Notes under the pieces: model-generated
What the model was told of the DNA's origin: nothing
The model's database searches: none
The model's input: the letters and a program-made list of their open reading frames with translations, nothing else
Shown: piece after piece, positions 1 through 64,000 of the stretch
How positions within the stretch are numbered: position 1 is the first letter of the stretch
Layout: each line of letters begins with the position of its first letter
Translations under genes and position numbers: made by a program
Source: Escherichia phage wV7
Reading direction: 5' to 3' (one strand)
Sequence record: NC_019505.1
Length of the DNA: 64,000 nucleotides

Positions 1-399
1 CACATATTGCCACTGAGTACGAGGAATAAGAGCAAAAGCATCCATCTCTGGAATCATAACGCCATCTTTATTTTCAAAATAAGACTCGCAATGGCAATTT
101 CTGAACATCTCATGCTCTACTGGAATCGTATAATAAAATAACTGTAAGTCTTTATTACTAGAATATTTAAATATACCTAGGTCTTCTAGAAGGTCTGGAT
201 TATAATTGCTAAAACCGGTCTCTTCTAAGCATTCTCTTTTTGCAGCTTCCAGTGCATTCAAATCAGAACTTTCTACACGCCCCTTTGGAATATCCCAGCG
301 ATGTGCCATCATTCCAGGCTTACGAGAACCAGTAACCCGACCCATAAATAAATCTTTATCTTCTGTCATAAAGATAATACCAGCTGATAGTGTTTTCAT
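1..399 (-). CDS. nudE: Nudix hydrolase NudE (e.1), partial; C-terminal end lies beyond window start
   Basis: Reverse translation from ATG at 397-399 gives MKTLSAGIIF... with a Nudix-box-like segment (RECLEETGF); ATGA start/stop overlap with upstream gene; position matches T4 e.1. Confidence 0.8.
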   Translation of the reverse strand, partial: MKTLSAGIIFMTEDKDLFMGRVTGSRKPGMMAHRWDIPKGRVESSDLNALEAAKRECLEETGFSNYNPDLLEDLGIFKYSSNKDLQLFYYTIPVEHEMFRNCHCESYFENKDGVMIPEMDAFALIPRTQWQYV

Positions 400-884
400 T
401 TTAATTTCCTGCATTCAGTGATAAAGTTATTTAAATTTTGAGTATATTTCTTTTCATCAAAAATCTTTTGTTGTCTGCGTAGCCGCCATGGCATTTCAAT
501 GAACGTGTACCATATCCCAGATAATATTGCTGCAGTAAAAATATTAACAAGTATGGTTAAAAGAATCCAATCTCCTATTCTGTCCATTGGATTTTTTATA
601 AAAAAGTAAAATACGAATGATGTCACAGGAAGACTAATAATATACCACAGAATCATAATTTTATCTGTGAACCAATCAGCGTTCGTTAACTTAGCGCGAC
701 CATTATGAATACACACGAATTTATCATCTGTTATAATAGATGGCTTAGCTGCTTGATATCCCATTCTAAACTCCCTAATCAACAAATTTTTCATATCTTC
801 GGAACAACCATTCCAGTCAACTCTATCAACTGAAATGCCATCATCCCCATCATCTAAATCATACCAGCGAGTTTTTAAAATCAT
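396..884 (-). CDS. hypothetical small membrane protein (two C-terminal hydrophobic helices)
   Basis: ATG-start 162 aa ORF, TGA overlaps nudE ATG; hydrophobic segments IMILWYIISLPVTSFVFYFFI and ILLTILVNIFTAAILSGIWYTFI. Confidence 0.55.
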   Translation of the reverse strand: MILKTRWYDLDDGDDGISVDRVDWNGCSEDMKNLLIREFRMGYQAAKPSIITDDKFVCIHNGRAKLTNADWFTDKIMILWYIISLPVTSFVFYFFIKNPMDRIGDWILLTILVNIFTAAILSGIWYTFIEMPWRLRRQQKIFDEKKYTQNLNNFITECRKLK

Positions 885-1255
885 TTAATTTTCCTACAAT
901 CACTCACAAACTCTTCCATTGATTCTTTTTCAATATAAGACATGTAGCTATTATATTCCTTTAATTGTATTTTGTAATCCTTTTTTCTTTGCCAATTTAT
1001 TTTAAAATTATCATAATGAAAATATAACATTGTACCAAAGAATGAAAATAATGAAATCGCTATAGTATAATGAAGTTCACTCCAAACTTCTATTATATCT
1101 ATTATACCGCTGACGTTACTACGGATGTTTAAAATAAGACAGTCAATTAACAATCCAAAAAGACTACCCGCAAGAGCTGTAGCCAACGCTACAGCAAAAA
1201 TTAAAAATGACTCAGGAAGAGAATATTTGACTTTATTTAGTTTTGGCTTTTGCAT
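881..1255 (-). CDS. hypothetical small membrane protein
   Basis: 124 aa ORF with ATG start; hydrophobic helices; stop overlaps start of downstream gene. Confidence 0.55.
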   Translation of the reverse strand: MQKPKLNKVKYSLPESFLIFAVALATALAGSLFGLLIDCLILNIRSNVSGIIDIIEVWSELHYTIAISLFSFFGTMLYFHYDNFKINWQRKKDYKIQLKEYNSYMSYIEKESMEEFVSDCRKIK

Positions 1256-1629
1256 CGTGATTCCTTAACAAATTTCATAATTTCATCAAATTCATGCGCA
1301 GCAAGTTTAAGCTGATGTTCCTTTTTAATCTTTTTACACTGAGCTTTCCAATCACGTACACGTTTACGATAGTGTCTTCCTTGATACCAATATCCTATCC
1401 AATTTATAGGTACTAATAAAAGCGGAACTACCAACGGAAGAATTAGTGTTGCTCCAAATATTGCACCAGATTCAATATCAGTCATAACGTCTATAACCAT
1501 TCCAGCAATCACCAGAATCACAAATGATACAACTACCACAGGACCTATTAACACATCAGTAGAAATTATCTGACGCTTTAATTCATACTTCAACGGTTTA
1601 CTTGGAAGGTATAGTGATGGTTTTGACAT
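1237..1629 (-). CDS. hypothetical small membrane protein
   Basis: Track ORF starts at TTG (1650); first ATG at 1627-1629 (MSKPSLY...) is preceded by AAGGAA; two hydrophobic helices. Confidence 0.5.
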   Translation of the reverse strand: MSKPSLYLPSKPLKYELKRQIISTDVLIGPVVVVSFVILVIAGMVIDVMTDIESGAIFGATLILPLVVPLLLVPINWIGYWYQGRHYRKRVRDWKAQCKKIKKEHQLKLAAHEFDEIMKFVKESRCKSQN

Positions 1630-2206
1630 ATTCTCTACATTCCTTAACAAATTTTTCTAATAATAAATCGCTTTCAAAATTGGGATTTTCTACGAATTTA
1701 TCAAAAAGATCATCGACAATAGTTAAGATATTCTTTTTACTAAGAATACGTTTATTTTCATATTTTGTTTCAGAGTCAACTATAAGAGTAAAGAAATATT
1801 TCTTGCCCTGAAATTTTACAGTAGTATCAATATAGAATAAATTTGACTTTTGTAAATTACGTTTAAACCATGCATCACTTAAACTATAAACGCCAAGATA
1901 ATCATAATCGTCGTTTAAATAACAGACCGTCCATTCAGGAGAAACAAAATCAGTAAATTCAACGTCAAAATCGCATGTTAATAAATGAATTGATTCAATA
2001 CTGTTAATAAGTATTCCAGGACGTATTAAAGACTTTTTACCTCTAGAAAATCTTCCAGAAAGATTTTCAACAGTTTCATATGAAGAACCCCAATAATAAT
2101 TACGTCCTTCTGCCATACGTTTAAGAGCATTTAATAATTGGTCTGGAACATCAACCTGTCTTTGGAACTCTTCAAACATTGAATTGAAATCACTTTGCAT
2201 TTTCAT
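1598..2206 (-). CDS. hypothetical protein
   Basis: 202 aa ORF with ATG start preceded by GGAGTAAGTAGGA; no recognisable motif. Confidence 0.55.
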   Translation of the reverse strand: MKMQSDFNSMFEEFQRQVDVPDQLLNALKRMAEGRNYYWGSSYETVENLSGRFSRGKKSLIRPGILINSIESIHLLTCDFDVEFTDFVSPEWTVCYLNDDYDYLGVYSLSDAWFKRNLQKSNLFYIDTTVKFQGKKYFFTLIVDSETKYENKRILSKKNILTIVDDLFDKFVENPNFESDLLLEKFVKECREYVKTITIPSK

Positions 2207-2226
2207 TCCTACTTACTCCAAGTAAT

Positions 2227-2241
2227 AGGGGCCGAAGCCCC
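2227..2241 (-). other. intercistronic GGGGC-UUCG-GCCCC tetraloop hairpin (minus-strand RNA)
   Basis: Perfect 5 bp GC stem with UUCG loop when read on the coding (minus) strand; no U-run follows. Confidence 0.5.
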
Positions 2242-2247
2242 TTATCA

Positions 2248-2841
2248 TTATTTCAGAGAATTAATATATTCCTGAACATCGGCAGAGGTAGTTTCAACCC
2301 CAGAAATATTACCATTAAAGGTTTCAACTCGAGCAAGAGTATCTTCAATATCAACCTTAGTCAGTGCTGCAATTTCAACTACATCATCAGCAGTACTAAT
2401 TCCAAGGGCATTCGCGGCGCGAGTTTCACGGATATATTCCAATTTAACTGCAAGTTCTTGGCGAGCATCATCTAACTCAACTACTTTCTTGGCAATTTCA
2501 ATTCGCATTTCAGCATAACCATCAGCTTTAGTAGTCAACTGCTCAGCTGTTCGACGATATAGTAAACCGAGTTTAGCATGCATTGTTACATCTTGACCTT
2601 CAGAAAGGAGCTTGCGAATTTCACGCTCTTTTGATTCGGCCTGCTTATTCTTTTCGACAATAAGTTCACGAATACGCTTTTCTTCATTAATAGATTTAAC
2701 AGAAGCAGTTTTTAGATCTTTAATTTTATCAAGCAATTTTGCTGCTGCGGCAGTATACTGCTCTTCAACAGATAGATTTTTAGCCATAGCAGAACCAAGT
2801 TTAGTGCGAATAAACTCAACAATTTTTTTCAGTGTGTTCAT
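2248..2841 (-). CDS. hypothetical coiled-coil protein
   Basis: 197 aa, ATG start; heptad-like charged/hydrophobic periodicity throughout; no catalytic motif. Confidence 0.6.
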
Positions 2842-2884
2842 AGTATTTCCTTAGGTTGATTAGAAATTAAAATCTGCAGAAGAA

Positions 2885-3403
2885 TTATATCATGCTACTT
2901 AAGAGATGTAAACTATTTTTAATTTTACAAATTCGTTCAGCTTCTTCAACAGCGGCAGTGATAATGCTTTTAGCTATAGGAGTACTAATATTAGTAGCTT
3001 TTACACTTAACACGATTTCTTTATCTTTACCAGGCCAACCCCACGATTTTTCACCATGAGTGCCTTTAATTACAGCAGACACCTCAAGTGAGCATCCATT
3101 ATCGCATGTTTTTACATTAACAACCCAAGTGTCACTTTTCTCAACCGGTTTATCCCAGTAAATATTAAGAATACGTGGGACATCAAATTTAGCAGGGCAA
3201 ATCTTAACCGTAAGACCTTCGCTTTCTAGCCAATTAATAAGAGGGCGTTCATACATGCGGCGATGTGGGCTTTGAACTCGACAAGCTTTGTACCCATTGC
3301 TTGCGGCTTCACTAAGCTCTTCTAATACATGCTTTTGCATTATTGATAAGATACCATCAAAAGATTTTTCGGAAGTTTCATTCAGTTCGGTATAAAGAGA
3401 CAT
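2885..3403 (-). CDS. hypothetical protein
   Basis: Track start at 3418 is TTG; ATG at 3401-3403 (MSLYTEL...) preceded by GAGGAAA. Confidence 0.55.
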   Translation of the reverse strand: MSLYTELNETSEKSFDGILSIMQKHVLEELSEAASNGYKACRVQSPHRRMYERPLINWLESEGLTVKICPAKFDVPRILNIYWDKPVEKSDTWVVNVKTCDNGCSLEVSAVIKGTHGEKSWGWPGKDKEIVLSVKATNISTPIAKSIITAAVEEAERICKIKNSLHLLSSMI

Positions 3404-3459
3404 AACAGTTTTCCTCAAATTATAGGCTCATAATATCTCAATCATGAGCCTATGTAAAC

Positions 3460-3723
3460 TTATTTCATATTATTGAAATATTCTTCTGCGATTTCGTCGT
3501 TATCATGGTAAACTTTAGAAGACAGTTTAACATAACCTTCAGCAGTGAACATGTTAATCACAACCTTTACAGTATACCACTGACCATCTTCATTACCCAT
3601 TACTGCGTAAGTTTCAAACATCGGATGATCAGGACCGATAACTTTAATATCATTCACTGTACGACCAAAATCTTCTGAAACACATTTCATAAAGAAGTTG
3701 AACAGTTCACCGTAATTATCCAT
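3460..3723 (-). CDS. hypothetical protein
   Basis: Track start is TTG; ATG at 3721-3723 preceded by GGAGA; early-type promoter upstream. Confidence 0.5.
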   Translation of the reverse strand: MDNYGELFNFFMKCVSEDFGRTVNDIKVIGPDHPMFETYAVMGNEDGQWYTVKVVINMFTAEGYVKLSSKVYHDNDEIAEEYFNNMK

Positions 3724-3764
3724 TTCATTCTCCAAGTTGTTTTCTGTATCAGTAGTTGATAGTT

Positions 3765-3825
3765 GTATAGTACCATAGAAGAACAGGGATGTAAACAGTT
3801 TTGTGAAAAAATTTTTAAAAAGTTT
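3765..3825 (-). promoter_or_regulatory. T4 early-type promoter (A/T-rich UP region, -35 GTTTAC, -10 TACTAT)
   Basis: Minus-strand reading: AAAATTTTTTCACAAAACTGTTTAC-N18-TACTAT upstream of the 3460..3723 gene; same architecture repeated at 7195-7252 and 7530-7590. Confidence 0.5.
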
Positions 3826-3928
3826 TGGGGAATTCTAGGGCAGGGAGGGGAAATCAAAGGATAGGATAATATATTATAAAGGGTAGAAACTAAATGATGT
3901 CTAGAGAGGCCTGGAAAGGCCTAGATAC

Positions 3929-3958
3929 CAAAAAGCCCCAACCTTTCGGCTAGGGCTA
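3929..3958 (-). terminator. rho-independent terminator-like hairpin with U-run (minus strand)
   Basis: GC-rich imperfect stem (GCCCCAACC/GGCTAGGGC) followed on minus strand by UUUUU. Confidence 0.45.
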
Positions 3959-3964
3959 AGAATG

Positions 3965-4438
3965 TTATTTGATTTGTTTAGCAGACCAAATGCGGTCTTT
4001 AATAATTTTTTGGATGTCTTCAACATACTCAAGAGAGTGAGCATGTGGATTATCTTTGAAACTATAAGCACGAGCTAGTTTTTGGCCTTCAGTTTTGATT
4101 ACTAAAAGCTCTTTAAGGATAGCTTCATATTTGGAGATAATTCCTTTAACAATATTTTTCTCTTGTGCGACTTTAGGATCTGCTTTAGGAGCAGGTTTAC
4201 CCGAAGCCTTTGCAAAAGCAGCGCCAGTAGCAACTAAACTTTTCCAGGCCATACTAACTGCATTTCCCGTAAATCCTTCCGCTTTCATGTCGCGTGCGAA
4301 CTGGAATCGCGATTCATCAGAAGCATCTTTATAAGAATATTTACCCGCTGCAATGGCTGCTTTTGCGACAGCTTGAATTTCGGTGCTAGATGCTTCATTT
4401 AACACCGCTTCATTTAAAAATTGAGTATATGATTTCAT
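3965..4438 (-). CDS. internal-protein-like head protein with capsid-targeting N-terminus
   Basis: N-terminus MKSYTQFLNEA resembles the T4 IPI/IPII/IPIII/Alt capsid targeting sequence, with L-x-E motifs typical of gp21 protease sites; preceded by a late promoter and flanked by hairpin terminators. Confidence 0.55.
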   Translation of the reverse strand: MKSYTQFLNEAVLNEASSTEIQAVAKAAIAAGKYSYKDASDESRFQFARDMKAEGFTGNAVSMAWKSLVATGAAFAKASGKPAPKADPKVAQEKNIVKGIISKYEAILKELLVIKTEGQKLARAYSFKDNPHAHSLEYVEDIQKIIKDRIWSAKQIK

Positions 4439-4478
4439 CTTATTTCCTGTTTTAATTCGTGGATTTAATATACTACTA

Positions 4479-4486
4479 TATTTATA
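4479..4486 (-). promoter_or_regulatory. T4 late promoter -10 element TATAAATA (minus strand)
   Basis: Exact TATAAATA about 40 nt upstream of ATG at 4438. Confidence 0.5.
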
Positions 4487-4520
4487 CCAAAAAGCCCCAA
4501 CCTTTCGGTCGGGGCTAAGC
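4487..4520 (-). terminator. rho-independent terminator (minus strand)
   Basis: Stem GCCCCGACC/GGTTGGGGC followed by UUUUU on minus-strand RNA. Confidence 0.5.
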
Positions 4521-4825
4521 CTTGCGGCAACCTTGTCGGGGTTCCACCTGCTAAGGCAAGTGTTTGTACGAAACGCCGGGATTCGAACCCGGTTATTAAG
4601 CAGTTGACGCTACTCAATATTTTTAAAAGGCCATATCTCGACCATATCCGAACGTTCCGTCAAAAACGCTACTCGGCTTACGGCAAAGATATTTCCTCGA
4701 ATCGATAATTCGGTGCGCCGTTTCTACTGTGATGTAAGAGGGCATCAATAAACGCAAAGATTATTAACGCAATTCCTTACTCAGGGAACATCAGTCCGAC
4801 GACTTACCGGTAGCGACCCGGTTTC
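4521..4825 (-). ncRNA. candidate small stable RNA locus (ORF-free, GC-richer, tRNA-like T-arm)
   Basis: No ORF of 60 aa or more on either strand; minus-strand CCGGG-TTCGAAT-CCCGG T-arm-like stem-loop at about 4575-4591; lies between tRNA-proximal ORF and a terminator. Confidence 0.3.
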
Positions 4826-5176
4826 TTAATATTCTTTTAAAGCATCAATCTGTTTACGGCGTTCACGCCATAAATCAATTGCTTCATACGCGGATTCAAC
4901 ATTTCGAATTGGACGGCATTTATATAAAGATTTGTGATTTTGATATTGCGTAGATAACGGAATTTTATCTAAAAGGTCTTTACGTTCAAAGTATTCGTAA
5001 CCATCTAAGCCAAATGAACGATTTTTGAGAAATTGCCAATGACCAAATTCGTTTTGAATATAAATATAATCCGCATGTTGATAAAGTAAATTAATTTCAC
5101 GAAATGAGATATGTTTTTCATATTCATTGAAGTAAAATGTTAAATCATGAACTACTAAATAAACATTACCTTTCAT
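4826..5176 (-). CDS. hypothetical protein
   Basis: 116 aa ATG-start ORF immediately downstream (in transcription sense) of tRNA-Arg. Confidence 0.5.
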   Translation of the reverse strand: MKGNVYLVVHDLTFYFNEYEKHISFREINLLYQHADYIYIQNEFGHWQFLKNRSFGLDGYEYFERKDLLDKIPLSTQYQNHKSLYKCRPIRNVESAYEAIDLWRERRKQIDALKEY

Positions 5177-5194
5177 ATTTTCCTCACTTATAAT

Positions 5195-5270
5195 TGGTCG
5201 AGGCAGTAGGGATCGAACCTACGACCTAGGACTTAGAAGGTCCTTGCTCTTCCTTCTGAGCTATGCCCCG
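5195..5270 (-). tRNA. tRNA-Arg (anticodon UCU)
   Basis: Hand-folded cloverleaf: acceptor CGGGGCA/TGCCTCG, anticodon loop CUUCUAA, T-loop TTCGATC, CCA encoded. Confidence 0.85.
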
Positions 5271-5274
5271 TAAT

Positions 5275-5350
5275 TGGGGTGACCGATGGGAGTCGAACCC
5301 ATGACTACGAGAATCACAATCTCGAGTTCTACCAACTGAACTACGGTCAC
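5275..5350 (-). tRNA. tRNA-His (anticodon GUG)
   Basis: Cloverleaf: acceptor GTGACCG/CGGTCAC, discriminator C, anticodon loop TTGTGAT, T-loop TTCGACT, CCA encoded; no G-1 encoded. Confidence 0.75.
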
Positions 5351-5464
5351 ATTAATACCTACTCCAACAATCAAGATGTCTTCACACGAAATTAAGAGAA
5401 GAGTGATCAGTTCAACCCCTATAATCGCGTCAAGTAGATATTAATGTGACAGTTGTCACAAATT

Positions 5465-5539
5465 TGGCGGACGTGATAGGATTCGAACCTATAACCAATC
5501 GCTTAACAGGCGATCGCTCTGCCATTGAGCTACACATCC
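5465..5539 (-). tRNA. tRNA-Asn (anticodon GUU)
   Basis: Cloverleaf: acceptor GGATGTG/CACGTCC, D-stem GCTC/GAGC, anticodon stem ATCGC/GCGAT with loop CTGTTAA, T-loop TTCGAAT, CCA encoded. Confidence 0.8.
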
Positions 5540-5543
5540 AAAT

Positions 5544-5630
5544 TGGTGGGGAGTGGTGGAGTCGAACCACCCGAGTCGCAATGACAATGAATTTACAGTC
5601 CACACCGCTACCTCTACGGGATAACTCCCC
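5544..5630 (-). tRNA. tRNA-Tyr (anticodon GUA), class II long variable arm
   Basis: 87 nt; acceptor GGGGAGT/ACTCCCC; anticodon loop CUGUAAA as in bacterial tRNA-Tyr; variable-arm hairpin; D-arm could not be resolved cleanly by hand. Confidence 0.6.
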
Positions 5631-5642
5631 TAATTCATAATT

Positions 5643-5717
5643 TGGTGGCCCTGGGTGGAATTGAACCACCATCTGGCGATTATGAGTCGCTTGCTTGAAC
5701 CTTCCAGCTACAGGGCC
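5643..5717 (-). tRNA. tRNA with CAU anticodon (Met, or Ile if lysidine-modified)
   Basis: Cloverleaf: acceptor GGCCCTG/CAGGGCC, anticodon loop CTCATAA, T-loop TTCAATT, CCA encoded; occupies the position of the T4 tRNA-Ile gene. Confidence 0.75.
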
Positions 5718-5718
5718 T

Positions 5719-5794
5719 TGGTGCTGATTGACGGAATCGAACCGCCGACCTTCTCATTACAAGTGAGTTGCTCTACCTACTGAGCTAAATCAGC
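5719..5794 (-). tRNA. tRNA-Thr (anticodon UGU)
   Basis: Cloverleaf: acceptor GCTGATT/AATCAGC, anticodon loop CTTGTAA, T-loop TTCGATT, CCA encoded. Confidence 0.8.
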
Positions 5795-5799
5795 AAAAC

Positions 5800-5889
5800 T
5801 GGCGGAGGTGATAGGATTCGAACCTATGAATCGCCGGAGCGACTGCCGGTTTTCAAGACCGGTGCATTCAACCACTCTGCCACACCTCC
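5800..5889 (-). tRNA. tRNA-Ser (anticodon UGA), class II
   Basis: 90 nt; acceptor GGAGGTG/CACCTCC, anticodon stem CCGGT/ACCGG with loop CTTGAAA, long variable arm, T-loop TTCGAAT. Confidence 0.8.
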
Positions 5890-5891
5890 AG

Positions 5892-5965
5892 TCTCCATAC
5901 AAGGATTTGAACCTTGGACCTCCTGATCCCAAATCAGGCGCTCTACCAAACTGAGCTACACGGAG
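5892..5965 (-). tRNA. tRNA-Pro (anticodon UGG), 3' CCA not encoded
   Basis: Acceptor CTCCGTG/TATGGAG, anticodon stem CCTGA/TCAGG with loop TTTGGGA, T-loop TTCAAAT; 3' end abuts tRNA-Ser 5' end with CU instead of CCA. Confidence 0.8.
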
Positions 5966-5975
5966 TAAATTAAAT

Positions 5976-6049
<74 letters not shown>

Positions 6050-6054
6050 AAATT

Positions 6055-6141
6055 TGGTGCGAGAAGTGGGACTCGAACCCACAAGGAAATCATTCCGCAG
6101 CATTTTAAGTGCTGTGCCTTTACCAATTTGACCATTCTCGC
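6055..6141 (-). tRNA. tRNA-Leu (anticodon UAA), class II
   Basis: 87 nt; acceptor GCGAGAA/TTCTCGC, anticodon stem CAGCA/TGCTG with loop CTTAAAA, long variable arm, T-loop TTCGAGT. Confidence 0.8.
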
Positions 6142-6142
6142 G

Positions 6143-6215
6143 CTGGGAATAAAGGACTCGAACCTTTGCATCTAGCAGTCAAAGTGCTATGCCTTACCAA
6201 CTTGGCTAATTCCCA
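6143..6215 (-). tRNA. tRNA-Gln (anticodon UUG), 3' CCA not encoded
   Basis: Acceptor TGGGAAT/ATTCCCA, anticodon stem TAGCA/TGCTA with loop CTTTGAC, T-loop TTCGAGT; one nucleotide separates it from tRNA-Leu (dimeric precursor arrangement). Confidence 0.8.
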
Positions 6216-6312
6216 ATTATTAACAAAGGCTCTCAAGCAAGAACCCTTGATGATAGAGGGTATTAATCAGTGCGGTATGAGTTAATAATAACAAATAATT
6301 CTTAAAGCATAT

Positions 6313-6600
6313 TTACCATTTATGATAATACATATTTACGATGCACTCAAGACCCAAAGGATTCTTGAAAATATCATATTCAAGAGGACCTTTTTCTGTT
6401 TCAATAAAGAAATCAAAATTTACTGTATTAAATTTACGGTCTTCCTTCACTAATTTAACCTGAGAAGATGAACGGTCAATGTAAACCTTTTCAACTTCAA
6501 AACATGTTAAAATGCCATAATCATCAATCAAGGCTTTAGCTGCTTCTTGATCATATTTATATCCATTTTCAATGGACGATACTTTAGCATAAAGAATCAT
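6313..6600 (-). CDS. hypothetical protein
   Basis: 95 aa ATG-start ORF, stop adjacent to upstream gene. Confidence 0.5.
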   Translation of the reverse strand: MILYAKVSSIENGYKYDQEAAKALIDDYGILTCFEVEKVYIDRSSSQVKLVKEDRKFNTVNFDFFIETEKGPLEYDIFKNPLGLECIVNMYYHKW

Positions 6601-6602
6601 TA

Positions 6603-6983
6603 TTACCCTTCATCAACAATAGTATGAGTGTGGGCATTTACAATTTGCCACCAATCAAAGCGATTAGAACCATACATTGGTTTGTTCTCATTTTCTTTGA
6701 TAATGTCACGGAGTTCATCTTCGGTAGCAGCTTTCGCGATTAAATCAGCATATCCACCGCGAGGATAATAATTATCACCTGCAAAAAGTAAAAAGTTTGG
6801 TTTAATGTTATTGAACTCTTCAAGAGTAATAACTGTTCCACCAGGTTGAACAATATCTACATAACTATATCCTAATTTTTGAGCAGCATCTACTGCTTCA
6901 AGCAGGGTATCATGAGCCCATCCAATTTGGCAATCTGGCTTTTCAGATGGATTAGCCTGATAATCTGCATATACTTTATACAT
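6603..6983 (-). CDS. hypothetical protein
   Basis: Track start is TTG; ATG at 6981-6983 (MYKVYADY...) preceded by AAGGTGA. Confidence 0.5.
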   Translation of the reverse strand: MYKVYADYQANPSEKPDCQIGWAHDTLLEAVDAAQKLGYSYVDIVQPGGTVITLEEFNNIKPNFLLFAGDNYYPRGGYADLIAKAATEDELRDIIKENENKPMYGSNRFDWWQIVNAHTHTIVDEG

Positions 6984-6984
6984 T

Positions 6985-7170
6985 TTACTCACCTTTAGAA
7001 ATTTTATCCATAACGATAGCAATTAAACCAATTAAAAATGCTACTACAAGTGAAAATACATTTTCTGCTGTAGTTAATAATCCGCATATAAATCCAACAA
7101 ACATTGAAAAACTAAAAGCGGAAGCAGAAATTGCAATAGCAACATTTCGAATTAATTCACAGCGTTTCAT
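6985..7170 (-). CDS. hypothetical small membrane protein (61 aa, two hydrophobic helices)
   Basis: Track start is TTG inside the promoter; ATG at 7168-7170 (MKRCELIRN...) preceded by GAGGAG; early promoter immediately upstream. Confidence 0.45.
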   Translation of the reverse strand: MKRCELIRNVAIAISASAFSFSMFVGFICGLLTTAENVFSLVVAFLIGLIAIVMDKISKGE

Positions 7171-7194
7171 TTTATTCTCCTCAGTAGTTGATAG

Positions 7195-7252
7195 GGTAAT
7201 AGTATCACTACTAAAACCCCGTGTAAACAACTTTGTGAAATTATTTTAAATC
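7195..7252 (-). promoter_or_regulatory. T4 early-type promoter (-35 GTTTAC, -10 TACTAT)
   Basis: Minus-strand GATTTAAAATAATTTCACAAAGTTGTTTAC-N18-TACTAT; 32 nt core identical to the copy at 7553-7584. Confidence 0.5.
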
Positions 7253-7498
7253 TTCTAATCGTTTCTTCATCTTAGAACCATTTTTAGCGATTTCTCCTGC
7301 GTCAGAGCATAATGCTAAAAGTGCTTTAACTTTAGTTTGGTCTCCTTTAAAAGACGAAGGATCGACTGCAGCAGCAAGTTCTTTAATACGAGAGAAAAGA
7401 CGCTCAGCTTCAGCTAAAGCCATTCCAAGCTTTACTTCCATACCATGAGAAGATTCAGTGATAATAGTTTCTGTAGCAAACTCTTTATAAGTTTTCAT
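7241..7498 (-). CDS. internal protein I-like head protein (capsid-targeting N-terminus)
   Basis: N-terminus MKTYKEFATETIITE resembles the T4 internal-protein CTS (MKTYQEF...), with I-x-E motif; 85 aa; positioned where ipI lies in T4 (downstream of 57B). Confidence 0.6.
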   Translation of the reverse strand: MKTYKEFATETIITESSHGMEVKLGMALAEAERLFSRIKELAAAVDPSSFKGDQTKVKALLALCSDAGEIAKNGSKMKKRLEDLK

Positions 7499-7529
7499 TT
7501 TATTTTCCTAAATTAATAAATGTGTTGAT

Positions 7530-8272
<743 letters not shown>

Positions 8273-8273
<1 letters not shown>

Positions 8274-8998
8274 TATAGTACCTTTAGTGTATTTTTAATT
8301 TTAGAAAAAAGTTCTTCAAGAGAACCATCGTTTGTAATTACTAAATCACCATCACGAATTGGCAATCCAGCTTCTGTAATATGTGTATCATTGGATTTTT
8401 GACCAGGACGAACTACATGAATTACTGTAGCACCCATCGCCCTAGCCGCATCCATTTCATGATCTTGACGAGTATCAGGAACGATATAATAATCATAACC
8501 TGAGTTAAATTTATCAAGATAATCTAAAGCAAATAATTTTACCCAGTACATGCGGTCGAAGTTATTAACAATCAAATCCGTACCTAGGGCTTGCATCAGA
8601 CGACGGACTGACCATTGATCTTCAATATTATTTATAACGTCAATAATCTTGTTAAATGCTACGGAATTAACTGATTCTTTTCCTTCGTCATCAAAAACAA
8701 ACACACCTTTAATTGGGCTTTTACCATTAAGATAGCAAAATGCTTGTTCCATAATTGTGATTACTTCTAATTTAGTCAGATTTAAATTAGTCTCACGATC
8801 ATAGTCAATTCCTTCAAACTCTTTACGAGTTAAGCAAGGATAGTCAGTGTTTGCTGCAAATACTCCCCATGCATAAGCCAATGCATCCTTAATAGGACCA
8901 GCAAGTTGGTATTTAACTGCAGAATAATTGCTCATGATAAAATCAGCAGTAGTATCTTTTCCACTACGCTTTACACCGCTTAAAAAGATTAGTTTCAT
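8273..8998 (-). CDS. 1: deoxynucleoside monophosphate kinase (gp1)
   Basis: ATG at 8996-8998 gives 241 aa MKLIFLSGVKRSGKDT... with Walker-A-like GVKRSGKDT; track start upstream is TTG. Confidence 0.9.
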
Positions 8999-9047
8999 GT
9001 GTTTCTCCTCAAATTTAATTAAGATTATAACACACAAAACTGAAGCA

Positions 9048-9578
9048 TTAAACTTCTGCTATAATTTTTCCATCTTTTTCTACTTGAAAATAGGTGTAAG
9101 GAATCGTTGCAGTACATACTAACGCCGGGTCTGAATCTTCTGTGTAGCTAAATTCTACTTCAGATAGGTCAGAAACCCAAGGCTTATAAAAATTTATTGA
9201 CATCACGATTTCAGTTTTGCTATTATCTAAGATGTAAAGCGTAATGTACTCAGGACCTGTTTTTTGGGCAGTATTTTCACCTGTAAGATAGTTGCTAGTT
9301 CCTAGCATCCATTCATACATTCCTATCCACGACTTAAGTTCTTCATCAACTATAAATCTCACAATGAGTGGATCATACTCAAATGTAACACCTGGACGTT
9401 GTGCTCGGCCCAGTCCAAACGGCCCAGTCACGGTATCAGTAACAGGTATTCTAATTCCTGGAATAGGAACTGACTGAGCATTTAAAGTAAAAGCAGATGT
9501 AGTATTACTATGTGGTATTGATACTACAAAGTTAGTTGTATTTGCTTGGTTAAAAATTTGTTGCAGAGCTTGCGACAT
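9048..9578 (-). CDS. 3: gp3 tail completion / sheath stabiliser protein
   Basis: ATG at 9576-9578 gives 176 aa (T4 gp3 length); track start is TTG; position between genes 1 and 2. Confidence 0.8.
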   Translation of the reverse strand: MSQALQQIFNQANTTNFVVSIPHSNTTSAFTLNAQSVPIPGIRIPVTDTVTGPFGLGRAQRPGVTFEYDPLIVRFIVDEELKSWIGMYEWMLGTSNYLTGENTAQKTGPEYITLYILDNSKTEIVMSINFYKPWVSDLSEVEFSYTEDSDPALVCTATIPYTYFQVEKDGKIIAEV

Positions 9579-9684
9579 ATATTCCTCATAATGCTTTATA
9601 ACTGTTGGTGGTATAATGGGTCTAAGTCCCTTCCATTCAATTCCATTTAGAACAAACAATAGAAAAGAATGGAAGATAATAGAA

Positions 9685-10509
9685 TTAGATATTTGACCAG
9701 ACTTTGTTTGCAGAGAAACGTTTTCCTTTTGAAACGAACTGCTGAAGTGGCATCAACACAACGTTCGCCCAGTCTTTCGGGGCGATTTCAACAAGGCTAC
9801 CCATAATATTACCGGGTATATATGCCTTAATCATTTGGTCTGCACCCCTAAATCCTTTCACTTGACTCCAATCAATTTTTAATTTCGTTTTATTAGTAAT
9901 AGTAGGTGTATTTGAGTATTGCTTTAAAAGCTCTTCTAGAAATTGCTGACGAGCTTTAGGTGGAATATAGTGCAAGTTCAATCCGTACATTAAATTATGC
10001 TTACCTAAACCAAGGTAAATTATTAAAGGAAATTTATCCCAGTAAGGAAGAGTTTCCTTGTGTTTAGCATCATAAGCAAAAGCATATATTCGTCCCGGCT
10101 GCGGGCGAACAACTTTATGTCCTTTTACTTGCTTAATAGTTTCGGCAAACCATTTTCTGGTTTTATTATTAATTGCTGCACCTTCATTACGAATTTTATC
10201 GCGCAATGTTTGTCTGAATGAATTTATCATAAGCAGTTGTCTTTCTTGCTTATTGAGCTTATTCATTGGTTTTGATTCAAGCTTTTGAATCTTTTCAGCC
10301 GTTTTAATTCCCGAAGCATATTTTGACATTGCCGAAGTAAACGTAGAGTATTTGATTCCTCTTTCTTCAGCAAATTGCTTTCCTGTCATTCCTTTTGCTT
10401 TGGCCTTTTTATATTCAAGACCTATTTGAATCCATTTCTTTTCGTTTAATGATTGCTTAACCTTTGGAACTTGGGGAGTGCTTTCATTAATTATTTGAAA
10501 AATAGCCAT
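9685..10509 (-). CDS. 2: gp2 DNA end protector protein
   Basis: 274 aa, ATG start, position between genes 3 and 4. Confidence 0.85.
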
Positions 10510-10961
10510 TATGCCCCCTTAAAGCCAAGAGCTCGTAATCCATCTTCTGTTAGAATTCTAAATTTTATTCCACGCTTTTCAGCTAAAGACTGTGCTGCTT
10601 TCCATTTATCAGTGTTCACAGACCAGGTATAAATTTCATTCATAAATCTTTTCTTCGCTGCGGTTGTTAGATGTGCTGGTTTAACTGGTGGTTGTGTTTC
10701 TTTTTTAGGCTTTATTTCAATAAAAAATTCTTGTCCAGAAGAATCTTTCATCCAAATATCCATGAAGTATCTACGTTTTTTCCCTTCGGCATTACAAAAA
10801 TAAGGAATTACTGCTGTTTCACTACCCCATGCAATAATTTCTGGATTTTTATCTAACCATTCAAAAAAGAATTTTTCCCAATTTGATCTATACGTAATTT
10901 TTTTAGGGTCACCTCTATATTTTGATATATTTTTAGGAACCCATTTTCCAGAATATGCCAT
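10509..10961 (-). CDS. 4: gp4 head completion protein
   Basis: 150 aa, ATG start overlapping the gene 2 start region; divergent from gene 53. Confidence 0.85.
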
Positions 10962-10972
10962 TGGATTCTCCT

Positions 10973-10995
10973 TATAAATAGATAATATATTTATA
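10973..10995. promoter_or_regulatory. divergent late promoters (TATAAATA on plus at 10973-10980 for gene 53; on minus at 10988-10995 for gene 4)
   Basis: Exact TATAAATA on each strand within the 47 bp divergent intergenic region. Confidence 0.5.
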
Positions 10996-11008
10996 AACAG
11001 GAGGGCCC

Positions 11009-11599
11009 ATGCTCTTTACATTTTTTGATCCGATTGAATATGCGGCCAAAACGGTGAATAAAAACGCGCCGACTATTCCTATGACAGATATTTTTAGAAA
11101 CTATAAAGACTATTTTAAACGCGCTCTTGCGGGATACCGCTTACGTACTTATTATATCAAAGGTTCACCCCGCCCAGAAGAATTAGCAAATACTATATAT
11201 GGAAATCCGCAGTTGTATTGGGTTTTATTGATGTGTAATGATAACTATGATCCGTATTATGGATGGATTACTTCACAAGAAGCTGCTTATCAAGCATCTA
11301 TACAAAAATACAAAAACGTAGGTGGAGACCAAATAGTATATCATGTGAATGAGAACGGTGAAAAATTTTACAATTTAATATCATACGATGATAATCCATA
11401 TGTTTGGTATGATAAAGGCGATAAAGCTAAAAAATATCCTCAATATGAAGGAGCGCTTGCTGCTGTTAATACGTATGAAGCTGCTGTTCTTGAAAATGAA
11501 AAACTTCGTCAAATAAAAATAATAGCAAAATCAGACATCAATTCATTTATGAACGACCTTATACGTATAATGGAGAAATCTTATGGAAATGATAAGTAA
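11009..11599 (+). CDS. 53: gp53 baseplate wedge protein
   Basis: 196 aa, ATG with GGAGGG upstream, immediately before gene 5. Confidence 0.9.
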   Translation: MLFTFFDPIEYAAKTVNKNAPTIPMTDIFRNYKDYFKRALAGYRLRTYYIKGSPRPEELANTIYGNPQLYWVLLMCNDNYDPYYGWITSQEAAYQASIQKYKNVGGDQIVYHVNENGEKFYNLISYDDNPYVWYDKGDKAKKYPQYEGALAAVNTYEAAVLENEKLRQIKIIAKSDINSFMNDLIRIMEKSYGNDK

Positions 11600-13310
11600 T
11601 AACCTCAATTGGTTTGTTGGTGTTGTTGAAGATAGAATGGACCCATTGAAATTAGGTCGTGTTCGTGTTCGTGTTGTTGGTCTGCATCCACCTCAAAGAG
11701 CACAAGGTGATGTAATGGGTATTCCAACTGAAAAATTACCATGGATGTCAGTTATTCAACCTATAACTTCTGCAGCAATGTCTGGAATTGGAGGCTCCGT
11801 TACTGGACCGGTAGAAGGAACTAGAGTTTATGGTCATTTTTTAGACAAATGGAAAACCAACGGAATTGTTCTTGGCACATATGGTGGAATAGTTCGCGAA
11901 AAACCTAATAGACTTGAAGGATTTTCTGACCCAACTGGGCAATATCCTAGACGTTTAGGAAATGATACTAACGTACTAAACCAAGGCGGAGAAGTAGGAT
12001 ATGATTCGTCTTCTAACGTTATTCAAGATAGTAACTTAGACACTGCAATAAATCCTGATGATAGACCACTATCAGAGATTCCAACCGATGATAATCCAAA
12101 TATGTCAATGGCTGAAATGCTTCGCCGTGATGAAGGATTAAGACTAAAAGTTTATTGGGATACCGAAGGATATCCGACAATTGGTATTGGTCATCTTATC
12201 ATGAAGCAGCCAGTTCGTGATATGGCTCAAATTAATAAAGTTTTATCAAAACAAGTTGGTCGTGAAATTACTGGAAACCCAGGTTCTATTACAATGGAAG
12301 AGGCGACAGCTTTATTTGAGCGTGATTTGGCTGATATGCAACGTGACATTAAATCACATTCTAAAGTAGGACCAGTCTGGCAAGCTGTCAACCGTTCTCG
12401 TCAAATGGCGTTAGAAAATATGGCATTTCAGATGGGTGTTGGCGGTGTAGCTAAATTTAACACAATGTTAACTGCTATGTTAGCAGGAGATTGGGAAAAA
12501 GCATATAAAGCTGGTCGTGATTCGTTGTGGTATCAACAAACAAAAGGCCGTGCATCCCGTGTTACCATGATTATTCTTACCGGAAATTTGGAATCATATG
12601 GTATTGAAGTTAAAACACCAGCTAGGTCTTTGTCGGCAATGGCTGCTACTGTGGCGAAGTCTTCTGATCCAGCTGACCCTCCTATTCCAAATGACTCAAG
12701 AATTTTATTCAAAGAACCAGTTTCTTCATATAAAGGCGAATATCCGTATGTTCACACAATGGAAACTGAAAGCGGTCATATTCAGGAATTTGATGATACC
12801 CCTGGGCAAGAACGATATAGATTAGTTCATCCAACTGGAACTTATGAAGAAGTATCACCGTCAGGAAGAAGAACAAGAAAAACTGTCGATAATTTGTATG
12901 ATATAACCAACGCTGATGGTAATTTTTTGGTAGCCGGCGATAAAAAGACTAACGTCGGTGGATCAGAAATTTATTACAACATGGATAATCGTCTTCACCA
13001 AATAGATGGAAGCAATACAATATTTGTACGTGGCGATGAAACTAAGACGGTTGAAGGTAATGGAACTATCCTAGTTAAAGGTAATGTTACTATTGTAGTT
13101 GAAGGTAATGCTGACATTACAGTTAAAGGAGATGCTACCACTTTAGTTGAAGGAAATCAGACTAATACAGTAAATGGAAATCTTTCTTGGAAAGTTGCTG
13201 GGACAGTTGATTGGGACGTTGGTGGTGATTGGACAGAAAAAATGGCATCTATGAGTTCTATTTCATCTGGTCAATACACAATTGATGGATCGAGGATTGA
13301 CATTGGCTAA
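11583..13310 (+). CDS. 5: gp5 baseplate hub / cell-puncturing spike with tail lysozyme domain
   Basis: 575 aa; N-terminal OB-fold region, central T4-lysozyme-like domain, C-terminal VxGxxxxx beta-helix repeats (VEGNGTILVKGNVTIVVEGNADITVKGD). Confidence 0.95.
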   Translation: MEMISNNLNWFVGVVEDRMDPLKLGRVRVRVVGLHPPQRAQGDVMGIPTEKLPWMSVIQPITSAAMSGIGGSVTGPVEGTRVYGHFLDKWKTNGIVLGTYGGIVREKPNRLEGFSDPTGQYPRRLGNDTNVLNQGGEVGYDSSSNVIQDSNLDTAINPDDRPLSEIPTDDNPNMSMAEMLRRDEGLRLKVYWDTEGYPTIGIGHLIMKQPVRDMAQINKVLSKQVGREITGNPGSITMEEATALFERDLADMQRDIKSHSKVGPVWQAVNRSRQMALENMAFQMGVGGVAKFNTMLTAMLAGDWEKAYKAGRDSLWYQQTKGRASRVTMIILTGNLESYGIEVKTPARSLSAMAATVAKSSDPADPPIPNDSRILFKEPVSSYKGEYPYVHTMETESGHIQEFDDTPGQERYRLVHPTGTYEEVSPSGRRTRKTVDNLYDITNADGNFLVAGDKKTNVGGSEIYYNMDNRLHQIDGSNTIFVRGDETKTVEGNGTILVKGNVTIVVEGNADITVKGDATTLVEGNQTNTVNGNLSWKVAGTVDWDVGGDWTEKMASMSSISSGQYTIDGSRIDIG

Positions 13311-13344
13311 TATACTTCCAATGAGCGCTGATTTAGGAGAATCC

Positions 13345-13839
13345 ATGGAAGGTTCTTCTATCGACGTCACCTTTACCGCTCAATTAGAAACAGGTGAAAC
13401 GTTAGTATCTATAAATATAACTAGTTACGAAGAAACTCCTGGGGTTTTAGTAGAAGAAAATCGCTTATACGGAACATATGAATCTGTATTTGGTTTTGGA
13501 AATGACGCGTTGAAATATCGTTTAGGCGATGAATTTAAAACTGCTGCTTCATGGGAAGAACTTCCAACTGATTCTAATACTCAGTTGTATTTGTGGAAAG
13601 CTCCCCAAAACCTCCAGAAGACATTCACTTACGAAGTAACATTAATATATGACTATCAAGAACAAAGTGAATCTGGAGGTTCTGGCAGTAATTCTAGGTC
13701 ATCTTCTGATACTACTGAACCGACAGATCCTCCTGCTCCAGTAAGAAAAACTCTCGTTAAAAATTATACTAAAACTATAGTTGGAAATTGGAGTCGTTGG
13801 GCTAATAAATTGAGAAGCTATGTGTATGAGAGGCCATAA
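13345..13839 (+). CDS. 5.1: gp5.1-like hypothetical protein
   Basis: ORF between genes 5 and 5.4; track start is TTG; ATG at 13345 has AGGAG 5 nt upstream, but in-frame ATGs at 13285 and 13321 are possible. Confidence 0.5.
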
Positions 13840-14133
13840 ATGTCAGGATTAAGTTATGATAAGTGTGTTACTGCTGGCCATGAAGCGTGGCCTCCAACAG
13901 TTGTGAATGCTACACAAAGCAAAGTATTCACTGGAGGAATTGCTGTTCTAGTAGCAGGCGATCCAATTACAGAACATACAGAAATTAAAAAGCCATATGA
14001 AACACATGGCGGAGTGACACAACCTAGAACTTCTAAGGTATATGTCACTGGAAAGAAAGCTGTTCAAATGGCTGATCCAATATCATGCGGTGATACTGTG
14101 GCTCAGGCATCATCTAAAGTATTCATTAAATAG
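13840..14133 (+). CDS. 5.4: gp5.4 PAAR-repeat spike-tip protein
   Basis: 97 aa; sits directly after gene 5; sequence features ([24 protein letters not shown]) typical of PAAR proteins. Confidence 0.85.
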
Positions 14134-14141
14134 GATTTAAA

Positions 14142-16124
14142 ATGGCAAATACCCCTGTAAATTATCAATTAACAAGAACAGCAAATGCTATTCCCGAGAT
14201 ATTCGTCGGGGGTACGTTTGCTGAAATAAAACAAAACCTCATTGAATGGCTTAATGGCCAAAATGAATTTTTGGATTATGATTTTGAAGGCTCAAGATTA
14301 AACGTTCTGTGTGACCTTTTGGCTTATAATACGCTGTACATTCAGCAGTTTGGTAATGCTGCTGTGTATGAAAGCTTTATGCGTACTGCTAACTTACGAA
14401 GTTCAGTTGTTCAAGCTGCACAAGATAACGGATATTTACCTACTTCAAAATCCGCTGCGCAGACCGAAATTATGTTAACATGCACTGACGCATTGAATAG
14501 GAATTACATCACAATTCCTCGCGGAACTCGCTTTTTAGCATATGCAAAAGATACTTCTGTTAATCCATATAACTTCGTTTCTACCGAAGACGTTATTGCT
14601 ATTCGTGATAAAAATAACCAATATTTTCCACGTTTAAAATTGGCCCAGGGACGTATAGTAAGAACTGAAATCATTTATGATAAATTAACACCTATTATCA
14701 TTTATGATAAAAATATTGATAGAAACCAAGTTAAGCTGTATGTTGATGGAGCAGAATGGATTAACTGGACAAGAAAGTCAATGGTCCATGCTGGTTCTAC
14801 ATCAACAATTTACTACATGCGTGAAACTATTGATGGAAATACTGAATTTTATTTTGGTGAAGGTGAGATTTCCGTTAATGCGGCAGAAGGAGCATTGACC
14901 GCTAATTATATTGGAGGTCTTAAACCTACCCAGAACTCTACAATTGTTATTGAGTACATCAGTACTAACGGTGCAGATGCGAACGGCGCAGTCGGATTTT
15001 CGTATGCAGATACATTAACAAATATAACTGTCATCAATATTAATGAAAATCCAAACGACGACCCAGATTTTGTCGGAGCAGATGGCGGCGGTGATCCAGA
15101 AGATATTGAGCGTATTCGCGAATTAGGTACTATTAAACGCGAAACCCAGCAACGCTGCGTAACCGCAACTGATTATGATACATTTGTCTCAGAAAGATTT
15201 GGTTCTATTATTCAAGCTGTTCAGACTTTCACTGATTCTACTAAACCTGGGTATGCATTTATTGCTGCTAAACCTAAATCAGGATTGTATTTAACTACTG
15301 TACAGCGTGAAGATATTAAAAATTATCTCAAAGATTATAATTTAGCGCCTATTACACCGTCAATTATTTCTCCTAATTATCTTTTTATTAAGACTAATTT
15401 AAAAGTCACATATGCTTTAAATAAACTACAAGAATCCGAACAGTGGCTTGAAGGTCAAATAATTGATAAAATTGATCGTTATTATACAGAAGATGTAGAA
15501 ATTTTTAACTCATCTTTTGCCAAGTCTAAGATGTTAACTTACGTAGATGATGCAGATCATTCTATCATTGGTTCATCAGCGACAATTCAAATTGTTCGTG
15601 AAGTACAAAACTTCTATAAAACGCCTGAAGCAGGTATTAAATACAATAATCAAATAAAAGATCGTTCTATGGAATCTAATACGTTTTCATTTAATTCTGG
15701 ACGAAAGGTTGTAAATCCTGATACTGGTTTAGAAGAAGATGTATTATATGACGTTCGTATAGTATCAACAGACCGAGATTCTAAAGGAATTGGTAAAGTT
15801 ATTATTGGTCCATTTGCTTCTGGCGATGTTACAGAAAATGAAAACATTCAGCCGTATACAGGCAACGATTTTAACAAATTAGCAAATTCTGATGGACGCG
15901 ACAAATACTATGTTATCGGTGAAATAAACTATCCAGCCGATACAATTTATTGGAATATCGCTAAAATTAATTTAACATCTGAAAAATTTGAAGTCCAGAC
16001 TATTGAATTATATTCTGACCCGACCGATGATGTTATCTTTACTCGCGATGGTTCACTGATTGTATTTGAAAATGACTTACGTCCACAATACTTAACTATC
16101 GATTTGGAGCCTATATCACAATGA
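14142..16124 (+). CDS. 6: gp6 baseplate wedge protein
   Basis: 660 aa, same length and position as T4 gp6. Confidence 0.9.
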   Translation: MANTPVNYQLTRTANAIPEIFVGGTFAEIKQNLIEWLNGQNEFLDYDFEGSRLNVLCDLLAYNTLYIQQFGNAAVYESFMRTANLRSSVVQAAQDNGYLPTSKSAAQTEIMLTCTDALNRNYITIPRGTRFLAYAKDTSVNPYNFVSTEDVIAIRDKNNQYFPRLKLAQGRIVRTEIIYDKLTPIIIYDKNIDRNQVKLYVDGAEWINWTRKSMVHAGSTSTIYYMRETIDGNTEFYFGEGEISVNAAEGALTANYIGGLKPTQNSTIVIEYISTNGADANGAVGFSYADTLTNITVININENPNDDPDFVGADGGGDPEDIERIRELGTIKRETQQRCVTATDYDTFVSERFGSIIQAVQTFTDSTKPGYAFIAAKPKSGLYLTTVQREDIKNYLKDYNLAPITPSIISPNYLFIKTNLKVTYALNKLQESEQWLEGQIIDKIDRYYTEDVEIFNSSFAKSKMLTYVDDADHSIIGSSATIQIVREVQNFYKTPEAGIKYNNQIKDRSMESNTFSFNSGRKVVNPDTGLEEDVLYDVRIVSTDRDSKGIGKVIIGPFASGDVTENENIQPYTGNDFNKLANSDGRDKYYVIGEINYPADTIYWNIAKINLTSEKFEVQTIELYSDPTDDVIFTRDGSLIVFENDLRPQYLTIDLEPISQ

Positions 16125-19100
16125 CAGTAAAAGCACCTTCAGTCACTAGTCTCAGAATTTCCAAGTTATCCGCAAATCAGGTGCAAGTACGCTGGGATGA
16201 CGTTGGTGCTAATTTCTACTACTTTGTAGAAATCGCTGAGACAAAATCAAACTCGGGAGATTTTCTCCCGAGTAATCAATATCGTTGGATTAATTTAGGA
16301 TATACAGCAAATAATAGTTTCTTTTTTGATGATGCTGATCCATTGACATCATACATTATCAGAGTAGCTACAGCTGCGCAAGATTTTGAGCAGTCTGATT
16401 GGATTTATACAGAAGAGTTTGAAACTTTTGCTACGAATGCTTACACATTTCAAAATATGATTGAAATGCAATTAGCTAATAAATTCATTCAGGAAAAGTT
16501 CACTCTTAATAATTCTAATTATGTCAATTTCAATAATGACACAATAATGGCTGCGTTAATGAATGAATCATTTCAGTTCAGCCCATCGTATGCTGATGTC
16601 TCATCAATCAGTAATTTTATTATTGGTGAAAACGAGTATCATGAAATACAAGGTTCTATTCAGCAAGTATGTAAGGATATTAACCGAGTTTATTTGATGG
16701 AATCAGAAGGGATTCTATATCTTTTTGAGCGCTATCAACCCGTAGTTAAAGTATCAAATGATAAAGGACAAACTTGGAAAGCTGTAAAGCTCTTCAATGA
16801 CCGTGTAGGATATCCTTTATCTAAGACTGTATATTACCAATCTGCAAACACAACATACGTTCTAGGATACGATAAGATTTTCTATGGCCGTAAATCGACT
16901 GACGTTAGATGGTCAGCAGATGATGTCAGATTCAGTTCACAGGATATAACATTTGCTAAATTAGGAGACCGGTTACATTTAGGATTTGATGTAGAAATTT
17001 TTGCCACTTACGCGACTTTGCCAGCGAATGTATACCGCATTGCAGAAGCTATTACTTGCACCGATGATTACATTTACGTTGTCGCCAGAGACAAAGTTAG
17101 ATACATAAAAACGAGTAATGCACCTATAGATTCTGATCCATTATCTCCAACATATTCGGAAAGACTTTTTGAACCTGATACTATGACTATAACCGGAAAT
17201 CCTAAAGCAGTATGCTATAAAATGGATTCTGTTGGTGATAAAGTTTTTGCTCTTATTATTGGTGAAGTTGAAACATTAAATGCTAATCCTAGAACTTCAA
17301 AAATAATTGATTCTGCTGATAAAGGAATATATGTTTTAAACCATGCCACGAAAACATGGAAAAGAGTTTTCGGTAATACCGAAGAAGAAAGAAGACGTAT
17401 TCAACCTGGATACGCAAACATGTCAACTGATGGTAAATTAGTTTCTCTGTCTTCGAGTAATTTTAAATTTTTAAGTGATAACGTTGTTAATGACCCTGAA
17501 ACTGCAGCAAAATATCAGTTAATTGGCGCTGTTAAATATGAATTTCCTCGCGAATGGTTAGCTGATAAACATTATCATATGATGGCGTTTATAGCGGATG
17601 AAAAATCTGATTGGGAGACTTTTACTCCTCAACCGATGAAATACTACGCAGAACCGTTCTTTAATTGGTCTAAAAAATCTAACACTCGTTGTTGGATAAA
17701 CAACTCTGATAAAGCTGTTGTAGTTTATGCAGATTTGAAATACACCAAAGTTATTGAAAATATTCCAGAAACGTCACCAGATAGATTAGTGCATGAATAC
17801 TGGGATGATGGCGATTGCACTATAGTAATGCCAAATGTTAAATTCACCGGATTTAAAAAATACGCATCAGGAATGCTTTTCTACAAATCTTCTGGCGAAA
17901 TAATTTCTTATTATGATTTTAACTATCGTGTGAGAGATACAGTAGAAATTATTTGGAAGCCAACTGAAGTATTTTTAAAAGCATTTTTACAAAACCAAGA
18001 GCGCGAAACTCCTTGGTCACCAGAAGAAGAACGTGGATTAGCTGACCCTGATTTAAGACCATTAATTGGCACAATGATGCCTGATTCTTACTTGTTACAA
18101 GATTCTAATTTTGAGGCATTTTGTGAAGCATATATTCAATATCTTTCTGACGGATATGGAACTCAGTATAACAATTTACGAAATTTAATTCGTAACCAAT
18201 ATCCGCGAGAAGAGCATGCGTGGGAATATTTATGGTCAGAAATATATAAAAGAAACATTTATTTAAATGCTGACAAACGCGATGCTGTTGCAAGATTTTT
18301 TGAATCACGTAGCTATGATTTTTATTCTACTAAAGGAATCGAAGCATCATATAAATTTCTTTTTAAAGTTCTTTATAATGAAGAAGTCGAAATTGAAATT
18401 GAATCGGGAGCAGGTACTGAATATGATGTAATCATTCAATCTGATTCTCTTACAGAAGATTTAGTAGGACAAACGATTTATACAGCTACAGGAAGATGTA
18501 ATGTTACTTATATAGAAAGAAGCTATTCTAATGGTAAATTGCAATGGACCGTGACTATACATAATCTTTTGGGGCGTTTAATAGCAGGGCAAGAAGTTAA
18601 AGCAGAAAGACTTCCAGGTTTTGAAGGCGAAATTATTCGTGGGGTTAAAGGAAAGGATTTGCTTCAAAATAATATAGACTATATTAATAGAAGTCGATCA
18701 TATTATGTAATGAAAATTAAATCCAATTTACCTTCTTCTCGTTGGAAATCTGACGTTATTCGTTTTGTTCATCCAGTAGGATTTGGATTTATAGCAATTA
18801 CACTTTTAACGATGTTTATTAATGTTGGTTTAACTCTTAAACACACAGAGACTATAATTAATAAATACAAAAACTATAAATGGGATTCTGGATTGCCTAC
18901 TGAATATGCTGATAGAGTAGCTAAATTGACTCCAACTGGTGAAATTGAGCATGATTCGGTAACAGGCGAAGCAATTTATGAGCCTGGCCCAATGGCTGGT
19001 GTAGAATATCCTCTTCCTGATGACTATAATGCTGAAAATAACAATTCAATATTTCAAGGTCAATTGCCGTCTGAACGACGTAAATTAATGAGTCCTTTAT

Positions 19101-19219
19101 TTGATGCATCTGGAACAACATTTGCGCAATTTAGAGATTTAGTTAATAAACGTCTAAAAGACAATATAGGAAATCCAAGAGACCCTGAAAATCCAACACA
19201 GGTTAAAATAGATGAATGA
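16121..19219 (+). CDS. 7: gp7 baseplate wedge protein
   Basis: 1032 aa, ATGA overlap with gene 6, T4 order. Confidence 0.9.
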   Translation: MTVKAPSVTSLRISKLSANQVQVRWDDVGANFYYFVEIAETKSNSGDFLPSNQYRWINLGYTANNSFFFDDADPLTSYIIRVATAAQDFEQSDWIYTEEFETFATNAYTFQNMIEMQLANKFIQEKFTLNNSNYVNFNNDTIMAALMNESFQFSPSYADVSSISNFIIGENEYHEIQGSIQQVCKDINRVYLMESEGILYLFERYQPVVKVSNDKGQTWKAVKLFNDRVGYPLSKTVYYQSANTTYVLGYDKIFYGRKSTDVRWSADDVRFSSQDITFAKLGDRLHLGFDVEIFATYATLPANVYRIAEAITCTDDYIYVVARDKVRYIKTSNAPIDSDPLSPTYSERLFEPDTMTITGNPKAVCYKMDSVGDKVFALIIGEVETLNANPRTSKIIDSADKGIYVLNHATKTWKRVFGNTEEERRRIQPGYANMSTDGKLVSLSSSNFKFLSDNVVNDPETAAKYQLIGAVKYEFPREWLADKHYHMMAFIADEKSDWETFTPQPMKYYAEPFFNWSKKSNTRCWINNSDKAVVVYADLKYTKVIENIPETSPDRLVHEYWDDGDCTIVMPNVKFTGFKKYASGMLFYKSSGEIISYYDFNYRVRDTVEIIWKPTEVFLKAFLQNQERETPWSPEEERGLADPDLRPLIGTMMPDSYLLQDSNFEAFCEAYIQYLSDGYGTQYNNLRNLIRNQYPREEHAWEYLWSEIYKRNIYLNADKRDAVARFFESRSYDFYSTKGIEASYKFLFKVLYNEEVEIEIESGAGTEYDVIIQSDSLTEDLVGQTIYTATGRCNVTYIERSYSNGKLQWTVTIHNLLGRLIAGQEVKAERLPGFEGEIIRGVKGKDLLQNNIDYINRSRSYYVMKIKSNLPSSRWKSDVIRFVHPVGFGFIAITLLTMFINVGLTLKHTETIINKYKNYKWDSGLPTEYADRVAKLTPTGEIEHDSVTGEAIYEPGPMAGVEYPLPDDYNAENNNSIFQGQLPSERRKLMSPLFDASGTTFAQFRDLVNKRLKDNIGNPRDPENPTQVKIDE

Positions 19220-20216
19220 TTCAAGTGTTATCTATCGTGCGATAGTTACTTCAAAATTTAGAACAGAAAAAATGTTGAATTTTTATAATTCAATTGGAAG
19301 TGGTCCGGATAAAAACACTATCTTTATCACATTTGGAAGATCAGAACCGTGGTCATCAAATGAAAATGAGGTGGGCTTTGCCCCACCTTATCCTACCGAT
19401 TCTGTATTAGGCGTAACTGACATGTGGACGCATATGATGGGAACAGTAAAAGTTCTTCCATCAATGCTTGATGCAGTTATTCCTCGTCGAGATTGGGGAG
19501 ATACTAGATATCCGGATCCATACACATTTAGAATTAACGATATTGTAGTGTGTAACTCAGCTCCTTACAACGCTACTGAATCAGGCGCAGGCTGGTTAGT
19601 ATATCGTTGTTTAGATGTTCCTGATACCGGAATGTGTTCAATCGCATCTTTAACTGATAAGGATGAATGCCTTAAGTTAGGTGGAAAATGGACTCCTTCT
19701 GCTAGGTCAATGACTCCTCCTGAAGGTCGAGGAGATGCTGAAGGAACAATTGAACCCGGAGACGGATATGTTTGGGAATATCTATTTGAGATTCCGCCTG
19801 ATGTATCTATAAATAGATGCACGAATGAATATATCGTGGTTCCTTGGCCTGAGGAATTAAAAGAAGACCCGACTAGATGGGGATATGAAGATAATCTCAC
19901 TTGGCAACAAGATGATTTTGGATTAATTTACCGTGTTAAGGCAAATACTATCCGTTTTAAAGCATATTTAGATTCAGTTTATTTTCCTGAAGCTGCATTG
20001 CCGGGAAATAAAGGATTTAGACAAATATCAATAATCACGAATCCTCTTGAAGCTAAAGTTCATCCAAATGATCCAAACGTTAAAGCTGAAAAGGATTATT
20101 ATGATCCTGAAGATTTAATGAGGCATTCGGGTGAAATGATTTATATGGAAAATAGGCCACCTATTATTATGGCAATGGATCAGACAGAAGAAATCAATAT
20201 TCTGTTTACATTTTAA
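19212..20216 (+). CDS. 8: gp8 baseplate wedge protein
   Basis: 334 aa, begins MNDSSVIYRAIVTSKF..., overlaps end of gene 7. Confidence 0.9.
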   Translation: MNDSSVIYRAIVTSKFRTEKMLNFYNSIGSGPDKNTIFITFGRSEPWSSNENEVGFAPPYPTDSVLGVTDMWTHMMGTVKVLPSMLDAVIPRRDWGDTRYPDPYTFRINDIVVCNSAPYNATESGAGWLVYRCLDVPDTGMCSIASLTDKDECLKLGGKWTPSARSMTPPEGRGDAEGTIEPGDGYVWEYLFEIPPDVSINRCTNEYIVVPWPEELKEDPTRWGYEDNLTWQQDDFGLIYRVKANTIRFKAYLDSVYFPEAALPGNKGFRQISIITNPLEAKVHPNDPNVKAEKDYYDPEDLMRHSGEMIYMENRPPIIMAMDQTEEINILFTF

Positions 20217-20221
20217 ATTAA

Positions 20222-20246
20222 GGGAGCCCATGGGCTCCCTTTTTCT
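20222..20246 (+). terminator. rho-independent terminator
   Basis: GGGAGCCCA/TGGGCTCCC stem followed by TTTTT directly after gene 8 stop. Confidence 0.6.
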
Positions 20247-20247
20247 T

Positions 20248-20255
20248 TATAAATA
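20248..20255 (+). promoter_or_regulatory. late promoter TATAAATA
   Basis: Exact TATAAATA 25 nt upstream of gene 9 ATG. Confidence 0.5.
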
Positions 20256-20279
20256 CTATAAACTCATAAGGAAACCGCT

Positions 20280-21146
20280 ATGTTCATTCAAGAACCAAAG
20301 AAATTGATTGATACCGGCGAAATTGGTAACGCTTCTACTGGTGATATCTTATTCGACGGTGGTAATAAAATTAATAGTGATTTTAACGCAATTTATAACG
20401 CGTTTGGCGATCAACGTAAAATGGCAGTAGCAAATGGCACTGGAGCAGATGGTCAAATTATCCATGCTACTGGATATTATCAAAAACACTCTATCGCGGA
20501 GTACGCAACTCCAGTAAAAGTTGGCACTAGACATGATATTGATACCTCTACTGTAGGTGTTAAAGTTATCATTGAAAGAGGCGAACTCGGCGATTGTGTT
20601 GAATTCATTAACTCTAATGGATCAATATCAGTTACTAATCCTTTAACGATTCAAGCTATTGATTCAATTAAAGGCGTTTCAGGTAATTTAGTAGTAACTA
20701 GTCCATATAGTAAAGTTACTTTACGTTGTATTTCATCTGATAATTCTACGTCGGTTTGGAATTATTCTATTGAAAGTATGTTTGGGCAAAAGGAATCACC
20801 AGCTGAAGGTACATGGAATATTTCTACATCTGGATCAGTTGACATTCCACTATTTCATCGCACTGAATACAATATGGCTAAATTGCTAGTTACGTGCCAA
20901 TCAGTAGATGGAAGAAAAATTAAAACAGCAGAAATAAATATTCTTGTGGATACTGTTAATTCAGAGGTCATTTCTTCTGAATATGCTGTCATGCGAATTG
21001 GGAATGAAACCGAAGAAGACGAAATCGCTAATATTGCATTTAGTATTAAAGAAAATTACGTAACGGCGACTATAAGTTCTTCAACTGTCGGTATGAGAGC
21101 AGCAGTTAAAGTTATCGCTACGCAGAAAATCGGGGTGGCTCAATAA
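20280..21146 (+). CDS. 9: gp9 baseplate protein (long tail fibre socket)
   Basis: 288 aa, SD AGGAAA, T4 order. Confidence 0.9.
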   Translation: MFIQEPKKLIDTGEIGNASTGDILFDGGNKINSDFNAIYNAFGDQRKMAVANGTGADGQIIHATGYYQKHSIAEYATPVKVGTRHDIDTSTVGVKVIIERGELGDCVEFINSNGSISVTNPLTIQAIDSIKGVSGNLVVTSPYSKVTLRCISSDNSTSVWNYSIESMFGQKESPAEGTWNISTSGSVDIPLFHRTEYNMAKLLVTCQSVDGRKIKTAEINILVDTVNSEVISSEYAVMRIGNETEEDEIANIAFSIKENYVTATISSSTVGMRAAVKVIATQKIGVAQ

Positions 21147-22951
21147 TGAAACAAAATATTAATATCGGTAATGTTGTAGATGATGGTACCGGTGACTACC
21201 TGCGTAAAGGTGGTATAAAAATAAATGAAAACTTTGATGAGCTTTATTATGAACTCGGTGATGGTAATGTTCCATATTCAGCCGGTGCTTGGAAAACTTA
21301 TAATGCTTCATCTGGGCAAACATTAAAAGCTGAATGGGGAAAATCATACGCTATTAATACTTCGTCTGGAAGAGTAACACTGCAACTTCCTAAAGGAACT
21401 GTTAATGATTATAATAAAGTAATTAGAGCTAGGGATGTATTTGCAACATGGAATGTTAATCCAGTTACTTTAGTAGCCGCTTCTGGTGATACTATCAAAG
21501 GATCATCGTCATCGGTTGAAATTAACGTTCAATTTAGTGATTTAGAGCTAGTTTATTGCGCTCCGGGCCGTTGGGAATATGTCAAAAATAAACAAATTGA
21601 CAAAATTATTAGTTCAGACATTAGCAATGTAGCTCGTAAAGAATTTTTAGTCGAAGTTCAAGGACAAACAGACTTTTTAGATATTTTCCGTGGAACTAGT
21701 TATAATGTTAATAACATCAGAGTAAAACACCGCGGTAATGAATTGTATTACGGCGATGTTTTTAGCGAAAATAGCGACTTTGGTTCTCCTGGAGAAAATG
21801 AAGGCGAATTAGTTCCTCTTGATGGATTTAATATTCGATTAAGACAGCCTTGTAATATTGGTGACACTGTTCAAATTGAAACATTTATGGATGGTGTATC
21901 ACAATGGAGAAGTTCATATACAAGACGCCAAATAAAAGTATTAGATTCAAAATTAACGTCAAAAACTTCTTTAGAAGGAAGTATTTACGTTACTGATTTA
22001 TCAACAATGAAATCAATTCCATTCTCTGCATTTGGATTAATTCCTGGAGAACCTATTAATCCTAATTCTCTTGAAGTTCGTTTTAATGGAATTTTACAAC
22101 AACAAGCTGGAACAGCTGGATATCCTCTGTTTTTGTGTGAAGGCGCTAGTTCAGATACGCAAGAAGGATGTATATCTCTTGGTGGTGAATGGAAAGAATC
22201 AAACACAGATTATTCTATAGAATATGAAGATGGAAAACCTACCAGTCTTTTATTTGATAGAAAATTTGAATCAGGCGATATAATCGTTATAACGTGGTTC
22301 AATAATGATTTAGGAACTCTTTTAGAAAAAGATGACATCATTGAATTGACTGATGACCGTTATGTTAGCAAAGGATCATCTACCGAAGTTACTGGTGATG
22401 TAGCCTTAACAGATTTTGATAAAATCGGTTGGCCAAATGTTGAAAAAGTTGATTCTTATACTAGAACGTATAATTCAATATCATCTATTTTCGATAGCAT
22501 TTATCCTGTAGGTTCAATTTATGAAAATGCTATAAATCCAAATAATCCGGTGACTTATATGGGATTTGGTTCATGGAAATTATTTGGTAAAGGACAAGTT
22601 TTAGTAGGATGGAATGATGATGTTACGGATCCAAACTTTGCTTTAAACAATAATGATTTAGATTCTAGCGGAAATCCTTCACATACTGCCGGTGGAACAG
22701 TTGGAACAACATCAGTAACGCTTGAAAACGCAAATCTTCCTGCAACTAAAACTGATGAAAAAGTTTTAATTGAAGATGAAAACGGATCAGTTATTATTGG
22801 AGGTTGTCAATATGACCCAGACGAAACTGGTCCTATATATACAAAATATCGTGAAGACTACGCAACAACAAACTCTTCACATACTCCTCCTGCTAATATT
22901 AGTAATATTCAACCGTCTATTACTGTATACCGTTGGATAAGGATTGCATAA
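21146..22951 (+). CDS. 10: gp10 baseplate wedge / short tail fibre attachment protein
   Basis: 601 aa, ATG overlapping gene 9 stop. Confidence 0.9.
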
Positions 22952-23610
22952 TGAGTTTACTTAATAATAAAGCGGGAGTTATTTCCCGCTTAGCAGATTT
23001 TCTTGGTTTTAGAACTAAGAAAAATGATATTTCGGTTATGAATAATCAGCCAGTAGGTGCTGTAACAATTTCACAAATAGCAAAAGGTTTTTATGACCCA
23101 AATGTAGAATCTGCTATTAATGATGTTAGAAATATGGCAGAGCAACAGGTTGGAGCTGTATTAGTTAATATAAGCGGCGTATCTCCTACTGGAGTGCAAC
23201 AAACAGACTACTGGTCATTTGAAGGAACTGTCAATGATACTTCAGCCAAACCGGGTGACACAGTTATTGTTAACATGTTTGGTATTCCAGTTAAAGCTAC
23301 TAATGGAATGACTTCAATCGAATTTACCAGTGCCGTTAGAACAGCTCTACAGGAAATGGTTGCAAAATTTATTGCAATTGATTCATTTGAAGACCATCCT
23401 ACCATAGGAAATAAAATACAAGTTAAGTATTTAGATAACCAAGAACATATCTTAGAACAATACTCTGATAAAGGAATTACTTTCAAACAAGAAATAATTT
23501 CTCCTTCTAAACCTGGATACGGAACTTGGCAATTATTAGGTGCGCAAACTGTCACGCTAGATAGTCACACACAACCTACGGTATTTTATTATTTTGAGAG
23601 AATAGCATGA
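22951..23610 (+). CDS. 11: gp11 baseplate wedge protein (short tail fibre connector)
   Basis: ATG at 22951 (TAATG overlap with gene 10 stop) gives 219 aa [19 protein letters not shown]...; track start upstream is TTG. Confidence 0.85.
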
Positions 23611-25157
23611 GTAACAATACATATCAGCACGTATCAAATGAATCAAAATACGTTAAATTCGATCCTGCAGGATCGAATTTTCCTGACACTGTCACGACAG
23701 TGCAGTCTGCATTATCAAAAATAAGTAATATCGGCGTAAATGGTATTCCTGATGCAACTATGGAAGTTAAAGGAATAGCAATGATTGCGTCAGAGCAAGA
23801 GGTTTTAGATGGAACTAATAATTCTAAAATCGTTACACCAGCTACATTAGCAACAAGATTATTGTATCCAAATGCTACTGAAACTAAGTATGGTTTAACG
23901 CGCTATTCAACAAATGAAGAAACATTAGAAGGCTCAGATAATAATTCATCAATAACGCCGCAAAAACTGAAATACCATACTGACGATGTGTTCCAAAATA
24001 GATATTCGTCTGAGTCATCAAACGGGGTTATTAAAATATCATCTACACCTGCAGCTTTAGCTGGAGTAGATGATACTACGGCAATGACTCCGCTAAAAAC
24101 ACAAAAACTTGCAATAAAATTAATTTCGCAAATAGCTCCTTCAGAAGACACAGCATCAGAATCTGTTAGAGGCGTAGTTCAGTTATCAACTGTCGCTCAA
24201 ACTCGTCAAGGAACTCTTCGCGAAGGATATGCAATTTCCCCGTATACCTTTATGAATTCTGTTGCAACACAAGAATATAAGGGTGTTATACGTTTAGGAA
24301 CGCAATCGGAAATTAACAGTAATTTGGGAGATGTTGCTGTAACAGGTGAAACATTAAATGGTCGAGGAGCTACCGGTTCTATGCGTGGGGTAGTAAAATT
24401 AACGACGCAAGCCGGTATTGCCCCTGAAGGTGATAGCTCTGGAGCATTAGCATGGAACGCAGATGTAATTAATACTCGCGGTGGACAAACTATTAATGGT
24501 TCTTTAAATTTAGATCATTTAACAGCAAATGGAATTTGGTCACGCGGCGGAATGTGGAAAAATGGCGATCAACCTGTTGCCACTGAAAGATATGCGTCCG
24601 AAAGGGTTCCAGTTGGAACTATTATGATGTTTGCTGGAGATTCAGCTCCTCCTGGTTGGATTATGTGCCATGGTGGAACTGTGTCAGGAGATCAATATCC
24701 TGATTATAGAAACACAGTTGGAACGAGATTTGGTGGCGATTGGAATAATCCTGGCATTCCTGATATGCGAGGTCTTTTCGTCAGAGGAGCTGGTACTGGT
24801 GGTCATATTTTAAATCAACGAGGGCAAGATGGTTACGGGAAGGATAGACTTGGTGTAGGATGTGACGGAATGCATGTTGGCGGTGTTCAAGCACAACAGA
24901 TGTCATACCATAAACATGCTGGCGGTTGGGGAGAATACCAAAGACATGAAGCTCCATTTGGCGCGTCCGTTTATCAAGGATATCTTGGAACTAGAAAATA
25001 TGCCGACTGGGATAATGCTTCATACTTCACTAATGATGGATTTGAATTAGGTGGACCGAGAGATGCCCTTGGTACACTTAATCGTGAAGGATTAATTGGT
25101 TATGAAACTAGACCATGGAATATATCATTAAACTATATTATTAAAATTCATTACTAA
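23607..25157 (+). CDS. 12: gp12 short tail fibre
   Basis: 516 aa, ATGA overlap with gene 11, repetitive fibre-like N-terminal region and C-terminal receptor-binding region. Confidence 0.9.
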
Positions 25158-25166
25158 GGATTACAA

Positions 25167-26624
25167 ATGATTGAATTAAAAGATTTACCTTTTGTTGATA
25201 GCGTTCCTGGCGAAGGTCAGGAACGTATTTCATGGATTAAAAATGGTGAAGAAATACTAGGAGCTAGTACTAAGTATGGAAACGATGGATCAATGAATAG
25301 ACCAACTGTGTCCGTATTTAAAAATGTTGAGGTTCTTGATGAAAATATAGGAATTCTTAAAACTGCCGTTGAAACATCACAGGAAGATATTAAAACAATT
25401 CAAGGCATTTTGGATGTATCTGGAGATATCGAAGCACTATCACAGATTAGCGTTAATAAAAATGACATATCAAATTTAAAGACGCTTACGAATGAACACA
25501 CTGATATATTAAATGGTACAAATACTACGGTTGATAATATTCTTTCTGATATTGGTCCATTTAATTCGCAAGCAAATTCAGTTTATAGAACGATTAGAAA
25601 TGATTTGTTATGGATTAAAAGGGAATTAGGACAATATGCTGGGCAAGATATTAATGGTCTTCCTGTTGTAGGAAATAGCAGCACGGGGATGAAGCACCGT
25701 ATCATTAATAATACAGATGCTATAACTTCCCAAGGAATACGTCTAAGTGATTTGGAAGAAAAATTTATTGAATCTGATGTAGGTTCACTGACAATTGAAG
25801 TCGGAAATCTTAGACAAGAACTTGGACAAAGACCATCTTCATTTAGTGAAAGCATATATTCACGTGTGCATAATTTAGATCAATCACAGATTAATCTTAG
25901 TTCCGAAATTAAATCTATCAAAACTTCTATTGGATATCCAGGAAATACTTCAATAATCACAGATGTCAATGTCAACAGTCAAGAAATTTCAGCTTTAAAT
26001 GATGAACTAAATAAAAGTGGCGGCGTTAAACAGCGATTAACTGTTATTGAAACATCGATTGGTTCAGATGATATTCCTTCTAGTATTAAAGGTCAAATTA
26101 AAGATAATACCACTTCTATTGAATCTTTAAATGGAATTGTAGGTGAAAACACCTCGTCCGGTTTAAGAGCTAACGTTTCATGGCTAAATCAGATAGTTGG
26201 AACTGATTCTAGCGGAGGTCAACCTTCTCCTCCGGGGTCTCTTTTAAATAGAGTTTCAACTGTTGAAACCTCTGTTAATAGACTTAACAATGATGTTCAA
26301 AACTTACAGGTTGAAATTGGTAATAACAATTCCGGAATTAAAGGGCAAGTTGTAACACTAAATAAATTAGTAAATGGAACAAATCCGAATGGTTCAACTG
26401 TCGAAGAACGCGGATTGACTAATTCAATAAAAGCTAATGAGACTAACATTTCTTCAATTAATCAAGAGATTCGTAGTATTAAAGGTAATGTGTCCTCATT
26501 GCAGAGGGATGTCCAGACTTTACAAGAAGCTGGTTATATTCCTGAAGCTCCAAAAGATGGTCAAGCTTACGTTCGTAAAGACGGCGAATGGGTATTGCTT
26601 TCTACCTTTTTATCACCAGCATAA
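25167..26624 (+). CDS. wac: fibritin (whisker antigen control, Wac)
   Basis: 485 aa coiled-coil with heptad segments and C-terminal foldon-like [27 protein letters not shown]. Confidence 0.9.
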
Positions 26625-26627
26625 CAT

Positions 26628-26641
26628 GGGCCGCAAGGCCC
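26628..26641 (+). other. GGGCC-GCAA-GGCCC GNRA tetraloop hairpin
   Basis: Perfect stem-loop between wac and gene 13; no U-run. Confidence 0.4.
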
Positions 26642-26654
26642 TAAAGGATTTTAA

Positions 26655-28356
<1,702 letters not shown>

Positions 28357-28397
28357 TAAATATTATAAACTAATTAAAGCCCAGATTAGGAGAAATC

Positions 28398-31538
<3,141 letters not shown>

Positions 31539-31566
31539 TATTAAAGCATATTAAAGAGGATTAAAA

Positions 31567-33546
31567 ATGACTTTATTATCTCCGGGCATTGAGCTCAAAG
31601 AAACTACGGTTCAAAGCACCGTGGTTAATAACTCTACTGGTACAGCAGCTTTGGCCGGTAAATTCCAGTGGGGTCCTGCTTTTCAGATTAAACAGGTTAC
31701 AAATGAAGTAGATTTAGTTAATACTTTTGGTCAACCAACCGCTGAAACTGCTGACTATTTTATGTCTGCGATGAATTTCTTGCAGTACGGAAATGACTTA
31801 CGAGTAGTTCGTGCTGTTGATAGAGATACCGCTAAAAACTCATCGCCAATTGCTGGTAATATTGAATACACAATTTCTACCCCGGGTAGTAACTATGCAG
31901 TTGGAGATAAAATCACGGTCAAATATGTTTCAGATGATATTGAAACTGAAGGTAAAATTACCGAAGTAGACGCAGATGGAAAAATTAAGAAAATTAATAT
32001 TCCTACTGCAAAAATTATTGCTAAAGCTAAAGAAGTTGGCGAATACCCAACATTAGGTTCTAACTGGACTGCAGAAATTTCTTCATCTTCTTCCGGTTTA
32101 GCTGCAGTAATAACTCTTGGAAAAATTATTACTGATTCCGGTATTTTATTAGCTGAAATCGAGAGCGCTGAAACTGCTATGACAGCAGTTGATTTTCAGG
32201 CAAATCTTGAAAAATATGGAATTCCAGGAGTAGTAGCTCTCTATCCAGGCGAATTAGGCGATAAAATTGAAATTGAAATCGTATCTAAAGCTGACTATGC
32301 GAAAGGCGCTTCTGCATTACTGCCAATTTATCCAGGTGGTGGTACTCGTGCATCTACTGCCAAGGCAGTATTTGGATATGGGCCGCAGACTGACTCACAG
32401 TACGCTATTATAGTTCGTCGAAATGATGCTATTGTTCAAAGCGTTGTTCTTTCAACTAAGCGTGGTGAAAAAGATATTTACGATAGTAACATCTATATCG
32501 ATGACTTTTTCGCAAAAGGTGGTTCAGAATATATTTTTGCAACTGCACAAAACTGGCCAGAAGGATTCTCTGGAATTTTAACTCTTTCTGGTGGATTATC
32601 ATCAAATGCTGAAGTAACAGCAGGAGATTTGATGGAAGCTTGGGACTTCTTTGCTGACCGTGAATCCGTTGATGTTCAACTGTTTATTGCGGGTTCTTGT
32701 GCCGGTGAATCTTTGGAAACAGCATCTACTGTCCAAAAACACGTCGTTTCAATTGGTGATGCTCGCCAGGATTGCTTAGTATTGTGCTCACCACCGCGTG
32801 AAACTGTAGTTGGAATTCCTGTAACCCGTGCTGTTGACAACTTAGTCAATTGGAGAACTGCCGCAGGTTCATATACTGATAATAACTTTAATATTAGTTC
32901 AACCTACGCAGCAATTGATGGTAACTACAAATATCAGTATGACAAATATAATGATGTGAATCGTTGGGTTCCATTAGCAGCTGATATTGCTGGTTTATGC
33001 GCAAGAACTGATAACGTATCTCAGACTTGGATGTCACCAGCTGGTTATAATCGTGGCCAGATTCTTAACGTTATTAAACTTGCTATTGAAACTCGCCAGG
33101 CACAACGTGACCGCTTATATCAAGAAGCTATCAACCCAGTAACTGGTACAGGTGGTGATGGTTACGTATTGTATGGTGATAAAACAGCTACTTCTGTTCC
33201 TTCTCCATTTGATCGTATTAACGTTCGTCGTCTGTTTAATATGTTGAAAACGAATATCGGACGTAGTTCAAAATATCGTTTGTTCGAATTAAACAACGCG
33301 TTTACTCGTTCTTCATTCCGTACAGAAACTGCTCAGTACTTGCAAGGAATTAAAGCTCTTGGCGGAATTTATGAATATCGTGTAGTTTGCGATACAACAA
33401 ATAACACTCCGTCAGTAATTGATAGAAATGAATTTGTTGCAACATTCTACATCCAACCGGCGCGCAGTATAAATTATATCCAGCTTAACTTCGTTGCGAC
33501 TGCTACTGGTGCAGATTTCGATGAGTTAACTGGTCTTGCTGGTTAA
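31567..33546 (+). CDS. 18: gp18 contractile tail sheath protein
   Basis: 659 aa, T4 length and order. Confidence 0.95.
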   Translation: MTLLSPGIELKETTVQSTVVNNSTGTAALAGKFQWGPAFQIKQVTNEVDLVNTFGQPTAETADYFMSAMNFLQYGNDLRVVRAVDRDTAKNSSPIAGNIEYTISTPGSNYAVGDKITVKYVSDDIETEGKITEVDADGKIKKINIPTAKIIAKAKEVGEYPTLGSNWTAEISSSSSGLAAVITLGKIITDSGILLAEIESAETAMTAVDFQANLEKYGIPGVVALYPGELGDKIEIEIVSKADYAKGASALLPIYPGGGTRASTAKAVFGYGPQTDSQYAIIVRRNDAIVQSVVLSTKRGEKDIYDSNIYIDDFFAKGGSEYIFATAQNWPEGFSGILTLSGGLSSNAEVTAGDLMEAWDFFADRESVDVQLFIAGSCAGESLETASTVQKHVVSIGDARQDCLVLCSPPRETVVGIPVTRAVDNLVNWRTAAGSYTDNNFNISSTYAAIDGNYKYQYDKYNDVNRWVPLAADIAGLCARTDNVSQTWMSPAGYNRGQILNVIKLAIETRQAQRDRLYQEAINPVTGTGGDGYVLYGDKTATSVPSPFDRINVRRLFNMLKTNIGRSSKYRLFELNNAFTRSSFRTETAQYLQGIKALGGIYEYRVVCDTTNNTPSVIDRNEFVATFYIQPARSINYIQLNFVATATGADFDELTGLAG

Positions 33547-33562
33547 TACGGTGCATTCTAAA

Positions 33563-33580
33563 GGCCTGTTTCGACAGGCC
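33563..33580 (+). terminator. GGCCTGT-UUCG-ACAGGCC hairpin after gene 18 (weak terminator / RNA stability element)
   Basis: 7 bp stem with UUCG tetraloop 17 nt after stop; downstream tract A/T-rich but not a clean U-run. Confidence 0.4.
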
Positions 33581-33581
33581 A

Positions 33582-33648
33582 TATAAATACACTATATCCT
33601 TAATTCTTTAATTCTATATGCCCTAGGTTAAACATAGGGATATAAATA
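33582..33648 (+). promoter_or_regulatory. two late promoters (TATAAATA at 33582-33589 and 33641-33648)
   Basis: Two exact TATAAATA elements upstream of gene 19. Confidence 0.5.
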
Positions 33649-33662
33649 CTACAGAGGCTAAT

Positions 33663-34154
33663 ATGTTTGTAGATGATGTAACACGAGCGTTTGAATCTGG
33701 TGATTTTGCGCGACCTAACTTATTCCAAGTAGAGATTTCTTATCTTGGCCAAAATTTTACGTTCCAATGTAAAGCTACTGCTTTACCAGCTGGTATTGTA
33801 GAAAAAATTCCAGTCGGATTTATGAACCGTAAAATTAATGTAGCAGGAGACCGTACATTCGATGATTGGACTGTTACAGTGATGAATGATGAAGCTCATG
33901 ATGCTCGTCAGAAGTTTGTTGATTGGCAAAGCATTGCTGCTGGTCAAGGAAACGAAATTACTGGTGGAAAACCTGCAGAGTATAAAAAGAGCGCTATTGT
34001 TCGTCAATATGCTCGTGATGCTAAAACAGTAACAAAAGAAATTGAAATTAAAGGTCTATGGCCTACTAACGTGGGTGAACTTCAATTAGATTGGGATTCA
34101 AACAATGAAATCCAAACATTTGAAGTAACTCTTGCTCTCGATTATTGGGAATAA
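33663..34154 (+). CDS. 19: gp19 tail tube protein
   Basis: 163 aa, T4 length and order. Confidence 0.95.
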   Translation: MFVDDVTRAFESGDFARPNLFQVEISYLGQNFTFQCKATALPAGIVEKIPVGFMNRKINVAGDRTFDDWTVTVMNDEAHDARQKFVDWQSIAAGQGNEITGGKPAEYKKSAIVRQYARDAKTVTKEIEIKGLWPTNVGELQLDWDSNNEIQTFEVTLALDYWE

Positions 34155-34186
34155 AATGAATGGGGAGAAATCCCCATCCTGCTTAA

Positions 34187-35811
<1,625 letters not shown>

Positions 35812-35812
<1 letters not shown>

Positions 35813-36048
35813 TGGAAGGTTTAATTGAAGCTATTAAATCAAACGACCTCGTAGCCGCTCGTAAATTATTTGCTGAAGCCATGGCTGCAAGAACGACTGA
35901 TTTAATCAAAGAAGAAAAAATCACTATCGCTCGTAATTTCTTAATCGAGGGTGAAGAACCTGATGACGAGGATGACGACGAAGATAGCGATGATGATAAA
36001 GACGACAAAAAAGACAAAGACTCTGATGAAGACGAGGATGATGAATAA
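35812..36048 (+). CDS. 67: gp67 prohead core protein
   Basis: 78 aa with highly acidic C-terminus ([15 protein letters not shown]...), TAATG overlap with gene 20. Confidence 0.85.
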
Positions 36049-36473
36049 TGATTCTAATCCCTGAAACTCATGAATTAGTTCTCGAGAATGTCGAAGCACT
36101 TATTCCTGAAGCACAGGGTCGCTTTGACGAGTTGTCTTCTGCTTTAAATAAAGACGATATAAATAAAATTATCGAGAATATGCTTGATGATGAAACTGAT
36201 TTAGCGGTTGCATTAGCTTCTATTAATGAAAATATGCCGTTAAATGAATTTATCGTTAAACATGTTTCTGCCCGTGGTGAAATTACTCGCACTAAAGATC
36301 GCAAAACCCGCGAACGTAATGCATTTCAAACTACCGGGTTGTCTAAAGCAAAACGTAGACAAATTGCTCGTAAAGCTACCAAAACGAAGATTGCCAATCC
36401 AGCAGGTCAATCTCGTGCTCAGCGTAAGCGTAAAAAAGCTCTTAAACGCCGTAAAGCATTAGGATTAAGCTAA
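36048..36473 (+). CDS. 68: gp68 prohead core protein
   Basis: 141 aa with basic C-terminus, T4 order. Confidence 0.85.
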
Positions 36474-37111
36474 TGAATGAACCCCAATTGCTAATTGAAA
36501 CTTGGGGTCAACCTGGCGAAATTATTGATGGTGTGCCAATGCTTGAATCCCATGATGGGAAAGACTTAGGTTTAAAACCTGGTTTATACATCGAAGGAAT
36601 ATTCATGCAAGCAGAAGTCGTCAATAGAAATAAACGTCTTTATCCAAAACGTATATTAGAAAAAGCGGTAAAAGACTATATTAATGAGCAAGTTTTAACT
36701 AAACAAGCTCTCGGAGAATTAAATCATCCTCCACGCGCTAATGTTGACCCGATGCAAGCCGCTATCATTATAGAAGATATGTGGTGGAAAGGAAATGACG
36801 TATACGGACGAGCTCGTGTTATTGAAGGTGACCATGGTCCTGGAGATAAATTAGCAGCTAATATTCGTGCCGGATGGATTCCAGGAGTTTCTTCTCGTGG
36901 ATTAGGTTCATTGACTGACACAAATAAAGGTTATCGTATCGTAAACGAAGGATTCAAATTAACTGTAGGTGTTGATGCAGTATGGGGTCCAAGTGCTCCA
37001 GATGCATGGGTAACTCCTAAGGAAATTACAGAATCACAGACGGCGGAAGCCGATACAAGTGCCGATGACGCCTATATGGCTCTCGCAGAGGCCATGAAAA
37101 AAGCGTTATAA
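36473..37111 (+). CDS. 21: gp21 prohead core scaffold protein and maturation protease
   Basis: 212 aa, T4 length and order. Confidence 0.9.
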   Translation: MNEPQLLIETWGQPGEIIDGVPMLESHDGKDLGLKPGLYIEGIFMQAEVVNRNKRLYPKRILEKAVKDYINEQVLTKQALGELNHPPRANVDPMQAAIIIEDMWWKGNDVYGRARVIEGDHGPGDKLAANIRAGWIPGVSSRGLGSLTDTNKGYRIVNEGFKLTVGVDAVWGPSAPDAWVTPKEITESQTAEADTSADDAYMALAEAMKKAL

Positions 37112-37113
37112 AT
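37106..37113 (+). promoter_or_regulatory. late promoter TATAAATA
   Basis: Exact match 28 nt upstream of gene 22 ATG. Confidence 0.5.
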
Positions 37114-37141
37114 ATTATTATCTAAACAACAGGACTACAAA

Positions 37142-37951
37142 ATGCTTAAAGAACAACTGATTGCCGAAGCGCAGAAAATTGATGCTTCCGTTGCTCTTGA
37201 TAGTATTTTCGAATCAGTTAATATTTCTCCGGAAGCAAAAGAAACTTTCGGCACTGTATTCGAAGCTACCGTCAAGCAGCACGCCGTTAAATTAGCTGAA
37301 TCTCATATCGCTAAAATTGCTGAAAAAGCAGAAGAAGAAGTAGAAAAAAATAAAGAAGAAGCAGAAGAAAAAGCTGAGAAGAAAATCGCTGAGCAAGCTT
37401 CTAAATTCCTTGACCATCTTGCAAAAGAATGGCTCACTGAAAATAAATTAGCAGTAGATAAAGGTATCAAAGCCGAACTGTTTGAATCCATGCTTGGTGG
37501 ATTGAAAGAGCTCTTCGTTGAACACAACGTTGTTGTTCCAGAAGAATCAGTTGATGTTGTAGCTGAAATGGAAGAAGAACTGCAAGAACATAAAGAAGAA
37601 TCAGCTCGTCTGTTCGAAGAACTCAATAAGCGTGACGCATATATCAATTATGTGCAGCGTGAAGTGGCATTGAGCGAAAGTACTAAAGATCTGACTGAGT
37701 CTCAAAAAGAAAAAGTCTCTGCTCTGGTCGAAGGTATTGATTATTCAGATGCATTCTCAAGCAAATTGAGTGCCATCGTAGAAATGGTGAAGAAATCTAA
37801 TAAAGATGAAAGCACTATTACTGAGAGTATAAATACTCCTGATACTGAAGCAGCCGGACTGAATTTCGTCACTGAAGCTGTAGAAGATAAATCTGCACAA
37901 GGTGCAGAAGATATTGTAAGTGTATATGCGAAAGTCGCATCTCGTTTCTAA
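37142..37951 (+). CDS. 22: gp22 prohead core scaffold protein
   Basis: 269 aa, acidic coiled-coil, T4 order. Confidence 0.9.
   Translation: MLKEQLIAEAQKIDASVALDSIFESVNISPEAKETFGTVFEATVKQHAVKLAESHIAKIAEKAEEEVEKNKEEAEEKAEKKIAEQASKFLDHLAKEWLTENKLAVDKGIKAELFESMLGGLKELFVEHNVVVPEESVDVVAEMEEELQEHKEESARLFEELNKRDAYINYVQREVALSESTKDLTESQKEKVSALVEGIDYSDAFSSKLSAIVEMVKKSNKDESTITESINTPDTEAAGLNFVTEAVEDKSAQGAEDIVSVYAKVASRF
37828..37835 (+). promoter_or_regulatory. late promoter TATAAATA inside 3' end of gene 22 (candidate P23)
   Basis: Exact TATAAATA about 135 nt upstream of gene 23 ATG, within gene 22 coding sequence. Confidence 0.4.
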
Positions 37952-37969
37952 TTTTAAAGGTTAACACAA

Positions 37970-39535
37970 ATGACTATCAAAACTAAAGCTGAACTTTTGA
38001 ACAAATGGAAGCCATTACTGGAAGGTGAAGGTTTACCGGAAATTGCTAATAGCAAACAAGCGATTATCGCTAAAATCTTTGAAAACCAGGAAAAAGATTT
38101 CCAGACAGCTCCGGAATATAAAGACGAAAAAATTGCTCAGGCATTCGGTTCTTTCTTAACAGAAGCTGAAATCGGTGGTGACCACGGTTACAATGCTACC
38201 AACATCGCTGCAGGTCAGACTTCTGGCGCAGTAACTCAGATTGGCCCAGCTGTTATGGGTATGGTACGTCGTGCCATTCCTAACCTGATTGCTTTCGATA
38301 TTTGCGGTGTTCAGCCAATGAACAGCCCGACTGGCCAGGTATTCGCGCTGCGCGCAGTATATGGTAAAGATCCAATCGCTTCCGGCGCTAAAGAAGCATT
38401 CCACCCAATGTATGGTCCAGATGCAATGTTCTCTGGTCAGGGTGCTGCTAAGAAATTCGCTGCTTTGAAAGCAAGTGATACTCTTGAAGTCGGAACTATT
38501 TACACTCACTTCTTCCAGGACACTGGTACTGTGTATCTGCAAGCTACAGAAGTTAAGCAAATTGATACTAGTGCAAATGATGCAGCTAAATTAGATGCTG
38601 AAATCAAGAAACAAATGGAAGCTGGTGTACTGGTAGAAATCGCTGAAGGTATGGCTACTTCTATCGCTGAACTTCAGGAAGGTTTCAATGGTTCTACCGA
38701 TAACCCATGGAATGAAATGGGCTTCCGTATCGATAAACAAGTTATCGAAGCTAAATCTCGCCAGCTGAAAGCTGCTTACTCTATCGAATTAGCACAAGAC
38801 CTCCGCGCTGTTCATGGTATGGATGCTGATGCTGAACTGTCTGGTATTCTGGCTACCGAAATTATGCTGGAAATCAACCGTGAAGTTGTTGATTGGATTA
38901 ACTACTCAGCACAGGTTGGTAAATCTGGTATGACCCTGACTCCGGGTTCTAAAGCTGGTGTATTTGACTTCCAGGACCCAATCGATATTCGTGGTGCTCG
39001 CTGGGCTGGTGAATCCTTTAAAGCTCTGTTGTTCCAGATTGATAAAGAAGCAGTTGAAATCGCTCGTCAGACCGGTCGTGGTGAAGGTAACTTCATTATC
39101 GCTTCCCGTAACGTAGTTAACGTTCTGGCTTCAGTTGATACCGGCATTTCTTATGCTGCACAGGGTCTGGCAACTGGCTTTAACACTGATACTACCAAGT
39201 CAGTATTTGCTGGTGTTCTGGGTGGTAAATACCGTGTATATATCGACCAGTATGCTAAACAGGATTATTTCACTGTAGGTTATAAAGGTCCGAACGAAAT
39301 GGATGCTGGTATTTACTACGCTCCATATGTAGCTCTGACTCCACTGCGTGGTTCTGATCCGAAGAACTTCCAACCAGTAATGGGATTCAAAACTCGTTAC
39401 GGTATCGGTATCAACCCATTTGCAGAATCCGCTGCTCAGGCTCCGGCTTCTCGCATTCAGAGCGGTATGCCTTCTATCCTGAACAGCCTTGGTAAGAACG
39501 CTTACTTCCGCCGTGTATATGTTAAAGGTATCTAA
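37970..39535 (+). CDS. 23: gp23 major capsid protein
   Basis: 521 aa MTIKTKAELLNKWKPLLEGEGLPEIANSKQAII..., high-expression codon usage (richer in C/G third positions than neighbours). Confidence 0.95.
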   Translation: MTIKTKAELLNKWKPLLEGEGLPEIANSKQAIIAKIFENQEKDFQTAPEYKDEKIAQAFGSFLTEAEIGGDHGYNATNIAAGQTSGAVTQIGPAVMGMVRRAIPNLIAFDICGVQPMNSPTGQVFALRAVYGKDPIASGAKEAFHPMYGPDAMFSGQGAAKKFAALKASDTLEVGTIYTHFFQDTGTVYLQATEVKQIDTSANDAAKLDAEIKKQMEAGVLVEIAEGMATSIAELQEGFNGSTDNPWNEMGFRIDKQVIEAKSRQLKAAYSIELAQDLRAVHGMDADAELSGILATEIMLEINREVVDWINYSAQVGKSGMTLTPGSKAGVFDFQDPIDIRGARWAGESFKALLFQIDKEAVEIARQTGRGEGNFIIASRNVVNVLASVDTGISYAAQGLATGFNTDTTKSVFAGVLGGKYRVYIDQYAKQDYFTVGYKGPNEMDAGIYYAPYVALTPLRGSDPKNFQPVMGFKTRYGIGINPFAESAAQAPASRIQSGMPSILNSLGKNAYFRRVYVKGI

Positions 39536-39548
39536 TCTTTGACGATTT

Positions 39549-39580
39549 AAGGGACCTTCGGGTCCCTTTAGTTGTTTTTA
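39549..39580 (+). terminator. rho-independent terminator after gene 23
   Basis: GGGACC-UUCG-GGUCCC hairpin followed by a T-rich tract. Confidence 0.6.
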
Positions 39581-39583
39581 TGG

Positions 39584-39591
39584 TATAAATA
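39584..39591 (+). promoter_or_regulatory. late promoter TATAAATA
   Basis: Exact match 27 nt upstream of gene 24 ATG. Confidence 0.5.
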
Positions 39592-39618
39592 AATCATATA
39601 AACTGAAAGGAAAGCGCA

Positions 39619-40902
39619 ATGGCTAAAATCAACGAACTTCTGCGCGAATCAACCACAACGAATAGCAACTCAATCGGTCGCCCAAATCTCGTTGCTTTGA
39701 CTCGCGCTACCACTAAATTAATATATTCTGACATTGTAGCAACGCAAAGAACTAATCAACCTGTTGCTGCTTTTTATGGTATCAAATACCTTAACCCAGA
39801 CAATGAATTTACATTTAAAACTGGTGCTACTTACGCTGGCGAAGCTGGATATGTAGACCGAGAACAAATCACAGAATTAACAGAAGAGTCTAAATTAACT
39901 CTCAATAAAGGCGATTTATTCAAATATAATAATATCGTTTATAAAGTATTAGAAGATACACCATTTGCTGATATTGAAGAAAGTGATTTAGAATTAGCTC
40001 TTCAGATTGCAATTGTTCTTTTAAAGGTTCGTCTATTTTCTGACGCAGCGTCAACAAGCAAATTTGAAAGCTCTGATAGTGAAATTGCGGATGCTAGATT
40101 CCAGATTAATAAATGGCAAACCGCAGTTAAATCTCGTAAACTTAAAACCGGTATCACAGTTGAATTAGCACAAGATTTAGAAGCAAATGGATTCGATGCT
40201 CCTAATTTCTTGGAAGATTTGCTTGCAACTGAAATGGCAGATGAAATCAATAAAGATATTCTGCAGTCTTTGATTACAGTATCAAAACGTTATAAAGTTA
40301 CAGGAATTACTGATACTGGATTCATTGATTTGAGTTATGCATCTGCACCTGAAGCTGGTCGTTCATTATACCGAATGGTATGTGAAATGGTTTCGCATAT
40401 CCAAAAAGAATCAACTTATACAGCAACGTTTTGTGTTGCTTCAGCTCGTGCCGCTGCGATTCTTGCTGCATCTGGTTGGTTAAAACATAAACCAGAAGAT
40501 GATAAATATCTTTCACAAAATGCCTACGGGTTCTTAGCTAATGGTTTACCGCTTTATTGCGATACTAACAGCCCATTAGATTATGTAATCGTTGGCGTAG
40601 TAGAAAATATCGGTGAAAAAGAAATTGTTGGATCAATTTTCTATGCTCCGTATACAGAAGGTCTCGACTTAGATGACCCTGAACATGTAGGTGCATTTAA
40701 AGTTGTTGTTGATCCAGAAAGCTTACAACCGTCTATCGGTTTATTAGTTAGATATGCTTTATCTGCAAATCCTTATACCGTAGCAAAAGATGAAAAAGAA
40801 GCAAGAGTAATTGATGGTGGAGACATGGATAAAATGGCGGGTCGTTCAGATTTGTCTGTTTTATTAGGTGTTAAATTACCAAAAATTATTATCGATGAAT
40901 AA
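39619..40902 (+). CDS. 24: gp24 capsid vertex protein
   Basis: 427 aa, paralogous to gp23 (shared segments such as IELAQDL), T4 order. Confidence 0.9.
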   Translation: MAKINELLRESTTTNSNSIGRPNLVALTRATTKLIYSDIVATQRTNQPVAAFYGIKYLNPDNEFTFKTGATYAGEAGYVDREQITELTEESKLTLNKGDLFKYNNIVYKVLEDTPFADIEESDLELALQIAIVLLKVRLFSDAASTSKFESSDSEIADARFQINKWQTAVKSRKLKTGITVELAQDLEANGFDAPNFLEDLLATEMADEINKDILQSLITVSKRYKVTGITDTGFIDLSYASAPEAGRSLYRMVCEMVSHIQKESTYTATFCVASARAAAILAASGWLKHKPEDDKYLSQNAYGFLANGLPLYCDTNSPLDYVIVGVVENIGEKEIVGSIFYAPYTEGLDLDDPEHVGAFKVVVDPESLQPSIGLLVRYALSANPYTVAKDEKEARVIDGGDMDKMAGRSDLSVLLGVKLPKIIIDE

Positions 40903-40905
40903 AAC

Positions 40906-40929
40906 AAAGGGACCTTTCGGTCCCTTTTT
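40906..40929. terminator. bidirectional terminator between gene 24 (+) and rnlB (-)
   Basis: AAAGGGACC-UUUC-GGUCCCUUUUU; A-run and U-run flank the stem so it can terminate in both directions. Confidence 0.6.
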
Positions 40930-40931
40930 AT

Positions 40932-41936
40932 TTAGCTCACCAACTCAATCCAAGCTGGACGAAGTACATCTTGCACCATTTTAACTAATTCCTTTTTAAT
41001 CAAAGAAGGATTATCTGCTTGAGTTAGAGTAATACCTTCACGAGAAGTTTCTTCCAAAATATCTTGGACAGTTAGCCCCATCACCTTTCCAAAATCCTTT
41101 GGACCAATTTCGCCAATTTTAGAAATAACGTTATTTACTCGGTTCAGTGTAACGTAACAAGCTAAAATTCCCACCAATTTGTTATCAGCTTCTGACAATT
41201 CAACTTTAGCTTTAATAGGCTTATCAGACTTTTTCTTTTCACTAAATTTAGAATTCTTGCATTTGATGGCTACACGATTGCGATTAGGCAGCCAAGAAGG
41301 ATAACAAGGTTTCAATACATATCCTTCAGCGGTAAATACTTCGCCTTTGGCTTCGGCATTCCAAACGCATTTATTTGCATCAACTAATCCAGCATGGTCT
41401 ACTGTAAAATTATAATCTTGGACGACAGAATCTAAATCATTTGGCAATTTAATAAGCTCTTCAAATTTACCGCGACCTAAAAGTGGAGCCATTTTAAATT
41501 TAAATGTATTGCAGAATGATTCCATCATATAATCATCGACATAAGTCATGTCACCACTTTCTGTAGTGACAATAATGTCAAATACATAGAAATCTTTATC
41601 ACCATAATCAACATTCTTCTGAATGCCAGGTCCAGCGAATTCGCCAAAAACTTGATAAGATACAACCGCTGAAGTTTCCATAATATCTTGTACTGCTTTA
41701 ATGGAATCAGCGTAATTCTTTAGAATAATTTCATACCCAAAGAAATCTTCAGCAGGAAGAATCGGTCCAGTACGTTTAGCGCAAGTTACTTTATCACGCT
41801 CAATAATCAATGAGAAATTTGTGCCGTGAATCTTTTCACGAGCTACCCATTCGCCGCCAGTCAATCCCAAGCTATAAAGTTTTTCAATAAATTTAGAGTT
41901 GTAATGATTTTCAAGACTGCTATACTTTTTAAACAT
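40932..41936 (-). CDS. rnlB: RNA ligase 2 (Rnl2)
   Basis: 334 aa beginning [19 protein letters not shown]... with nucleotidyltransferase motif I KIHGTN. Confidence 0.9.
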
Positions 41937-41945
41937 AATTAATCC

Positions 41946-42224
41946 TCAAAATGTAATTTCTAACCAATCACCATCACGCTGATCACTATTGACTTTAAAA
42001 TTAAATCCTTCTTTTCTCAGCCAATCACCAATTTCTTCAGTAATCAATTTATCACGAGCAGTACAATAATAACTAAAATATGTTTTACCTTGTTCAGCTG
42101 CTTTATTAGCAAGTTCTGAAAAATCTTTAATAAAACACTCTAGCTTAAACTGTTTACTTTTTAATGCTTTTTCACGTAATTGATTAGCAAAAGATTCATT
42201 TTCATAAAGATCATACTGTTCCAT
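41946..42224 (-). CDS. hypothetical protein (24.2-like)
   Basis: 92 aa ATG-start ORF downstream of 24.3-like gene. Confidence 0.5.
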   Translation of the reverse strand: MEQYDLYENESFANQLREKALKSKQFKLECFIKDFSELANKAAEQGKTYFSYYCTARDKLITEEIGDWLRKEGFNFKVNSDQRDGDWLEITF

Positions 42225-42426
42225 TTTTCACCTTTTTATTAATGTGTCTTTTTCTATAGACAACTTTTTCTCGAGTCTCAAATTTATTCTTTGCAGTCAT
42301 AGCTCGAGCCCATAATACAGCCACTTCTTTCGCCTGTAAGTTTAATTCACGAGCAATTTCAATGAATGACTTTCCAGACTCATGAAGTGTAAACACCACA
42401 ACTTCAGTTCTCATAATCAATCTCAT
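42211..42426 (-). CDS. hypothetical small protein with helix-turn-helix-like segment (24.3-like)
   Basis: 71 aa; segment SGKSFIEIARELNLQAKEVAVLW resembles an HTH; basic C-terminus. Confidence 0.45.
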   Translation of the reverse strand: MRLIMRTEVVVFTLHESGKSFIEIARELNLQAKEVAVLWARAMTAKNKFETREKVVYRKRHINKKVKNGTV

Positions 42427-42477
42427 GTTATCGAGTTGGTGCCATTATATACATCATTTTCTGATTGTGTTTTGTGT

Positions 42478-42512
42478 GCTTTCAAAATGAAGAAAGGGGC
42501 CGAAGCCCCTTT
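42478..42512 (-). terminator. terminator-like hairpin after hoc (minus strand)
   Basis: AAAGGGGC-UUCG-GCCCCUUU followed by UUUCUUCAUUUUG on minus-strand RNA. Confidence 0.5.
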
Positions 42513-42515
42513 CGA

Positions 42516-43940
42516 TTATGGATAAGTATAGATGATACCAGTTTCTAAAGCAGTTTTATGGATGATGTATCCATTACGTGATTCTTGAACATCAACTTCT
42601 GAATAATCTTTCATCATCTTCTGAAGCGTATAACGATGCAAGTAGTACTTACTATCTGGATCTTCAGTTTTCCAATCTTTACCTTCTTCAGTCATTTTTT
42701 GGATTTCATCCATAACCCACCAACCGCACCAGATATAAGCTGAAGTACGATGTGGAAGAGGATGAACATAAGGCAATTCACCTTCTGGTTCCGGAGCAAC
42801 TTTATCAGTTACCTGAACTTGACCTGTTGTTTTAACTGTTTTACTATCATAGTCGGTTGCTGTAACGACAGCAGTAACTTCAATAGTTTGACTTCCAATA
42901 GATGAGGTGTCAACGGTGTATACGTTAGTTGACCCTTCTACAGGAGAAGAATCTTTCTTCCATGAATAAGTAATTTGTGCTGCTTCAGGTGCTCCAGTAA
43001 CATTAGCCGTAAATGTAGCCGAAGCATCTTGCTGAACGTTAATAGAAGGAGGAGTCAATGTAACCTGTGGATTCATTGTCTTCTTATTAACTGTCAATGA
43101 TACTTCATTAGAAGTAACTTCCTTTTCATTGTAATTTTCTGCAGTTACTTGCGCTACACATTTAATTCTTTTTACTCCACTTGTAGTTGGAGTATAGTTA
43201 AATGTAGAGTTAGTTTCTCCACCAATTTGAGAATCATCTACATACCACTTATATGTAGCAGACGCTCCATCAGGTTGAGAAGCTAAGGCAGCAGTAAATT
43301 GAACTGGAGTTCCAATTACTCCAGCTGAAGGACTATTAGGAGTTACAACTAAAGTAGTCGCTTGGGTTTTCTTGTTAACAGTCAGCGACACTTCGTCAGA
43401 AGTAACGGTCTTTGTATCATAATCTGTCGCAGTTACTTGAGCTACACACTTAATTTTTTTAACTCCGCTTGTGGCAGGAGTATAGTTAAATGTAGCGTCA
43501 GTTGCTTCTCCCACAGGAGAACCGTCGACGTGCCATTGATACGTAGCAGATGCACCTGGCGGCTGTGAATCTAAGGCAGCGGTAAATTGAACAGCTGTTC
43601 CGATTACTCCTTCCGAAGGACTATCAGGAGTTACTGTTATTGTAGTAGTCTGTGTCTTATTTTGAACTGTGATAGTTGTCGTAGCTTCTGCTGTTTCAGG
43701 TTCAGATTCAGATTCTGGAACTGTATTTGTTGCAACGACTTTAATAGTCTTTTGACCGGCAGGTCCTTTTAGTACATAACTAAAAGTTGCTTCAGCTCCA
43801 TCCTGTGGAACATTATCTACACTCCAAGCATAGGTAATAGTTCCACCTTCAGTTTGACCACTGGGTGCAGCAGTAAACTGCTTGGTTTCATCAATAACTC
43901 CTGTTGGGGTTTTAGGAGTTATATCAACTGTAAAAGTCAT
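42516..43940 (-). CDS. hoc: Hoc outer capsid decoration protein with an extra Ig-like domain
   Basis: 474 aa of tandem Ig-like beta-rich domains plus C-terminal capsid-binding region; two adjacent domains are near-identical. Confidence 0.85.
   Translation of the reverse strand: MTFTVDITPKTPTGVIDETKQFTAAPSGQTEGGTITYAWSVDNVPQDGAEATFSYVLKGPAGQKTIKVVATNTVPESESEPETAEATTTITVQNKTQTTTITVTPDSPSEGVIGTAVQFTAALDSQPPGASATYQWHVDGSPVGEATDATFNYTPATSGVKKIKCVAQVTATDYDTKTVTSDEVSLTVNKKTQATTLVVTPNSPSAGVIGTPVQFTAALASQPDGASATYKWYVDDSQIGGETNSTFNYTPTTSGVKRIKCVAQVTAENYNEKEVTSNEVSLTVNKKTMNPQVTLTPPSINVQQDASATFTANVTGAPEAAQITYSWKKDSSPVEGSTNVYTVDTSSIGSQTIEVTAVVTATDYDSKTVKTTGQVQVTDKVAPEPEGELPYVHPLPHRTSAYIWCGWWVMDEIQKMTEEGKDWKTEDPDSKYYLHRYTLQKMMKDYSEVDVQESRNGYIIHKTALETGIIYTYP
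43077..43649 (-). repeat. tandem direct duplication (2 x ~285 bp) encoding two Ig-like domains of Hoc
   Basis: Protein residues 98-193 and 194-288 are about 80% identical (VTPDSPSEGVIGTAVQFTAAL... versus VTPNSPSAGVIGTPVQFTAAL...). Confidence 0.8.
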
Positions 43941-43949
43941 AAGTTATCC

Positions 43950-44630
43950 TTATTTTAATGTTACGAAAGAAGAATTGCGTGTTTCACGAATTAGAACTGA
44001 TCCGTCACGATTAATGTAGTAAATTAAGCTAAACAAAGTTTGATGCGCAGACGCATGTTCAAAACTGGTTGGGCGAGATTTCCAATCTGGAGTTTCAGCA
44101 ATCCATTGGTAAATCCACCAAGGAACAGTGCAGAATCCTGGATTTTTTCCAATCAGCTGAAGATTCGGGCTAAAGTTTTCCGGAAGAGTAAATACAGACG
44201 GCTTTTCAGATTCAATAATCTTATCTACAGCTTGTTCAAACTTTTCTTCAACAAAAGGAGTGTCTTCAATCAAAACATCAGTATTTTCAGGAATTTTATC
44301 CGTTTCTACCACTTCAATTTTAATATCAGATTTAACTGGAGAATCAATCAGAAGTGCTGCTTCTGGATTAACTTCTTCATCGTCATATTTTAATCCCTCT
44401 GCAGCATCAGCAGCATCAATTAAGTCTTTAATAGATAACCCATCAGTCTCTGGCATAGGTTCACTAGCGAGCTTCTGGAGGGCTTCTTCAATATCAACAA
44501 CGATATTATCAAAAGATTTATTCTTTTTGACCTTTATACCAAATTGCTCAGCATATTCAGCTAATTTAGCTTTAGCTTCTTTATTATCATCAAGAGCCTT
44601 TAACTCTGCAATATAATCTTTATCTATCAT
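43950..44630 (-). CDS. inh: Inh-like protein (inhibitor of prohead protease)
   Basis: 226 aa acidic protein located between hoc and uvsW as in T4; assignment by position and size. Confidence 0.6.
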   Translation of the reverse strand: MIDKDYIAELKALDDNKEAKAKLAEYAEQFGIKVKKNKSFDNIVVDIEEALQKLASEPMPETDGLSIKDLIDAADAAEGLKYDDEEVNPEAALLIDSPVKSDIKIEVVETDKIPENTDVLIEDTPFVEEKFEQAVDKIIESEKPSVFTLPENFSPNLQLIGKNPGFCTVPWWIYQWIAETPDWKSRPTSFEHASAHQTLFSLIYYINRDGSVLIRETRNSSFVTLK

Positions 44631-44643
44631 AATATTTCCTCAG

Positions 44644-44651
44644 TATAAATA
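44644..44651 (+). promoter_or_regulatory. late promoter TATAAATA
   Basis: Exact match 30 nt upstream of uvsW ATG. Confidence 0.45.
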
Positions 44652-44680
44652 TAGATATATTTATTACATGGTATTTAGAC

Positions 44681-46192
44681 ATGACTGACATTAAAGTACA
44701 TTTTTATGATTTTAGTCACGTGAGAATTGATTGTGAAGAAAGTACATTTCATGAACTCCGTGATTTCTTTAGCTTCGAAGCTGATGGGTATCGTTTTAAT
44801 CCGAAATACAAATATGGCCACTGGGATGGACGAATCCGTCTTTTAGATTATAATCGTCTTCTTCCATTCGGCTTAGTCGGGCAAATTAAAAAGTTCTGTG
44901 ATAACTTTGGCTATAAAGCCTGGATTGACCCACAAATTAACGAAAAAGAAGAATTATCAAGAAAAGATTTTGATGAATGGCTTTCTAAATTAGAAATCTA
45001 TTCAGGAAATAAAAGAATTGAACCACACTGGTATCAAAAAGATGCAGTGTTCGAAGGATTAGTTAATCGTCGTAGAATTCTTAATCTTCCAACATCCGCT
45101 GGTAAATCTTTAATTCAGGCTCTGCTCGCTCGGTATTATTTGGAAAATTACGAAGGTAAAATTCTTATCATTGTTCCAACAACTGCTCTAACAACTCAGA
45201 TGGCTGATGACTTCGTTGACTATCGTTTATTCAGTCATGCAATGATAAAGAAAATTGGTGGCGGAGCATCAAAAGATGATAAATATAAAAATGATGCACC
45301 AGTCGTTGTTGGTACATGGCAAACTGTAGTTAAACAACCAAAAGAATGGTTCTCACAGTTTGGAATGATGATGAATGATGAATGTCATCTTGCTACAGGA
45401 AAAAGTATTTCATCTATCATATCAGGTTTAAATAACTGCATGTTCAAATTTGGTCTATCTGGTTCATTACGTGATGGCAAAGCCAATATCATGCAGTATG
45501 TTGGAATGTTTGGTGAAATATTTAAGCCAGTAACGACTTCTAAGTTAATGGAAGATGGACAAGTAACTGAGCTAAAAATTAATAGTATTTTTCTTCGCTA
45601 TCCCGATGAGTTCACTACTAAATTAAAGGGAAAAACTTATCAAGAAGAAATAAAAATTATTACGGGGCTTAGTAAAAGAAATAAATGGATCGCTAAATTA
45701 GCTATTAAGCTTGCGCAAAAAGATGAAAACGCTTTTGTCATGTTTAAACATGTATCACATGGTAAAGCTATTTTCGATTTAATTAAAAATGAATACGATA
45801 AAGTTTATTACGTATCAGGGGAAGTTGATACCGAAACCCGCAATATAATGAAAACCTTAGCTGAAAATGGTAAAGGAATAATTATAGTAGCTAGTTATGG
45901 TGTATTTTCTACTGGTATTTCAGTTAAAAATCTGCATCACGTTGTTTTAGCGCACGGTGTTAAATCAAAAATCATTGTATTACAAACAATCGGTCGTGTA
46001 TTACGTAAGCATGGTTCTAAGACAATAGCAACAGTCTGGGACCTCATAGATGATTGTGGTGTTAAGCCAAAATCTGCTAATACGAAAAAGAAATATGTTC
46101 ATTTGAACTATCTTTTAAAACACGGCATTGATCGTATTCAGCGCTACGCAGATGAAAAATTTAATTACGTAATGAAAACAGTTAATTTATAA
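44681..46192 (+). CDS. uvsW: UvsW DNA/RNA helicase
   Basis: 503 aa; Walker A PTSAGKS, DECH box (MMNDECHLATG), SF2 helicase C-terminal motifs. Confidence 0.9.
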   Translation: MTDIKVHFYDFSHVRIDCEESTFHELRDFFSFEADGYRFNPKYKYGHWDGRIRLLDYNRLLPFGLVGQIKKFCDNFGYKAWIDPQINEKEELSRKDFDEWLSKLEIYSGNKRIEPHWYQKDAVFEGLVNRRRILNLPTSAGKSLIQALLARYYLENYEGKILIIVPTTALTTQMADDFVDYRLFSHAMIKKIGGGASKDDKYKNDAPVVVGTWQTVVKQPKEWFSQFGMMMNDECHLATGKSISSIISGLNNCMFKFGLSGSLRDGKANIMQYVGMFGEIFKPVTTSKLMEDGQVTELKINSIFLRYPDEFTTKLKGKTYQEEIKIITGLSKRNKWIAKLAIKLAQKDENAFVMFKHVSHGKAIFDLIKNEYDKVYYVSGEVDTETRNIMKTLAENGKGIIIVASYGVFSTGISVKNLHHVVLAHGVKSKIIVLQTIGRVLRKHGSKTIATVWDLIDDCGVKPKSANTKKKYVHLNYLLKHGIDRIQRYADEKFNYVMKTVNL

Positions 46193-46217
46193 GGGCTTCG
46201 GCCCTTTGGAGAAAAAG

Positions 46218-46451
46218 ATGTTACTAGAATTTAAACAATTTCTTTATGAAGCTTCTATTGATGAATTTATGGGTAAAATTGCCTCTTGCCAAACGATAGA
46301 AGGTTTAGAAGAACTTGAAGCTTATTATAAGAAAAGAGTTAAAGAAACTGAATTAAAAGATACTGATGACATCTCTGTGAGAGATGCTTTGGCAGGAAAA
46401 AGAGCTGAATTAGAAGATTCAGACGATGATGAAGTAGAAGAAAGCTTTTAA
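46218..46451 (+). CDS. uvsW.1: UvsW.1-like small acidic protein
   Basis: ATG at 46218 preceded by GGAGAAAAAG gives 77 aa; track start is TTG. Confidence 0.6.
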   Translation: MLLEFKQFLYEASIDEFMGKIASCQTIEGLEELEAYYKKRVKETELKDTDDISVRDALAGKRAELEDSDDDEVEESF

Positions 46452-46506
46452 ATTAAAAAAGGCCCAACCAAAAAGGAAGGGCCAAAACTATAGACTAAAG
46501 GTCACA

Positions 46507-46674
46507 CTATAGCAAAAGTTGTGTTTCATTTAATTGTTCTTCCGAACTTTCTGAAACTGGTAGTTCTTTAATGTAATTATAGCAAGGCCCAGGATGTACA
46601 GGACCTTTGTCTGTTTCAACAACCAATGCAGAATCGATTGGAGTTTTACAGACAACACAAATCTTATCTGACAT
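46507..46674 (-). CDS. small hypothetical protein (55 aa), below track length cutoff
   Basis: ATG-start ORF MSDKICVVCKTPIDS... with CxxC; late promoter TATAAATA (minus, 46700-46707) 26 nt upstream. Confidence 0.3.
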   Translation of the reverse strand: MSDKICVVCKTPIDSALVVETDKGPVHPGPCYNYIKELPVSESSEEQLNETQLLL

Positions 46675-46797
46675 GATTGTCTCCTCTGAATTATATATCT
46701 ATTTATAACCCCATCTTAAAGCGCATTTCTTGTACAAGCTTTAAACATGCTTCCATTTCTGCTAAAAGTCTAAATACTTCTTTATAATTTGTCATAT

Positions 46798-47025
46798 TTA
46801 CCCCATATCTCTCATATGCATATCAATGCCCATATCTTTAGAATAAAAATATTCATCAAGATATCCGGCAAATTTTCCTTTAATATAAAGGACATCTTCA
46901 CCACACGGGTGGTCGGCCAGGATACGAATATCCTGACGCTTAAGATTATGCTTTTTCATTAAGAATTGAATTTCCGTTTCAAATTCTTCTTCATAATTAA
47001 AAGCGTCATCAATGTTATATCTCAT
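46798..47025 (-). CDS. hypothetical protein (uvsY.-1-like)
   Basis: 75 aa ORF whose ATG overlaps uvsY stop. Confidence 0.5.
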   Translation of the reverse strand: MRYNIDDAFNYEEEFETEIQFLMKKHNLKRQDIRILADHPCGEDVLYIKGKFAGYLDEYFYSKDMGIDMHMRDMG

Positions 47026-47438
47026 TATTTTCCAGCCTCAAATGCCCGCATGTCTTGAATATGCTTAATAGCAAATCCTCGTGATTTGATAGCATCAAGA
47101 GCTCCGCTACAGAAATCTAATAAAATTCCCCAATATTGTAATGAAGTATCAACCTTTAAAACATCCTTATCAGCTGATAGAACTGTTTTCATTTCTGATT
47201 TCTCGTAACGATCCATACTAAATTCATCACCATCTCCTCGTCCCGAGTAGTAGTCTAATTTAGCTTTAAGAGCAACTTTTTTCTGTGCTTCAATTCTAAG
47301 CATTTCCTTTTTAATACTTGAATGCTTATTAAGCCATTTACTATATAACATCACATTATTAGCTGCTTCATACTGTAATTTAGTCGAATCTATAAACACA
47401 TCTTTCTTCAATTCTTCTTGAAGATCTTCTAATCTCAT
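47025..47438 (-). CDS. uvsY: UvsY recombination mediator protein
   Basis: 137 aa MRLEDLQEELKKDVFIDSTKLQYEAANN..., T4 length and position. Confidence 0.9.
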   Translation of the reverse strand: MRLEDLQEELKKDVFIDSTKLQYEAANNVMLYSKWLNKHSSIKKEMLRIEAQKKVALKAKLDYYSGRGDGDEFSMDRYEKSEMKTVLSADKDVLKVDTSLQYWGILLDFCSGALDAIKSRGFAIKHIQDMRAFEAGK

Positions 47439-47504
47439 ATTGTTCTCTATTCAATTGTTATTGGATGGACTTAGATTCATTATACCACGTTTATACGTGA
47501 AGCA

Positions 47505-47903
47505 TTATACTCTATTACTGGAAGCCAGTTGTAGTTTTATCTGCTCAATATCATCAGGGTTATCGATGACTGAAAAGCGTATTTCTACTATCAAAGTATA
47601 ATCATCATAAACCGGTATTACATTAACTGCTAATTTATCAATACGTGGCTCATAGTTTCTTACTGCGCTTTCGATATTACGCTCAACCGTGTCAGCAGTA
47701 AGAGGAGTCATATTCTCAAAAAGTTGGTCAGATAAATCGCATCCAAATTCAGGGTCAAACGGTCTTGAACCTTTTCTTGTTGTAATAATTCCTAAAAGAC
47801 TATTTTTAATTGACCTTAATCCAAGTGATCTTGAAACGTCTTTGTTCCAATCCATTTTCATCTCTGGGTCAATATCAGAATAAAGCTTATTAATATTTGC
47901 CAT
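47505..47903 (-). CDS. 25: gp25 baseplate wedge protein
   Basis: 132 aa, T4 length and order. Confidence 0.9.
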   Translation of the reverse strand: MANINKLYSDIDPEMKMDWNKDVSRSLGLRSIKNSLLGIITTRKGSRPFDPEFGCDLSDQLFENMTPLTADTVERNIESAVRNYEPRIDKLAVNVIPVYDDYTLIVEIRFSVIDNPDDIEQIKLQLASSNRV

Positions 47904-48529
47904 TACAATAGCTCAAAGAATTCTTTGAGTCCTCTTATTACATGAGCGTGGGTTTTTCCACACTCTGGGCACTTAATTGGAACAGCCAAATAAACAGTAG
48001 GCTTTAAAAGCATATCTTTTATAGCTACAATATCTGACTCTGTGATGATAGAATATAAATCTTCCAATTCTTTTTCATTTAAGTCTTCAACTGGAATGCT
48101 TTCACCGTTAGCATGAATCGTTTCTATACATGATACTATCATGTGGGCTATATTTTTATCATCAAAAATTTTAGGGTAATGGAATTTAATTTTAATGTCA
48201 CCCAGTGTATACCAGAGGTCTTCTGGTGCATCTATTTGTGTATGTAATAGATTTATATGGGTTGGTATTTCAGTTCCACAGGTGCACTTCCAGGAGTTTT
48301 CGTGATTAACTTCTCCAAGAGAATGCGCCCATAAATGAATCAGTAATAGTTCTGATTCTTGGCGGTTTAAATCTTTTGCATTTGTGCAGTCTTTGATTAG
48401 CTTTTTAACAATTACTTCTACGGAACCATTATTTTTGGCAGTAATAAGTTCTAGATATTCTTTAAGAGTAAATGCGCGACAGTTGATTATTTTAGAACCA
48501 ACTCTCACGTCAAATTTGTATTCATACAT
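47903..48529 (-). CDS. 26: gp26 baseplate hub protein
   Basis: 208 aa, stop overlaps gene 25 start; divergent from gene 51. Confidence 0.85.
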
Positions 48530-48550
48530 ATTTAGCTCCTTTATTTATCA

Positions 48551-48562
48551 TATTTATAAATA
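48551..48562. promoter_or_regulatory. palindromic bidirectional late promoter TATTTATAAATA (genes 26 and 51)
   Basis: 12 bp perfect palindrome containing TATAAATA on both strands in the 50 bp divergent intergenic region. Confidence 0.5.
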
Positions 48563-48579
48563 GAATAAAAGGAGCATCT

Positions 48580-49332
48580 ATGGCAAACATTATTCGTTGT
48601 AAATTACCTGATGGTGTTCATCGTTTTAAACCATTTACGGTAGAAGATTATCGAGATTTTTTGTTAGTTCGAAACGATATAGAACATCGGTCACCACAAG
48701 AACAAAAAGAAGTAATTGCTGATTTAATTGCTGATTATTTTGGAGACTATCCAAAGACTTGGCAACCATTTATATTTTTGCAGGTATTTGTAGGGTCAAT
48801 AGGTAAAACTAAAGTACCAGTCACATTTGTATGTCCAAAATGTAAAAAAGAAAAGACAGTTCCATTTGAAATATATCAAAAAGAATTAAAGGAACCTATT
48901 TTTGATGTAGCTAATGTTAAAATTAAATTAAATTTTCCTTCTGAGTTTTATGAAAATAAAGCAAAGATGATTACTGAAAATATTCATTCTGTTCAAGTCG
49001 ATGAAATGTGGTATGATTGGAAGGAAATTAGTGAATCAAGTCAAATAGAACTTGTTGACGCCATCGAGATAGAAACATTAGAAAAAATTCTCGATGCAAT
49101 GAATCCTATTAATTTAACATTGCACATGTCGTGTTGTGATAAGTACATTAAAAAATACACTGATATAGTAGATGTGTTTAAGCTATTAGTTAATCCAGAT
49201 GAGATATTTACTTTTTATCAAATTAATCACACGCTTGTAAAAAGTAATTATAGCTTAAATTCAATAATGAAAATGATTCCTGCCGAGCGCGGATTCGTAT
49301 TAAAACTGATTGAGAAGGATAAACATCAATGA
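48580..49332 (+). CDS. 51: gp51 baseplate hub assembly protein
   Basis: 250 aa, SD GGAG, T4 order. Confidence 0.85.
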
Positions 49333-50501
49333 GTATGTTACAACGTCCTGGATATCCAAATCTCAGCGTTAAATTATTTGAGAGTTATGACGCTTGGAGT
49401 AATAATAGATTTGTTGAATTAGCTGCTACTATTACCACATTAACTATGCGTGACTCTCTTTATGGTCGAAATGAAGGAATGCTACAATTTTATGATTCTA
49501 AAAACATTCATACAAAAATGGATGGAAATGAAATAATTCAGATTTCTGTAGCTAATGCAAACGATATTAATAATGTTAAAACCCGAATTTATGGATGCAA
49601 GCATTTTTCCGTGTCAGTAGATTCAAAAGGCGATAACATCATTGCTATTGAATTAGGAACTATTCATTCTATAGAAAATCTTAAATTTGGTAGACCATTT
49701 TTCCCTGATGCCGGTGAATCTATAAAGGAAATGCTTGGCGTAATTTATCAAGATCGTACATTATTAACTCCAGCGATAAATGCTATTAATGCTTATGTTC
49801 CTGATATTCCATGGACTAGCACATTTGAAAACTATTTGTCATATGTAAGAGAAGTTGCTCTAGCGGTAGGAAGCGATAAGTTCGTATTTGTATGGCAAGA
49901 CATCATGGGAGTTAACATGATGGACTATGATATGATGATAAATCAAGAACCATATCCAATGATTGTAGGTGAGCCAACTTTAATAGGTCAATTCGTCCAA
50001 GAATTGAAATATCCATTAGCATATGATTTTGTTTGGTTGACTAAATCAAACCCGCATAAACGCGATCCAATGAAAAATGCTACTATCTATGCTCATTCAT
50101 TTTTAGATTCTTCATTACCAATGATTACTACAGGAAAGGGTGAAAACTCTATTGTAGTGTCAAGGTCAGGTGCTTATTCTGAAATGACTTATAGAAATGG
50201 ATATGAAGAAGCTATTCGTCTTCAGACTATGGCGCAGTATGATGGTTACGCTAAATGTTCTACTGTCGGTAATTTTAACTTGACTCCTGGCGTTAAAATT
50301 ATTTTTAATGATAGTAAAAACCAATTTAAAACAGAATTTTACGTTGATGAAGTTATTCACGAATTATCAAATAATAATTCCGTAACTCATCTTTATATGT
50401 TCACTAATGCAACGAAACTGGAAACAATCGACCCAGTTAAGGTTAAAAATGAATTTAAAACTGATACTACCACTGAAGAAAGTAGTTCTTCCGATAAGTA
50501 A
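49329..50501 (+). CDS. 27: gp27 baseplate hub protein
   Basis: 390 aa [28 protein letters not shown]..., ATGA overlap with gene 51. Confidence 0.9.
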
Positions 50502-50982
50502 TAAAGAGGTTTCTATTCCTAAGATGGGTCTTAAACATTATAACATTTTAAAAGATGTTAAAGGTCCTGATGAAAATTTAAAGCTTCTTATTGATTCTAT
50601 TTGTCCAAATTTATCACCGGCAGAAGTTGATTTCGTTTCTATTCATTTGCTAGAATTTAATGGAAAGATTAAATCTCGTAAAGAAATAGATGGTTATACT
50701 TATGATATTAATGACGTTTATGTATGCCAAAGATTGGAATTTCAATACCAAGGAAATACATTTTATTTTAGACCTCCTGGAAAATTTGAACAATTTTTAA
50801 CTGTAAGCGATATGTTATCCAAATGCTTGCTTAAGGTCAATGATGAAGTTAAAGAAATTAATTTTCTTGAGATGCCAGCATTTGTTTTAAAATGGGCAAA
50901 TGATATTTCTACAACTTTAGCAATTCCTGGCCCTAATGGTCCAATAACCGGAATTGGCAATATTATTGGATTATTTGAATGA
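50449..50982 (+). CDS. 28: gp28 baseplate hub distal subunit
   Basis: ATG at 50449 with AAGG upstream gives 177 aa; overlaps 3' end of gene 27 out of frame; an in-frame ATG at 50407 is also possible. Confidence 0.75.
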
Positions 50983-52751
50983 AAAAGCCACAAGAAATGC
51001 AAACGATGCGTAGAAAAGTTATTTCAGATAATAAACCAACACAGGAAGCGGCTAAATCCGCTTCTAATACTTTATCTGGTCTTAATGACATTTCTACAAA
51101 ATTAGATGATGCTCAAGCTGCTTCTGAATTAATAGCTCAGACTGTTGAAGAAAAATCAAATGAAATAGTTGGAGCAATTGATAACGTTGAAAGCGCAGTA
51201 AGTGATACTACTGCCGGTTCTGAGTTAATTGCTGAAACTGTTGAAATTGGAAACAATATTAATAAAGAAATCGGTGAATCGCTCGGAAGCAAATTAGATA
51301 AATTAACAAGTTTACTGGAACAAAAAATTCAGACAGCTGGAATTCAGCAAACTGGAACGAGTTTAGCAGTAGTCGAAAATGCTATTCCTGTTAAAGTCGT
51401 CGAGGATGATACAGCTGAATCTGTGGGTCCTTTATTACCGGCTCCTGAAGCAGTTAATAATGATCCTGATGCTGATTTTTTCCCTACTCCTCAGCCAATT
51501 GAACCAAAACAAGAGTCTCCAGAAGAGAAGCAAAAAAGAGACGCATTTAACTTAAAATTATCTCAAGCTTTAGATAAATTAACAAAGACAGTTGATTTCG
51601 GATTTAAGAAATCTATTTCAATTACTGATAAAATATCTAGTATGCTATTTAAGTATACCGTCAGTGCTGCTATTGAAGCTGCTAAAATGGTTGCATTGAT
51701 AATGGCTGTTGTTATTGGAATAGACCTGCTGATGGTTCATTTTAAATACTGGTCAGATAAATTTTCAAAAGCCTGGGATTTATTTAGCACTGATTTTACT
51801 AAATTCTCTAGCGAAACCGGAACATGGGGTCCTTTATTACAGAGCATCTTTGATTCTATTGATGAAATTAAAAAGTTCTGGGAAGCTGGAGATTGGGGCG
51901 GATTAACAGTAGCTATTATTGAAGGGCTTGGAAGTGTTCTTTATAATTTAGGAGAGCTTATTCAATTAGGTATGGCTAAATTATCTGCAGCAATTCTTCG
52001 AGTCATTCCTGGCATGAAGGATACTGCTGATGAAGTAGAAGGAAGAGCATTAGAAAATTTCCAAAATTCTACTGGAGCATCTCTTAATAAAGAAGACCAA
52101 GAAAAAGTAGCAAATTATCAAGATAAACGAATGAATGATGATCTTGGCCCAATAGCAAAAGGATTAGACAAAATTGCGAACTGGAAAACTCGTGCATCTA
52201 ACTGGATTCGTGGTGTAGATAATAAAGAAGCATTGACTACTGACGAAGAACGTGCAGCAGAAGAAGAAAAATTAAAACAACTTTCACCGGAAGAAAGAAA
52301 AAATGCTTTAATGAAAGCTAATGAAGCTCGTGCTGCGATGATTCGTTTTGAAAAATACGCTGATTCAGCTGATATGAGCAAAGACTCGACAGTTAAATCA
52401 ATTGAAGCTGCTCATGAAGACCTTAAAAAACGAATGAATGATCCGGATTTAAATAATTCACCAGCAGTTAAAAAAGAACTTGCTTCTAGATTTGCTAAAA
52501 TTGATGCCACTTATCAAGAGCTCAAGAAAAATCAACCTGAAGCAAAACCTGAAACTTCTGCTAAATCACCAGAAGCAAAACAGGTCCAGGTGATTGAAAA
52601 GAACAAAGCACAACAAGCTCCTGTTCAACAAGCATCTCCTTCAATCAATAATACTAATAATGTTATTAAGAAAAATACTGTCGTTCATAATATGACACCT
52701 GTCACAAGCACAACTGCTCCTGGTGTATTTGGTGCGACGGGAGTTAATTAA
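50979..52751 (+). CDS. 29: gp29 tail tape-measure / baseplate hub protein
   Basis: 590 aa, ATGA overlap with gene 28, extended helical low-complexity regions. Confidence 0.9.
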   Translation: MKKPQEMQTMRRKVISDNKPTQEAAKSASNTLSGLNDISTKLDDAQAASELIAQTVEEKSNEIVGAIDNVESAVSDTTAGSELIAETVEIGNNINKEIGESLGSKLDKLTSLLEQKIQTAGIQQTGTSLAVVENAIPVKVVEDDTAESVGPLLPAPEAVNNDPDADFFPTPQPIEPKQESPEEKQKRDAFNLKLSQALDKLTKTVDFGFKKSISITDKISSMLFKYTVSAAIEAAKMVALIMAVVIGIDLLMVHFKYWSDKFSKAWDLFSTDFTKFSSETGTWGPLLQSIFDSIDEIKKFWEAGDWGGLTVAIIEGLGSVLYNLGELIQLGMAKLSAAILRVIPGMKDTADEVEGRALENFQNSTGASLNKEDQEKVANYQDKRMNDDLGPIAKGLDKIANWKTRASNWIRGVDNKEALTTDEERAAEEEKLKQLSPEERKNALMKANEARAAMIRFEKYADSADMSKDSTVKSIEAAHEDLKKRMNDPDLNNSPAVKKELASRFAKIDATYQELKKNQPEAKPETSAKSPEAKQVQVIEKNKAQQAPVQQASPSINNTNNVIKKNTVVHNMTPVTSTTAPGVFGATGVN

Positions 52752-52759
52752 GGAATAAT

Positions 52760-53854
52760 ATGGCAATTGTTAAAGAAATAACTGCTGATTTAATTAAAAA
52801 GTCCGGTGAAACAATTTCAGCCGGACAGAGTACTAAATCAGAAGTAGGAACTAAAACATACACAGCCCAGTTTCCAACTGGGCGTGCTAGTGGTAATGAC
52901 ACTACAGGGGACTTCCAGGTAACAGATCTATATAAGAATGGATTATTATTTACTGCATACAATATGTCATCTAGGGATTCTGGAAGTCTTAGAACGATGA
53001 GATCTAACTACTCTTCTTCATCTTCGAGTATTTTACGTACAGCCAGAAACACTATCAGTAATACAGTATCAAAACTATCAAATGGACTAATATCAGATAA
53101 TAATTCAGGAACAATAAGTAAAGTTCCTGTTGCAAATATTCTTTTACCTAGATCTAAATCTGACGTCGATACGTCATCACATAGATTTAATGATGTTCAA
53201 GATAGTCTTATTACAAAAGGCGGAGGTACTGCTACTGGTGTGCTAAGTAATATGGCTTCAACTGCAGTATTTGGTGCGCTTGAAAGTATAACACAAGGAA
53301 TAATGGCTGATAATAATGAACAGATCTATACAACAGCTAGAAGTATGTATGGCGGTGCTGAAAATAGAACAAAAGTGTTCACCTGGGATTTGACTCCGCG
53401 CTCAACAGAAGATTTAATGGCTATTATTAATATCTATCAGTATTTTAACTATTTTTCTTACGGTGAAACTGGTAAATCTCAATATGCTGCTGAAATAAAA
53501 GGATATTTAGATGAGTGGTATCGTTCTACATTTATTGAACCATTAACGCCAGAAGACGCGATTAAAAACAAGACGTTATTTGAAAAAATGACATCGAGTT
53601 TAACGAACGTTCTTGTAGTTTCAAACCCGACAATTTGGATGGTGAAAAACTTTGGTGCAACTTCTAAATTTGATGGAAAGACTGAAGTATTCGGTCCATG
53701 CCAAATACAGAGTATTAGATTTGATAAAACACCAAATGGTAACTTTAATGGATTAGCTATTGCTCCTAACCTTCCAAGTTCTTTTACACTCGAGATTACT
53801 ATGAGAGAGATTATTACGTTAAACCGTGCTTCTTTATATACGGGGACTTTCTAA
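52760..53854 (+). CDS. 48: gp48 baseplate tail tube cap
   Basis: 364 aa, T4 length and order. Confidence 0.9.
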   Translation: MAIVKEITADLIKKSGETISAGQSTKSEVGTKTYTAQFPTGRASGNDTTGDFQVTDLYKNGLLFTAYNMSSRDSGSLRTMRSNYSSSSSSILRTARNTISNTVSKLSNGLISDNNSGTISKVPVANILLPRSKSDVDTSSHRFNDVQDSLITKGGGTATGVLSNMASTAVFGALESITQGIMADNNEQIYTTARSMYGGAENRTKVFTWDLTPRSTEDLMAIINIYQYFNYFSYGETGKSQYAAEIKGYLDEWYRSTFIEPLTPEDAIKNKTLFEKMTSSLTNVLVVSNPTIWMVKNFGATSKFDGKTEVFGPCQIQSIRFDKTPNGNFNGLAIAPNLPSSFTLEITMREIITLNRASLYTGTF

Positions 53855-54819
53855 TGTATTCTTTAGAGGAATTTAATAATCAAGCAATAAACGCAGACTT
53901 CCAACGTAATAATATGTTCAGCTGTGTTTTTGCTACAACTCCATCAACTAAAAGCTCATCGTTAATAAGCTCAATTAGTAACTTTGCTTATAATAACTTG
54001 GGTCTAAATTCAGATTGGTTGGGATTAACTCAAGGTGATATTAATCAGGGAATTACTACGCTAATTACCGCTGGCACACAAAAACTGATAAGAAAATCAG
54101 GGGTTAGTAAATATCTTATTGGTGCCATGAGTCAACGTACAGTTCAAAGTTTATTAGGCTCATTTACAGTTGGTACATATTTAATTGACTTCTTTAACAT
54201 GGCATATAACTCATCTGGATTGATGATATATTCTGTAAAAATGCCAGAGAATAGATTATCCTATGAAACTGACTGGAACTATAATTCTCCTAATATTCGT
54301 ATAACTGGAAGAGAATTAGACCCTTTGGTTATTTCATTTAGAATGGATTCAGAAGCTTGTAACTATCGTGCAATGCAAGACTGGGTTAACGCTGTTCAAG
54401 ACCCAGTAACTGGATTGCGTGCTTTACCGCAAGATGTCGAGGCAGATATTCAGGTCAATCTTCATTCTCGCAATGGATTACCACATACTGCGGTGATGTT
54501 CACTGGCTGTATTCCAATATCTGTGAGTGCTCCTGAGTTATCATATGATGGAGATAACCAAATAACTACATTTGATGTTACTTTCGCTTATAGAGTCATG
54601 CAGGCTGGAGCAGTTGATAGACAAGCTGCCCTTGAATGGCTTGAATCTGCTACTATAAATGGTATTCAAAGCGTTCTCGGAAATAGTGGAGGTGTTACTG
54701 GACTATCTAATTCGCTTTCACGACTTAGTAGATTAGGGGGAACTGCAGGAAGCATTTCAAATATTAATACTATGACAGGAATTGTCAATTCGCAAAGTAA
54801 AATATTAGGAGCAATATAA
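53854..54819 (+). CDS. 54: gp54 baseplate tail tube initiator
   Basis: 321 aa, TAATG overlap with gene 48. Confidence 0.9.
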   Translation: MYSLEEFNNQAINADFQRNNMFSCVFATTPSTKSSSLISSISNFAYNNLGLNSDWLGLTQGDINQGITTLITAGTQKLIRKSGVSKYLIGAMSQRTVQSLLGSFTVGTYLIDFFNMAYNSSGLMIYSVKMPENRLSYETDWNYNSPNIRITGRELDPLVISFRMDSEACNYRAMQDWVNAVQDPVTGLRALPQDVEADIQVNLHSRNGLPHTAVMFTGCIPISVSAPELSYDGDNQITTFDVTFAYRVMQAGAVDRQAALEWLESATINGIQSVLGNSGGVTGLSNSLSRLSRLGGTAGSISNINTMTGIVNSQSKILGAI

Positions 54820-54822
54820 CAA

Positions 54823-54852
54823 TGGGGACCGAAAGGTCCCCATATTTTTATT
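54823..54852 (+). terminator. rho-independent terminator after gene 54 (also closes the convergent minus-strand operon)
   Basis: UGGGGACC-GAAA-GGUCCCCA hairpin followed by UAUUUUUAUUU. Confidence 0.6.
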
Positions 54853-55138
54853 TACGGAATGAAATAAAAGCAGCAACTGAAGCAACAGAGGTTTCTTCAA
54901 TATAAACCTCAATTTTTACCGGAGCTTCTGACTCAAATTTACCTGTTACTACACCTTGGAAAATACTTTCAGTCTGTTCTGGCTTTGAAAAATTTTCAGA
55001 AGGAAAAATTCCGAACTTTTTATCTGTTCCAAAAATTTTGATAAATTCATCGTAAACTGCTTCATTGAAAGCGTTATCAGCGGGAATAACGCCTTCAACG
55101 ACGAGTTCTTGACCTAAAAAGCGCAAAGAAGATTTCAT
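54848..55138 (-). CDS. hypothetical protein (alt.-3-like)
   Basis: 96 aa ATG-start ORF downstream of the Alt-like genes. Confidence 0.5.
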   Translation of the reverse strand: MKSSLRFLGQELVVEGVIPADNAFNEAVYDEFIKIFGTDKKFGIFPSENFSKPEQTESIFQGVVTGKFESEAPVKIEVYIEETSVASVAAFISFRK

Positions 55139-55198
55139 TTTGTGTTCCTCATGTTATGTCAGTAAGACTACTATAACACAACATGAGGGACTTGTAAA

Positions 55199-57256
55199 CT
55201 ACATTTTGAACTTTTTAGACATTCCGTTGATGTTAACCAAAGAAGCTAAGATTTGAGAAACTTCGTTTTCCTCTTCTTTTGATTCTTCTACAAGGAATTG
55301 ATTAAATCCAGCCATTGGACGAACTTCACCAGTTTCCATTAGATGGTCGCCATCATATACTGATTCTTCTAATTGTTCAGAAGGAGGAACGATTGTACCT
55401 TCGATTAGATACTTGTTATAAGCAGTTTCTTTCATAAAGTAAGTACTTACTTTATTAATCTTCAGTAAAATTCCACGTGGTAGAATAACTTCAGCTTCTG
55501 ATGGAAATCCTGACAAATGACCTGGAACGATAACTTTAACTCGTTCAGCTCCTTTAATTACCATACCCACGCTAGTTTCAGCATCTTCATTAGCATATGT
55601 AGAATGACTACCCATATGCATCAAATCTTCTGCATCAACGGAACCTTCTCCTTCACCAGAAAATACTGCTCCGGAATTATCTAAGGCCATATAATTTTTA
55701 CCATACTCACCAAAGATATTTGGTTTAAGTGATGTCGATACGAAGTTCTTGAAATAGAACATTTTATTTTCAATGTTATGACGCAAAGTTTTAAAAGTAA
55801 CTTCTTGTCCACGGTAAAGTGTAGTTCCTGGAGGAAGAACTGAACCTTTAGCGAATGCAGAATCCAGCGTCTCAATATGTTTAATAGCTCGTTCCATATA
55901 TTCTTCACGTGTAGAATCAGGTTTACCTAAAAGGAATGAGTTCATTTCAACATACGAATCTGCGCAATAATCTTCAATTACATCAGACTCAGCCTGAGTC
56001 AATCCTTTTGGAGTTACTTCAGTGCTTGCATATTCATACGCCTGAGCAGCGGATTCATCAATTAATTTATAAATGCCATTCATGACAAATTGAATAATAG
56101 CTGTCTTTTCATCTGGCGTAGCTTTAGAACCTTTAACTAAATCATTGACAATTTTCTTAATAACATCAAAGCTATTAGAAATATTAATGTCAGCAAGATC
56201 GCTTAAAATTTTATCAGTTTTATAATCAAAAAATTCTTTATTCTTTAAATATTCTTGAGAACTTTGATATGTTATATCGCTCTGCAACTTGATAGATGGA
56301 TCACGTAAACGTGCATGGGCTAATGCAATATGATTTCGGAAGCTTTCTAGTTCATAATCGTTAGATTTAAAACGAGAAGCACTTCTCATACCACCGATAG
56401 CTCCTTTGCTGAAGTTTGAACCAATCTGAATAACGCCAGAGTTCATTGGTCCTTCTGCTTTATATACCGGAACTTTAGATTCAAACTCTTGATATTTCTT
56501 AGCAGCGAAGCTATCACCCTGAAGTGAAGCATCAACAGTAGAATATTGAGCTTGTGCTGCTAATCGACGGCTAATTTTAGTTTTCTGAATAACAGCTTGA
56601 TCCGTACGCTTATCATTTTCTAAAGCAATAGAAGCAGCAACTGCGACAGCTTTAGGAACAGCATTACCTGTTTTAACGTCTACATAAACATCACCAACCT
56701 TTGATTCAACTTTTGTGAATAACTCAGTTGAAATAGGAGGTACACCTGGAATGTCTTCTAAATTGGCATTTTTACGGTAAACCATAATATATGCATATTT
56801 CTTATCATAGTCCCAGATTTCCTTTAAAAGAACATATCGACCTGCTCCTTTAGTACGTACTAAACGGTCAGCAATAACTTGCATTTGACGAGCAGCGCCG
56901 TTTGTTTTACTTTTTAGTACGCGGAATAGGCATGCATCAATTTTATACTGTTTCATTGTTTGAAGAGCAGTATCAAAAACCGCATTAATGACGCCAATTG
57001 GATTTCCACCCAAGTTTTTAAGCTTAACTAACGATAATTTCTCGTTGACGCCTATCATTACGATATGCATCATTTTGTCGCCTGGCTTAACGTTTTTATT
57101 CGTATCACCGCCAGAGGTGTATGTACAAAATCTAAATCCAGGAAGCACGCTTTCTTCACCGGCTTGAATAGCAAAAATTTGTGGTATTTTATGCTTAGGA
57201 TTTAAGTTAACAACCGGCGCCGAAGCGCCGTCAAATAATTCTGTAATAAGTTCCAT
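55199..57256 (-). CDS. Alt-like ADP-ribosyltransferase paralog
   Basis: 685 aa; N-terminus MELITELFD... and C-terminal region with Arg / S-T-S / E-x-E triad (YRGQ, FVSTSL, SEAEVILPRG); about half the residues are shared with the adjacent 697 aa gene. Confidence 0.8.
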   Translation of the reverse strand: MELITELFDGASAPVVNLNPKHKIPQIFAIQAGEESVLPGFRFCTYTSGGDTNKNVKPGDKMMHIVMIGVNEKLSLVKLKNLGGNPIGVINAVFDTALQTMKQYKIDACLFRVLKSKTNGAARQMQVIADRLVRTKGAGRYVLLKEIWDYDKKYAYIMVYRKNANLEDIPGVPPISTELFTKVESKVGDVYVDVKTGNAVPKAVAVAASIALENDKRTDQAVIQKTKISRRLAAQAQYSTVDASLQGDSFAAKKYQEFESKVPVYKAEGPMNSGVIQIGSNFSKGAIGGMRSASRFKSNDYELESFRNHIALAHARLRDPSIKLQSDITYQSSQEYLKNKEFFDYKTDKILSDLADINISNSFDVIKKIVNDLVKGSKATPDEKTAIIQFVMNGIYKLIDESAAQAYEYASTEVTPKGLTQAESDVIEDYCADSYVEMNSFLLGKPDSTREEYMERAIKHIETLDSAFAKGSVLPPGTTLYRGQEVTFKTLRHNIENKMFYFKNFVSTSLKPNIFGEYGKNYMALDNSGAVFSGEGEGSVDAEDLMHMGSHSTYANEDAETSVGMVIKGAERVKVIVPGHLSGFPSEAEVILPRGILLKINKVSTYFMKETAYNKYLIEGTIVPPSEQLEESVYDGDHLMETGEVRPMAGFNQFLVEESKEEENEVSQILASLVNINGMSKKFKM

Positions 57257-57259
57257 GAT

Positions 57260-59353
57260 TTATCCTTGAACGAACTTGTAAGGCATGTTTGTAATATCTA
57301 TGCAAGACGCAATAATTCCAAGAGATGATTCTACTTTCTGTTTAACATTTGATGAAACAAATGATGCAAAGTCAACTCTGTCTTCTATTTCAATATCACC
57401 TGTCATTGCAACCAATTCACCAGTTTCCATTAAATGGTCTCCGTCATAGATTACCGATTCGGTGAGCTCTTCCGTGGTCATAACTTCAGCTTGAATGAGT
57501 TTTGTATTATTAGATGTTGTTCCGTCATTATTAGAAGCATCAGTTATTTTATTAACTTTGACCATCAATCCACGCGGTAGAATAACTTCAGCTTCTGTTG
57601 CTATTCCGAGACTTCCTGGATATACAACATTAACTTTATGAGCTCCATCAATTGCCCATCCTATTTGAACTTTAACGTATTCAGGATTTTCTTTATACGC
57701 TCTTATTTCGTTTGGATTAATAGTTATTCCTTCTTCATTTTTATCAACTGTTAATTCATTGCGAGCTTCTGGTTCTAAAAGACCAATACCAGCATGTGTG
57801 ATTCCAAAACGTCCAAAAATGATAGGAGTTAAAGAAGTAGATACAAAATTTCTGAAGTAGAACACTTTATTTTTAACTAACGCTTCATATATAGGAGCAG
57901 TCATACTTTGAGCACGATAAACTGTGATGCCTTCCGGTATGCGGTCACCATTTTCAAAAGCTGAATCTAAGTTATTTATAGCAGATTCAATTTCTTTTTC
58001 ACTCATTACATCATATCGTTCTGGATTGTAACGACCTAAAAGAAGATTATTGATGTCAGTATATCCTGAACCGCAATATTCTCTAATGCCACGCTTTTGT
58101 GATGGAGTATATTTAGAACCATCGCGGGCAATAGTAATATCAATCATTGGACCAGCACCAATTCCAGAAAAACTGTAAATCATTCGTTTGAGGAATTTAG
58201 TTTTTGCTGCGTTCCAGGAATTTTTAGTTATTTCTTCCCAGACTTCATCTGGTTGTCCTTTACGATTTTTATTATGATTAGCAAGCCATTTATCTTTATA
58301 ATCTTCAAAGAATTGATTTACAGCTGCTGCGTATTTCTCTAAACATTTTATTGAAGTAGTTGGTTCATTTTTAATTGCATTAAAAATTACTTCTTTAATT
58401 TTTTCTGAAACTTCACCGACTTGACTCATTGGAAAGAATTTATAATCATAGTGAAGTTCATCTGCCGTTCCTTCAGCAATAATTTTTGCTGCCTTTGTTT
58501 TAGAAGCTAATGAATTAATTCCAATTTTCATTTCTTCTGCTTCGGGAATTAAAGGTGCAGTAGCTGGTTTATTAAAATTAGCTGCTGTAGATTCATACTT
58601 CTGGAATAATTCACTTTCAAATCTAGAAGATTCCAATGACTGACTTTGTGCAATTGCTCTACGGGAAATTTTAACTTTAACGATTACGGCTTGGTCAGAA
58701 CGTTTATCATTTTCTTGTGCAATAGATGCAGCAATTGCCTCATTTTTGGTTACTTGAGCTCCAGTATCTTTATTGATATAAACATCACCGACCTTCGATT
58801 CAACTTTAGTAAAGAGCTCGGTGCTAATTTCTGGAACTCCTGGAATGTCTTCTAGTGATACATTTTTACGATGTATAAGAATATATGCATACTTTTTATC
58901 GTAATCCCAGAGTTCCTTAAGAAGGACGTATCTGCCACCTGAACGACTACGGATAAGTCTATCAGCAATAACTTGAATTTGTCGAGCTTGGCCAGCAGTT
59001 TTAGACTTAAGAATACGAAGCATACAAGCATCAATTTTATATTGACGCATTGTTTGCATTGCAACAGTAAAAACTGAATTGATATAATTAATTGGGCTTG
59101 GACCAAGACCTTTTAATTTAGCAATTGAACCTTTAGCAGTTAATGTAAAAGGAACAATGTGCATCATTTTGTCGCCCATTTTTAAATCGCGATTAGTATC
59201 ACCTCCAGATGTATATGTACATAAACGAAAGCCTGGTTGTTCAATTGCATCATCAACATGAACTGAAAAAATTTGTGGTATTTTCTTCTTTGGATTTAAG
59301 TTTGTAATCGGAAGAGTAGTATCTTCGTCAAATAATTCTGTAATAAGTTCCAT
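57260..59353 (-). CDS. alt: Alt ADP-ribosyltransferase (head-packaged, injected)
   Basis: 697 aa from ATG at 59353 (SD GAGAGG 5 nt upstream; an in-frame ATG at 59356 is also possible); Arg / S-T-S / E-x-E motifs (YRAQ, FVSTSL, TEAEVILPRG); late promoter upstream. Confidence 0.8.
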   Translation of the reverse strand: MELITELFDEDTTLPITNLNPKKKIPQIFSVHVDDAIEQPGFRLCTYTSGGDTNRDLKMGDKMMHIVPFTLTAKGSIAKLKGLGPSPINYINSVFTVAMQTMRQYKIDACMLRILKSKTAGQARQIQVIADRLIRSRSGGRYVLLKELWDYDKKYAYILIHRKNVSLEDIPGVPEISTELFTKVESKVGDVYINKDTGAQVTKNEAIAASIAQENDKRSDQAVIVKVKISRRAIAQSQSLESSRFESELFQKYESTAANFNKPATAPLIPEAEEMKIGINSLASKTKAAKIIAEGTADELHYDYKFFPMSQVGEVSEKIKEVIFNAIKNEPTTSIKCLEKYAAAVNQFFEDYKDKWLANHNKNRKGQPDEVWEEITKNSWNAAKTKFLKRMIYSFSGIGAGPMIDITIARDGSKYTPSQKRGIREYCGSGYTDINNLLLGRYNPERYDVMSEKEIESAINNLDSAFENGDRIPEGITVYRAQSMTAPIYEALVKNKVFYFRNFVSTSLTPIIFGRFGITHAGIGLLEPEARNELTVDKNEEGITINPNEIRAYKENPEYVKVQIGWAIDGAHKVNVVYPGSLGIATEAEVILPRGLMVKVNKITDASNNDGTTSNNTKLIQAEVMTTEELTESVIYDGDHLMETGELVAMTGDIEIEDRVDFASFVSSNVKQKVESSLGIIASCIDITNMPYKFVQG

Positions 59354-59376
59354 CATAGCCTCTCTAGTGTTTATTC

Positions 59377-59384
59377 TATTTATA
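59377..59384 (-). promoter_or_regulatory. late promoter TATAAATA (minus strand) for alt
   Basis: Exact TATAAATA on minus strand about 21-24 nt upstream of the alt ATG, preceded by a UUCG hairpin. Confidence 0.5.
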
Positions 59385-59405
59385 AAATTAAAGGCCCGAA
59401 GGCCT

Positions 59406-59594
59406 TTAGTAATCTAGTGGTAAGAGAGTACGATATATTTCAAACTTTGGTCCTTTTTCATAGGCATCAAATGTTTCTGTAAATTTATTGTAAGCATATG
59501 CATCTACAAATTCGAGAATGACTTGTGATACAGAAGTAGAAACATCTCCACCTTCTTTTTGAGCAATGACAATTGTTTCTAAGTAAGCTTTCAT
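59406..59594 (-). CDS. hypothetical protein (alt.1-like)
   Basis: 62 aa ORF whose ATG overlaps the ligase stop. Confidence 0.45.
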   Translation of the reverse strand: MKAYLETIVIAQKEGGDVSTSVSQVILEFVDAYAYNKFTETFDAYEKGPKFEIYRTLLPLDY

Positions 59595-61054
59595 AAACCA
59601 GTTACCTCATGAAAATCGCCAAATACATCCTCGAATGTATTAGCTTTAGTTTTATCTTCACGTAAACGAATCGCAATCGGAAGAAATAATTTAACGTAAT
59701 CAGTGCGGCCATCAGATTTTAACCAACCGTTGCATTCGCACTCTAGAATTTTTCCAATATAATAATTTTGGTTTTCCATAATGCGAGTACGGTCAAGTTC
59801 ATGCGATTTTACACCAGCTTTATCTTTTAAGCCTGAACCAGCATTTACTTTAATTTTTCCACACTCTGACTCAAGAATAAATCCACCCGCTTTAGTAGGG
59901 TCTTTACGGTGAGGATAAATTCCTACAATTTTTAAATCAACATCAATTACTTCTTTAAATTTATAAAGATTTTTTGAACGAGCATTTTCCCATAATCCAT
60001 CGATATTTTTGAGAATAATACCTTCAAGACCTTGGTCAATATACTTTTTATAAATTACCTTAGCTTCATCTAGGTTATTTACTACCTGGTTTTCAATTAA
60101 AATTACTTTATCATAACCTGATGTCATTTGTTCTAGTTTAGAAAAACGTACATCATATTTCAAACGAAATGCAGGAAGACCGTATATTTCTACCAACGGG
60201 ACATAATCCCAGACCTGAAACTTCATGCATTGAGCTTCTTTTTCAGAAATGGTTCCCTTTAAAGATTTATTAGCGATTCCATTAGAAGTAGTACGTGATT
60301 CAGCTACTTCGGCGAATTCTTTAGCTTTACTAATTTCAGGATAAGCATCAAAAAGAAAATCTAGGCCTTCTGGTTCCTTTTCAACTTGCTCATGGTATAC
60401 CAATTCGCCATCAATTAACACACCTTCTGGATGAATCTGGCGAGCTTCTGCAGTCATTTTGATTAACTCTTCCTTGAGAAGATCTAATCCTAGATATTCA
60501 TTACCAGCTCGTGATAAAAGACGAACATCATCTAATTCATCACCTCTGACTTCAGCAAAGCACCGAGCTCCATCAGCTTTTAACTGCGCAAAAGCTGGAA
60601 ACTTGATATTCTTACTAATGCCTTTTTCATCATAAGAACTTGCCAGCATTTGAGGTTGTTCAGGAATTAAACCTGGCCAAACTTTGTTTGCAATAGATAC
60701 TGAAGCACCGCATTCAAGGTCTCGCATCATCACCCGACGCAAAACTTCAACATCATCTTTTTTACCGTCAGCAATATATCCAGTTAATTCCTCAATTGCC
60801 GCATTTCCGGTCAATTTCCGAGTAGCTAACGTGAATTCAATGAAGTCAAGCATATCGGTAAGAGTCAACATTCCAAAACTCTGGGTAGCAATACCAGGTT
60901 TAGGCCATTTCTTGATATAATACTGTAACCCACGAGAATAAGTCAGACGATATACTCGTTTAAGCAATTCATTATCTTTATTCTTTTCAAGAATTGCTTG
61001 CTTCTGCTTAGTTGAACCAATAGATGCTATTTCGTTCAGAATTTTAAGAATCAT
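59591..61054 (-). CDS. 30: ATP-dependent DNA ligase (gp30)
   Basis: 487 aa with adenylation motif KADGAR and further nucleotidyltransferase motifs. Confidence 0.95.
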   Translation of the reverse strand: MILKILNEIASIGSTKQKQAILEKNKDNELLKRVYRLTYSRGLQYYIKKWPKPGIATQSFGMLTLTDMLDFIEFTLATRKLTGNAAIEELTGYIADGKKDDVEVLRRVMMRDLECGASVSIANKVWPGLIPEQPQMLASSYDEKGISKNIKFPAFAQLKADGARCFAEVRGDELDDVRLLSRAGNEYLGLDLLKEELIKMTAEARQIHPEGVLIDGELVYHEQVEKEPEGLDFLFDAYPEISKAKEFAEVAESRTTSNGIANKSLKGTISEKEAQCMKFQVWDYVPLVEIYGLPAFRLKYDVRFSKLEQMTSGYDKVILIENQVVNNLDEAKVIYKKYIDQGLEGIILKNIDGLWENARSKNLYKFKEVIDVDLKIVGIYPHRKDPTKAGGFILESECGKIKVNAGSGLKDKAGVKSHELDRTRIMENQNYYIGKILECECNGWLKSDGRTDYVKLFLPIAIRLREDKTKANTFEDVFGDFHEVTGL

Positions 61055-61320
61055 TGTTCATCCTTTAGAGTTTGGTTTACAGCTCTATTATAAATCAATT
61101 CATCATTAAGCTCAGTCAAAGACTTGTGGTACGTGGTTCTAACTTTATTTCCTTGCATCCAGTGCTTGACGTAAATGAAACCTTGCTCTACACATTTTTT
61201 AAAAATTCGTTCGTCTTTTTGAGCTCGGAATTCTGGATTGCATCTAAAAAATTGATTTACGTGACCGTAATCACGTGTAGTATTACCTTCATTTTCATAA
61301 ATAGTATGAACAACAAACAT
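61051..61320 (-). CDS. hypothetical protein (30.1-like)
   Basis: 89 aa ORF, ATGA overlap with ligase start. Confidence 0.5.
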   Translation of the reverse strand: MFVVHTIYENEGNTTRDYGHVNQFFRCNPEFRAQKDERIFKKCVEQGFIYVKHWMQGNKVRTTYHKSLTELNDELIYNRAVNQTLKDEQ

Positions 61321-62156
61321 TAGAATGCTCCTTGGAAAATATTATCACCACTAGTAGGTCTATTATACAAATACTCTATGCCACCGGGTTTAATATAGTT
61401 CCATGTCTGAAACGGATGCGTCTGATATGGATGATATAGATTATAAGGATTAAATCCAGGAGTTCTCCAGGTAGTGTTCCAAGGAAAAGAATCGTTTTTA
61501 ATCATCTTTTCAATTACATCTTTTATAGCTTTTTCACTATCAAAACTTTCTTTATTTTCCTTCGATGGAAAAAGCTTATTCTCTACATCATTCCATGTAT
61601 AAACTCGCTGCGCAGTTTTTGGAATACTGTCACGCTCCCCTCGAGCCATCCAATAAACAGGAACATTTAATATTTCACTCGCGTGATCGCAGTGGTGAGC
61701 GAGATCGTCAATATAACAAATTACGTTATATTTCTCTTTTGCCTTTTTGAACAACTCTTCTTTTGAAGAATCATGACCACACATCAATACTTCTGAGAAG
61801 GCACCAGGAAAAAGAGCATTCAAATTAAATTGACGATTTAGCAGAGCGTCAATAGAATCACCCAATGCTGTAACAGCTACAAAATTATAATCTTCTTTTA
61901 ATTTGTTAATTACACACAGGGCATCTTTATACGGAGACAAGTAACGAATAAAATCTGAACGATTATACTTTTCGATTAATTTAACACCAAGTTCTTCATC
62001 GCAATTAAAGAGCTTACCAGGAGAAATAAATTTTTCGTCCTGAATCATTTTTAAAATATGTTCCAACGGAAGATTATATTTTTGGGCAAAATAAGGAAGG
62101 CCCGATTGCCAGCTTAAACACACCCCGTCAATATCAGTCAAAATAGTAGGCTTCAT
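61320..62156 (-). CDS. HAD-superfamily phosphatase-like protein (30.2-like)
   Basis: 278 aa; N-terminal ILTDIDGV matches HAD motif I (DxDx[T/V]). Confidence 0.6.
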   Translation of the reverse strand: MKPTILTDIDGVCLSWQSGLPYFAQKYNLPLEHILKMIQDEKFISPGKLFNCDEELGVKLIEKYNRSDFIRYLSPYKDALCVINKLKEDYNFVAVTALGDSIDALLNRQFNLNALFPGAFSEVLMCGHDSSKEELFKKAKEKYNVICYIDDLAHHCDHASEILNVPVYWMARGERDSIPKTAQRVYTWNDVENKLFPSKENKESFDSEKAIKDVIEKMIKNDSFPWNTTWRTPGFNPYNLYHPYQTHPFQTWNYIKPGGIEYLYNRPTSGDNIFQGAF

Positions 62157-62611
62157 AGAGAGTCTCTTAATAGGTTTAACACATCAATAAATTCAGCTTC
62201 GGTTAGTATTGTATCATCTTTTGTTAGACCACTAGCCATGCTATGCTTCAAAACTTTTCCTTTCGAGGCTAGTAATGCATCACGAAAGCCCTTGTTTTGA
62301 ATCGCTGCTTCAAAATATGCATTTGTGTACAACTCTTTCCACGCTGGTGAGTATCTTGAAAACGGAACTCCAAGCCAGAAGAGGGTCCCACGGTCCTGAG
62401 CTCTTGCATAAGACCTTCCAGCTTGTTGGGCGGCAAGTCCGGATAACCCAAATATACGTCTTTGCTGCTCAACATTTTTCACCTTGCACCCTTGGAGAAA
62501 TCCTTCAAGACCTCCAAATTGGATACCATCCATAACAAAAGGCCATTGAGCGAAATTACTTAATGCACACGATGGCCATCTAAAATTGCTTCTAATCTCT
62601 AACTCAGGCAT
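62153..62611 (-). CDS. YbiA-like (DUF1768) protein (30.3-like)
   Basis: About 152 aa; ALSNFAQWPF...DGIQFGGLEGFLQGCK resembles YbiA/DUF1768 core; track start is TTG, first ATG at 62611. Confidence 0.55.
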   Translation of the reverse strand: MPELEIRSNFRWPSCALSNFAQWPFVMDGIQFGGLEGFLQGCKVKNVEQQRRIFGLSGLAAQQAGRSYARAQDRGTLFWLGVPFSRYSPAWKELYTNAYFEAAIQNKGFRDALLASKGKVLKHSMASGLTKDDTILTEAEFIDVLNLLRDSL

Positions 62612-62810
62612 TTTCAATGCTTATAATTTCAACATCAGCCCAATGACCATAGCAAGGAAGACGAAATTCAACTGGCCAGTTAGGGTCCTTTTCTAATATA
62701 ATAGACTTAACTTGTGGTTCTTCATGTTCATCAGTATATGGATTTTTATCTGTTACTTTATATGTGACCTTAATGTACTGAATTCCAAAAATCTTATTAA
62801 TTATATTCAT
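62604..62810 (-). CDS. hypothetical protein
   Basis: 68 aa ATG-start ORF in tightly packed early operon. Confidence 0.45.
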   Translation of the reverse strand: MNIINKIFGIQYIKVTYKVTDKNPYTDEHEEPQVKSIILEKDPNWPVEFRLPCYGHWADVEIISIENA

Positions 62811-63004
62811 ACTAATTCCTTTAATCCGTAAATAGGAGATAATTCATCACCCATACGAAGGTCTTCATTTCCATCTACCCAGGAAACAATATAAGCCTCT
62901 TTTATTTGAACACCACTCCATTTAAATGGAGGTAGAACCTTAGAAATTAATCCAGGTATACCAACTCCCTTTAATTCAACAGTTTGACCTAAAAAGAATT
63001 TCAT
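62807..63004 (-). CDS. hypothetical protein
   Basis: 65 aa ATG-start ORF, overlapping stops/starts with neighbours. Confidence 0.45.
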   Translation of the reverse strand: MKFFLGQTVELKGVGIPGLISKVLPPFKWSGVQIKEAYIVSWVDGNEDLRMGDELSPIYGLKELV

Positions 63005-63291
63005 CAGAACCTCATCTGAAAGCCATGTGATTTAACATTACCGCCGCCAATATCAGAAATATTAATTTCACGCGCAATTGAAGGGTCAATGTCAATTTCA
63101 CGATTAAGTTTAGCGATAGCTAAAGTATCACGCCCATTTACTGTACGGAATTCTAAAGGACAAACCACATCAACATAATTTTTAATCGATTCACTGGTAG
63201 GTTGCAAATGAGCAGGAAGGTCTTTAGGCGCCTTAGAGAAAACAACTTCACAGAAATTTTTGCGGGTATCAAAATAAGTAGTCATAAACAT
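63004..63291 (-). CDS. hypothetical protein
   Basis: ATG at 63289-63291 preceded by GAGG; the longer track ORF would run through the UUCG hairpin at 63308-63323. Confidence 0.45.
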   Translation of the reverse strand: MFMTTYFDTRKNFCEVVFSKAPKDLPAHLQPTSESIKNYVDVVCPLEFRTVNGRDTLAIAKLNREIDIDPSIAREINISDIGGGNVKSHGFQMRF

Positions 63292-63307
63292 AGTATTTTC
63301 CTCAGTA

Positions 63308-63323
63308 AGGGGCCGAAGCCCCT
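63308..63323 (-). other. intercistronic GGGGC-UUCG-GCCCC hairpin (minus-strand RNA)
   Basis: Perfect GC stem with UUCG tetraloop between two minus-strand ORFs. Confidence 0.45.
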
Positions 63324-63331
63324 GTTTTATT

Positions 63332-63697
63332 TTAAATATCAAATTCGTTAAGAACTACATCAAAGATTGCTTCAAGATGCTCAGGTTTAGCTCTGTTACT
63401 CAGAATATGACGAATCCAAGTTTTAACCAAAAGCTTGCGATTATCACCATTCCAGCAAGGATGAGTCCCTAAATCGCGTTGACGAAAATCATCATCCAGA
63501 GCGATTTTGAAGTTTGAACCTTCCATTGTGATTGAAACCGTGATGCCATTTTCAAATCGCATATAAACGTAGTTAGGAGTCATATACTGTTCAATTTCGC
63601 ATACTGATCCATTTTGATGTTTCCAAAGGCAGATAGTATCAATAGAACCTGCAATACCATTAGAAACATATTTACGTTCAAAGTTGATGTAGTTCAT
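63332..63697 (-). CDS. hypothetical protein
   Basis: 121 aa ATG-start ORF. Confidence 0.5.
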   Translation of the reverse strand: MNYINFERKYVSNGIAGSIDTICLWKHQNGSVCEIEQYMTPNYVYMRFENGITVSITMEGSNFKIALDDDFRQRDLGTHPCWNGDNRKLLVKTWIRHILSNRAKPEHLEAIFDVVLNEFDI

Positions 63698-63765
63698 TTT
63701 TATTCTCCGAGATGTTTAATTGCGGTACAGGTATATAATATCATATCCTGTACCAAAGTAAACAA

Positions 63766-63975
63766 TTATTTTACTACTTTCCAGTGCTTCATGTCAAGTT
63801 TACCAACTTTTTTCATCTTCTCAATCAAACGTTCGGCACGTTGGCGAGCTGTAACATAATACCATTCGCCTAATTCATTTTGTTCAATTTTTCCAACGAT
63901 TACTGTATTCAATTCATAAATCCAACCAGTAAAGAAATTATGAACTTGAATTGTAAAGGTGAAATCTGTTCCCAT
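63766..63975 (-). CDS. hypothetical protein
   Basis: 69 aa ATG-start ORF near window end. Confidence 0.45.
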   Translation of the reverse strand: MGTDFTFTIQVHNFFTGWIYELNTVIVGKIEQNELGEWYYVTARQRAERLIEKMKKVGKLDMKHWKVVK

Positions 63976-64000
63976 ACCTTCTGTTGTTTCTACTTCAATA

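Follow-up and report, generated by a model that had tools for sequence, protein, structure and literature searches.

The genes e.5, e.4, e.3 and e.2 of T4-type phages end in a reiterated junction element that, on balance, probably does double duty within a coupled block, encoding the tail peptide of one protein and supplying the initiation of the next gene, with copies that lie as direct repeats and would permit the removal of a single gene. The block is found in the window analysed here, a stretch of 64,000 nucleotides (64 kb) from Escherichia phage wV7 (NC_019505.1). Variation among T4-type genomes is attributed mainly to the promoter/terminator linker cassettes termed PeSLs (promoter-early stem-loop) and to random microhomologies. 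The e.5–nudE block presents a third arrangement, in which the repeat lies in coding sequence and doubles as the next ribosome-binding site, and which would give scar-free, in-frame removal of one gene from an operon with predicted coupling. The junctions are a coding-sequence variant of the known linker-mediated shuffling of T4 and do not alone reveal a new biological system; the tail motif, common to four uncharacterised early proteins, provides a handle on their function. To our knowledge, annotation of the T4 genome and later work have left e.2–e.5 without an assigned function.

The e.5–nudE gene block

The minus-strand gene series in the window corresponds to T4 e.5, e.4, e.3, e.2 and nudE, in the order annotated in RB51 and T4, and the block is 100% identical to that of E. 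coli O157 typing phage 7 and 99.7% identical to that of RB51. The products of e.2–e.5 match PHROGs 2203, 2330, 2604 and 2607 over their full length (E-values 1e-63 to 1e-108), precomputed Pfam matches assign these ORF families to PF26896, PF26873 (Phage_T4_Y06O) and PF26876 (Phage_T4_Y06P), and the genes keep their expected place beside nudE/e.6, which identifies them as members of the T4 ORF families. The features of the region are as follows.

1598–2206, minus strand: e.5, 202 aa, soluble ORFan, Pfam Phage_T4_Y06P; FVKECR lies 11 residues from the stop
1237–1629, minus strand: e.4, 130 aa from the ATG, Pfam Phage_T4_Y06O; tail FVKESR-C
881–1255, minus strand: e.3, 124 aa; tail FVSDCRKIK
396–884, minus strand: e.2, 162 aa; 75-aa N-terminal domain, two transmembrane helices, tail FITECRKLK
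1–399, minus strand: 5′ part of nudE (e.1, Nudix hydrolase), which closes the coupled series and is cut by the window edge
2227–2242, minus strand: GC hairpin GGGGCUUCGGCCCC between e.6 and e.5, with no U-run on the minus strand

The hairpin marks the upstream boundary of a tightly packed block from which intergenic space is absent throughout, all four junctions being stop/start overlaps: ATGA (4 nt) at both e.3–e.2 and e.2–nudE, 19 nt at e.4/e.3 and 32 nt at e.5/e.4. A Shine–Dalgarno (SD) sequence lies inside the upstream ORF at each of the four, 6–11 nt ahead of the ATG, and e.5–nudE is presumably a run of overlapping, translationally coupled genes. Such coupled genes, overlapping by ATGA or by longer stretches, are common in T4 and other phages; we know of no ordinary coupled junctions at which a six-residue motif is common to four consecutive, mostly unrelated proteins.

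Membrane character and relationships of the products

Three of the products had been proposed to be small two-helix membrane proteins, and the hydrophobicity profiles agree: e.2 and e.4 have two strong hydrophobic segments apiece, and in e.3 a strong segment is paired with a weaker one (Kyte–Doolittle 19-residue mean 1.37). The e.4 protein is predicted to be N-in, with two transmembrane helices and a basic cytoplasmic tail, and its AlphaFold2 model (helices 24–49, 54–108 and 111–128; mean pLDDT 69) consists of a helical hairpin and a tail helix only. On these predictions the products of e.2, e.3 and e.4 resemble small membrane proteins of the helical-hairpin type. The e.5 product is predicted to be soluble, and its AlphaFold2 model, built without an alignment, is unusable (pLDDT 40). 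A role in exclusion or lysis timing, also proposed, gained no informative family, structure or literature match: PHROGs, Pfam, NCBIfam and the PDB gave no match to holin, Imm, Sp, RI, RIII or exclusion/lysis-timing families, and a literature search found no paper on the function of e.2–e.5.

The e.3 and e.4 proteins have a common N-terminus, M-x-K-P-x-L, and with Mosigvirus sequences included hhalign gives a weak alignment over their whole length (probability 60%, P 8.8e-5); profiles of Tequatrovirus sequences only gave no signal. These two look like diverged tandem paralogues, as far as the alignments indicate. Whole-gene common descent is unproven for e.2, because its match to e.3 is confined to the 14-residue tail and its comparison with e.4 gave no match. 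For e.5, whose product is soluble, whole-gene common descent can in practice be dismissed.

A common tail peptide

The four tails are exactly those of the original prediction, both in wording and in position on the minus strand: e.5 ends ...KFVKECREYVKTITIPSK, e.4 ...KFVKESRCKSQN, e.3 ...EEFVSDCRKIK and e.2 ...NNFITECRKLK. The pattern F-[VI]-x-[ED]-[CS]-R, which was set post hoc, has four matches across all six reading frames of the window (0.37 expected), and all four are the ends of e.5, e.4, e.3 and e.2. In a pattern-free test on the C-terminal 22 aa of 77 ORFs, scored by the best ungapped 7-mer, the top 8 of 2926 gene-tail pairs (top 0.3%) included four of the six e.2–e.5 pairs. Once the motif is removed, no residual similarity was found among the tails.

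The Mosigvirus orthologues of e.5, e.4 and e.3, with 39–51% overall identity, have the tails FIMECR, FVKEIR-C and FIKECRK (then stop), respectively; the motif is retained in e.5 and e.3, and e.4 has Ile at position 5 (FVKEIR). This conservation data set covers two genera, a search for remote homologues of e.5 returned only five cluster representatives in 1.84 billion proteins, and an IMG/VR scan gave four loci. Among the seven distinct cassettes, pairwise differences number 24, 11 and 47 at codon positions 1, 2 and 3, and the synonymous changes include CGA/AGA/AGG, TGT/TGC and TTT/TTC. The codons that hold the SD differ: K-E for e.4, e.5 and Mosigvirus e.3, C-R-K for Tequatrovirus e.2 and e.3. 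The motif is therefore more than a ribosome-binding site, being conserved, biased to third-position change and occupied by the SD at differing codons.

One way to account for these properties is that the tail works solely as a short linear peptide motif, such as a docking or assembly signal joining e.5 and the three membrane proteins to one another or to one partner, with the DNA repeats and the deletion of e.2 described below being incidental; we regard this as rather unlikely. The third-position bias with its synonymous changes would suit such a motif, as would its retention while the SD shifts within it, its presence in otherwise unrelated proteins, the Cys kept within two residues of it in all seven tails, and the terminal helix predicted at the motif in the e.4 model and likewise in the low-confidence e.5 model. 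An independent peptide signal, however, needs no overlap with the initiation region of the next gene, with which the motif always coincides, and dual coding with an overlapping downstream start also accounts for the conservation among orthologues, in a data set that is shallow at two genera.

Junction cassettes at the DNA level

Repeated junctions that embed the SD and ATG of the next gene were found at all four gene boundaries, where they had been predicted, and are listed here.

1627–1654, minus strand: e.5→e.4 cassette; motif codons TTT GTT AAG GAA TGT AGA at 1651–1634; SD AAGGA at 1645–1641, e.4 ATG at 1629–1627, 11-nt spacer
1253–1275, minus strand: e.4→e.3 cassette; motif codons TTT GTT AAG GAA TCA CGA at 1272–1255; SD AAGGA at 1266–1262, e.3 ATG at 1255–1253, 6-nt spacer
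881–910, minus strand: e.3→e.2 cassette; motif codons TTT GTG AGT GAT TGT AGG at 910–893; SD AGGA at 895–892, ATGA stop/start overlap at 884–881
396–425, minus strand: e.2→nudE cassette; motif codons TTT ATC ACT GAA TGC AGG at 425–408; SD AGGA at 410–407, ATGA overlap at 399–396

The sequence AAATTTGTTAAGGAAT has exactly two copies in the window, at 1260–1275 and 1639–1654, against a background of 0.32 expected matches with up to two mismatches, two being reached in 4 of 100 shuffles. The second pair consists of TGTAGGAAAATTAAATGA at 881–898 and its partner TGCAGGAAATTAAAATGA at 396–413, and this e.2/e.3 DNA pair is within the top 0.5% of gene 3′-end pairs; generic T4 SD+ATGA sites at 7495 and 19974 resemble the e.2/e.3 cassette with one or two mismatches. 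Allowing for such generic signals, the DNA similarity among junctions is modest, and the expectation that the junctions resemble one another beyond chance is clearly borne out for the peptide tails and more weakly for the DNA.

The look-alike sites, together with DNA-level scores that are not extreme, are what chance and the generic SD and ATGA needs of a compact AT-rich genome would produce, and AGGAAA...ATGA in that frame forces RK-x-K before the stop. As an explanation of the tails this is nevertheless very improbable: the SD accounts for at most two codons and not for F-[VI]-x-[ED]-C-R, and the confinement of the motif to these four gene ends in the six-frame translation, the ranks of the tail pairs and the recurrence of the motif in three Mosigvirus orthologues largely refute it.

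By direct reading of the sequences, the e.4 and e.5 cassettes match each other at 16/16 positions in Tequatrovirus, and comparison of either with its Mosigvirus orthologue gives only 13/16; for e.4 and e.5, cassettes within a genus thus resemble each other more than orthologous cassettes do. A 22-nt part of the e.5→e.4 cassette, GGAATGTAGAGAATATGTCAAA, is identical in Mosigvirus.

No promoter-like site was found overlapping 396–425, 881–910, 1253–1275 or 1627–1654, RNA folding of the four junctions gave no stable structure (z-scores of +1.0, +0.9, −0.7 and +1.3 against shuffles), a result that is neutral on translational coupling, and an Rfam scan of the junctions gave no match. An element acting at the RNA level for coordinated control, such as a repressor site for RegA or an S1-binding, U-rich enhancer 5′ of the SD, with the peptide likeness as a side effect, is quite improbable. 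RegA sites are A+U-rich, unstructured and overlap the AUG or lie just 5′ of it, with the SELEX consensus aaAAUUGUUAUGUAA and natural sites that include AAAAUUUAAUGUUU (PMC3014915). The junction element does always lie in an unstructured, A+U-rich initiation region, and AAAUUUGUUAAGGAAU and GAAAAUUAAAUGAUUU are similar to RegA sites when judged by eye; the likeness is visual only, A/U-rich RegA-like sites being common in T4. The distance from motif to AUG, moreover, ranges from −1 to +8 nt, and the nucleotide changes fit the codon pattern of protein constraint.

Absence of e.2 and crossover within the repeat

The e.2 gene is absent from T2, RB32, PST and at least 50 other genomes, and in many relatives it is absent, truncated or fused. 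The T2-type e.3/nudE junction has a left part of e.3 type (..GAGTTTGTGAGTGAT) and a right part of e.2/nudE type (TGCAGGAAATTAAAATGAAAACAC); the junctions of T2 and L015 read GAT, TGCAGGAAA and TTAAAATGA in succession, with the hybrid copy retained, and T2 e.3 ends CRKLK, like e.2. This hybrid junction is present as a single piece in at least 55 phage records, T2 among them, and occurs on both e.3 alleles, of 120 aa and 124 aa. The endpoints of the e.2 deletion lie in a direct repeat (9 nt exact, 16/18 in T4-type sequences), for which the cassette at 396–425 is the natural partner of that at 881–910. Because the e.3→nudE junction is a hybrid of both cassettes, the crossover is placed inside the repeat, and there is direct natural support for the presence or absence of e.2, by loss or gain, having apparently arisen by crossover between the e.3/e.2 and e.2/nudE cassettes.

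The proposal that the junctions act as recombination points is thus supported for this pair, and no such event was seen for the e.5/e.4 pair: a synthetic e.5/e.3 (Δe.4) junction compared with 50,697 phage records gave, among its best matches, only two-piece matches from normal e.4+ loci. In UFV05 and UFV11 an e.4::e.2 fusion resulted from an in-frame deletion at an unrelated 7-nt microhomology, TCCTGTG, within the first transmembrane helix (TM1). The cassettes are therefore not the sole breakpoints, and since this other deletion used a random microhomology the cassette is possibly just one among many short repeats. As to module shuffling, deletion was seen and replacement by foreign modules is not among the observed events. 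Nor does the description of the region as hypervariable extend beyond e.2: a direct tblastn search found e.4 in 642 records, essentially all of Tequatrovirus and Mosigvirus and nowhere else, and e.3 and e.5 are annotated beside e.4 at every locus inspected and in the tblastn matches listed.

A proposed model for a double-duty element

The reading that we favour, in which tail and initiation region share one element, can be set out as follows. At each upstream gene end the element has the consensus TTT RTY AAG GAA TGY AGR, giving F-V/I-K-E-C-R. It codes for the conserved tail of the upstream protein, which is predicted to be helical. It also provides the next gene with an unstructured initiation region and with an SD, which falls either on AAGGAA (the K-E codons) or on TGYAGGAAA (the C-R-K codons). 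We infer that the array originated by junction duplication, the reiteration having most likely arisen as the array grew, with e.2 and e.5 having only the tail as a common feature, and that the double constraint of peptide and initiation region subsequently maintained the element. Homology-driven recombination of T4 between copies would then remove one gene, or duplicate it in the reciprocal product. Exactly one gene would be taken out because the copies are direct repeats, in the same frame and at gene ends, and after the crossover the upstream gene would stay in frame and remain coupled to the gene downstream. For e.2, to judge from the hybrid junctions, this outcome is shown in nature.

A more far-reaching version, in which the element acts as a coding linker of a translational gene-cassette array, with genes gained, lost and exchanged while frame and coupling are kept, and in which the shared tail is also the docking motif by which the soluble protein and its three membrane neighbours join one early-infection complex or bind a single host target, is unlikely.

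Comparison with known systems

T4 recombines through short homologies, and in T4-type phages regulatory linker cassettes give rise to indels (PMC2839356). The PeSL cassettes (Arbiol et al. 2010, PMC2839356; Comeau et al. 2014, PMC4122927) are, like those described here, short, reiterated and terminated by an SD and start codon; both kinds flank small non-essential ORFs, and in both a homologous crossover deletes or inserts whole ORFs and leaves the neighbours unharmed. PeSLs are intergenic and carry a sigma-70-like promoter and a GC stem-loop, so that each ORF is isolated transcriptionally (PMC2839356; PMC4122927), whereas promoter, stem-loop and intergenic space are all absent from the e.5–nudE cassettes. 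Here the repeat is the last 6–10 upstream codons and, unlike a PeSL, would keep translational rather than transcriptional continuity. Of the features that define a PeSL, the junctions have the downstream SD and start codon at the 3′ end of the element; ORF removal by recombination is seen for the e.3/e.2 cassette pair only, from the natural hybrid junction, and the only hairpin is that at 2227–2242, upstream of e.5.

Deletions that T4 and E. coli undergo between short direct repeats (Singer et al. 1982; Albertini et al. 1982; both cited in PMC2839356 and PMC4122927) likewise retain one hybrid copy, as in the case of e.2. In contrast to random short repeats, the e.2 repeat is a conserved functional element that recurs in frame at corresponding places in adjacent genes, and this would be why excision of e.2 is precise and viable.

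At the internal-protein (IP) locus of T-even phages, the elements carry the conserved 5′ leader of the gene that follows. The shared coding part of the e.2–e.5 junctions is, unlike in IP elements, the 3′ tail of the upstream gene. As summarised in PMC2839356, the IP locus cassettes (Repoila et al. 1994) are also T-even, with boundary repeats that contain some coding sequence, and these repeats, like the present junctions, have been proposed to mediate the gain, loss and exchange of small genes; in the same summary the IP elements have a T4 early promoter and a weak AT-rich stem-loop, whereas no promoter is found here. The IP gene of the window itself has a surrounding repeat of the IP-locus kind.

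Gene content and identity

Over its first 3 kb the window matches E. coli O157 typing phage 7 at 100% identity and RB51 at 99.7%; these two phages are Tequatroviruses (T4-like), and ORF names were taken from the RB51 and T4 annotations.

Genes of the block and its upstream neighbour (RB51/T4 annotation)
2248-2841, minus strand, e.6
1598-2206, minus strand, e.5
1237-1629, minus strand, e.4
881-1255, minus strand, e.3
396-884, minus strand, e.2
from 399 downwards, minus strand, nudE (e.1, Nudix hydrolase), cut by the window edge

Matches in PHROGs extend over the full length, with every family listed as 'membrane protein' or of unknown function, and recent placeholder families in precomputed Pfam cover e.4 (Phage_T4_Y06O), e.5 (Phage_T4_Y06P) and e.2 (PF26896). 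Since e.4 is found in Tequatrovirus and Mosigvirus only and e.5 has just five cluster representatives in 1.84 billion proteins, the block is a T-even ORFan set. Pfam, NCBIfam and PDB sequence searches returned nothing informative on function, and no literature on the function of e.2-e.5 was found. Homologues of e.3, e.4 and e.6 are named 'sulfurtransferase', 'DNA primase', 'major capsid protein' or 'host specificity protein' in public databases; these appear to be propagated mis-annotations, because no family search supports them.

The original prediction of three small two-helix membrane proteins holds for e.2 and e.4, each with two strong hydrophobic segments, and less fully for e.3, with one strong and one weaker segment; hydropathy gave no hydrophobic segments in e.5 or e.6. 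An N-in/C-in topology fits the charge distribution. In the AlphaFold2 model of e.4 (pLDDT 69), a terminal helix bearing the tail motif comes after a helical hairpin; the single-sequence model of e.5 (pLDDT 40) was unusable. The exclusion or lysis-timing role suggested for these proteins is pure conjecture.

Reiterated gene junctions

The most likely reading of the block is a dual-use junction element that would combine a conserved peptide tail with the initiation region of the gene downstream, repeated through a coupled operon and probably originating in junction duplication. It would add a variant to known phage genome plasticity and not a new system. The four similar C-terminal peptides and the repeated DNA cassettes are all present as described: an exact 16-mer, AAATTTGTTAAGGAAT, lies at 1260-1275 and 1639-1654, and a second pair is formed by TGTAGGAAAATTAAATGA (881-898) and TGCAGGAAATTAAAATGA (396-413). 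Every junction overlaps (e.3/e.2 and e.2/nudE by ATGA, e.4/e.3 by 19 nt, e.5/e.4 by 32 nt), and the next gene's Shine-Dalgarno (SD) and ATG are indeed embedded in the previous gene, with the SD within it, 6-11 nt 5' of each ATG.

A six-frame translation of all 64 kb contains F[VI]x[ED][CS]R four times where 0.37 would be expected, each time at one of the four gene ends; the pattern was derived from the same data in which it was counted, and a pattern-free comparison of ORF tails was therefore added. In this comparison, which took the C-terminal 22 residues from each of 77 ORFs, four of the six e.2-e.5 tail pairs rank among the top eight of 2926. With the motif taken out, the remaining tails have no residual similarity. 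The predicted similarity thus exceeds chance in the peptide tails, but at the DNA level the signal is only modest, e.2/e.3 lying within the top 0.5% of 3'-end pairs. Further SD+ATGA sites within the window look like the e.2/e.3 cassette, and a generic T4 initiation signal, with the 'RK-x-K-stop' peptide that it forces, is therefore part of the DNA similarity.

Possible paralogy of the array genes

An N-terminus (M-x-K-P-x-L), the architecture and the tail motif are common to the products of e.3 and e.4, and hhalign, run with Mosigvirus sequences added, aligns the two end-to-end (probability 60%, P 8.8e-5); the profile comparison without those sequences gave no signal. The e.2/e.3 match is confined to the last 14 residues, e.2 and e.4 do not match, and e.5 is a soluble, different protein. 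A tandem duplication could thus plausibly have produced e.3/e.4, and what e.2 and e.5 have in common with the others is the junction itself. The Tequatrovirus e.4 and e.5 cassettes are identical to each other over 16 nt, and comparison with the respective Mosigvirus orthologue shows differences at 3/16 positions for each; concerted evolution of the cassettes would account for this, as would chance on so small a number of sites.

Peptide constraint or RNA signal

Orthologues from Mosigvirus ATK47, AV117, mar005P1 and JS09 share 39-51% identity with the window's proteins and still carry the motif at their ends (e.5, ..FIMECREYVK..; e.4, ..FVKEIRCKSLNS then stop; e.3, ..FIKECRK then stop). Seven distinct cassettes give the consensus TTT RTY AAG GAA TGY AGR, with differences at codon positions 1/2/3 of 24/11/47, so that third positions dominate; they include synonymous switches (CGA/AGA/AGG, TGT/TGC). 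The SD is AAGGA within the K-E codons in e.4, e.5 and Mosigvirus e.3, and AGGA within the C-R-K codons in Tequatrovirus e.2 and e.3, where the K-E codons are now S-D or T-E. The SD has thus shifted inside the element with F-[VI]-x-[ED]-C-R retained, and motif-to-ATG spacing ranges from -1 to +8 nt, which disfavours a rigid RNA operator. The third-position bias, SD relocation and variable spacing point to a motif that is more than a ribosome-binding site, with the peptide probably under constraint.

The junction RNAs lack structure on folding and match no Rfam family. A RegA operator at the junctions is an improbable alternative suggested by their resemblance to RegA sites, which are A+U-rich, unstructured and located at the AUG (PMC3014915); the codon-position pattern speaks against it.

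Recombination at the junctions

Phage genomes show that in nature the element has served as the crossover point at which e.2 was cleanly excised. T2 lacks e.2, and its e.3 overlaps nudE by ATGA. The T2 junction, GAGTTTGTGAGTGAT followed directly by TGCAGGAAATTAAAATGAAAACAC, is e.3-type on the left and e.2/nudE-type on the right, the latter being why T2 e.3 ends CRKLK like e.2; this hybrid places the crossover within the shared TGCAGGAAA. In T4-type sequences the e.3/e.2 and e.2/nudE cassettes agree at 16/18 positions. The single-piece e.3/nudE junction occurs in at least 55 records, including T2, RB32, RB33, PP01 and PST, and spread sampling of ranked matches suggests that about one in ten Tequatrovirus records has it. 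The same hybrid is found on 120-aa and 124-aa e.3 alleles, including a directly read metagenomic contig, so either the event recurred or recombination spread it. Whether e.2 was lost or gained, the cassette is the boundary of the change.

In the T4 reference e.2 is frameshifted, with a 102-aa product, and 122-aa forms occur in other phages. The T4 reference locus (2491-2961, minus strand) still has ~160 nt that once coded for e.2, left untranslated 5' of nudE, with the FITECRKLK cassette intact, and the annotation places the nudE start at an ATG inside this leftover cassette (MQEIK-MKT...).

The proposal that the junctions act as recombination points is borne out for e.2 but not for the other cassette pair: no e.4 deletion between the e.5/e.4 and e.4/e.3 cassettes was found by a synthetic-junction search (best-ranked matches) or e.4 tblastn. 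UFV05 and UFV11 carry an in-frame e.4::e.2 fusion made at an unrelated 7-nt microhomology, TCCTGTG, which sits in the first transmembrane helix of both genes; the UFV11 chimera (1297-1617 of its locus, minus strand; protein P0098) has 106 aa, and the deletion took out e.3. The cassettes thus count as proven crossover sites, though not as the only ones nor as demonstrably favoured ones.

Comparison with known systems

PeSL cassettes of T4-type phages, which are intergenic and combine a promoter and stem-loop with an SD/ATG end, mediate indels of ORFs as well as mini-circles (PMC2839356, PMC4122927). The e.2-e.5 cassettes resemble them in their SD/ATG end and in the outcome of recombination, but have neither promoter nor stem-loop and are not intergenic. 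The other two of the three nearest described systems are the analogous elements of T-even internal-protein loci and ordinary short-direct-repeat deletion. The cassette is best described as the linker idea in coding sequence, keeping translational and not transcriptional continuity. PST bears the deletion, yet e.2 goes unmentioned in the paper comparing PST with T4.

Other repeats and features nearby

In Mosigvirus ATK47 (1367-2161 of its locus, minus strand) three consecutive paralogous small genes lie 3' of e.3, at the Tequatrovirus e.2-nudE position, and synteny between the two genera breaks off precisely at the e.3 stop/start junction. All three end G-x-W-V-[AS]-S-S-x-x-C, and TAAGGAA(A/T)CA(A/T)TATG follows the first two, with divergence after the third, making this another tandem array whose gene ends are reiterated.

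An internal-protein-like gene (7241-7498, minus strand; leader MKTYKEFATE) and a 57B-like gene upstream (7576-8031, minus strand) both end ...DLK; of all 3'-end pairs in the window, theirs scores highest (29). An identical ~32-nt stretch, GATTTAAAATAATTTCACAAAGTTGTTTACAC, follows each of the two genes and looks like the classical IP-locus flanking repeat. The ORF at 3965-4438 (minus strand) is likely a mobile or inserted cassette; it is flanked by a 17-nt exact direct repeat (3925-3941 / 4484-4500) and two near-identical terminator-like hairpins (3934-3957 / 4493-4516, minus strand), and the RB51 record describes its homologue, RB32ORF132c, as 'flanked by 34 bp imperfect direct repeat'.

Between e.6 and e.5, a perfectly paired GC hairpin capped by a UUCG loop (2227-2242; GGGGCUUCGGCCCC, mRNA strand) has no U-tract 3' and may be an RNA stabiliser or attenuator and not a terminator. 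Upstream of e.6 lies a strong early-promoter-like site, TTTACA-17-TATAAT (2912-2884).

Follow-up and report, generated by a model that had tools for sequence, protein, structure and literature searches.

A gene lying between the rnaC homolog and e.8 of Escherichia phage wV7 probably codes for a T4-like internal protein that has so far had no name; such proteins are packaged in the head and injected into the host. Its N-terminus retains the residues by which known internal proteins are targeted and processed, and the gene occupies a terminator-bounded cassette with a late promoter, an arrangement that recurs in seven lineages of T4-like phages. Internal proteins enter the host cytoplasm before any other protein of the phage. 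Because internal proteins defined by this targeting signal were already known in the 1990s, the family and the locus are new, within a class that is already known.

The window, meaning the whole stretch of 64,000 nucleotides analysed here (record NC_019505.1), represents a Tequatrovirus (T4-like phage) of the RB51/RB68 type. The region at 3860-4560 (701 bases queried) matched E. coli O157 typing phage 7 at 100% identity and both RB51 and RB68 at 99.6%. The open reading frame (ORF), which starts MKSYTQFLNEAVLNEASS, encodes a 157-residue product beginning MKSYTQFLNEA as given in the preliminary description, which had left its strand unstated; it is on the minus strand (Table 1). In RB51 the gene is annotated as 'RB32ORF132c', a hypothetical protein, and a 34 bp imperfect direct repeat is recorded as flanking it; the name RB32ORF132c is used hereafter for the wV7 homolog as well. 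Every one of the more than 400 cluster members in public sources is named 'hypothetical protein', PHROG 2280 carries the label 'unknown function', and Pfam and NCBIfam scans of the 157-aa protein identified no significant family. Literature searches on RB32ORF132c, RB69ORF149c and ip4/ip5 gave no result among the searchable papers, and internal proteins are not discussed by Petrov et al. (2010).

On the transcribed strand, ten tRNA genes followed by rnaD and rnaC homologs precede the RB32ORF132c cassette. Because Rfam holds no model for either rnaC or rnaD, both were placed by alignment to T4. The cassette had been described as lying inside a block of early genes, which agrees with its flanks: the tRNA-rnaD-rnaC operon upstream is of the early/middle class, and e.8 downstream has its own early-type promoter.

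Table 1. Coordinates of the RB32ORF132c cassette and related features in the window
Feature	Position	Strand	Remarks
CDS (RB32ORF132c homolog)	3965..4438	-	157 aa, 17.3 kDa, pI 9.5; = RB32ORF132c / RB51ORF140 / fD1 g140; PHROG 2280
Propeptide MKSYTQFLNE/AVLNE/ (predicted capsid targeting sequence; slash, putative cleavage site)	4394..4438	-	two L-N-E gp21 sites
Predicted mature protein	3968..4393	-	~142 aa; domain 18-75, Lys/Pro/Ala linker 76-87, lineage-variable helical hairpin 88-155
Shine-Dalgarno AGGA	4445..4448	-	7-10 nt before ATG; read from sequence
T4-type late promoter, exact TATAAATA	4479..4486	-	ends 40 nt before ATG
36-nt repeat, upstream copy	4484..4519	-	rho-independent terminator, stem-loop 4493-4516 + T-run; ends tRNA-rnaD-rnaC operon
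36-nt repeat, downstream copy	3925..3960	-	cassette terminator, stem-loop 3934-3957 + T-run
rnaC homolog, last gene of upstream operon	4567..4705 (approximate limits)	-	alignment to T4 annotation
Ip5, annotated internal protein, at classical ipI locus	7241..7498	-	strict targeting motif present
Core genes gp67, gp68, gp22	35812-37951		Pfam GP67, T4_CASP (gp22)
gp21 prohead protease (Peptidase_S77), expected propeptide remover	36473..37111	+	Pfam E 1.5e-111

The 10-residue signal of T4 internal proteins suffices for their packaging. Mutagenesis (Mullaney and Black, 1996; summarised in PMC9026906) assigned targeting to residues 4 and 7 and processing to residues 8 and 10, and the prohead protease gp21 cleaves behind L/I-x-E, the classical site being a Glu-Ala bond (PMC9026906). 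RB32ORF132c keeps the targeting determinants Y4 and F7 and the processing determinants L8 and E10, the latter followed by A11, and has a second site at L13-N14-E15 followed by A16; the resemblance to T4 capsid targeting sequences and the gp21-like L-x-E motifs, both noticed from the letters earlier, are thus present residue by residue. An 11-nt repeat, TTAAATGAAGC, whose copies stand 15 nt apart at about 4392-4417, is the source of the second L-N-E site. In the whole protein, [LIV]-x-E occurs at residues 8-10, 13-15 and 108-110. Among known internal proteins, T4 IPII and IPIII start MKTYQEFIAE/A and IPI starts MKTFKEFTSTTTPVSTITE/A, while Ip4 of RB51 and T2 starts MKTYQEFITE/A and Ip7 of T2 starts MKTFKEFINE/A; the RB32ORF132c signal agrees with those of T4 IPII/IPIII and T2 Ip7 at positions 4, 7, 8 and 10. 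Cleavage by gp21 would leave an N-terminal tryptic peptide AVLNEASSTEIQAVAK (from A11) or ASSTEIQAVAK (from A16), and the unprocessed protein would yield SYTQFLNEAVLNEASSTEIQAVAK.

A strict form of the motif, MK[ST][YF]..F, was scanned on the starts of ATG ORFs. Of the 564 starts in the window it matched two, those of RB32ORF132c and Ip5; in the RB51 genome, with about 1720 starts, it matched four (Ip4, Ip5, RB32ORF132c and gp61.1). When the pattern is relaxed, UvsW.1, which is no known head protein, is matched as well; a short N-terminal likeness can thus be fortuitous, and the motif alone is no proof. The ORF at 46218-46451 (MLLEFKQFLYEA), considered as a candidate gp67, was identified by Pfam as this same UvsW.1 and counts among the spurious matches of the loose motif, lending no support. 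The machinery that reads the signal is itself encoded within the window (gp21, gp22, gp67 and gp68).

Three elements make up the cassette: a late promoter, the ORF and a terminator duplicated from that of the operon. The preliminary description had credited the gene with its own late promoter and with hairpin terminators on both sides, and both features were located, the promoter as an exact TATAAATA and the two stem-loops within a duplicated 36-nt repeat. Exact copies of TATAAATA numbered 23 in the window against 9.2 +/- 2.8 expected, and the first bases of the copy ahead of RB32ORF132c overlap the end of the upstream repeat (GGTAT/AAATA). The two direct repeat copies are 92% identical to each other. 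In a terminator scan both hairpins were G+C-rich, with 10 pairs each and a T-run; the folding energy was -21.6 kcal/mol (z -3.8) for the upstream and -18.5 kcal/mol (z -3.7) for the downstream hairpin. No match to a sigma-70-like promoter was found between the upstream terminator and the ATG (4439-4520). RB32ORF132c is shielded from early transcription on both sides, and the late consensus is its only promoter.

A comparison with the corresponding loci of other T-even phages had been proposed as a check. The gene is missing from T4, T2, T6, SHFML-11 and HEMP5. Relative to T4, the window shows a clean 559-bp indel with its junction inside the repeat: T4 reads ...GGGGCTTTTTGGTAT/CTAAGCC (slash, junction) and wV7 reads ...GGTAT/AAATATAG...ORF...GGTAT/CTAGGCC. 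In T4, T2 and T6 the same site is empty and holds a single terminator copy. Because T4 shares the flanks but has one copy only, the upstream hairpin can be identified as the terminator of the tRNA/rnaC operon. The repeat is present in two copies in the window and in one at empty sites; of four relatives with both of the cassettes described below, three have two copies, and in the fourth (L018) only one was found. As the family occupies the site in seven lineages, ancestral presence followed by loss in T4, T2 and T6 through recombination between terminator copies would be the more parsimonious history. No further copy of the 36-nt repeat was found in the window, and none in other RB51 segments; the idea that it might be a dispersed mobile element of the PeSL kind was rejected because the repeat occurs at this locus only.

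The RB32ORF132c family was detected in 510 phage records by tblastn, and the rnaC-terminator region in 684. The family is nevertheless narrow, with 13 matches among 5.8 billion clustered proteins; an exhaustive HMM search of 1.84 billion representatives returned 13 proteins only, none of them annotated, and all members traceable to a source came from T4-like phages. In 12 members, with identities down to 24%, M1 and F7 were invariant, L8 was nearly so and position 4 was always Y or F, and L-x-E comes after the conserved N-terminal residues in divergent members as well. F7 and L8 are among the best conserved residues of a family that diverges to 24-30% identity.

The organisation of the locus was compared in seven lineages, represented by Tequatrovirus, Mosigvirus PhAPEC2, Dhakavirus WG01, Jiaodavirus phiKp_22, Muldoonvirus VP8, Serratia phage 4S and Yersinia phage fHe-Yen9-01. 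All 14 loci read showed the same order, in which a terminator and then a late promoter precede the one or two ORFs that bear the signal and a further terminator comes after them. The late promoter stands 26-40 nt ahead of the first ATG in each of the 14; it is an exact TATAAATA at the equivalent position in 12, and AATAAATA stands before both cassettes of Mosigvirus PhAPEC2. A terminator follows each cassette or operon in the loci compared.

Several of these loci hold partner ORFs with the same kind of signal. Proteins resembling RB69ORF149c (PhAPEC2_133 and RB14ORF136) share with RB32ORF132c the locus, a late promoter, a signal (MKTYAEFLTE/A) and a terminator of their own; like RB32ORF132c they belong to PHROG 2280 and are annotated as hypothetical, but pairwise BLASTP between the two aligns residues 1-11 only. 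At 187 aa they are also longer, and they occur in fewer phage records (165). The RB69ORF149c-like gene stands in tandem with the RB32ORF132c homolog in Mosigvirus, in some Tequatrovirus and in Yersinia phage fHe-Yen9-01. In VP8 and 4S the locus includes ORFs of 70-72 aa with signals MKSFTEFLTE/S and MNFKDFVNE/S, which match no PHROG. Partner ORFs that bear the same signal ahead of differing mature parts look like the behaviour expected of an ip locus. From this comparison the interval from rnaC to e.8, with zero, one or two cassettes, appears to be a third and previously unrecognised ip locus, apart from the two known in T4.

The predicted product of cleavage has 142-147 aa, about 15.5-16 kDa, a pI of about 9.6 and 20 lysines. 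AlphaFold models of the protein (pLDDT 72 and 79) were all-helical. In the compact conserved domain (residues 18-75), F47, G55, K66, S67 and F75 are invariant and W65 is nearly so; lineages from Klebsiella, Yersinia and Serratia have a different sequence in place of the long helical hairpin, and the Lys/Pro/Ala linker is enlarged into AKP-like repeats in Serratia phage 4S. A homology search of the region behind the predicted cleavage site had been suggested as a check; the mature part showed no similarity to any Ip or known anti-restriction protein, and the fold searches gave no informative match. A designer PPR protein, the only match in a PDB profile search, had no individually significant stretch and was discarded as an artefact of summation over repeats.

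A packaged protein might instead act structurally or in handling the DNA, for example by neutralising charge, condensing the DNA or assisting ejection, and have no anti-defence function. Such a role would suit a lysine-rich, basic protein whose linker turns into AKP-like repeats in 4S, and solid-state NMR of T4 has shown that lysines of the internal proteins touch DNA phosphates; the retention of the N-domain across phages of different hosts likewise fits a host-independent role better than an arms race, and ip4-10 have no identified defence targets. Against it, the gene is dispensable, T4, T2, T6 and others being without it, each of the three T4 Ips whose function has been characterised is a specific inhibitor of defence, and the C-terminal half is exchanged between lineages as a specificity module might be. 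On balance we regard such a role as unlikely, though of appreciable probability.

Evidence on packaging itself comes from Yersinia phage fD1 (phiD1), whose gene g140 (67942-68415, 157 aa) encodes a protein 98.7% identical to that of wV7. In LC-MS/MS of purified fD1 virions (data set PXD026812; PMC8309999, Table S3), g140 was particle-associated at the strict threshold, as were g129 (Ip4) and g146, the 'head protein' homologs of ip genes, and the products of g139 (e.8), g138 and g133-135 were undetected in particles. The preparation was unclean, with 113 of 277 phage products (41%) scoring positive, including DenV, lysozyme and NudE, and it also held 672 host proteins (PMC8309999). Because so large a share of the phage products was positive, the specificity of the g140 detection is low and its likelihood ratio is only about 2. 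The virion proteomics that had been called for gave a positive result for a close ortholog, weakened by the many non-structural phage proteins in the same sample; it supports packaging but does not decide the matter.

It is on this point that one might see in RB32ORF132c a late protein that is not packaged, its N-terminal likeness being due to chance or a relic of recombination and its detection in virions to contamination. The shortness of the motif and the existence of a loose look-alike in UvsW.1 speak for this view, as does the abundance of non-structural phage and host proteins in the fD1 preparation; but no part of this highly divergent family is better conserved than the determinant residues, neighbouring ORFs of unrelated sequence at the locus bear the same signal, and the strict motif is otherwise confined to ip genes and gp61.1, which together make this reading improbable. 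Still less probable is a prohead-core accessory in the manner of gp67/gp68, targeted and cut by gp21 but then degraded or expelled instead of delivered: the helical, coiled-coil-like hairpin recalls scaffold proteins and a third L-x-E site is present at residues 108-110, but that site falls inside a long helix predicted with confidence and is not conserved in distant members, the fD1 ortholog was detected in mature virions at the strict threshold, and the gene is non-essential and variably present, unlike those for core assembly proteins.

Taking RB32ORF132c as an internal protein, processing and injection, which we infer, may proceed as follows. The terminator of the tRNA/rnaC operon would stop early read-through, the gp55-type consensus late promoter would fire right after it, giving late-only transcription, and the duplicated terminator copy would end the cassette transcript. 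The N-terminal 10-15 residues would target the protein to the scaffolding core of the prohead; gp21 would then cut after L-N-E10 and/or L-N-E15. The basic, all-helical product would stay in the head with the DNA and be ejected into the next host. There its likeliest task, by analogy with Ip1-3, would be to neutralise a specific host defence that attacks incoming glucosyl-hmC DNA, and the most plausible such defence would be a Type IV restriction enzyme of the GmrSD type. The conserved N-domain and the Lys/Pro/Ala linker might have a shared role, for example in DNA association, and the lineage-variable C-terminal hairpin might set target specificity. Recombination between the flanking terminator repeats would remove the gene, as in T4, T2 and T6.

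T4 Ip1, Ip2 and Ip3 each inhibit distinct GmrSD Type IV restriction enzymes (Silas et al., 2025), and phages of the RB51 type encode glucosyltransferases. The same study found no GmrSD targets for ip4-10, so that to read 'Ip' as implying a GmrSD inhibitor is an unsafe rule; five further GmrSD clades with activity against T-even phages had no inhibitor among ip1-10 (Silas et al., 2025). No string from the RB32ORF132c protein occurs in the supplement of that study, which contains no Ip sequences. Given that the protein is internal, an anti-restriction function would, by analogy with Ip1-3, have a little less than an even chance.

A wider synthesis can be offered tentatively, and as a whole it is rather doubtful. 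The rnaC-e.8 interval would be a dedicated late locus for 'injection cargo' in at least seven lineages, its terminator-bounded cassettes being gained, lost and swapped by recombination between repeats. The RB32ORF132c family, which most Tequatrovirus isolates carry and the laboratory T-even phages lack, would inhibit a GmrSD clade that has no Ip partner, or another DNA-targeting defence, with the N-domain responsible for delivery or DNA association and the C-terminal hairpin for specificity.

The gene is a candidate anti-defence factor at a third internal-protein site, one that T4, T2 and T6 lack, and those are the phages on which the biology of internal proteins rests. Together with the RB69ORF149c-like family and the small ORFs of VP8 and 4S, taken as cargo, the RB32ORF132c family supplies candidates for the orphan GmrSD defences. 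Its carriers include BASEL and therapeutic isolates, and recognising these proteins as signal-tagged cargo would improve the annotation of hundreds of genomes. The locus could also offer a natural, late-expressed and terminator-insulated slot for engineering packaged payloads.

RB32ORF132c shares several features with T4 IPI-III and with Ip4-Ip10 of the T-even phages. All have a capsid targeting sequence with the same determinants and a gp21 site of the form L/I-x-E/A, and all are small, basic, non-essential and variably present among close relatives; with its pI and lysine content RB32ORF132c resembles the T4 internal proteins that are described as 'highly basic'. Its mature part is unrelated to those of other Ips, as is the rule among the T-even Ips themselves. 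It differs in its location, the classical ip loci being at 57B to tRNA.4 and in the denV/e region, and in its duplicated cleavage site. It differs also in expression pattern, having only a consensus late promoter and terminator insulation, because T4 ipI, ipII and ipIII, and likewise Ip5 of wV7, are preceded by early-type GTTTACA promoters, with no exact TATAAATA within 130 nt. The predicted all-helical structure bears no resemblance to that of IPI*, whose fold consists of two beta sheets flanked by helices, and RB32ORF132c stands apart in PHROG 2280 from the named Ips, which are found in PHROGs 4363, 7857, 5341, 3155 and 3499.

A second parallel is with the PeSL cassettes of RB49 and phi1, which are promoter-plus-terminator stem-loop units (Arbiol et al., 2010; PMC2839356). 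The PeSL promoter is early and sigma-70-like, whereas that of the RB32ORF132c cassette is the late TATAAATA, and the PeSL units are dispersed, whereas the cassette repeat is confined to one locus. In both systems a single ORF, non-essential and situated in a hyperplastic region, has repeats on either side, and in both there is a presence/absence polymorphism with break-points in the repeat, consistent with repeat-mediated modular shuffling.

The cassette encoding the 157-aa candidate internal protein stands, in some relatives, in tandem with a second cassette, whose RB69ORF149c-like product of 187–189 aa begins with the targeting signal MKTYAEFLTE followed by A. Of the 165 phage records found to carry the RB69ORF149c-like gene, 164 have a copy at least 95% identical to that of the Mosigvirus PhAPEC2. 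The majority of these close records were from non-Mosigvirus phages, the carriers including RB14, pSs-1 and fPS-65. Because the adjoining homolog of the 157-aa protein shows only about 76% identity, against at least 95% for its neighbour, these sequences suggest recent lateral exchange.

Other ORFs were also identified at this locus. Dhakavirus WG01 has, after the cassette, an unrelated ORF whose N-terminus is hydrophobic, and beyond that a further terminator copy; the rnaC-to-e.8 locus therefore admits cargo lacking a targeting signal as well. In Cronobacter phage VP8 and Serratia phage 4S, small ORFs of 70–72 aa with no PHROG match lie immediately 3' of the late promoter, their stop codon overlapping the start of the family member. 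A 94-aa protein from a public assembly (P0013) is a chimeric ORF in which an N-terminal portion of tRNA.3 runs directly into the final ~32 residues of the 157-aa protein (~6700 joined to ~4060 in window terms). This implies a natural deletion that would have taken out the entire tRNA cluster together with rnaC, rnaD and the cassette's 5' portion.

Features of the cassette locus, its surroundings and related phages
Feature	Location	Strand	Remark
gp61.1	RB51 record FJ839693 17751-17915 (locus L008), outside window	minus	54-aa ORF
UvsW.1 (Pfam PF11637)	window 46218-46451	plus	start MLLEFKQFLYEAS
Palindrome GGCCTGGAAAGGCC	window 3908-3924		directly downstream of cassette terminator
11-nt exact repeat TTAAATGAAGC	window 4392-4417	minus	period 15 nt
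116-aa ORF, RB51ncORF141c/RB69ORF150c-like	window 4826-5176	minus	between rnaD and tRNA cluster
tRNA cluster	window 5198-6215	minus	ten contiguous tRNA genes
RB69ORF149c-like cassette	L006 3089-3652 (PhAPEC2_133); L013 2100-2663; L018 922-1491		tandem with homolog of 157-aa ORF
184-aa ORF, WG01	L020 2275-2829		follows cassette
Small ORF, VP8	L011 1286-1504		signal-like N-terminus MKSFTEFLTESADLTLTEA
Small ORF, 4S	L012 1289-1501		signal-like N-terminus MNFKDFVNESLELVLEA

Within the 157-aa protein, the predicted (F/V)LNEA cleavage site is doubled by the 11-nt repeat; a single site is present in the relatives P0004 and P0005 and in the Mosigvirus and Dhakavirus homologs. Besides this protein, Ip4 and Ip5, the sole match to the strict targeting motif in the RB51 genome was gp61.1 (N-terminus MKTYKEFIKED), a member of PHROG 1823, labelled 'unknown function' in the database. 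The gp61.1 gene lies in the early gene-61 region of RB51. The start of UvsW.1 resembles the signal loosely, with L-x-E followed by A; this resemblance is probably due to chance, and cautions against naming internal proteins by a relaxed motif alone.

The palindrome beside the cassette is imperfect in its T4 version (AAGCCTTTCCAGACC), and the tRNA cluster, in contrast to those of T4 and RB51, contains no segB ORF.

What the first reader, a model, noticed from the sequence alone, without database searches (positions are those of the whole stretch)
4521..4825. ORF-free, GC-richer 300 bp segment with tRNA-like T-arm: candidate small stable RNA
Between the terminator at 4487-4520 and the ORF at 4826-5176 there is no ORF of 60 aa or more on either strand, and the base composition is visibly more GC-rich than the flanking AT-rich phage DNA. 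The minus strand contains CCGGG-TTCGAAT-CCCGG, a canonical T-arm, but I could not pair an acceptor stem, so it is not a standard tRNA. It may be a homolog of the T4 species 1/2 RNAs, a degenerate tRNA, or a structured leader.
Basis: partly seen in the sequence, partly recalled or inferred. Interest (0 to 1): 0.55.

Follow-up and report, generated by a model that had tools for sequence, protein, structure and literature searches.

The report
T4 species 1/2 stable RNAs (rnaC, rnaD)
The ORF-free, GC-rich stretch encodes this phage's copies of two small stable RNAs known from phage T4 since the 1970s (rnaD and the tRNA-like rnaC), so the finding is real but already known, although what these RNAs do is still unknown.

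Summary
4521-4825 has no ORF of 60 aa or more, is GC-rich (0.47 against 0.36 for the window) and carries a perfect T arm on the minus strand. The window is a Tequatrovirus (T4-like phage).

The interval aligns to T4's annotated rnaD (species 2 RNA, 114/119 identical; window 4712-4829, minus) and rnaC (species 1 RNA, 137/139; window 4567-4705, minus). A roughly 50-nt structured trailer and the terminator of the tRNA operon (4488-4516) follow.

Its function is still described as unknown in papers from 2010, 2022 and 2025.

Comparative analysis added four points:
- rnaC occurs in at least ten Tevenvirinae genera, usually between tRNA genes.
- Covariation supports an acceptor-type stem (two conserved U·U pairs), a T arm and two hairpins.
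- The two 6-nt hairpin loops (UUGACG and CGUCAA) are exact complements. They change together in Klebsiella Jiaodaviruses (UUGCAG and CUGCAA), which supports a loop-loop "kissing" contact.
- The Jiaodavirus copies have a fully paired acceptor stem and an encoded CCA.

rnaD also has a covariation-supported fold. Neither RNA has an Rfam family.

The parts
4712..4829 (-). rnaD (species 2 RNA) orthologue, about 118 nt. It has a 5' hairpin and a long irregular hairpin closed by a 7-bp helix (4797-4803 with 4713-4720).
   Evidence: 114/119 identical to T4 rnaD (NC_000866 71053-71171). The homology starts at 4826, and T4's annotated first base corresponds to 4829. The fold is supported by 9 pairs with compensatory change against 3.6 in shuffles.
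4806..4822 (-). rnaD 5' hairpin, ACCGG-GUCGCUA-CCGGU. The loop is invariant in 12 sequences.
   Evidence: The closing pair varies among A-U, G-U and G-C.
4706..4711 (-). 6-nt spacer GAAUUA between rnaD and rnaC. It is the 5' leader of rnaC that would be removed by processing.
   Evidence: Alignment to the T4 annotation. The same AAUUA or AACAA leader precedes rnaC in other genera.
4567..4705 (-). rnaC (species 1 RNA) orthologue, 139 nt, tRNA-like.
   Evidence: 137/139 identical to T4 rnaC (70908-71046). Covariance model R1 scores 159 bits. MFE is -50.2 kcal/mol, z = -4.55.
4698..4704 (-). rnaC acceptor-type stem, 5' strand CGAUUCG.
   Evidence: Pairs with 4569-4575. The third pair is A-U or G-C, and the two U·U positions become U-A and A-U in Jiaodavirus.
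4569..4575 (-). rnaC acceptor-type stem, 3' strand CGUUUCG. It is followed by U-ACA rather than N-CCA.
4628..4697 (-). rnaC hairpin 1, a long irregular hairpin in the D-arm position.
   Evidence: 20 of its 23 pairs show compensatory change in 23 sequences.
4658..4663 (-). Loop 1 of rnaC, UUGACG.
   Evidence: Invariant in 20 sequences and UUGCAG in Jiaodavirus. It is the exact complement of loop 2 in every sequence.
4594..4619 (-). rnaC hairpin 2, a 10-bp stem one nucleotide before the T arm.
   Evidence: 9 of 10 pairs show compensatory change.
4604..4609 (-). Loop 2 of rnaC, CGUCAA.
   Evidence: Invariant in 20 sequences and CUGCAA in Jiaodavirus.
4576..4592 (-). rnaC T arm, CCGGG-UUCGAAU-CCCGG.
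   Evidence: The middle pair of the stem is G-C, U-A, C-G, A-U or U-G in relatives.
4517..4566 (-). 3' trailer with three small hairpins. It is probably removed during 3' maturation of rnaC.
   Evidence: Trailer plus terminator (4488-4566) folds with z = -4.0. It is conserved in Tequatro-, Mosig- and Dhakavirus. In JS98, VR5 and MX01 it follows rnaD directly.
4488..4516 (-). Intrinsic terminator of the tRNA/rnaD/rnaC transcription unit (10-bp stem, GAAA loop, U run).
   Evidence: It is annotated as a terminator in Aplg8 and GiZh.
5195..6215 (-). Upstream tRNA gene cluster (11 tRNAs) on the same strand. This is the operon of which rnaD and rnaC are the last genes.
   Evidence: ARAGORN and Rfam. 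The order is the same as in T4.

Best explanation
The interval encodes, on the minus strand, the orthologues of two small stable RNAs of phage T4. These are rnaD (species 2) and, 6 nt downstream, rnaC (species 1). A structured trailer and the intrinsic terminator that closes the tRNA operon follow.

Shown here:
- Near-identity to the annotated T4 genes.
- The same position at the 3' end of the tRNA cluster.
- Covariation-supported folds for both RNAs.

rnaC is a tRNA mimic. A 7-bp acceptor-type stem (two conserved U·U pairs) lies directly next to a canonical T arm, the arrangement that stacks coaxially in tRNA. Two hairpins take the places of the D arm and the anticodon arm. Their 6-nt loops, UUGACG and CGUCAA, are exact complements and change together in one lineage, so they most likely pair with each other as a kissing loop that locks the body of the RNA.

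Inferred from the structure and from the T4 tRNA-processing literature:
- The RNAs are transcribed as the tail of the polycistronic tRNA precursor.
- The acceptor/T-arm minihelix lets host RNase P cut at the 5' end of rnaC.
- The same cut, followed by 3' trimming, releases rnaD.
- The trailer is trimmed back to the acceptor stem.

The function is not established. My best guess, with low confidence, is that rnaC is an accessory tRNA decoy or sponge for a host or phage factor that handles tRNA acceptor ends. On this guess the role would depend on the host and would not be essential.
For: Identity:
- Alignment to T4 and to records that annotate rnaC and rnaD.
- 137/139 and 114/119 identical bases.
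- About 800 phage records carry the segment.

rnaC structure:
- MFE z = -4.55.
- A MAFFT alignment of 15 distinct sequences gives 21 pairs with compensatory change, against 7.6 in shuffles and 3-7 in slid controls.
- 23 sequences give 34 such pairs against 16.5.

Loop-loop pairing:
- It is 100% complementary in 23 of 23 sequences.
- Two of its six pairs are swapped on both sides in Jiaodavirus, a variant present in 138 records.
- Complementarity stops exactly at the loop edges.

rnaD structure: 9 compensatory pairs against 3.6.

Modularity:
- rnaC sits between different tRNAs in other genera.
- It is precisely present or absent within Dhakavirus.

Not coding: no conserved frame.

Expression in T4: RNAC and RNAD were classified as late RNAs by RNA-seq and validated with an RNAC Northern probe (PMC9697503).

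Processing precedent: T4 tRNA precursors are cut by RNase P, and some T4 tRNAs need CCA addition (PMC11143913).
Against: - There are no transcript data for this phage, so the ends are transferred from the T4 annotation.
- In this phage a 116-aa ORF lies between tRNA-Arg and rnaD. The 5' end of rnaD therefore cannot be made as in T4, where it starts 1 nt after tRNA-Arg.
- The loop-loop covariation comes from a single lineage, so it is probably one evolutionary event. The 23-sequence alignment was fitted to the covariance model.
- An intramolecular kiss needs hairpin 1 to bend, and I could not model this.
- The T loop is not conserved in Winklervirus and in some Kanagawavirus copies (UGCAUUC, UGCAUGC). 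This weakens a strict tRNA-mimic reading.
- The decoy function has no direct evidence at all.
Confidence: 0.9

Rival explanations
1. A decaying tRNA pseudogene, or two of them, with no function of its own. The T arm would be a relic and the rest neutral sequence.
For: The T arm and acceptor-like stem sit next to a tRNA cluster, and no anticodon arm is present. The T loop is altered in Kc304 and Q7622. rnaC is missing in some Dhakaviruses.
Against: The full length is conserved in at least ten genera. There are 34 pairs with compensatory change, and both loops are invariant in 20 of 23 distinct sequences and change together in the other three. A neutral relic would not keep helices through double substitutions. 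T4 makes stable, abundant transcripts (PMC9697503).
Confidence: 0.03
2. A cis-acting structured untranslated region. It would be either a 3' stabiliser or processing signal for the upstream ORF and tRNA transcript, or a leader for the downstream gene at 3965-4438.
For: It lies between an ORF and a terminator. The trailer and terminator are clearly cis elements. A late-promoter motif, TATAAATA, follows the terminator at 4479-4486(-).
Against: rnaC keeps its sequence and fold while its neighbours change: Phe|rnaC|Trp in EcS1, Trp|rnaC|Gly in KaAlpha and Melville, and Pro|rnaC in Jiaodavirus. The terminator separates it from the downstream gene. In T4 the RNAs accumulate as discrete species.
Confidence: 0.05
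3. It encodes small proteins. The 44-50 aa ORFs that many GenBank records annotate here as 'hypothetical protein' would be real.
For: Short ORFs exist. Many records carry CDS features over this segment. One antisense frame is stop-free across rnaC in this window.
Against: The open frame differs between homologues (antisense frame 0, antisense frame 2, sense frame 0, sense frame 2). T4, GiZh, UFV01 and KaAlpha have stops in every frame. Lengths of 141, 142 and 143 nt shift the frame. The substitutions are of the paired, RNA-helix type.
Confidence: 0.01

Closest known systems
Phage T4 rnaC (species 1 RNA; misc_RNA T4s001, NC_000866 70908-71046)
   Same: 137/139 identical. Same strand and same place: after rnaD and before the operon terminator. 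Same predicted fold.
   Different: Two substitutions. One turns a U-A pair into a U·G wobble in hairpin 2, and the other turns a G·U pair into G-C in hairpin 1. Nothing else differs.
Phage T4 rnaD (species 2 RNA; T4s002, 71053-71171)
   Same: 114/119 identical. Same 6-nt spacing to rnaC and same fold.
   Different: In T4 it starts 1 nt after tRNA-Arg. Here, as in RB69, a 116-aa ORF (phrog_3355) lies between them and its stop codon abuts rnaD. The way the 5' end is formed must therefore differ.
Canonical tRNA (Rfam RF00005), and the tRNA-like domain of tmRNA
   Same: A 7-bp acceptor-type stem directly next to a 5-bp T stem with a UUCGAAU loop. It sits inside tRNA operons behind short AAUUA-type spacers. 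The Jiaodavirus copies even have a perfect acceptor stem and an encoded U-CCA end.
   Different: It has no D arm, no anticodon arm and no anticodon. There are two U·U pairs in the acceptor stem, and UACA replaces NCCA in this window. There are no tmRNA pseudoknots or tag ORF. ARAGORN and Rfam do not call it.
   Same: Two hairpin loops whose full 6 nt are Watson-Crick complementary and covary.
   Different: There is no sequence or structural homology. It is unknown whether the contact is within one molecule or between molecules.

Membership tests
T4 rnaC (species 1 RNA) | Full-length sequence homology to the T4 gene | tested here: met
   137/139 identical at window 4567-4705(-). 159 bits with model R1.
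T4 rnaC (species 1 RNA) | Location at the distal end of the tRNA operon, after rnaD and before the terminator | tested here: met
T4 rnaC (species 1 RNA) | Accumulates as a stable RNA of about 140 nt in infected cells | not testable with these tools
   Shown for T4 only, by Northern blot in PMC9697503. There are no data for this phage.
T4 rnaD (species 2 RNA) | Full-length sequence homology and adjacency to rnaC | tested here: met
   114/119 identical at 4712-4826(-), with a 6-nt spacer to rnaC as in T4.
T4 rnaD (species 2 RNA) | Starts immediately after tRNA-Arg, as in T4 | tested here: not met
   The ORF at 4826-5176 intervenes. RB69 has the same arrangement. This is a feature of context in T4, not of the RNA itself.
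Canonical tRNA (RF00005) | Cloverleaf with D arm, anticodon arm and anticodon | tested here: not met
   ARAGORN finds none in 4521-4829. No Rfam tRNA hit; the only match is tRNA-Sec at 16.6 bits, E = 3.6.
Canonical tRNA (RF00005) | T arm (5-bp stem with a UUCGAAU-type loop) adjoining a 7-bp acceptor stem | tested here: met
   4576-4592, and 4569-4575 with 4698-4704. The acceptor stem has two U·U pairs.
Canonical tRNA (RF00005) | 3'-terminal NCCA | tested here: not met
   The window has U-ACA-A. The Jiaodavirus homologues do encode U-CCA.
tmRNA | tRNA-like domain plus pseudoknots and a tag reading frame, detectable by ARAGORN or Rfam | tested here: not met
Any curated Rfam family | Score at or above a family's gathering threshold | tested here: not met
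   There are no gathering-level hits in 4488-4829. All hits in the E-value scan are weak, at E of 0.76 or more. rnaC and rnaD therefore have no Rfam family.

The most novel reading that the evidence does not exclude
rnaC (species 1 RNA) would be a widespread, tRNA-derived RNA of Tevenvirinae. Its two arms would be locked, or joined between molecules, by a conserved and covarying 6-bp loop-loop contact.

One branch, the Klebsiella Jiaodaviruses, still has a perfect acceptor stem and an encoded CCA. That would point to a role as a mimic of tRNA acceptor ends, acting as a decoy or sponge for a host tRNA-processing, tRNA-modifying or tRNA-targeting defence enzyme.

I found none of this in the searchable literature. 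A 2025 report of a convergent adaptive SNP in rnaD on a semi-permissive host (PMC12685909) hints that the locus matters for host range.
Probability: 0.3. Interest if true: 0.55.

Novelty: already known. Interest (0 to 1): 0.28.

Why it matters
As a scan result it is a correct rediscovery. The element is annotated in the T4 reference genome, so it adds nothing new as a kind of element.

It still has some value for three reasons:
- Most of the roughly 800 related GenBank records leave it unannotated or cover it with spurious 'hypothetical protein' ORFs, and there is no Rfam family. A covariance model such as the one built here would fix the annotation.
- The function of these RNAs has been open for about 50 years. 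Papers from 2010, 2022 and 2025 still say it is unknown.
- The covarying loop-loop contact, the conserved U·U pairs in the acceptor stem and the CCA-bearing Jiaodavirus variant give concrete mutants and binding experiments to try.

Tried and rejected
- Rfam at gathering and at E-value thresholds gave nothing meaningful. The tRNA-Sec match at 16.6 bits is only the T arm.
- ARAGORN found no tRNA or tmRNA in the interval.
- IMG/VR and metagenome pattern scans for more rnaC copies returned mostly chance 14-mer hits and only a few real extra copies.
- The genome-contig scan for the two loops plus the T loop gave 19 hits in bacterial genomes. None was confirmed by the covariance model.
- Erwinia phage Cronus has no rnaC in the 7 kb searched.
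- Literature searches for a function, or for a described loop-loop contact, found nothing. Miller et al. 2003 is not held.
- I considered a kink-turn in the conserved internal loop of rnaD (GACUGA/GAAA). I rejected it because the tandem G·A geometry does not fit.
- I considered that the UUGACG in the tRNA-His leader (5428-5433) pairs with rnaC loop 2. I rejected it because it lies in a stem and does not change with the Jiaodavirus loops.
- I considered complementarity of loop 1 to 16S rRNA, recalled from memory. Five nucleotides is too short to mean anything.
- The small-protein reading was rejected.
- I could not find a late promoter directly upstream of rnaD that would explain the 'late' classification in T4. 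The only minus-strand TATAAATA motifs nearby are at 6554-6561 and 4479-4486.
- My recollection that RNase III cuts species 1 RNA in vitro, and that a dimeric species 2 plus species 1 precursor is an RNase P substrate, could not be checked in the held library.

Full report
**Observation.** The region 4521-4825 is as described.
- Only short ORFs of 34-50 aa overlap it.
- Its GC content is 0.472, against 0.36 for the window and 0.29-0.38 for the flanking ORFs. That puts it in the top 1% of 305-nt windows and level with the tRNA cluster.
- The minus strand carries CCGGG-TTCGAAT-CCCGG at 4576-4592.
- A terminator hairpin with a U run lies at 4488-4516(-).
- Eleven tRNA genes lie just upstream on the same strand, at 5195-6215.

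**Identity.**
- blastn places the segment in about 800 phage records, nearly all Tequatrovirus and relatives. It is 100% identical to E. coli O157 typing phage 7.
- Phages Aplg8 and GiZh annotate the matching sequence as rnaD and rnaC.
- The T4 reference annotates rnaD (species 2 RNA, 71053-71171) and rnaC (species 1 RNA, 70908-71046) right after tRNA-Arg.
- The window aligns to these end to end. rnaC is 4567-4705(-), 137/139 identical. rnaD is 4712-4826/4829(-), 114/119 identical.
- After rnaC come a trailer of about 50 nt with three small hairpins (4517-4566) and the terminator.

**What is known about function.** The searchable literature still calls the function unknown:
- A 2010 review says the biological roles of RNAC and RNAD are unknown (PMC3014915).
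- A 2022 omics paper classes them as late RNAs of unknown function and validates this by Northern blot with an RNAC probe (PMC9697503).
- A 2025 evolution study found a single convergent SNP in rnaD when a T4-like phage adapted to a semi-permissive host (PMC12685909).
- T4 tRNAs are cut from multimeric precursors by RNase P, and some need CCA addition (review PMC11143913).

**Anatomy of rnaC.**
- The minimum-energy fold (z = -4.55) has four parts: a 7-bp acceptor-type stem directly next to the T arm, a long irregular hairpin 1 in the D-arm position, a 10-bp hairpin 2 one nucleotide before the T arm, and an A/U-rich linker between the hairpins.
- I collected homologues from Tequatro-, Mosig-, Dhaka-, Kagamiyama-, Karam-, Winkler-, Kanagawa-, Gelderland- and Jiaodavirus.
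- In the other genera rnaC sits between tRNA genes: Phe|rnaC|Trp in EcS1, Trp|rnaC|Gly in KaAlpha and Melville, and after tRNA-Pro in Jiaodavirus.
- A MAFFT alignment of 15 distinct sequences gives 21 pairs with compensatory change, against 7.6±1.8 in shuffles and 3-7 in slid controls.
- With 23 sequences, aligned to the covariance model, the figure is 34 against 16.5.
- The two central acceptor positions are U·U in 20 sequences and U-A and A-U in Jiaodavirus.
- The 3' flank GUACAA is invariant outside Jiaodavirus. No CCA is encoded here.
- No reading frame is conserved.

**Loop-loop contact.**
- Loop 1 (UUGACG, 4658-4663) and loop 2 (CGUCAA, 4604-4609) are exact reverse complements. Both are invariant while the stems beneath them covary. 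Complementarity stops at the loop edges.
- A full-sensitivity search with the covariance model found a divergent copy in Klebsiella phage Roth20 (76.9 bits).
- Its loops are UUGCAG and CUGCAA, again exact complements. Two of the six pairs have changed on both sides.
- This variant is present in 138 Klebsiella and Raoultella phage records, so it is not a sequencing error.
- This is real but single-lineage support for a kissing contact. I cannot say whether the contact is within one molecule, which would need hairpin 1 to bend, or between molecules.
- The same Jiaodavirus copies have a fully Watson-Crick acceptor stem and an encoded U-CCA end.

**Anatomy of rnaD.**
- It has a 5' hairpin with an invariant GUCGCUA loop, then a long irregular hairpin closed by a 7-bp helix near the 3' end.
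- Twelve distinct sequences from Tequatro-, Mosig- and Dhakavirus give 9 pairs with compensatory change, against 3.6 in shuffles and 1-3 in slid controls.

**Modularity.**
- In Dhakaviruses JS98, VR5 and MX01, rnaD is followed directly by the trailer and rnaC is precisely absent.
- Dhakavirus LHE83 has rnaC at the same junction.

**Mechanism.**
- Shown: the identity, the operon position and the folds.
- Inferred: transcription as the tail of the tRNA precursor, an RNase P cut at the rnaC acceptor/T-arm minihelix (which also frees the 3' side of rnaD), and exonucleolytic trimming of the trailer.
- In this phage, as in RB69, a 116-aa ORF (phrog_3355) sits between tRNA-Arg and rnaD. The 5' end of rnaD must therefore be made differently from T4, and how is unknown.
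- Function remains open. I favour, with low confidence, an accessory decoy for factors that handle tRNA acceptor ends.

**Limits.**
- There are no transcript data for this phage.
- The loop covariation rests on one lineage.
- No Rfam family exists.
- No copies were found in bacterial genomes.

**Verdict.** The element is already known. The modest added value is an improved structural model.

Noticed in passing
window 5351-5464 (minus strand), between tRNA-Asn and tRNA-His: The 114-nt spacer just upstream of tRNA-His folds stably (z = -4.36) and is conserved in 354 phage records. These include Klebsiella, Enterobacter and Salmonella T4-like phages, and the element is always directly 5' of tRNA-His. 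A 14-bp closing stem ends at the tRNA's first base and shows some compensatory changes. It is not in T4, which has no tRNA-His, and has no Rfam hit. It is a candidate unannotated structured leader or small RNA.
   Followed up: partly
window 4826-5176 (minus strand): A 116-aa ORF (phrog_3355, unknown function, no Pfam hit, GC 0.29) lies between tRNA-Arg and rnaD. Its stop codon directly abuts the conserved start of rnaD. T4 and GiZh lack it; an ORF at the same position is annotated in RB69 (ORF150c) and reads through the aligned segment in Aplg8, homology not tested. It looks like an inserted accessory gene.
   Followed up: partly
L175:2752-2896(-) (Klebsiella phage Roth20), L177, L178, L179 (Jiaodavirus): The Jiaodavirus rnaC homologue has a fully Watson-Crick acceptor stem and an encoded U-CCA 3' end. 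The T4-type copies have U·U pairs and UACA instead. In principle it could be a substrate for aminoacylation or for enzymes that act on the CCA end.
   Followed up: partly
L005 (JS98), L140 (VR5), L144 (MX01) against L141 (LHE83): Within the genus Dhakavirus, rnaC is precisely present or absent as a module of about 146 nt between rnaD and the trailer. It behaves like an independently gained or lost tRNA-like gene.
   Followed up: yes
L011:534-675 (Kosakonia phage Kc304), L012:534-675 (Enterobacter phage Q7622), L138: In these rnaC copies the T loop is UGCAUUC or UGCAUGC instead of UUCGAAU. Everything else is conserved, so the canonical T-loop motif is not strictly required.
   Followed up: no
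Related GenBank records (e.g. PQ516281 CDS0060/61, PQ657793 XNO93301.1, AR1 ar1_137-139): Many records annotate short 'hypothetical protein' CDSs over rnaC and rnaD, or leave them blank. These are probably spurious ORF calls over non-coding RNA genes.
   Followed up: partly
L145:305-990 (Escherichia phage pEC-M719-6WT.2): This phage has an rnaD with a quite different central hairpin. About 570 nt with an annotated ORF are inserted between rnaD and the conserved trailer, and no rnaC was detected by the model.
   Followed up: no
window 4520-4543 against 4488-4516 (minus strand): The second trailer hairpin (AACC-CCGACAA-GGUU) repeats the CCCCGAC...AAGGUU core of the terminator. It looks like a degenerate tandem copy of the terminator.
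   Followed up: no
window 4479-4486 and 6554-6561 (minus strand): There are exact T4 late-promoter motifs (TATAAATA) immediately after the terminator, ahead of the ORF at 3965-4438, and inside the ORF upstream of the tRNA cluster. The motif is enriched in the window: 23 copies against 9 expected.
   Followed up: no
window 5544-5630 (minus strand): tRNA-Tyr is called by ARAGORN but does not appear among the Rfam gathering-level tRNA hits (10 against 11).
   Followed up: no

Follow-up and report, generated by a model that had tools for sequence, protein, structure and literature searches.

The ip5 gene of Escherichia phage wV7 lies in a repeat-bounded early-promoter cassette and may encode an injected anti-defence protein

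The window analysed here is a stretch of 64,000 nucleotides from Escherichia phage wV7 (NC_019505.1). On its minus strand, an ORF of 85 codons plus a stop runs from ATG to TAA, with AGGA as the ribosome-binding site ahead of it, and its product in the ORF list is MKTYKEFATETIITESSHGMEVKLGMALAEAERLFSRIKELAAAVDPSSFKGDQTKVKALLALCSDAGEIAKNGSKMKKRLEDLK. A profile search matched residues 1-85 of 85 to PHROG 3499, "internal head protein" (E=3.7e-50), and the protein is present in 495 phage records. Because of the full-length match and this wide distribution, the ORF is a real gene, as the original prediction held, and its conservation rules out a chance ORF. Over the 2-kb stretch around the gene, the DNA of wV7 shows 100% identity with E. 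coli O157 typing phage 7 (KP869105); identity with RB51, RB68, Ac3 and others is 98%. In RB51 the gene is annotated as [quoted passage not shown] The ip5 label is also present in the T2 and fHoEco02 annotations, and protein identity to the T2 and RB70 Ip5 is 95-96%. We have almost no doubt that the ORF is Ip5. The gene is thus already known: it has a name, it is annotated in hundreds of genomes, and both it and the architecture of its locus have been on record since the 1990s (for the original naming we relied on GenBank annotation notes and later papers). The body of the protein, which could not be recognised from the letters alone, proves to be this named and widely annotated family, so the gene itself holds nothing new.

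The gene lies between 57B and trna.4, the position of ipI in T4, as had been proposed from its placement downstream of 57B. On the minus strand of wV7, gene 2, gene 3, gene 1, 57A and 57B lie upstream of ip5 and are followed, after ip5, by trna.4, trna.3, trna.2 and the tRNA cluster. This is the T4 order, with ip5 occupying the place of ipI. The product of 57B is a full-length match to Pfam Acb1, an anti-CBASS nuclease (cyclic-nucleotide phosphodiesterase), and the slot of the internal protein (IP) gene therefore adjoins a known anti-defence gene. In most records 57B is called "RNA ligase" or hypothetical despite the Acb1 match. Coordinates of these and other features are collected in Table 1.

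Table 1. Features of the ip5 locus and of other parts of the wV7 window (positions are those of the whole 64,000-nucleotide stretch)
Feature	Coordinates	Strand	Evidence
ip5 coding sequence, Ip5 internal head protein precursor	7241..7498	-	ORF list; PHROG 3499; RB51/T2 annotation
Capsid-targeting propeptide, codons 1-15, MKTYKEFATETIITE	7454..7498	-	Tyr4/Phe7, I13-x-E15; predicted gp21 site I-T-E/S (cut after E)
Predicted mature Ip5*, codons 16-85, all-helical domain	7244..7453	-	ProtParam and AlphaFold2
57B, directly upstream of ip5	7576..8031	-	Pfam PF23474 Acb1, E=2.6e-60; synteny with T4 and RB51
trna.4, small membrane protein gene, directly downstream of ip5	6985..7170	-	PHROG 1692; near-identical to T4 trna.4; RB51/T4 annotation
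ip5 T4-early-type (sigma-70-like) promoter	7534..7562	-	TTTACA, 17-nt spacer, TG, TATTAT
trna.4 early promoter	7227..7199	-	Consensus scan; TTTACA-17-TACTAT
Hairpin over the ip5 -10 element, 9-bp stem (AUGAUGGAG/CUCCAUCAA region)	7526..7553	-	RNA fold, z=-2.0 against shuffles
Direct repeat, upstream copy	7534..7591		57B last codons (DLK, stop) and ip5 promoter
Direct repeat, downstream copy	7199..7256		ip5 last codons (DLK, stop) and trna.4 early promoter
Nearest upstream T4 late-promoter box, TATAAATA, inside gene 1	8629..8636	-	Pattern search
CTS-like 157-aa ORF, MKSYTQFLNEAVLNE...	3965..4438	-	PHROG 2280 (unknown function)
gp21 prohead protease	36473-37111	+	Pfam Peptidase_S77, E=1.5e-111
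gp22 scaffold	37142-37951	+	Pfam T4_CASP, E=3.1e-90

The promoter of ip5 has 10 of 12 consensus matches and an extended -10 TG, and its -35 element falls within a conserved motif, ATTTCACAAAGTTGTTTACA, which occurs three times in the 64-kb window against an expectation of zero. Together, motif and promoter form part of a direct repeat that brackets the gene. Each copy contains the final four codons of the gene before it (D-L-K-stop in both 57B and ip5), the motif and an early promoter; the two copies are 58 nt long and 86% identical, share an exact 33-nt core and are spaced 335 nt apart. Homology with T4 breaks at the repeats and resumes exactly at the downstream copy. The ip5 gene sits in a 335-bp cassette bounded by 58-nt promoter-bearing direct repeats. 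When the segments around the two promoters were compared (7164-7245 and 7499-7580, minus strand), a hairpin was predicted in the same place over the -10 element of the trna.4 promoter, also with z=-2.0; its stem is GGGGU..UAGUA/UACUA..ACCCU as opposed to AUGAUGGAG/CUCCAUCA at ip5. At the promoters that bound the cassette, structure appears to be conserved while the sequence of the stem is not.

This arrangement resembles the PeSL cassettes of T4-type phages, in which a small ORF lies between repeats made of an early promoter and a hairpin (Arbiol et al., 2010; Comeau et al., 2014), and at ip5, too, the repeats mark the boundaries of insertion or deletion between close relatives. The promoter and stem-loop elements at T-even IP loci have been described as analogues of PeSLs and not as homologues, with T4 early promoters and weaker, AT-rich stems (PMC2839356), and the elements flanking ip5 match the description of T-even IP loci by Arbiol et al. 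(PMC2839356, PMC4122927). The pattern TATAAATA of T4 late boxes was found 23 times in the 64-kb window against 9.2 expected, and this search placed no late promoter directly upstream of ip5, so late synthesis of ip5 would need read-through. The box inside gene 1 is a candidate source of such late read-through over 57A, 57B and ip5.

To survey the slot between 57B and trna.4 in relatives, we searched with both flanks joined and inspected individual records. In slur04 there is no gene in the slot, only one copy of the motif; the slot holds ipI in T4, ip5 in wV7 and RB51, ip5 and ip7 in T2, and ip5 and ip6 in fHoEco02. It is thus hypervariable, with zero to two IP genes in the relatives, in line with the original expectation for the ipI locus. 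Repoila and co-workers are said to have recognised the hypervariability of the T-even IP locus by 1994. One of its commonest occupants is ip5: of roughly 580 records with a match to the slot flanks, about 267 have it. As the slot is empty in slur04, ip5 is dispensable, which is expected of an accessory gene of host range.

The relationship of Ip5 to T4 IPI ends with the N-terminus. BLASTP aligned the two proteins over residues 1-22 only, profile-profile comparison (hhalign) over residues 1-9 only, and IPI belongs to PHROG 4363, as opposed to PHROG 3499 for Ip5. At the DNA level, wV7 and T4 are near-identical through the end of 57B and the promoter region downstream of it, and again from the trna.4 promoter on; between those flanks the alignment is limited to the ribosome-binding site and the first ~25 coding nt, and the DNA of the gene body could not be aligned. 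Full-length orthology to T4 IPI, for which the original prediction had suggested an alignment, is therefore absent, and the divergent body that it described is real: there is no homology beyond the targeting sequence, which rules out Ip5 as an orthologue of IPI. In several respects the two are alike. T4 IPI (Ip1), an injected inhibitor of a GmrSD enzyme of E. coli CT596, occupies the same slot with promoter-bearing flanks, has the same type of capsid-targeting N-terminus (CTS) and an I-T-E site, and differs little in length (95 compared with 85 aa) and mature pI (9.0 compared with 9.2). A target is known for IPI only.

The N-terminus of Ip5, MKTYKEF, places an aromatic residue, Tyr4, and Phe7 at the targeting positions of the T4 CTS, and its counterpart in IPI is MKTFKEF. 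In T4 IPIII, targeting depends mainly on residues 4 and 7 and processing on residues 8 and 10, and the cut follows L/I-x-E (PMC9026906). By this rule the predicted gp21 site of Ip5 is I13-T14-E15, inside the span of 10-19 residues of known IP propeptides; A8-T9-E10 is a second, weaker site. The capsid-targeting-like start and I-x-E site of the original prediction thus both stand. The equivalent site in T4 IPI is I17-T18-E19, where a cut yields the 76-residue IPI*, a size that is known (PMC3012670). In Ip5, AlphaFold2 confidence is low over the propeptide (mean pLDDT 56-58). The machinery on which the CTS depends is encoded in the same 64-kb window, as gp21, gp22 and gp67 (Pfam Peptidase_S77, T4_CASP and GP67 at 35812-37951). 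By analogy with the T4 proteins, Ip5 is very probably an internal protein that is packaged and processed. Our literature searches for Ip5 returned no proteomic report, and the queries otherwise drew papers on inositol phosphates; Petrov 2010 does not deal with IPs.

A cut after Glu15 would leave 70 aa of 7.5 kDa and pI 9.2 (ProtParam), with 13 K+R against 10 D+E. The AlphaFold2 model, computed from a shallow alignment of seven sequences, has a mean pLDDT of 85 and values >90 for residues ~20-85, with helices predicted at 4-44, 54-63 and 67-84 and no strands. The residues invariant in the family are K23, L24, G25, A27, E30, A31, L34, R37, I38, E40, L41, A42, K56, L61, E69, A71, K78, R80 and L81, and those from K23 to A42 gather on helix 1. 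Foldseek with this model found nothing below E=7 in the PDB, and in BFVD only a member of the family itself, from phage VR26. As a helical bundle of generic type that brought up no informative structural neighbour, the predicted fold gives no hint of a target. IPI* is a compact protein with two beta-sheets and N- and C-terminal helices alongside (PMC3012670). Since it was solved as alpha/beta and Ip5 is predicted to be all-helical, the two probably do not share a structure.

In the tblastn survey, 267 of the 495 records carry Ip5 at an identity of at least 80%, always in Tequatrovirus-type genomes, and another 228 carry a form at about 51%. An exhaustive HMMER search of 1.84 billion cluster representatives found three 50%-identity clusters only, that of T2 Ip5 and two of 94-aa paralogs; a word-indexed homologue search had found five near-identical clusters only, to which HMMER added the two paralog clusters. 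With only these clusters recovered by HMMER, the family is confined to T-even-type phages. Searches of Pfam, NCBIfam and PDB sequences gave no significant match to Ip5.

The Ip5 (IpV) proteins of T2, T6, RB15, RB70 and RB51 (PHROG 3499) represent the same gene as that of wV7, in a length class of 80-85 aa, and the T2/RB51-type genes share its position next to 57B and its flanking repeats. The wV7 protein differs from the named Ip5 in allelic changes only, clustered in the propeptide (Y4F, E10K and I12T) and joined by M26I. The propeptide of one allele, P0004, is 10 residues long and retains I-T-E at its end, with SSHG next. At the second IP locus, which lies between denV and the lysozyme gene e, the ~51% form occurs as a paralog, as in UFV13 (YP_009290394; RB69ORF127c is another according to the RB51 note). 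It also belongs to PHROG 3499 (E=1.2e-46 for UFV13) and shares with Ip5 the helix-1 motif KLGxAL.EAE.L..RI.ELA and an EIAKNGS motif. It differs in its locus, in a C-terminal extension of 8-10 residues, in a near-neutral pI (6.6 for the mature UFV13 protein) and in its own CTS variant, with an L-N-E site in place of I-T-E. A CTS and an [LI]-x-E site are kept in every member of the family, including paralogs at about 40-50% identity. Their persistence in paralogs of ~40% identity at a different locus indicates selection on the CTS peptide. At the e-denV IP locus of UFV13 (3767-4019 of the extracted piece), adjacent ORFs of 42 and 50 aa beside denV are both labelled "internal head protein"; the pair resembles a single IP gene broken in two by a frameshift or by mis-annotation.

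Taken together, we propose that ip5 is an interchangeable IP cassette whose product would be packaged, cleaved, injected and active against host defence, and we put the probability of this reading at roughly 0.6. The gene identity, targeting and cleavage motifs, cassette structure, lack of IPI homology and predicted helical fold come from the analyses above, and the T4 IPs serve as the analogy for packaging, cleavage, injection, anti-defence activity and target class. In the proposed scheme, ip5 would be transcribed early from its own T4-type promoter, and late probably by read-through from the gene 1 late promoter. The CTS, through Tyr4 and Phe7, would steer the precursor of 85 aa to the prohead and into its gp22 scaffolding core, where gp21 would cut after Glu15 (between I-T-E and S); the product, a basic three-helix protein of 70 aa, would remain inside the head alongside the DNA. 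Injected with the DNA, mature Ip5 would be on hand before any phage gene is expressed, and could bind and neutralise a "first-response" defence of the host. The likeliest target would be a GmrSD-like nuclease, Type IV and modification-dependent, whose subtype differs from those met by Ip1, Ip2 and Ip3. Recombination between the flanking promoter-bearing repeats may account for the gain, loss and exchange of the cassette.

An anti-defence role of Ip5 is probable by analogy with T4. It is suggested by four observations: Ip1, Ip2 and Ip3 inhibit GmrSDs, IPIII is active in the host cytoplasm even without its CTS (PMC9391042), Acb1 is encoded next door and the slot can be empty. The functional analogy to the T4 IPs is fairly strong. 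IPI (Ip1) of T4, Ip2 and Ip3 each inhibit a distinct GmrSD Type IV restriction enzyme without cross-protection, and for Ip2 and Ip3 the specificity is strictly one inhibitor to one enzyme (PMC12373910). Like Ip5, the Ip2 and Ip3 proteins, injected inhibitors of GmrSD-ECOR21 and GmrSD-ECOR17, belong to the class of CTS-bearing, capsid-packaged accessory proteins; unlike Ip5, they come from the IP locus near e/denV, and their sequences are unrelated to that of Ip5. The suggestion in the original prediction that Ip5 may differ from IPI in specificity is plausible and fits these published data. That the target of Ip5 itself falls within the GmrSD family is a tentative extension of the analogy, at less than even odds.

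The test against GmrSD that had been suggested for this gene has in effect been published: when ip4-10 were expressed against a panel of active GmrSD variants, none of these enzymes was reproducibly inhibited (PMC12373910, Supplementary Fig. 9). In addition, T2 and T6 are restricted by GmrSD-ECOR21 and GmrSD-ECOR17 (PMC12373910). T2 carries ip5 in the record that we inspected, and T6 does so according to the RB51 annotation note only. Since T2 carries ip5 and is yet restricted by both enzymes, Ip5 does not block either of them, and it is no substitute for Ip2 or Ip3, the genes of which T2 lacks. The target of Ip5 may thus lie in a GmrSD subtype that the panel did not sample, or in a defence of a different type. 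We hold it possible, again at less than even odds, that Ip5 is an injected inhibitor of a defence outside the tested GmrSD variants, be it an unsampled Type IV clade or another immediate-early immunity. A narrower alternative keeps injection and anti-defence activity and places the target outside GmrSD and Type IV altogether, in another nuclease class, an abortive-infection sensor or the exclusion system of a competing phage. The published panel and the sensitivity of T2 to two GmrSD systems both speak for it, as do the predicted fold, which is unrelated to that of IPI*, and the ~51% paralog at the e-denV IP locus in many further T-even-type records. However, all three IPs with known targets act on GmrSD enzymes, a family of great diversity from which the published panel took only about 15 cluster representatives, 8 of them active (PMC12373910). 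The negative panel is therefore weak evidence, and we regard a target outside Type IV as rather unlikely.

There are two further alternatives. Ip5 could be mainly a structural, charge-neutralising head protein associated with the DNA and with no specific host target, and the small size and basic composition of its mature form, together with the roughly 1000 IP molecules that sit within the DNA of a T4 head (PMC3012670), would suit that role. Its basicity, however, is not conserved in the family, as the near-neutral UFV13 paralog demonstrates; no particular IP is needed for packaging, given a slot that is empty in slur04 and filled by unrelated proteins elsewhere; and the invariant residues form a specific helix-1 pattern and not a general basic composition. 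We consider a mainly structural role improbable, and a pure DNA-neutralising protein is rejected on the basicity of the paralog and the emptiable slot. Ip5 could also be an ordinary early protein of the cytoplasm that is never packaged, its N-terminus being a recombination relic of the cassette junction. The sole promoter directly upstream is indeed of the early type, and the first ~25 coding nt and the ribosome-binding region are common to cassettes, as seen in a second direct repeat and in the T4 alignment. Against this, the CTS and [LI]-x-E site persist in the ~40% paralogs at a different locus, and T4 ipI, which is proven to be packaged, has the same promoter arrangement. An unpackaged Ip5 is thus the least credible of these readings and would come as a considerable surprise.

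If Ip5 is indeed injected against a defence outside the tested GmrSD variants, the frequent presence of ip5 in the ipI slot would point to a widespread and unrecognised barrier in E. coli, Shigella and Yersinia. Targets are known for 3 of the roughly ten or more named T-even IPs, all of them GmrSD enzymes, and the common Ip5 is an orphan after the first screen. Its target would either extend the picture of a GmrSD arms race or expose a different first-line defence, and could aid the prediction of host range for therapeutic T4-like phages.

The original prediction had counted ip5 as a second IP-like gene. Within the window, the strict start MKT[YF].EF occurs in the ip5 ORF only, and the looser CTS-like 157-aa ORF (Table 1) is probably the one counted as the first. 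That ORF begins with MKSYTQFLNEAVLNEASS, which is CTS-like and has an L-N-E site, and lies between e.8 and the tRNA cluster, outside both classical IP loci. It corresponds to RB32ORF132c/RB51ORF140, and T4 has no gene here. Direct repeats of 36 nt, 92% identical and each with a GC-rich hairpin, flank it at 3925-3960 and 4484-4519, and a TATAAATA late box lies about 40 nt upstream, at 4479-4486. The ORF had no Pfam match; it is a candidate for a packaged protein at a third locus.

The make-up of the tRNA cluster (~5190-6290, minus strand) changes from one close relative to the next. For typing phage 7, 11 tRNAs are annotated, His, Asn, Tyr and Pro included, and its cluster contains no homing endonuclease; the cluster of RB51 encloses a homing-endonuclease ORF, and segB and the small RNAs rnaC and rnaD are found in that of T4. 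The typing phage 7 record (KP869105, 78000-81019) also gives the name "Endoribonuclease RegB" to each of several small ORFs upstream of the window that are unrelated to one another, evidently through an error of annotation propagation.

Follow-up and report, generated by a model that had tools for sequence, protein, structure and literature searches.

The gene 5 to gene 6 region and the spike tip

We report that the window (the whole 64,000-nucleotide stretch analysed, of Tequatrovirus type and here 100% identical in sequence to E. coli O157 typing phage 7) carries T4 genes 5, 5.1, 5.4 and 6 in that order, as judged from the ORF list and the RB32 and T4 annotation; the gene naming used in the first-pass annotation is right. 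The genes, and the signal in front of gene 5.4, are as follows.

11583..13310, + strand: gene 5, cell-puncturing spike and tail lysozyme, 575 aa (RB32/T4 annotation)
13282-13839, + strand: gene 5.1, whole ORF as read from the sequence
13828..13833, + strand: GAGAGG, Shine-Dalgarno of gene 5.4 inside the end of 5.1, -5.8 kcal/mol with the 16S 3' end
13840..14133, + strand: gene 5.4, 97 aa, Pfam PAAR_motif, identical to the PDB 5iv5 and 4ku0 chains

The gene 5 product is 572/575 identical to T4 gp5 and ends in ..DGSRIDIG*, the gene itself ending in ATTGGCTAA with its TAA stop at 13308-13310. Gene 5.4 lies 530 nt downstream of this stop with only 5.1 between, and its start abuts the 5.1 stop (TAAATG). 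T4 has segC and 5.3 inserted after 5.1 and ahead of 5.4, whereas in the window 5.4 follows 5.1 directly, as in T2 and RB32. Among all annotated relatives having both genes together, the 5.1 stop abuts or overlaps the start of 5.4 (-1 to +2 nt), and the 5, 5.1 and 5.4 junctions are tight in all genera that keep these genes together. The arrangement is the well-known central-spike module of a T4-type phage, running from gene 5 through 5.1 and the 5.4 PAAR tip to gene 6, which is transcribed late as a single unit and in which every gene begins at, or within a few bases of, the preceding stop.

The 97-aa product of gene 5.4 had been taken for a PAAR-type protein capping the gp5 beta-helix. In the profile search set beforehand as the test of this identity, the fold was matched: Pfam PAAR_motif (PF05488) scored 39 bits against a gathering cut-off of 27 (E 9.4e-10, residues 13-88). 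Moreover, 97/97 residues are identical to T4 gp5.4 (PDB 4ku0, 5iv5, 9mkb, 9mog), which has the same place before gene 6 and the same PAAR_motif match; the 5iv5 chain, deposited as 'gp5.4, tip of the central spike', and the 4ku0 chain have the same sequence as the window's product. The PAAR His/His/His/Cys positions are present (GH(14)E, EH(46)T, TH(56)G and SC(83)G), and all four are kept in the 44% identical PAAR part of P0103, a natural fusion protein discussed below; in PAAR structures these residues are metal ligands near the apex. Gene 5.4 is thus shown to be T4 gp5.4, the single-copy PAAR cone on the gp5 beta-helix. Its function as the spike tip has been described (PMC12407873, PMC7600766), with a gp5C-beta:gp5.4 stoichiometry of 3:1 (PMC7600766), and both the identity and the solved structure of the spike tip are already known.

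Start codon of gene 5.1

Three in-frame ATG candidates had been listed for gene 5.1, at 13285, 13321 and 13345, and only the last had been credited with a good Shine-Dalgarno. Reading of the sequence confirmed the three codons as well as the AGGAG at 13335-13339, 5 nt before ATG 13345; with Shine-Dalgarno strength expressed as computed duplex energy with the 16S 3' end, ATG 13345 reaches -7.3 kcal/mol, against -2.2 for ATG 13285 and -1.5 kcal/mol for ATG 13321. The ambiguity is real, and public records use four different starts: the equivalent of 13345 in T4 RefSeq, KP869105 and T2 LC348380, that of 13321 in RB32 RefSeq, that of 13285 in T2 PV958097 and most metagenome gene calls (184 aa), and in VR26 a TTG equivalent to 13297. 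Of the earlier reading, the ranking of ATG 13345 (the T4 RefSeq start) as the one with the best Shine-Dalgarno stands; overlooked were further in-frame TTG codons beside the three ATGs, notably TTG 13303-13305, where comparison puts the family-wide start. The candidates are:

13303..13839, + strand: gene 5.1 with the proposed TTG start, 178 codons plus TAA, 8-nt overlap with the gene 5 stop
13292..13296, + strand: GAGGA, Shine-Dalgarno-like motif, 6-nt spacer to TTG 13303, -5.9 kcal/mol
13285..13287, + strand: ATG candidate 1, inside gene 5, no Shine-Dalgarno, not conserved
13321..13323, + strand: ATG candidate 2, RB32 RefSeq start, no Shine-Dalgarno
13335..13347, + strand: AGGAG, 5-nt spacer and ATG candidate 3, T4 RefSeq start (164 aa), possible internal or alternative start

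The N-terminus would read MDRGLTLANILPM.. from 13285, MSADLGE.. from 13321 and (M)EGSSIDVTF.. from 13345; the TTG 13303 form carries ANILPMSADLGE and runs as ..GESMEGSS.. across the 13345 Met. In phages of T4 type this TTG and the stop of gene 5 overlap (aTTGGCTAA), and the GAGGA pairing energy resembles those of genes 5 and 5.4. This motif arises from the gene 5 Ser-Arg codon pair TCG AGG, both members of which are rare in the window's long ORFs (AGG 3.2% of Arg, TCG 5.6% of Ser), and the pair is limited to TTG lineages, other genera having TCA CGT, TCT CGT, TCA CGA and similar. The AGGAG is encoded by a conserved L-G-E peptide (TTA GGA GAA).

Starts were compared across 50 loci, 34 outside the T4/VR26 type and 16 of T4/VR26 type. 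The codon aligned to 13303 is ATG in 34/34 loci of the other genera and TTG in 16/16 T4/VR26-type loci, and upstream of the aligned ATG an in-frame stop lies within 0-8 codons in 21 of the 34 and at 16-27 codons in the remaining 13/34. In every locus where gene 5 is adjacent, its stop lies -8 to +8 nt from this codon; in such loci of the other genera, the end of that stop falls anywhere from 8 nt ahead of the ATG to 1 nt inside it. A position after gene 5 with an overlapping or near stop and start, typical of the gp5.1 family, is found here if translation starts at TTG 13303. An alignment of 31 orthologues has a conserved N-terminus, M-A-x-I-L-P-x-x-T-x-L, upstream of the 13345-aligned Met, which is itself replaced by Q, I or S in several of them; across the loci the 13345-aligned codon is non-ATG in 22/50 (CAA, TCC, ATA, ATC, CGC, GCA, AGC, GAT or GTA), and present as ATG in all 16 of the TTG lineage.

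Profile searches gave the same position. The first position of the PHROG 1168 profile corresponds to the TTG 13303 residue, the 178-aa form scoring 247.8 bits and the 164-aa form 228 (a gain of 20), and among 1.84 billion representatives searched, many homologues with independent gene calls had profile position 1 at their own residue 1. These comparisons point to an ancestral, family-wide 5.1 start 14 codons upstream of ATG 13345, at what is now TTG 13303. Relatives such as Kosakonia phage 305 carry a quasi-repeat, ATTGGCTAA/TGGCTGAA, and the T4-type junction looks as if this had collapsed by 7 nt, which would swap ATG for TTG with the 5.1 frame retained.

We therefore consider it probable (roughly 0.6) that gene 5.1 is translated from TTG 13303, giving a 178-aa protein, and not from the three ATGs. 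Ribosomes finishing gene 5 might re-initiate at TTG 13303, aided by the GAGGA 6 nt upstream, which is possible because the TTG overlaps the gene 5 stop. ATG 13345 with its AGGAG may additionally yield the shorter 164-aa form.

A start at ATG 13285 (184 aa) or at ATG 13321 (172 aa) is very improbable. The former is the first ATG of the ORF and is the choice of most automatic gene callers, including the calls in clusters with 79 and 860 member sequences, and the latter is the first ATG after the gene 5 stop. Both are nevertheless poor candidates on every test. Besides the weak pairing energies of both, a 98% identical relative (L023) does not have ATG 13285, its frame being closed by a stop 4 codons ahead of the TTG, and beyond the T4/VR26 type in-frame stops likewise leave no counterpart of this codon. 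With the 184-aa form, PHROG 1168 is matched only from residue 7 on, and the six extra residues add nothing to the family profile score. The codon aligned to ATG 13321 is non-ATG in 29/50 loci.

That the gene starts at ATG 13345, initiation having shifted there after loss of the ancestral ATG in the T4 lineage, is a more serious alternative that we regard as doubtful. The 14 upstream codons would then be an untranslated leader, similar among the phages only as AGGAG carriers and by recent divergence. This codon is ATG, and TTG is a weak initiator that T4 rarely uses; it also has the strongest Shine-Dalgarno of all candidates (-7.3 vs -5.9 kcal/mol for TTG 13303), is the curated start in the three records named above and is retained throughout the TTG lineage. 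Over the 14 codons the window and VR26 differ by three conservative amino-acid changes and no synonymous change, so that the TTG clade itself offers no positive sign of purifying selection. The 98% identical relative keeps the TTG without GAGGA, because a homing-endonuclease gene precedes it.

Against ATG 13345, its product would be without the family-wide conserved segment, which is predicted to form two strands of the fold, and the rare TCG AGG pair that makes GAGGA exactly 6 nt before the TTG would be left unexplained. The presence of Met and AGGAG is no proof of use, because Mosigvirus has the same Met and AGGAG with the upstream ATG still present. In the minimum-energy fold of 13270-13380 the AGGAGAA pairs with UUCUUCU, which also bears on the use of this site; the fold was no better than those of shuffled sequences (z -0.6), VR26 does not conserve the UUCUUCU partner, and the structure was discarded. 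We found no T4 N-terminal proteomics or ribosome profiling in the literature.

As things stand there is nothing unusual about the finding: neither gene is new, the PAAR structure has been solved and the choice of start is a detail of annotation. Should the TTG start be true, a uniform start could be given to the T4 reference and to most of the >1,200 homologous records, whose starts are inconsistent, and constructs for biochemistry should contain the 14 N-terminal residues predicted to be part of the fold.

Family and predicted architecture of gp5.1

Over the ORF from the TTG to the stop, gp5.1 is 174/178 identical to T4, and three of the four substitutions are in the last seven residues, beside the T4 segC insertion point. 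The T4 gene (PF26906 Phage_T4_Y07E; PHROG 1168) is thus near-identical, differing in that T4 RefSeq annotates the last 164 codons only. The 178-aa form matches PHROG 1168 with E 9.1e-74 over profile positions 1-159 of 160, and the PF26906 assignment is precomputed for all 45 homologues. The predicted parts are:

13303..13662, + strand: gp5.1 residues 1-120, predicted Ig-like beta-sandwich
13663..13740, + strand: residues ~121-146, Ser/Gly/Pro-rich linker of variable length
13741..13836, + strand: residues 147-178, conserved strand 147-160 and amphipathic helix 163-175

The protein is accordingly predicted to have an Ig-like sandwich joined by a flexible linker to a C-terminal strand and helix that are conserved. 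In the AlphaFold2 model, residues 3-6 and 13-15 of the N-terminal extension belong to beta-strands (pLDDT 81-87). The linker has pLDDT <50 for residues 125-137 and indel-rich columns in alignment A1, and in one homologue (P0086) it is replaced by ~400 aa. Residues 147-178 are the most conserved part of the family, with Y155, G161, N162, S164, W166, L170, R171, Y173 and V174 invariant in alignment A2.

The predicted Ig-like fold of gp5.1 is generic, and neither Foldseek against the PDB nor sequence and profile searches gave a gp5.1 relative among solved structures, nothing specific being found. A Pfam scan with E up to 1 returned only sub-threshold FMN_bind and DUF7154 for gp5.1, with PF26906 absent from the local results and no match to the T6SS PAAR/VgrG adaptor families (DUF4123, DUF1795/Eag, DUF2169). 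No toxin or enzyme domain was detectable in the window's gp5.1 or gp5.4, and literature searches on gene 5.1, Y07E and PF26906 found nothing usable.

With respect to signals within the gene, TATAAATA at 13410-13417 was considered as an internal late promoter. The octamer is there because the codons ATA-AAT-ATA encode a conserved I-N-I; no promoter is claimed, because the octamer is complete only with the preceding Ser codon TCT, which is patchy across genera. A scan for sigma-70 promoters and terminators gave counts at chance level.

Role of gp5.1 and comparison with other spike tips

The role of the 5.1 product had been described as unknown, in agreement with the literature (PMC12407873, PMC13611949); T4 has just three late-expressed ORFans, 5.1 among them (PMC12407873). 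Synteny, a matching genus distribution and one natural 5.1-PAAR fusion suggest that gp5.1 may be an accessory of the spike tip. Phage records hold 5.1 in 1239 and 5.4 in 1420 cases, with near-identical counts per host genus. The natural fusion, P0103, joins a gp5.1-like domain to the gp5.4-like PAAR with a Gly/Ser linker in place of the 5.1 C-terminal helix, and its gene lies between a gp5-like beta-helix end and a gp25-like gene; it is the only case, on a 1.3-kb contig from SRR29257534, and no other 5.1-PAAR fusion turned up in further searches. A published AlphaFold3 model puts gp5.1 on a side face of gp5.4 (PMC13611949).

We hold the accessory role to be plausible if tentative. The single gene that takes the place of both 5.1 and 5.4 in RB43-type phages and the T2 stocks with a restored 5.1 frame also speak for it; the lack of gp5.1 in solved baseplates, the formation of the gp5C-beta/gp5.4 complex in its absence, the single occurrence of the fusion, the Aeromonas phages with 5.4 apart from 5.1 and the generic fold speak against it. 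The Ig-like domain would be tethered by the flexible linker, with the C-terminal strand and helix docking on gp5.4, and the protein, being asymmetric and flexible, would be invisible in symmetrised cryo-EM maps; it may be useful for fitness and dispensable for plaque formation. The fuller version, in which gp5.1 is an unrecognised virion protein docked on gp5.4 that makes first contact with the outer membrane or LPS, and in which the T4 N-terminus is also annotated 14 residues short, appears rather questionable as a whole. On this version, virion gp5.1 would have escaped notice until now through its single copy, its flexibility and the averaging in symmetrised maps, and the T4 reference N-terminus would be too short because the TTG start overlaps the gene 5 stop.

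Alternatively, gp5.1 might not be a virion component and might instead act as a cytoplasmic hub/spike assembly factor that is released before baseplate completion, setting for example when or how the gp5 trimer receives its single gp5.4, or retaining gp5 until the hub is assembled. The absence of gp5.1 from all solved T4-type baseplate structures, with no density reported in T4 baseplate maps (PMC13611949), is consistent with this, as is the tight translational coupling of 5.1 to gene 5, seen in nearly all genera. Some Aeromonas phages keep 5.1 beside gene 5, with 5.4 placed elsewhere together with gene 6. Finally, 5.1 is dispensable in T2 stocks that carry a 5.1 frameshift, other T2 stocks having a nearby +1 change that restores the frame. 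However, gp5.1 is not needed for gp5C-beta and gp5.4 to form their 3:1 complex in E. coli (PMC7600766), the P0103 fusion would carry the gp5.1-like domain on the tip itself, and gp5.1 has no Pfam similarity to the known PAAR/VgrG adaptor families; we consider an assembly factor unlikely.

T4 is the reference system among contractile injection machines. Were gp5.1 located on the PAAR tip, the description of what T4 first presents to the host envelope would be incomplete, and gp5.1 might be involved in the LPS-dependent phenotype recently reported for gp5.4 mutants.

Among comparable systems, T6SS and eCIS PAAR proteins with N- or C-terminal extension domains were reportedly described by Shneider et al. 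in 2013. Their layout matches that of P0103, where the gp5.1-like domain is N-terminal to the PAAR, whereas the window has two separate genes and any association would be non-covalent. That a PAAR cone on a trimeric beta-helical spike can bear extra domains has been described (PMC8651086).

RB43-type phages have a single 690-aa gene (ORF205w) in place of 5.1 and 5.4 (see also PMC12407873); gp5.1- or PAAR-like sequence was looked for inside ORF205w and rejected (hhalign probability 0.1% for gp5.1, BLASTP E >1 for gp5.4). Phage P1 UpfB/UpfC and RB43-type ORF205w / Helios gp203 are likewise extra proteins encoded directly after the spike gene, and tip decoration has been proposed or shown for them (PMC13611949, PMC12407873). 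UpfB and ORF205w are largely alpha-helical, whereas gp5.1 is predicted to be a beta-sandwich; P1 UpfC (PDB 9vyi) is a PAAR relative of gp5.4 (E 1.8e-7).

Candidate starts of gene 5.1

A fourth candidate, TTG 13303, offers the best resolution of the start ambiguity in wV7 gene 5.1 and is the useful addition to the three in-frame ATGs (13285, 13321 and 13345) listed in the first-pass annotation. As stated there, only ATG 13345 has a good Shine-Dalgarno sequence, AGGAG at 13335-13339 with a spacer of 5 nt; its pairing energy with the 16S 3' end is -7.3 kcal/mol vs -2.2 (13285) and -1.5 (13321). In our estimate, the probability that TTG 13303 functions as a start, either by itself or alongside 13345, is roughly 0.6. 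Initiation there implies a 178-aa gp5.1, and the T4 reference annotation would miss its first 14 residues. The gene order 5, 5.1, 5.4, 6 agrees with the RB32 and T4 annotations:

11583-13310, gene 5 (cell-puncturing spike/tail lysozyme, 575 aa)
13282-13839, 5.1 open reading frame
13840-14133, gene 5.4 (PAAR spike tip, 97 aa)
14142-16124, gene 6

Public records dispute the 5.1 start: the 13345 equivalent is used in the T4 RefSeq, KP869105 and T2 LC348380, the 13321 equivalent in the RB32 RefSeq, the 13285 equivalent in T2 PV958097 and large metagenomic clusters of 184 aa, and a TTG equivalent to 13297 in VR26. For T4, we found no proteomic or ribosome-profiling data on the 5.1 start in the literature; the TTG start is open to simple experiments.

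Alignment of 31 gp5.1 orthologues (44-95% identity) revealed a conserved M-A-x-I-L-P-x-x-T-x-L-x-x-x preceding the 13345-aligned Met, which is itself replaced by Q, I or S in several of them. We also compared the DNA of 50 loci that represent at least 13 genera (including Mosig-, Kanagawa-, Moon-, Teguna-, Jiaoda-, Gualtar-, Biquarta-, Mylas- and Ishigurovirus, an Acinetobacter phage and others), placing the candidate codons through stop-to-stop alignment. The codon aligned with 13303 is ATG in all 34 loci outside the T4/VR26 type, where the nearest upstream in-frame stop lies 0-8 (21 loci) or 16-27 (13 loci) codons away, and TTG in 16/16 loci of the Tequatrovirus and Gaprivervirus type. The Met aligned with 13345 is absent in 22 and that aligned with 13321 in 29 of the 50 loci. 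The family-wide start therefore lies 14 codons before that of the T4 RefSeq, at the codon that reads TTG 13303 in the window. Loci not of the T4/VR26 type lack any counterpart of ATG 13285, which is missing even from a 98%-identical relative (L023). We regard a start at 13285 or 13321 as highly improbable.

Profile and structure predictions are consistent with this. The PHROG 1168 profile of the gp5.1 family starts exactly at the TTG 13303 residue and scores 228, 234.7, 247.8 and 245.1 bits against the 164-, 172-, 178- and 184-aa versions (starts 13345, 13321, 13303 and 13285), the match of the longest beginning only at its residue 7. Searching 1.84 billion representatives with a gp5.1 profile gave just 60 clusters, a small family limited to T4-like phages, and many of these clusters align their own residue 1 to profile position 1. 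In an AlphaFold2 model (23-sequence alignment; mean pLDDT 83, pTM 0.66) residues 3-6 and 13-15 form beta-strands (pLDDT 81-87), and the N-terminal extension is thus predicted to be part of the fold.

Signals at TTG 13303 and their possible origin

The gene 5 stop and TTG 13303 share nucleotides: the junction reads ATT-GGC-TAA in the frame of gene 5 and A-TTG-GCT-AA in that of 5.1. This layout suits termination and re-initiation; in other genera with an adjacent gene 5, its stop ends from 8 nt before the ATG to 1 nt inside it. GAGGA (13292-13296) precedes the TTG by 6 nt and its pairing energy, -5.9 kcal/mol, is close to those of genes 5 (-6.4) and 5.4 (-5.8). This motif derives from the Ser-Arg codons of the conserved gp5 C-terminus DGSRIDIG, which read TCG AGG in the TTG lineages alone; in those with ATG they are TCA CGT, TCT CGT, TCA CGA, AGC CGT, TCT AGA or, in Kanagawavirus, AGC AGG. 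Because AGG and TCG are rare in the long open reading frames of the window (3.2% of Arg and 5.6% of Ser codons), the pair is unexpected unless the motif was selected, an argument that was noticed post hoc and counts as support, not proof. Two lineages in which the ATG lies farther from the gene 5 stop carry a GAGG that spans this stop (TGAGG), in line with this reasoning.

The TTG might have arisen by a small deletion. Kosakonia phage 305 has ATTGGCTAATGGCTGAAATACTTCC and the window ATTGGCTAATATACTTCC, which differs only by lacking the 7 nt GGCTGAA. If the quasi-repeat TGGCTAA/TGGCTGA collapsed, this would delete the ATG in the T4-type lineage, whereupon gene 5's own ..TTGGCTAA would replace it with the 5.1 frame kept.

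We consider it rather unlikely that 13345 is the sole start. Several observations speak against the TTG start. Its Shine-Dalgarno sequence is stronger than that of TTG 13303, and ATG 13345 is found in all TTG-lineage loci. TTG is a weak initiator. When the window is compared with VR26, the 14 codons that precede ATG 13345 show three conservative replacements and zero silent changes, and hence give no positive sign of purifying selection inside the TTG clade. Finally, L023 retains the TTGGCTAA overlap, with the stop of an inserted endonuclease-like gene, and lacks GAGGA.

Around ATG 13345, AGGAGAA can pair with UUCUUCU (13335-13368), with the ATG in the loop, which would hide its Shine-Dalgarno sequence. 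As a masking structure this fold was rejected, being no better than shuffled sequence and losing its pairing in VR26. Gene 5.1 also contains, beyond every candidate start, a perfect T4 late-promoter consensus, TATAAATA (13410-13417, + strand). Transcripts begun there would code for 5.4 and gene 6, not 5.1. Conservation of the consensus among genera is patchy and is accounted for by the codons of I-N-I together with TCT for Ser.

Variation at the locus

A 1-kb query around 5.1/5.4 matches E. coli O157 typing phage 7 at 100% identity and approximately 490 further Tequatrovirus genomes at 95-99%. Relative to T4, identities are 572/575 (gp5), 174/178 (gp5.1) and 97/97 (gp5.4).

T2 LC348380, MH751506 and AP018813 and the closely related phage SV76 gave a 1000-nt match instead of 1001 nt, while T2 PV958097 and PV648363/4 matched over the full 1001 nt; LC348380 and PV958097 were read directly and the other records judged by match length. 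The differences are located as follows:

13570-13585, T2 difference site (GATTCTAATACTCAG; around position 672 in the T2 loci L053 and L054)

LC348380 has GATTCTATACT where the window has GATTCTAATACT, a 1-nt deletion that shortens 5.1 to 97 annotated codons and abolishes its coupling to 5.4. PV958097 reads GATTTCTATACT, with an additional T four bases upstream of that deletion, which restores the frame and changes SN to FY. These may be a natural knock-out and its pseudo-reversion, or sequencing differences. Unless they are sequencing errors, propagation does not require 5.1, yet a second change that brings back the frame became fixed; this recalls the reported status of gp5.4 as "non-essential but useful".

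The spike module is a hotspot of homing-endonuclease genes, of which the window has none. L023 carries a 288-aa seg-like gene between 5 and 5.1 (1642-2508) that re-creates the ATTGGCTAA end, and VR26 has segA between 5.4 and 6 (L004 1989-2666). T4 differs from the window, T2 and RB32 in that inserted segC and 5.3 separate 5.1 from 5.4 (L003 4197-4792); three of the four gp5.1 differences between the window and T4 adjoin the segC insertion point. Within gene 5, small minus-strand open reading frames occupy the positions of T4 repEB and repEA:

11605-11742 (-), repEB position
12709-12876 (-), repEA position

The equivalent of T4 oriE is at about 12979, just downstream of these, and the window thus carries the oriE region. 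Vibrio phage nt-1 has two neighbouring 5.1 copies (L012 1162-2172; locus tags 00390 and 00001), identical from about residue 24 with different N-termini, probably a join artefact in the deposited assembly and not a genuine duplication.

gp5.1, gp5.4 and the spike tip

The predicted gp5.1 comprises an Ig-like sandwich (residues 1-120), a Ser/Gly/Pro-rich linker of low confidence and variable length (pLDDT <50 at 125-137), and a long strand (147-160) plus an amphipathic helix (163-175). Conservation in the family is highest at residues of this strand/helix part (G161, N162, S164, W166, L170, R171 and Y173). In a 600-aa homologue (P0086), the short linker has given way to approximately 400 residues, with the N-terminal domain and the C-terminal ..GSWDIWAKGFRDY.. 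motif both retained, which suggests that each end is a functional module of its own.

Several pieces of circumstantial evidence connect gp5.1 with the PAAR tip. Wherever 5.1 and 5.4 sit together, the 5.1 stop adjoins or overlaps the 5.4 start; phage records number 1239 for gp5.1 and 1420 for gp5.4, with almost equal counts per host genus; and RB43-type phages have neither, a single unrelated 690-aa gene standing instead (see also PMC12407873). Moreover, a 265-aa protein (P0103; L052 173-970, Logan SRR29257534) fuses a gp5.1-like domain (hhalign probability 89.7%, E 1.9e-6; precomputed match to the gp5.1 profile PF26906) to a gp5.4-like PAAR domain (44% identity, E 2e-22; Pfam PAAR E 1.1e-10). 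The gene is flanked by a gp5-like beta-helix end (..DGSLIYIG*, TAATG overlap) on one side and a gp25-like gene on the other. A Gly/Ser linker stands where gp5.1 has its C-terminal helix, with no helix remnant seen in the other frames of the gene, as expected if gp5.1 normally docks on gp5.4 through this helix. P0103 is a singleton (one 1.3-kb contig from one sample), and additional searches gave no second 5.1-PAAR fusion. A similar idea, termed speculation there, was derived from an AlphaFold3 model in a 2026 paper (PMC13611949).

Our tentative reading is that gp5.1 is a spike-tip accessory. Against a role in the virion, density or a chain for gp5.1 has not been reported, the gp5 beta-helix part (gp5C-beta) and gp5.4 assemble without it (PMC7600766), and some Aeromonas phages keep 5.1 beside gene 5 with 5.4 elsewhere, next to gene 6. 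A non-virion assembly role we regard as rather improbable. The gp5.1-tip link, too, is open to simple experiments.

The identity of gp5.4 is settled and was already known. The first-pass annotation placed a PAAR protein after 5.1 and named a profile search as the check; the 5.4 product withstood it, matching Pfam PAAR_motif with 39 bits (threshold 27). Its sequence is also that of the 5iv5 and 4ku0 chains that carry the label "gp5.4, tip of the central spike". That annotation was thus correct in both its observation and its PAAR interpretation, but concerned known genes. A recent preprint likewise shows gp5.4 to be the T4 spike tip, and the gp5C-beta/gp5.4 stoichiometry is 3:1 (PMC7600766). 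Homologues are commonly labelled "phospholipase" or "PAAR motif of membran proteins" in many GenBank records, and PDB 9f4b also names a gp5.4-type protein "phospholipase"; none of the profile or structure matches obtained for gp5.4 supports that name, which looks like a propagated misnomer.
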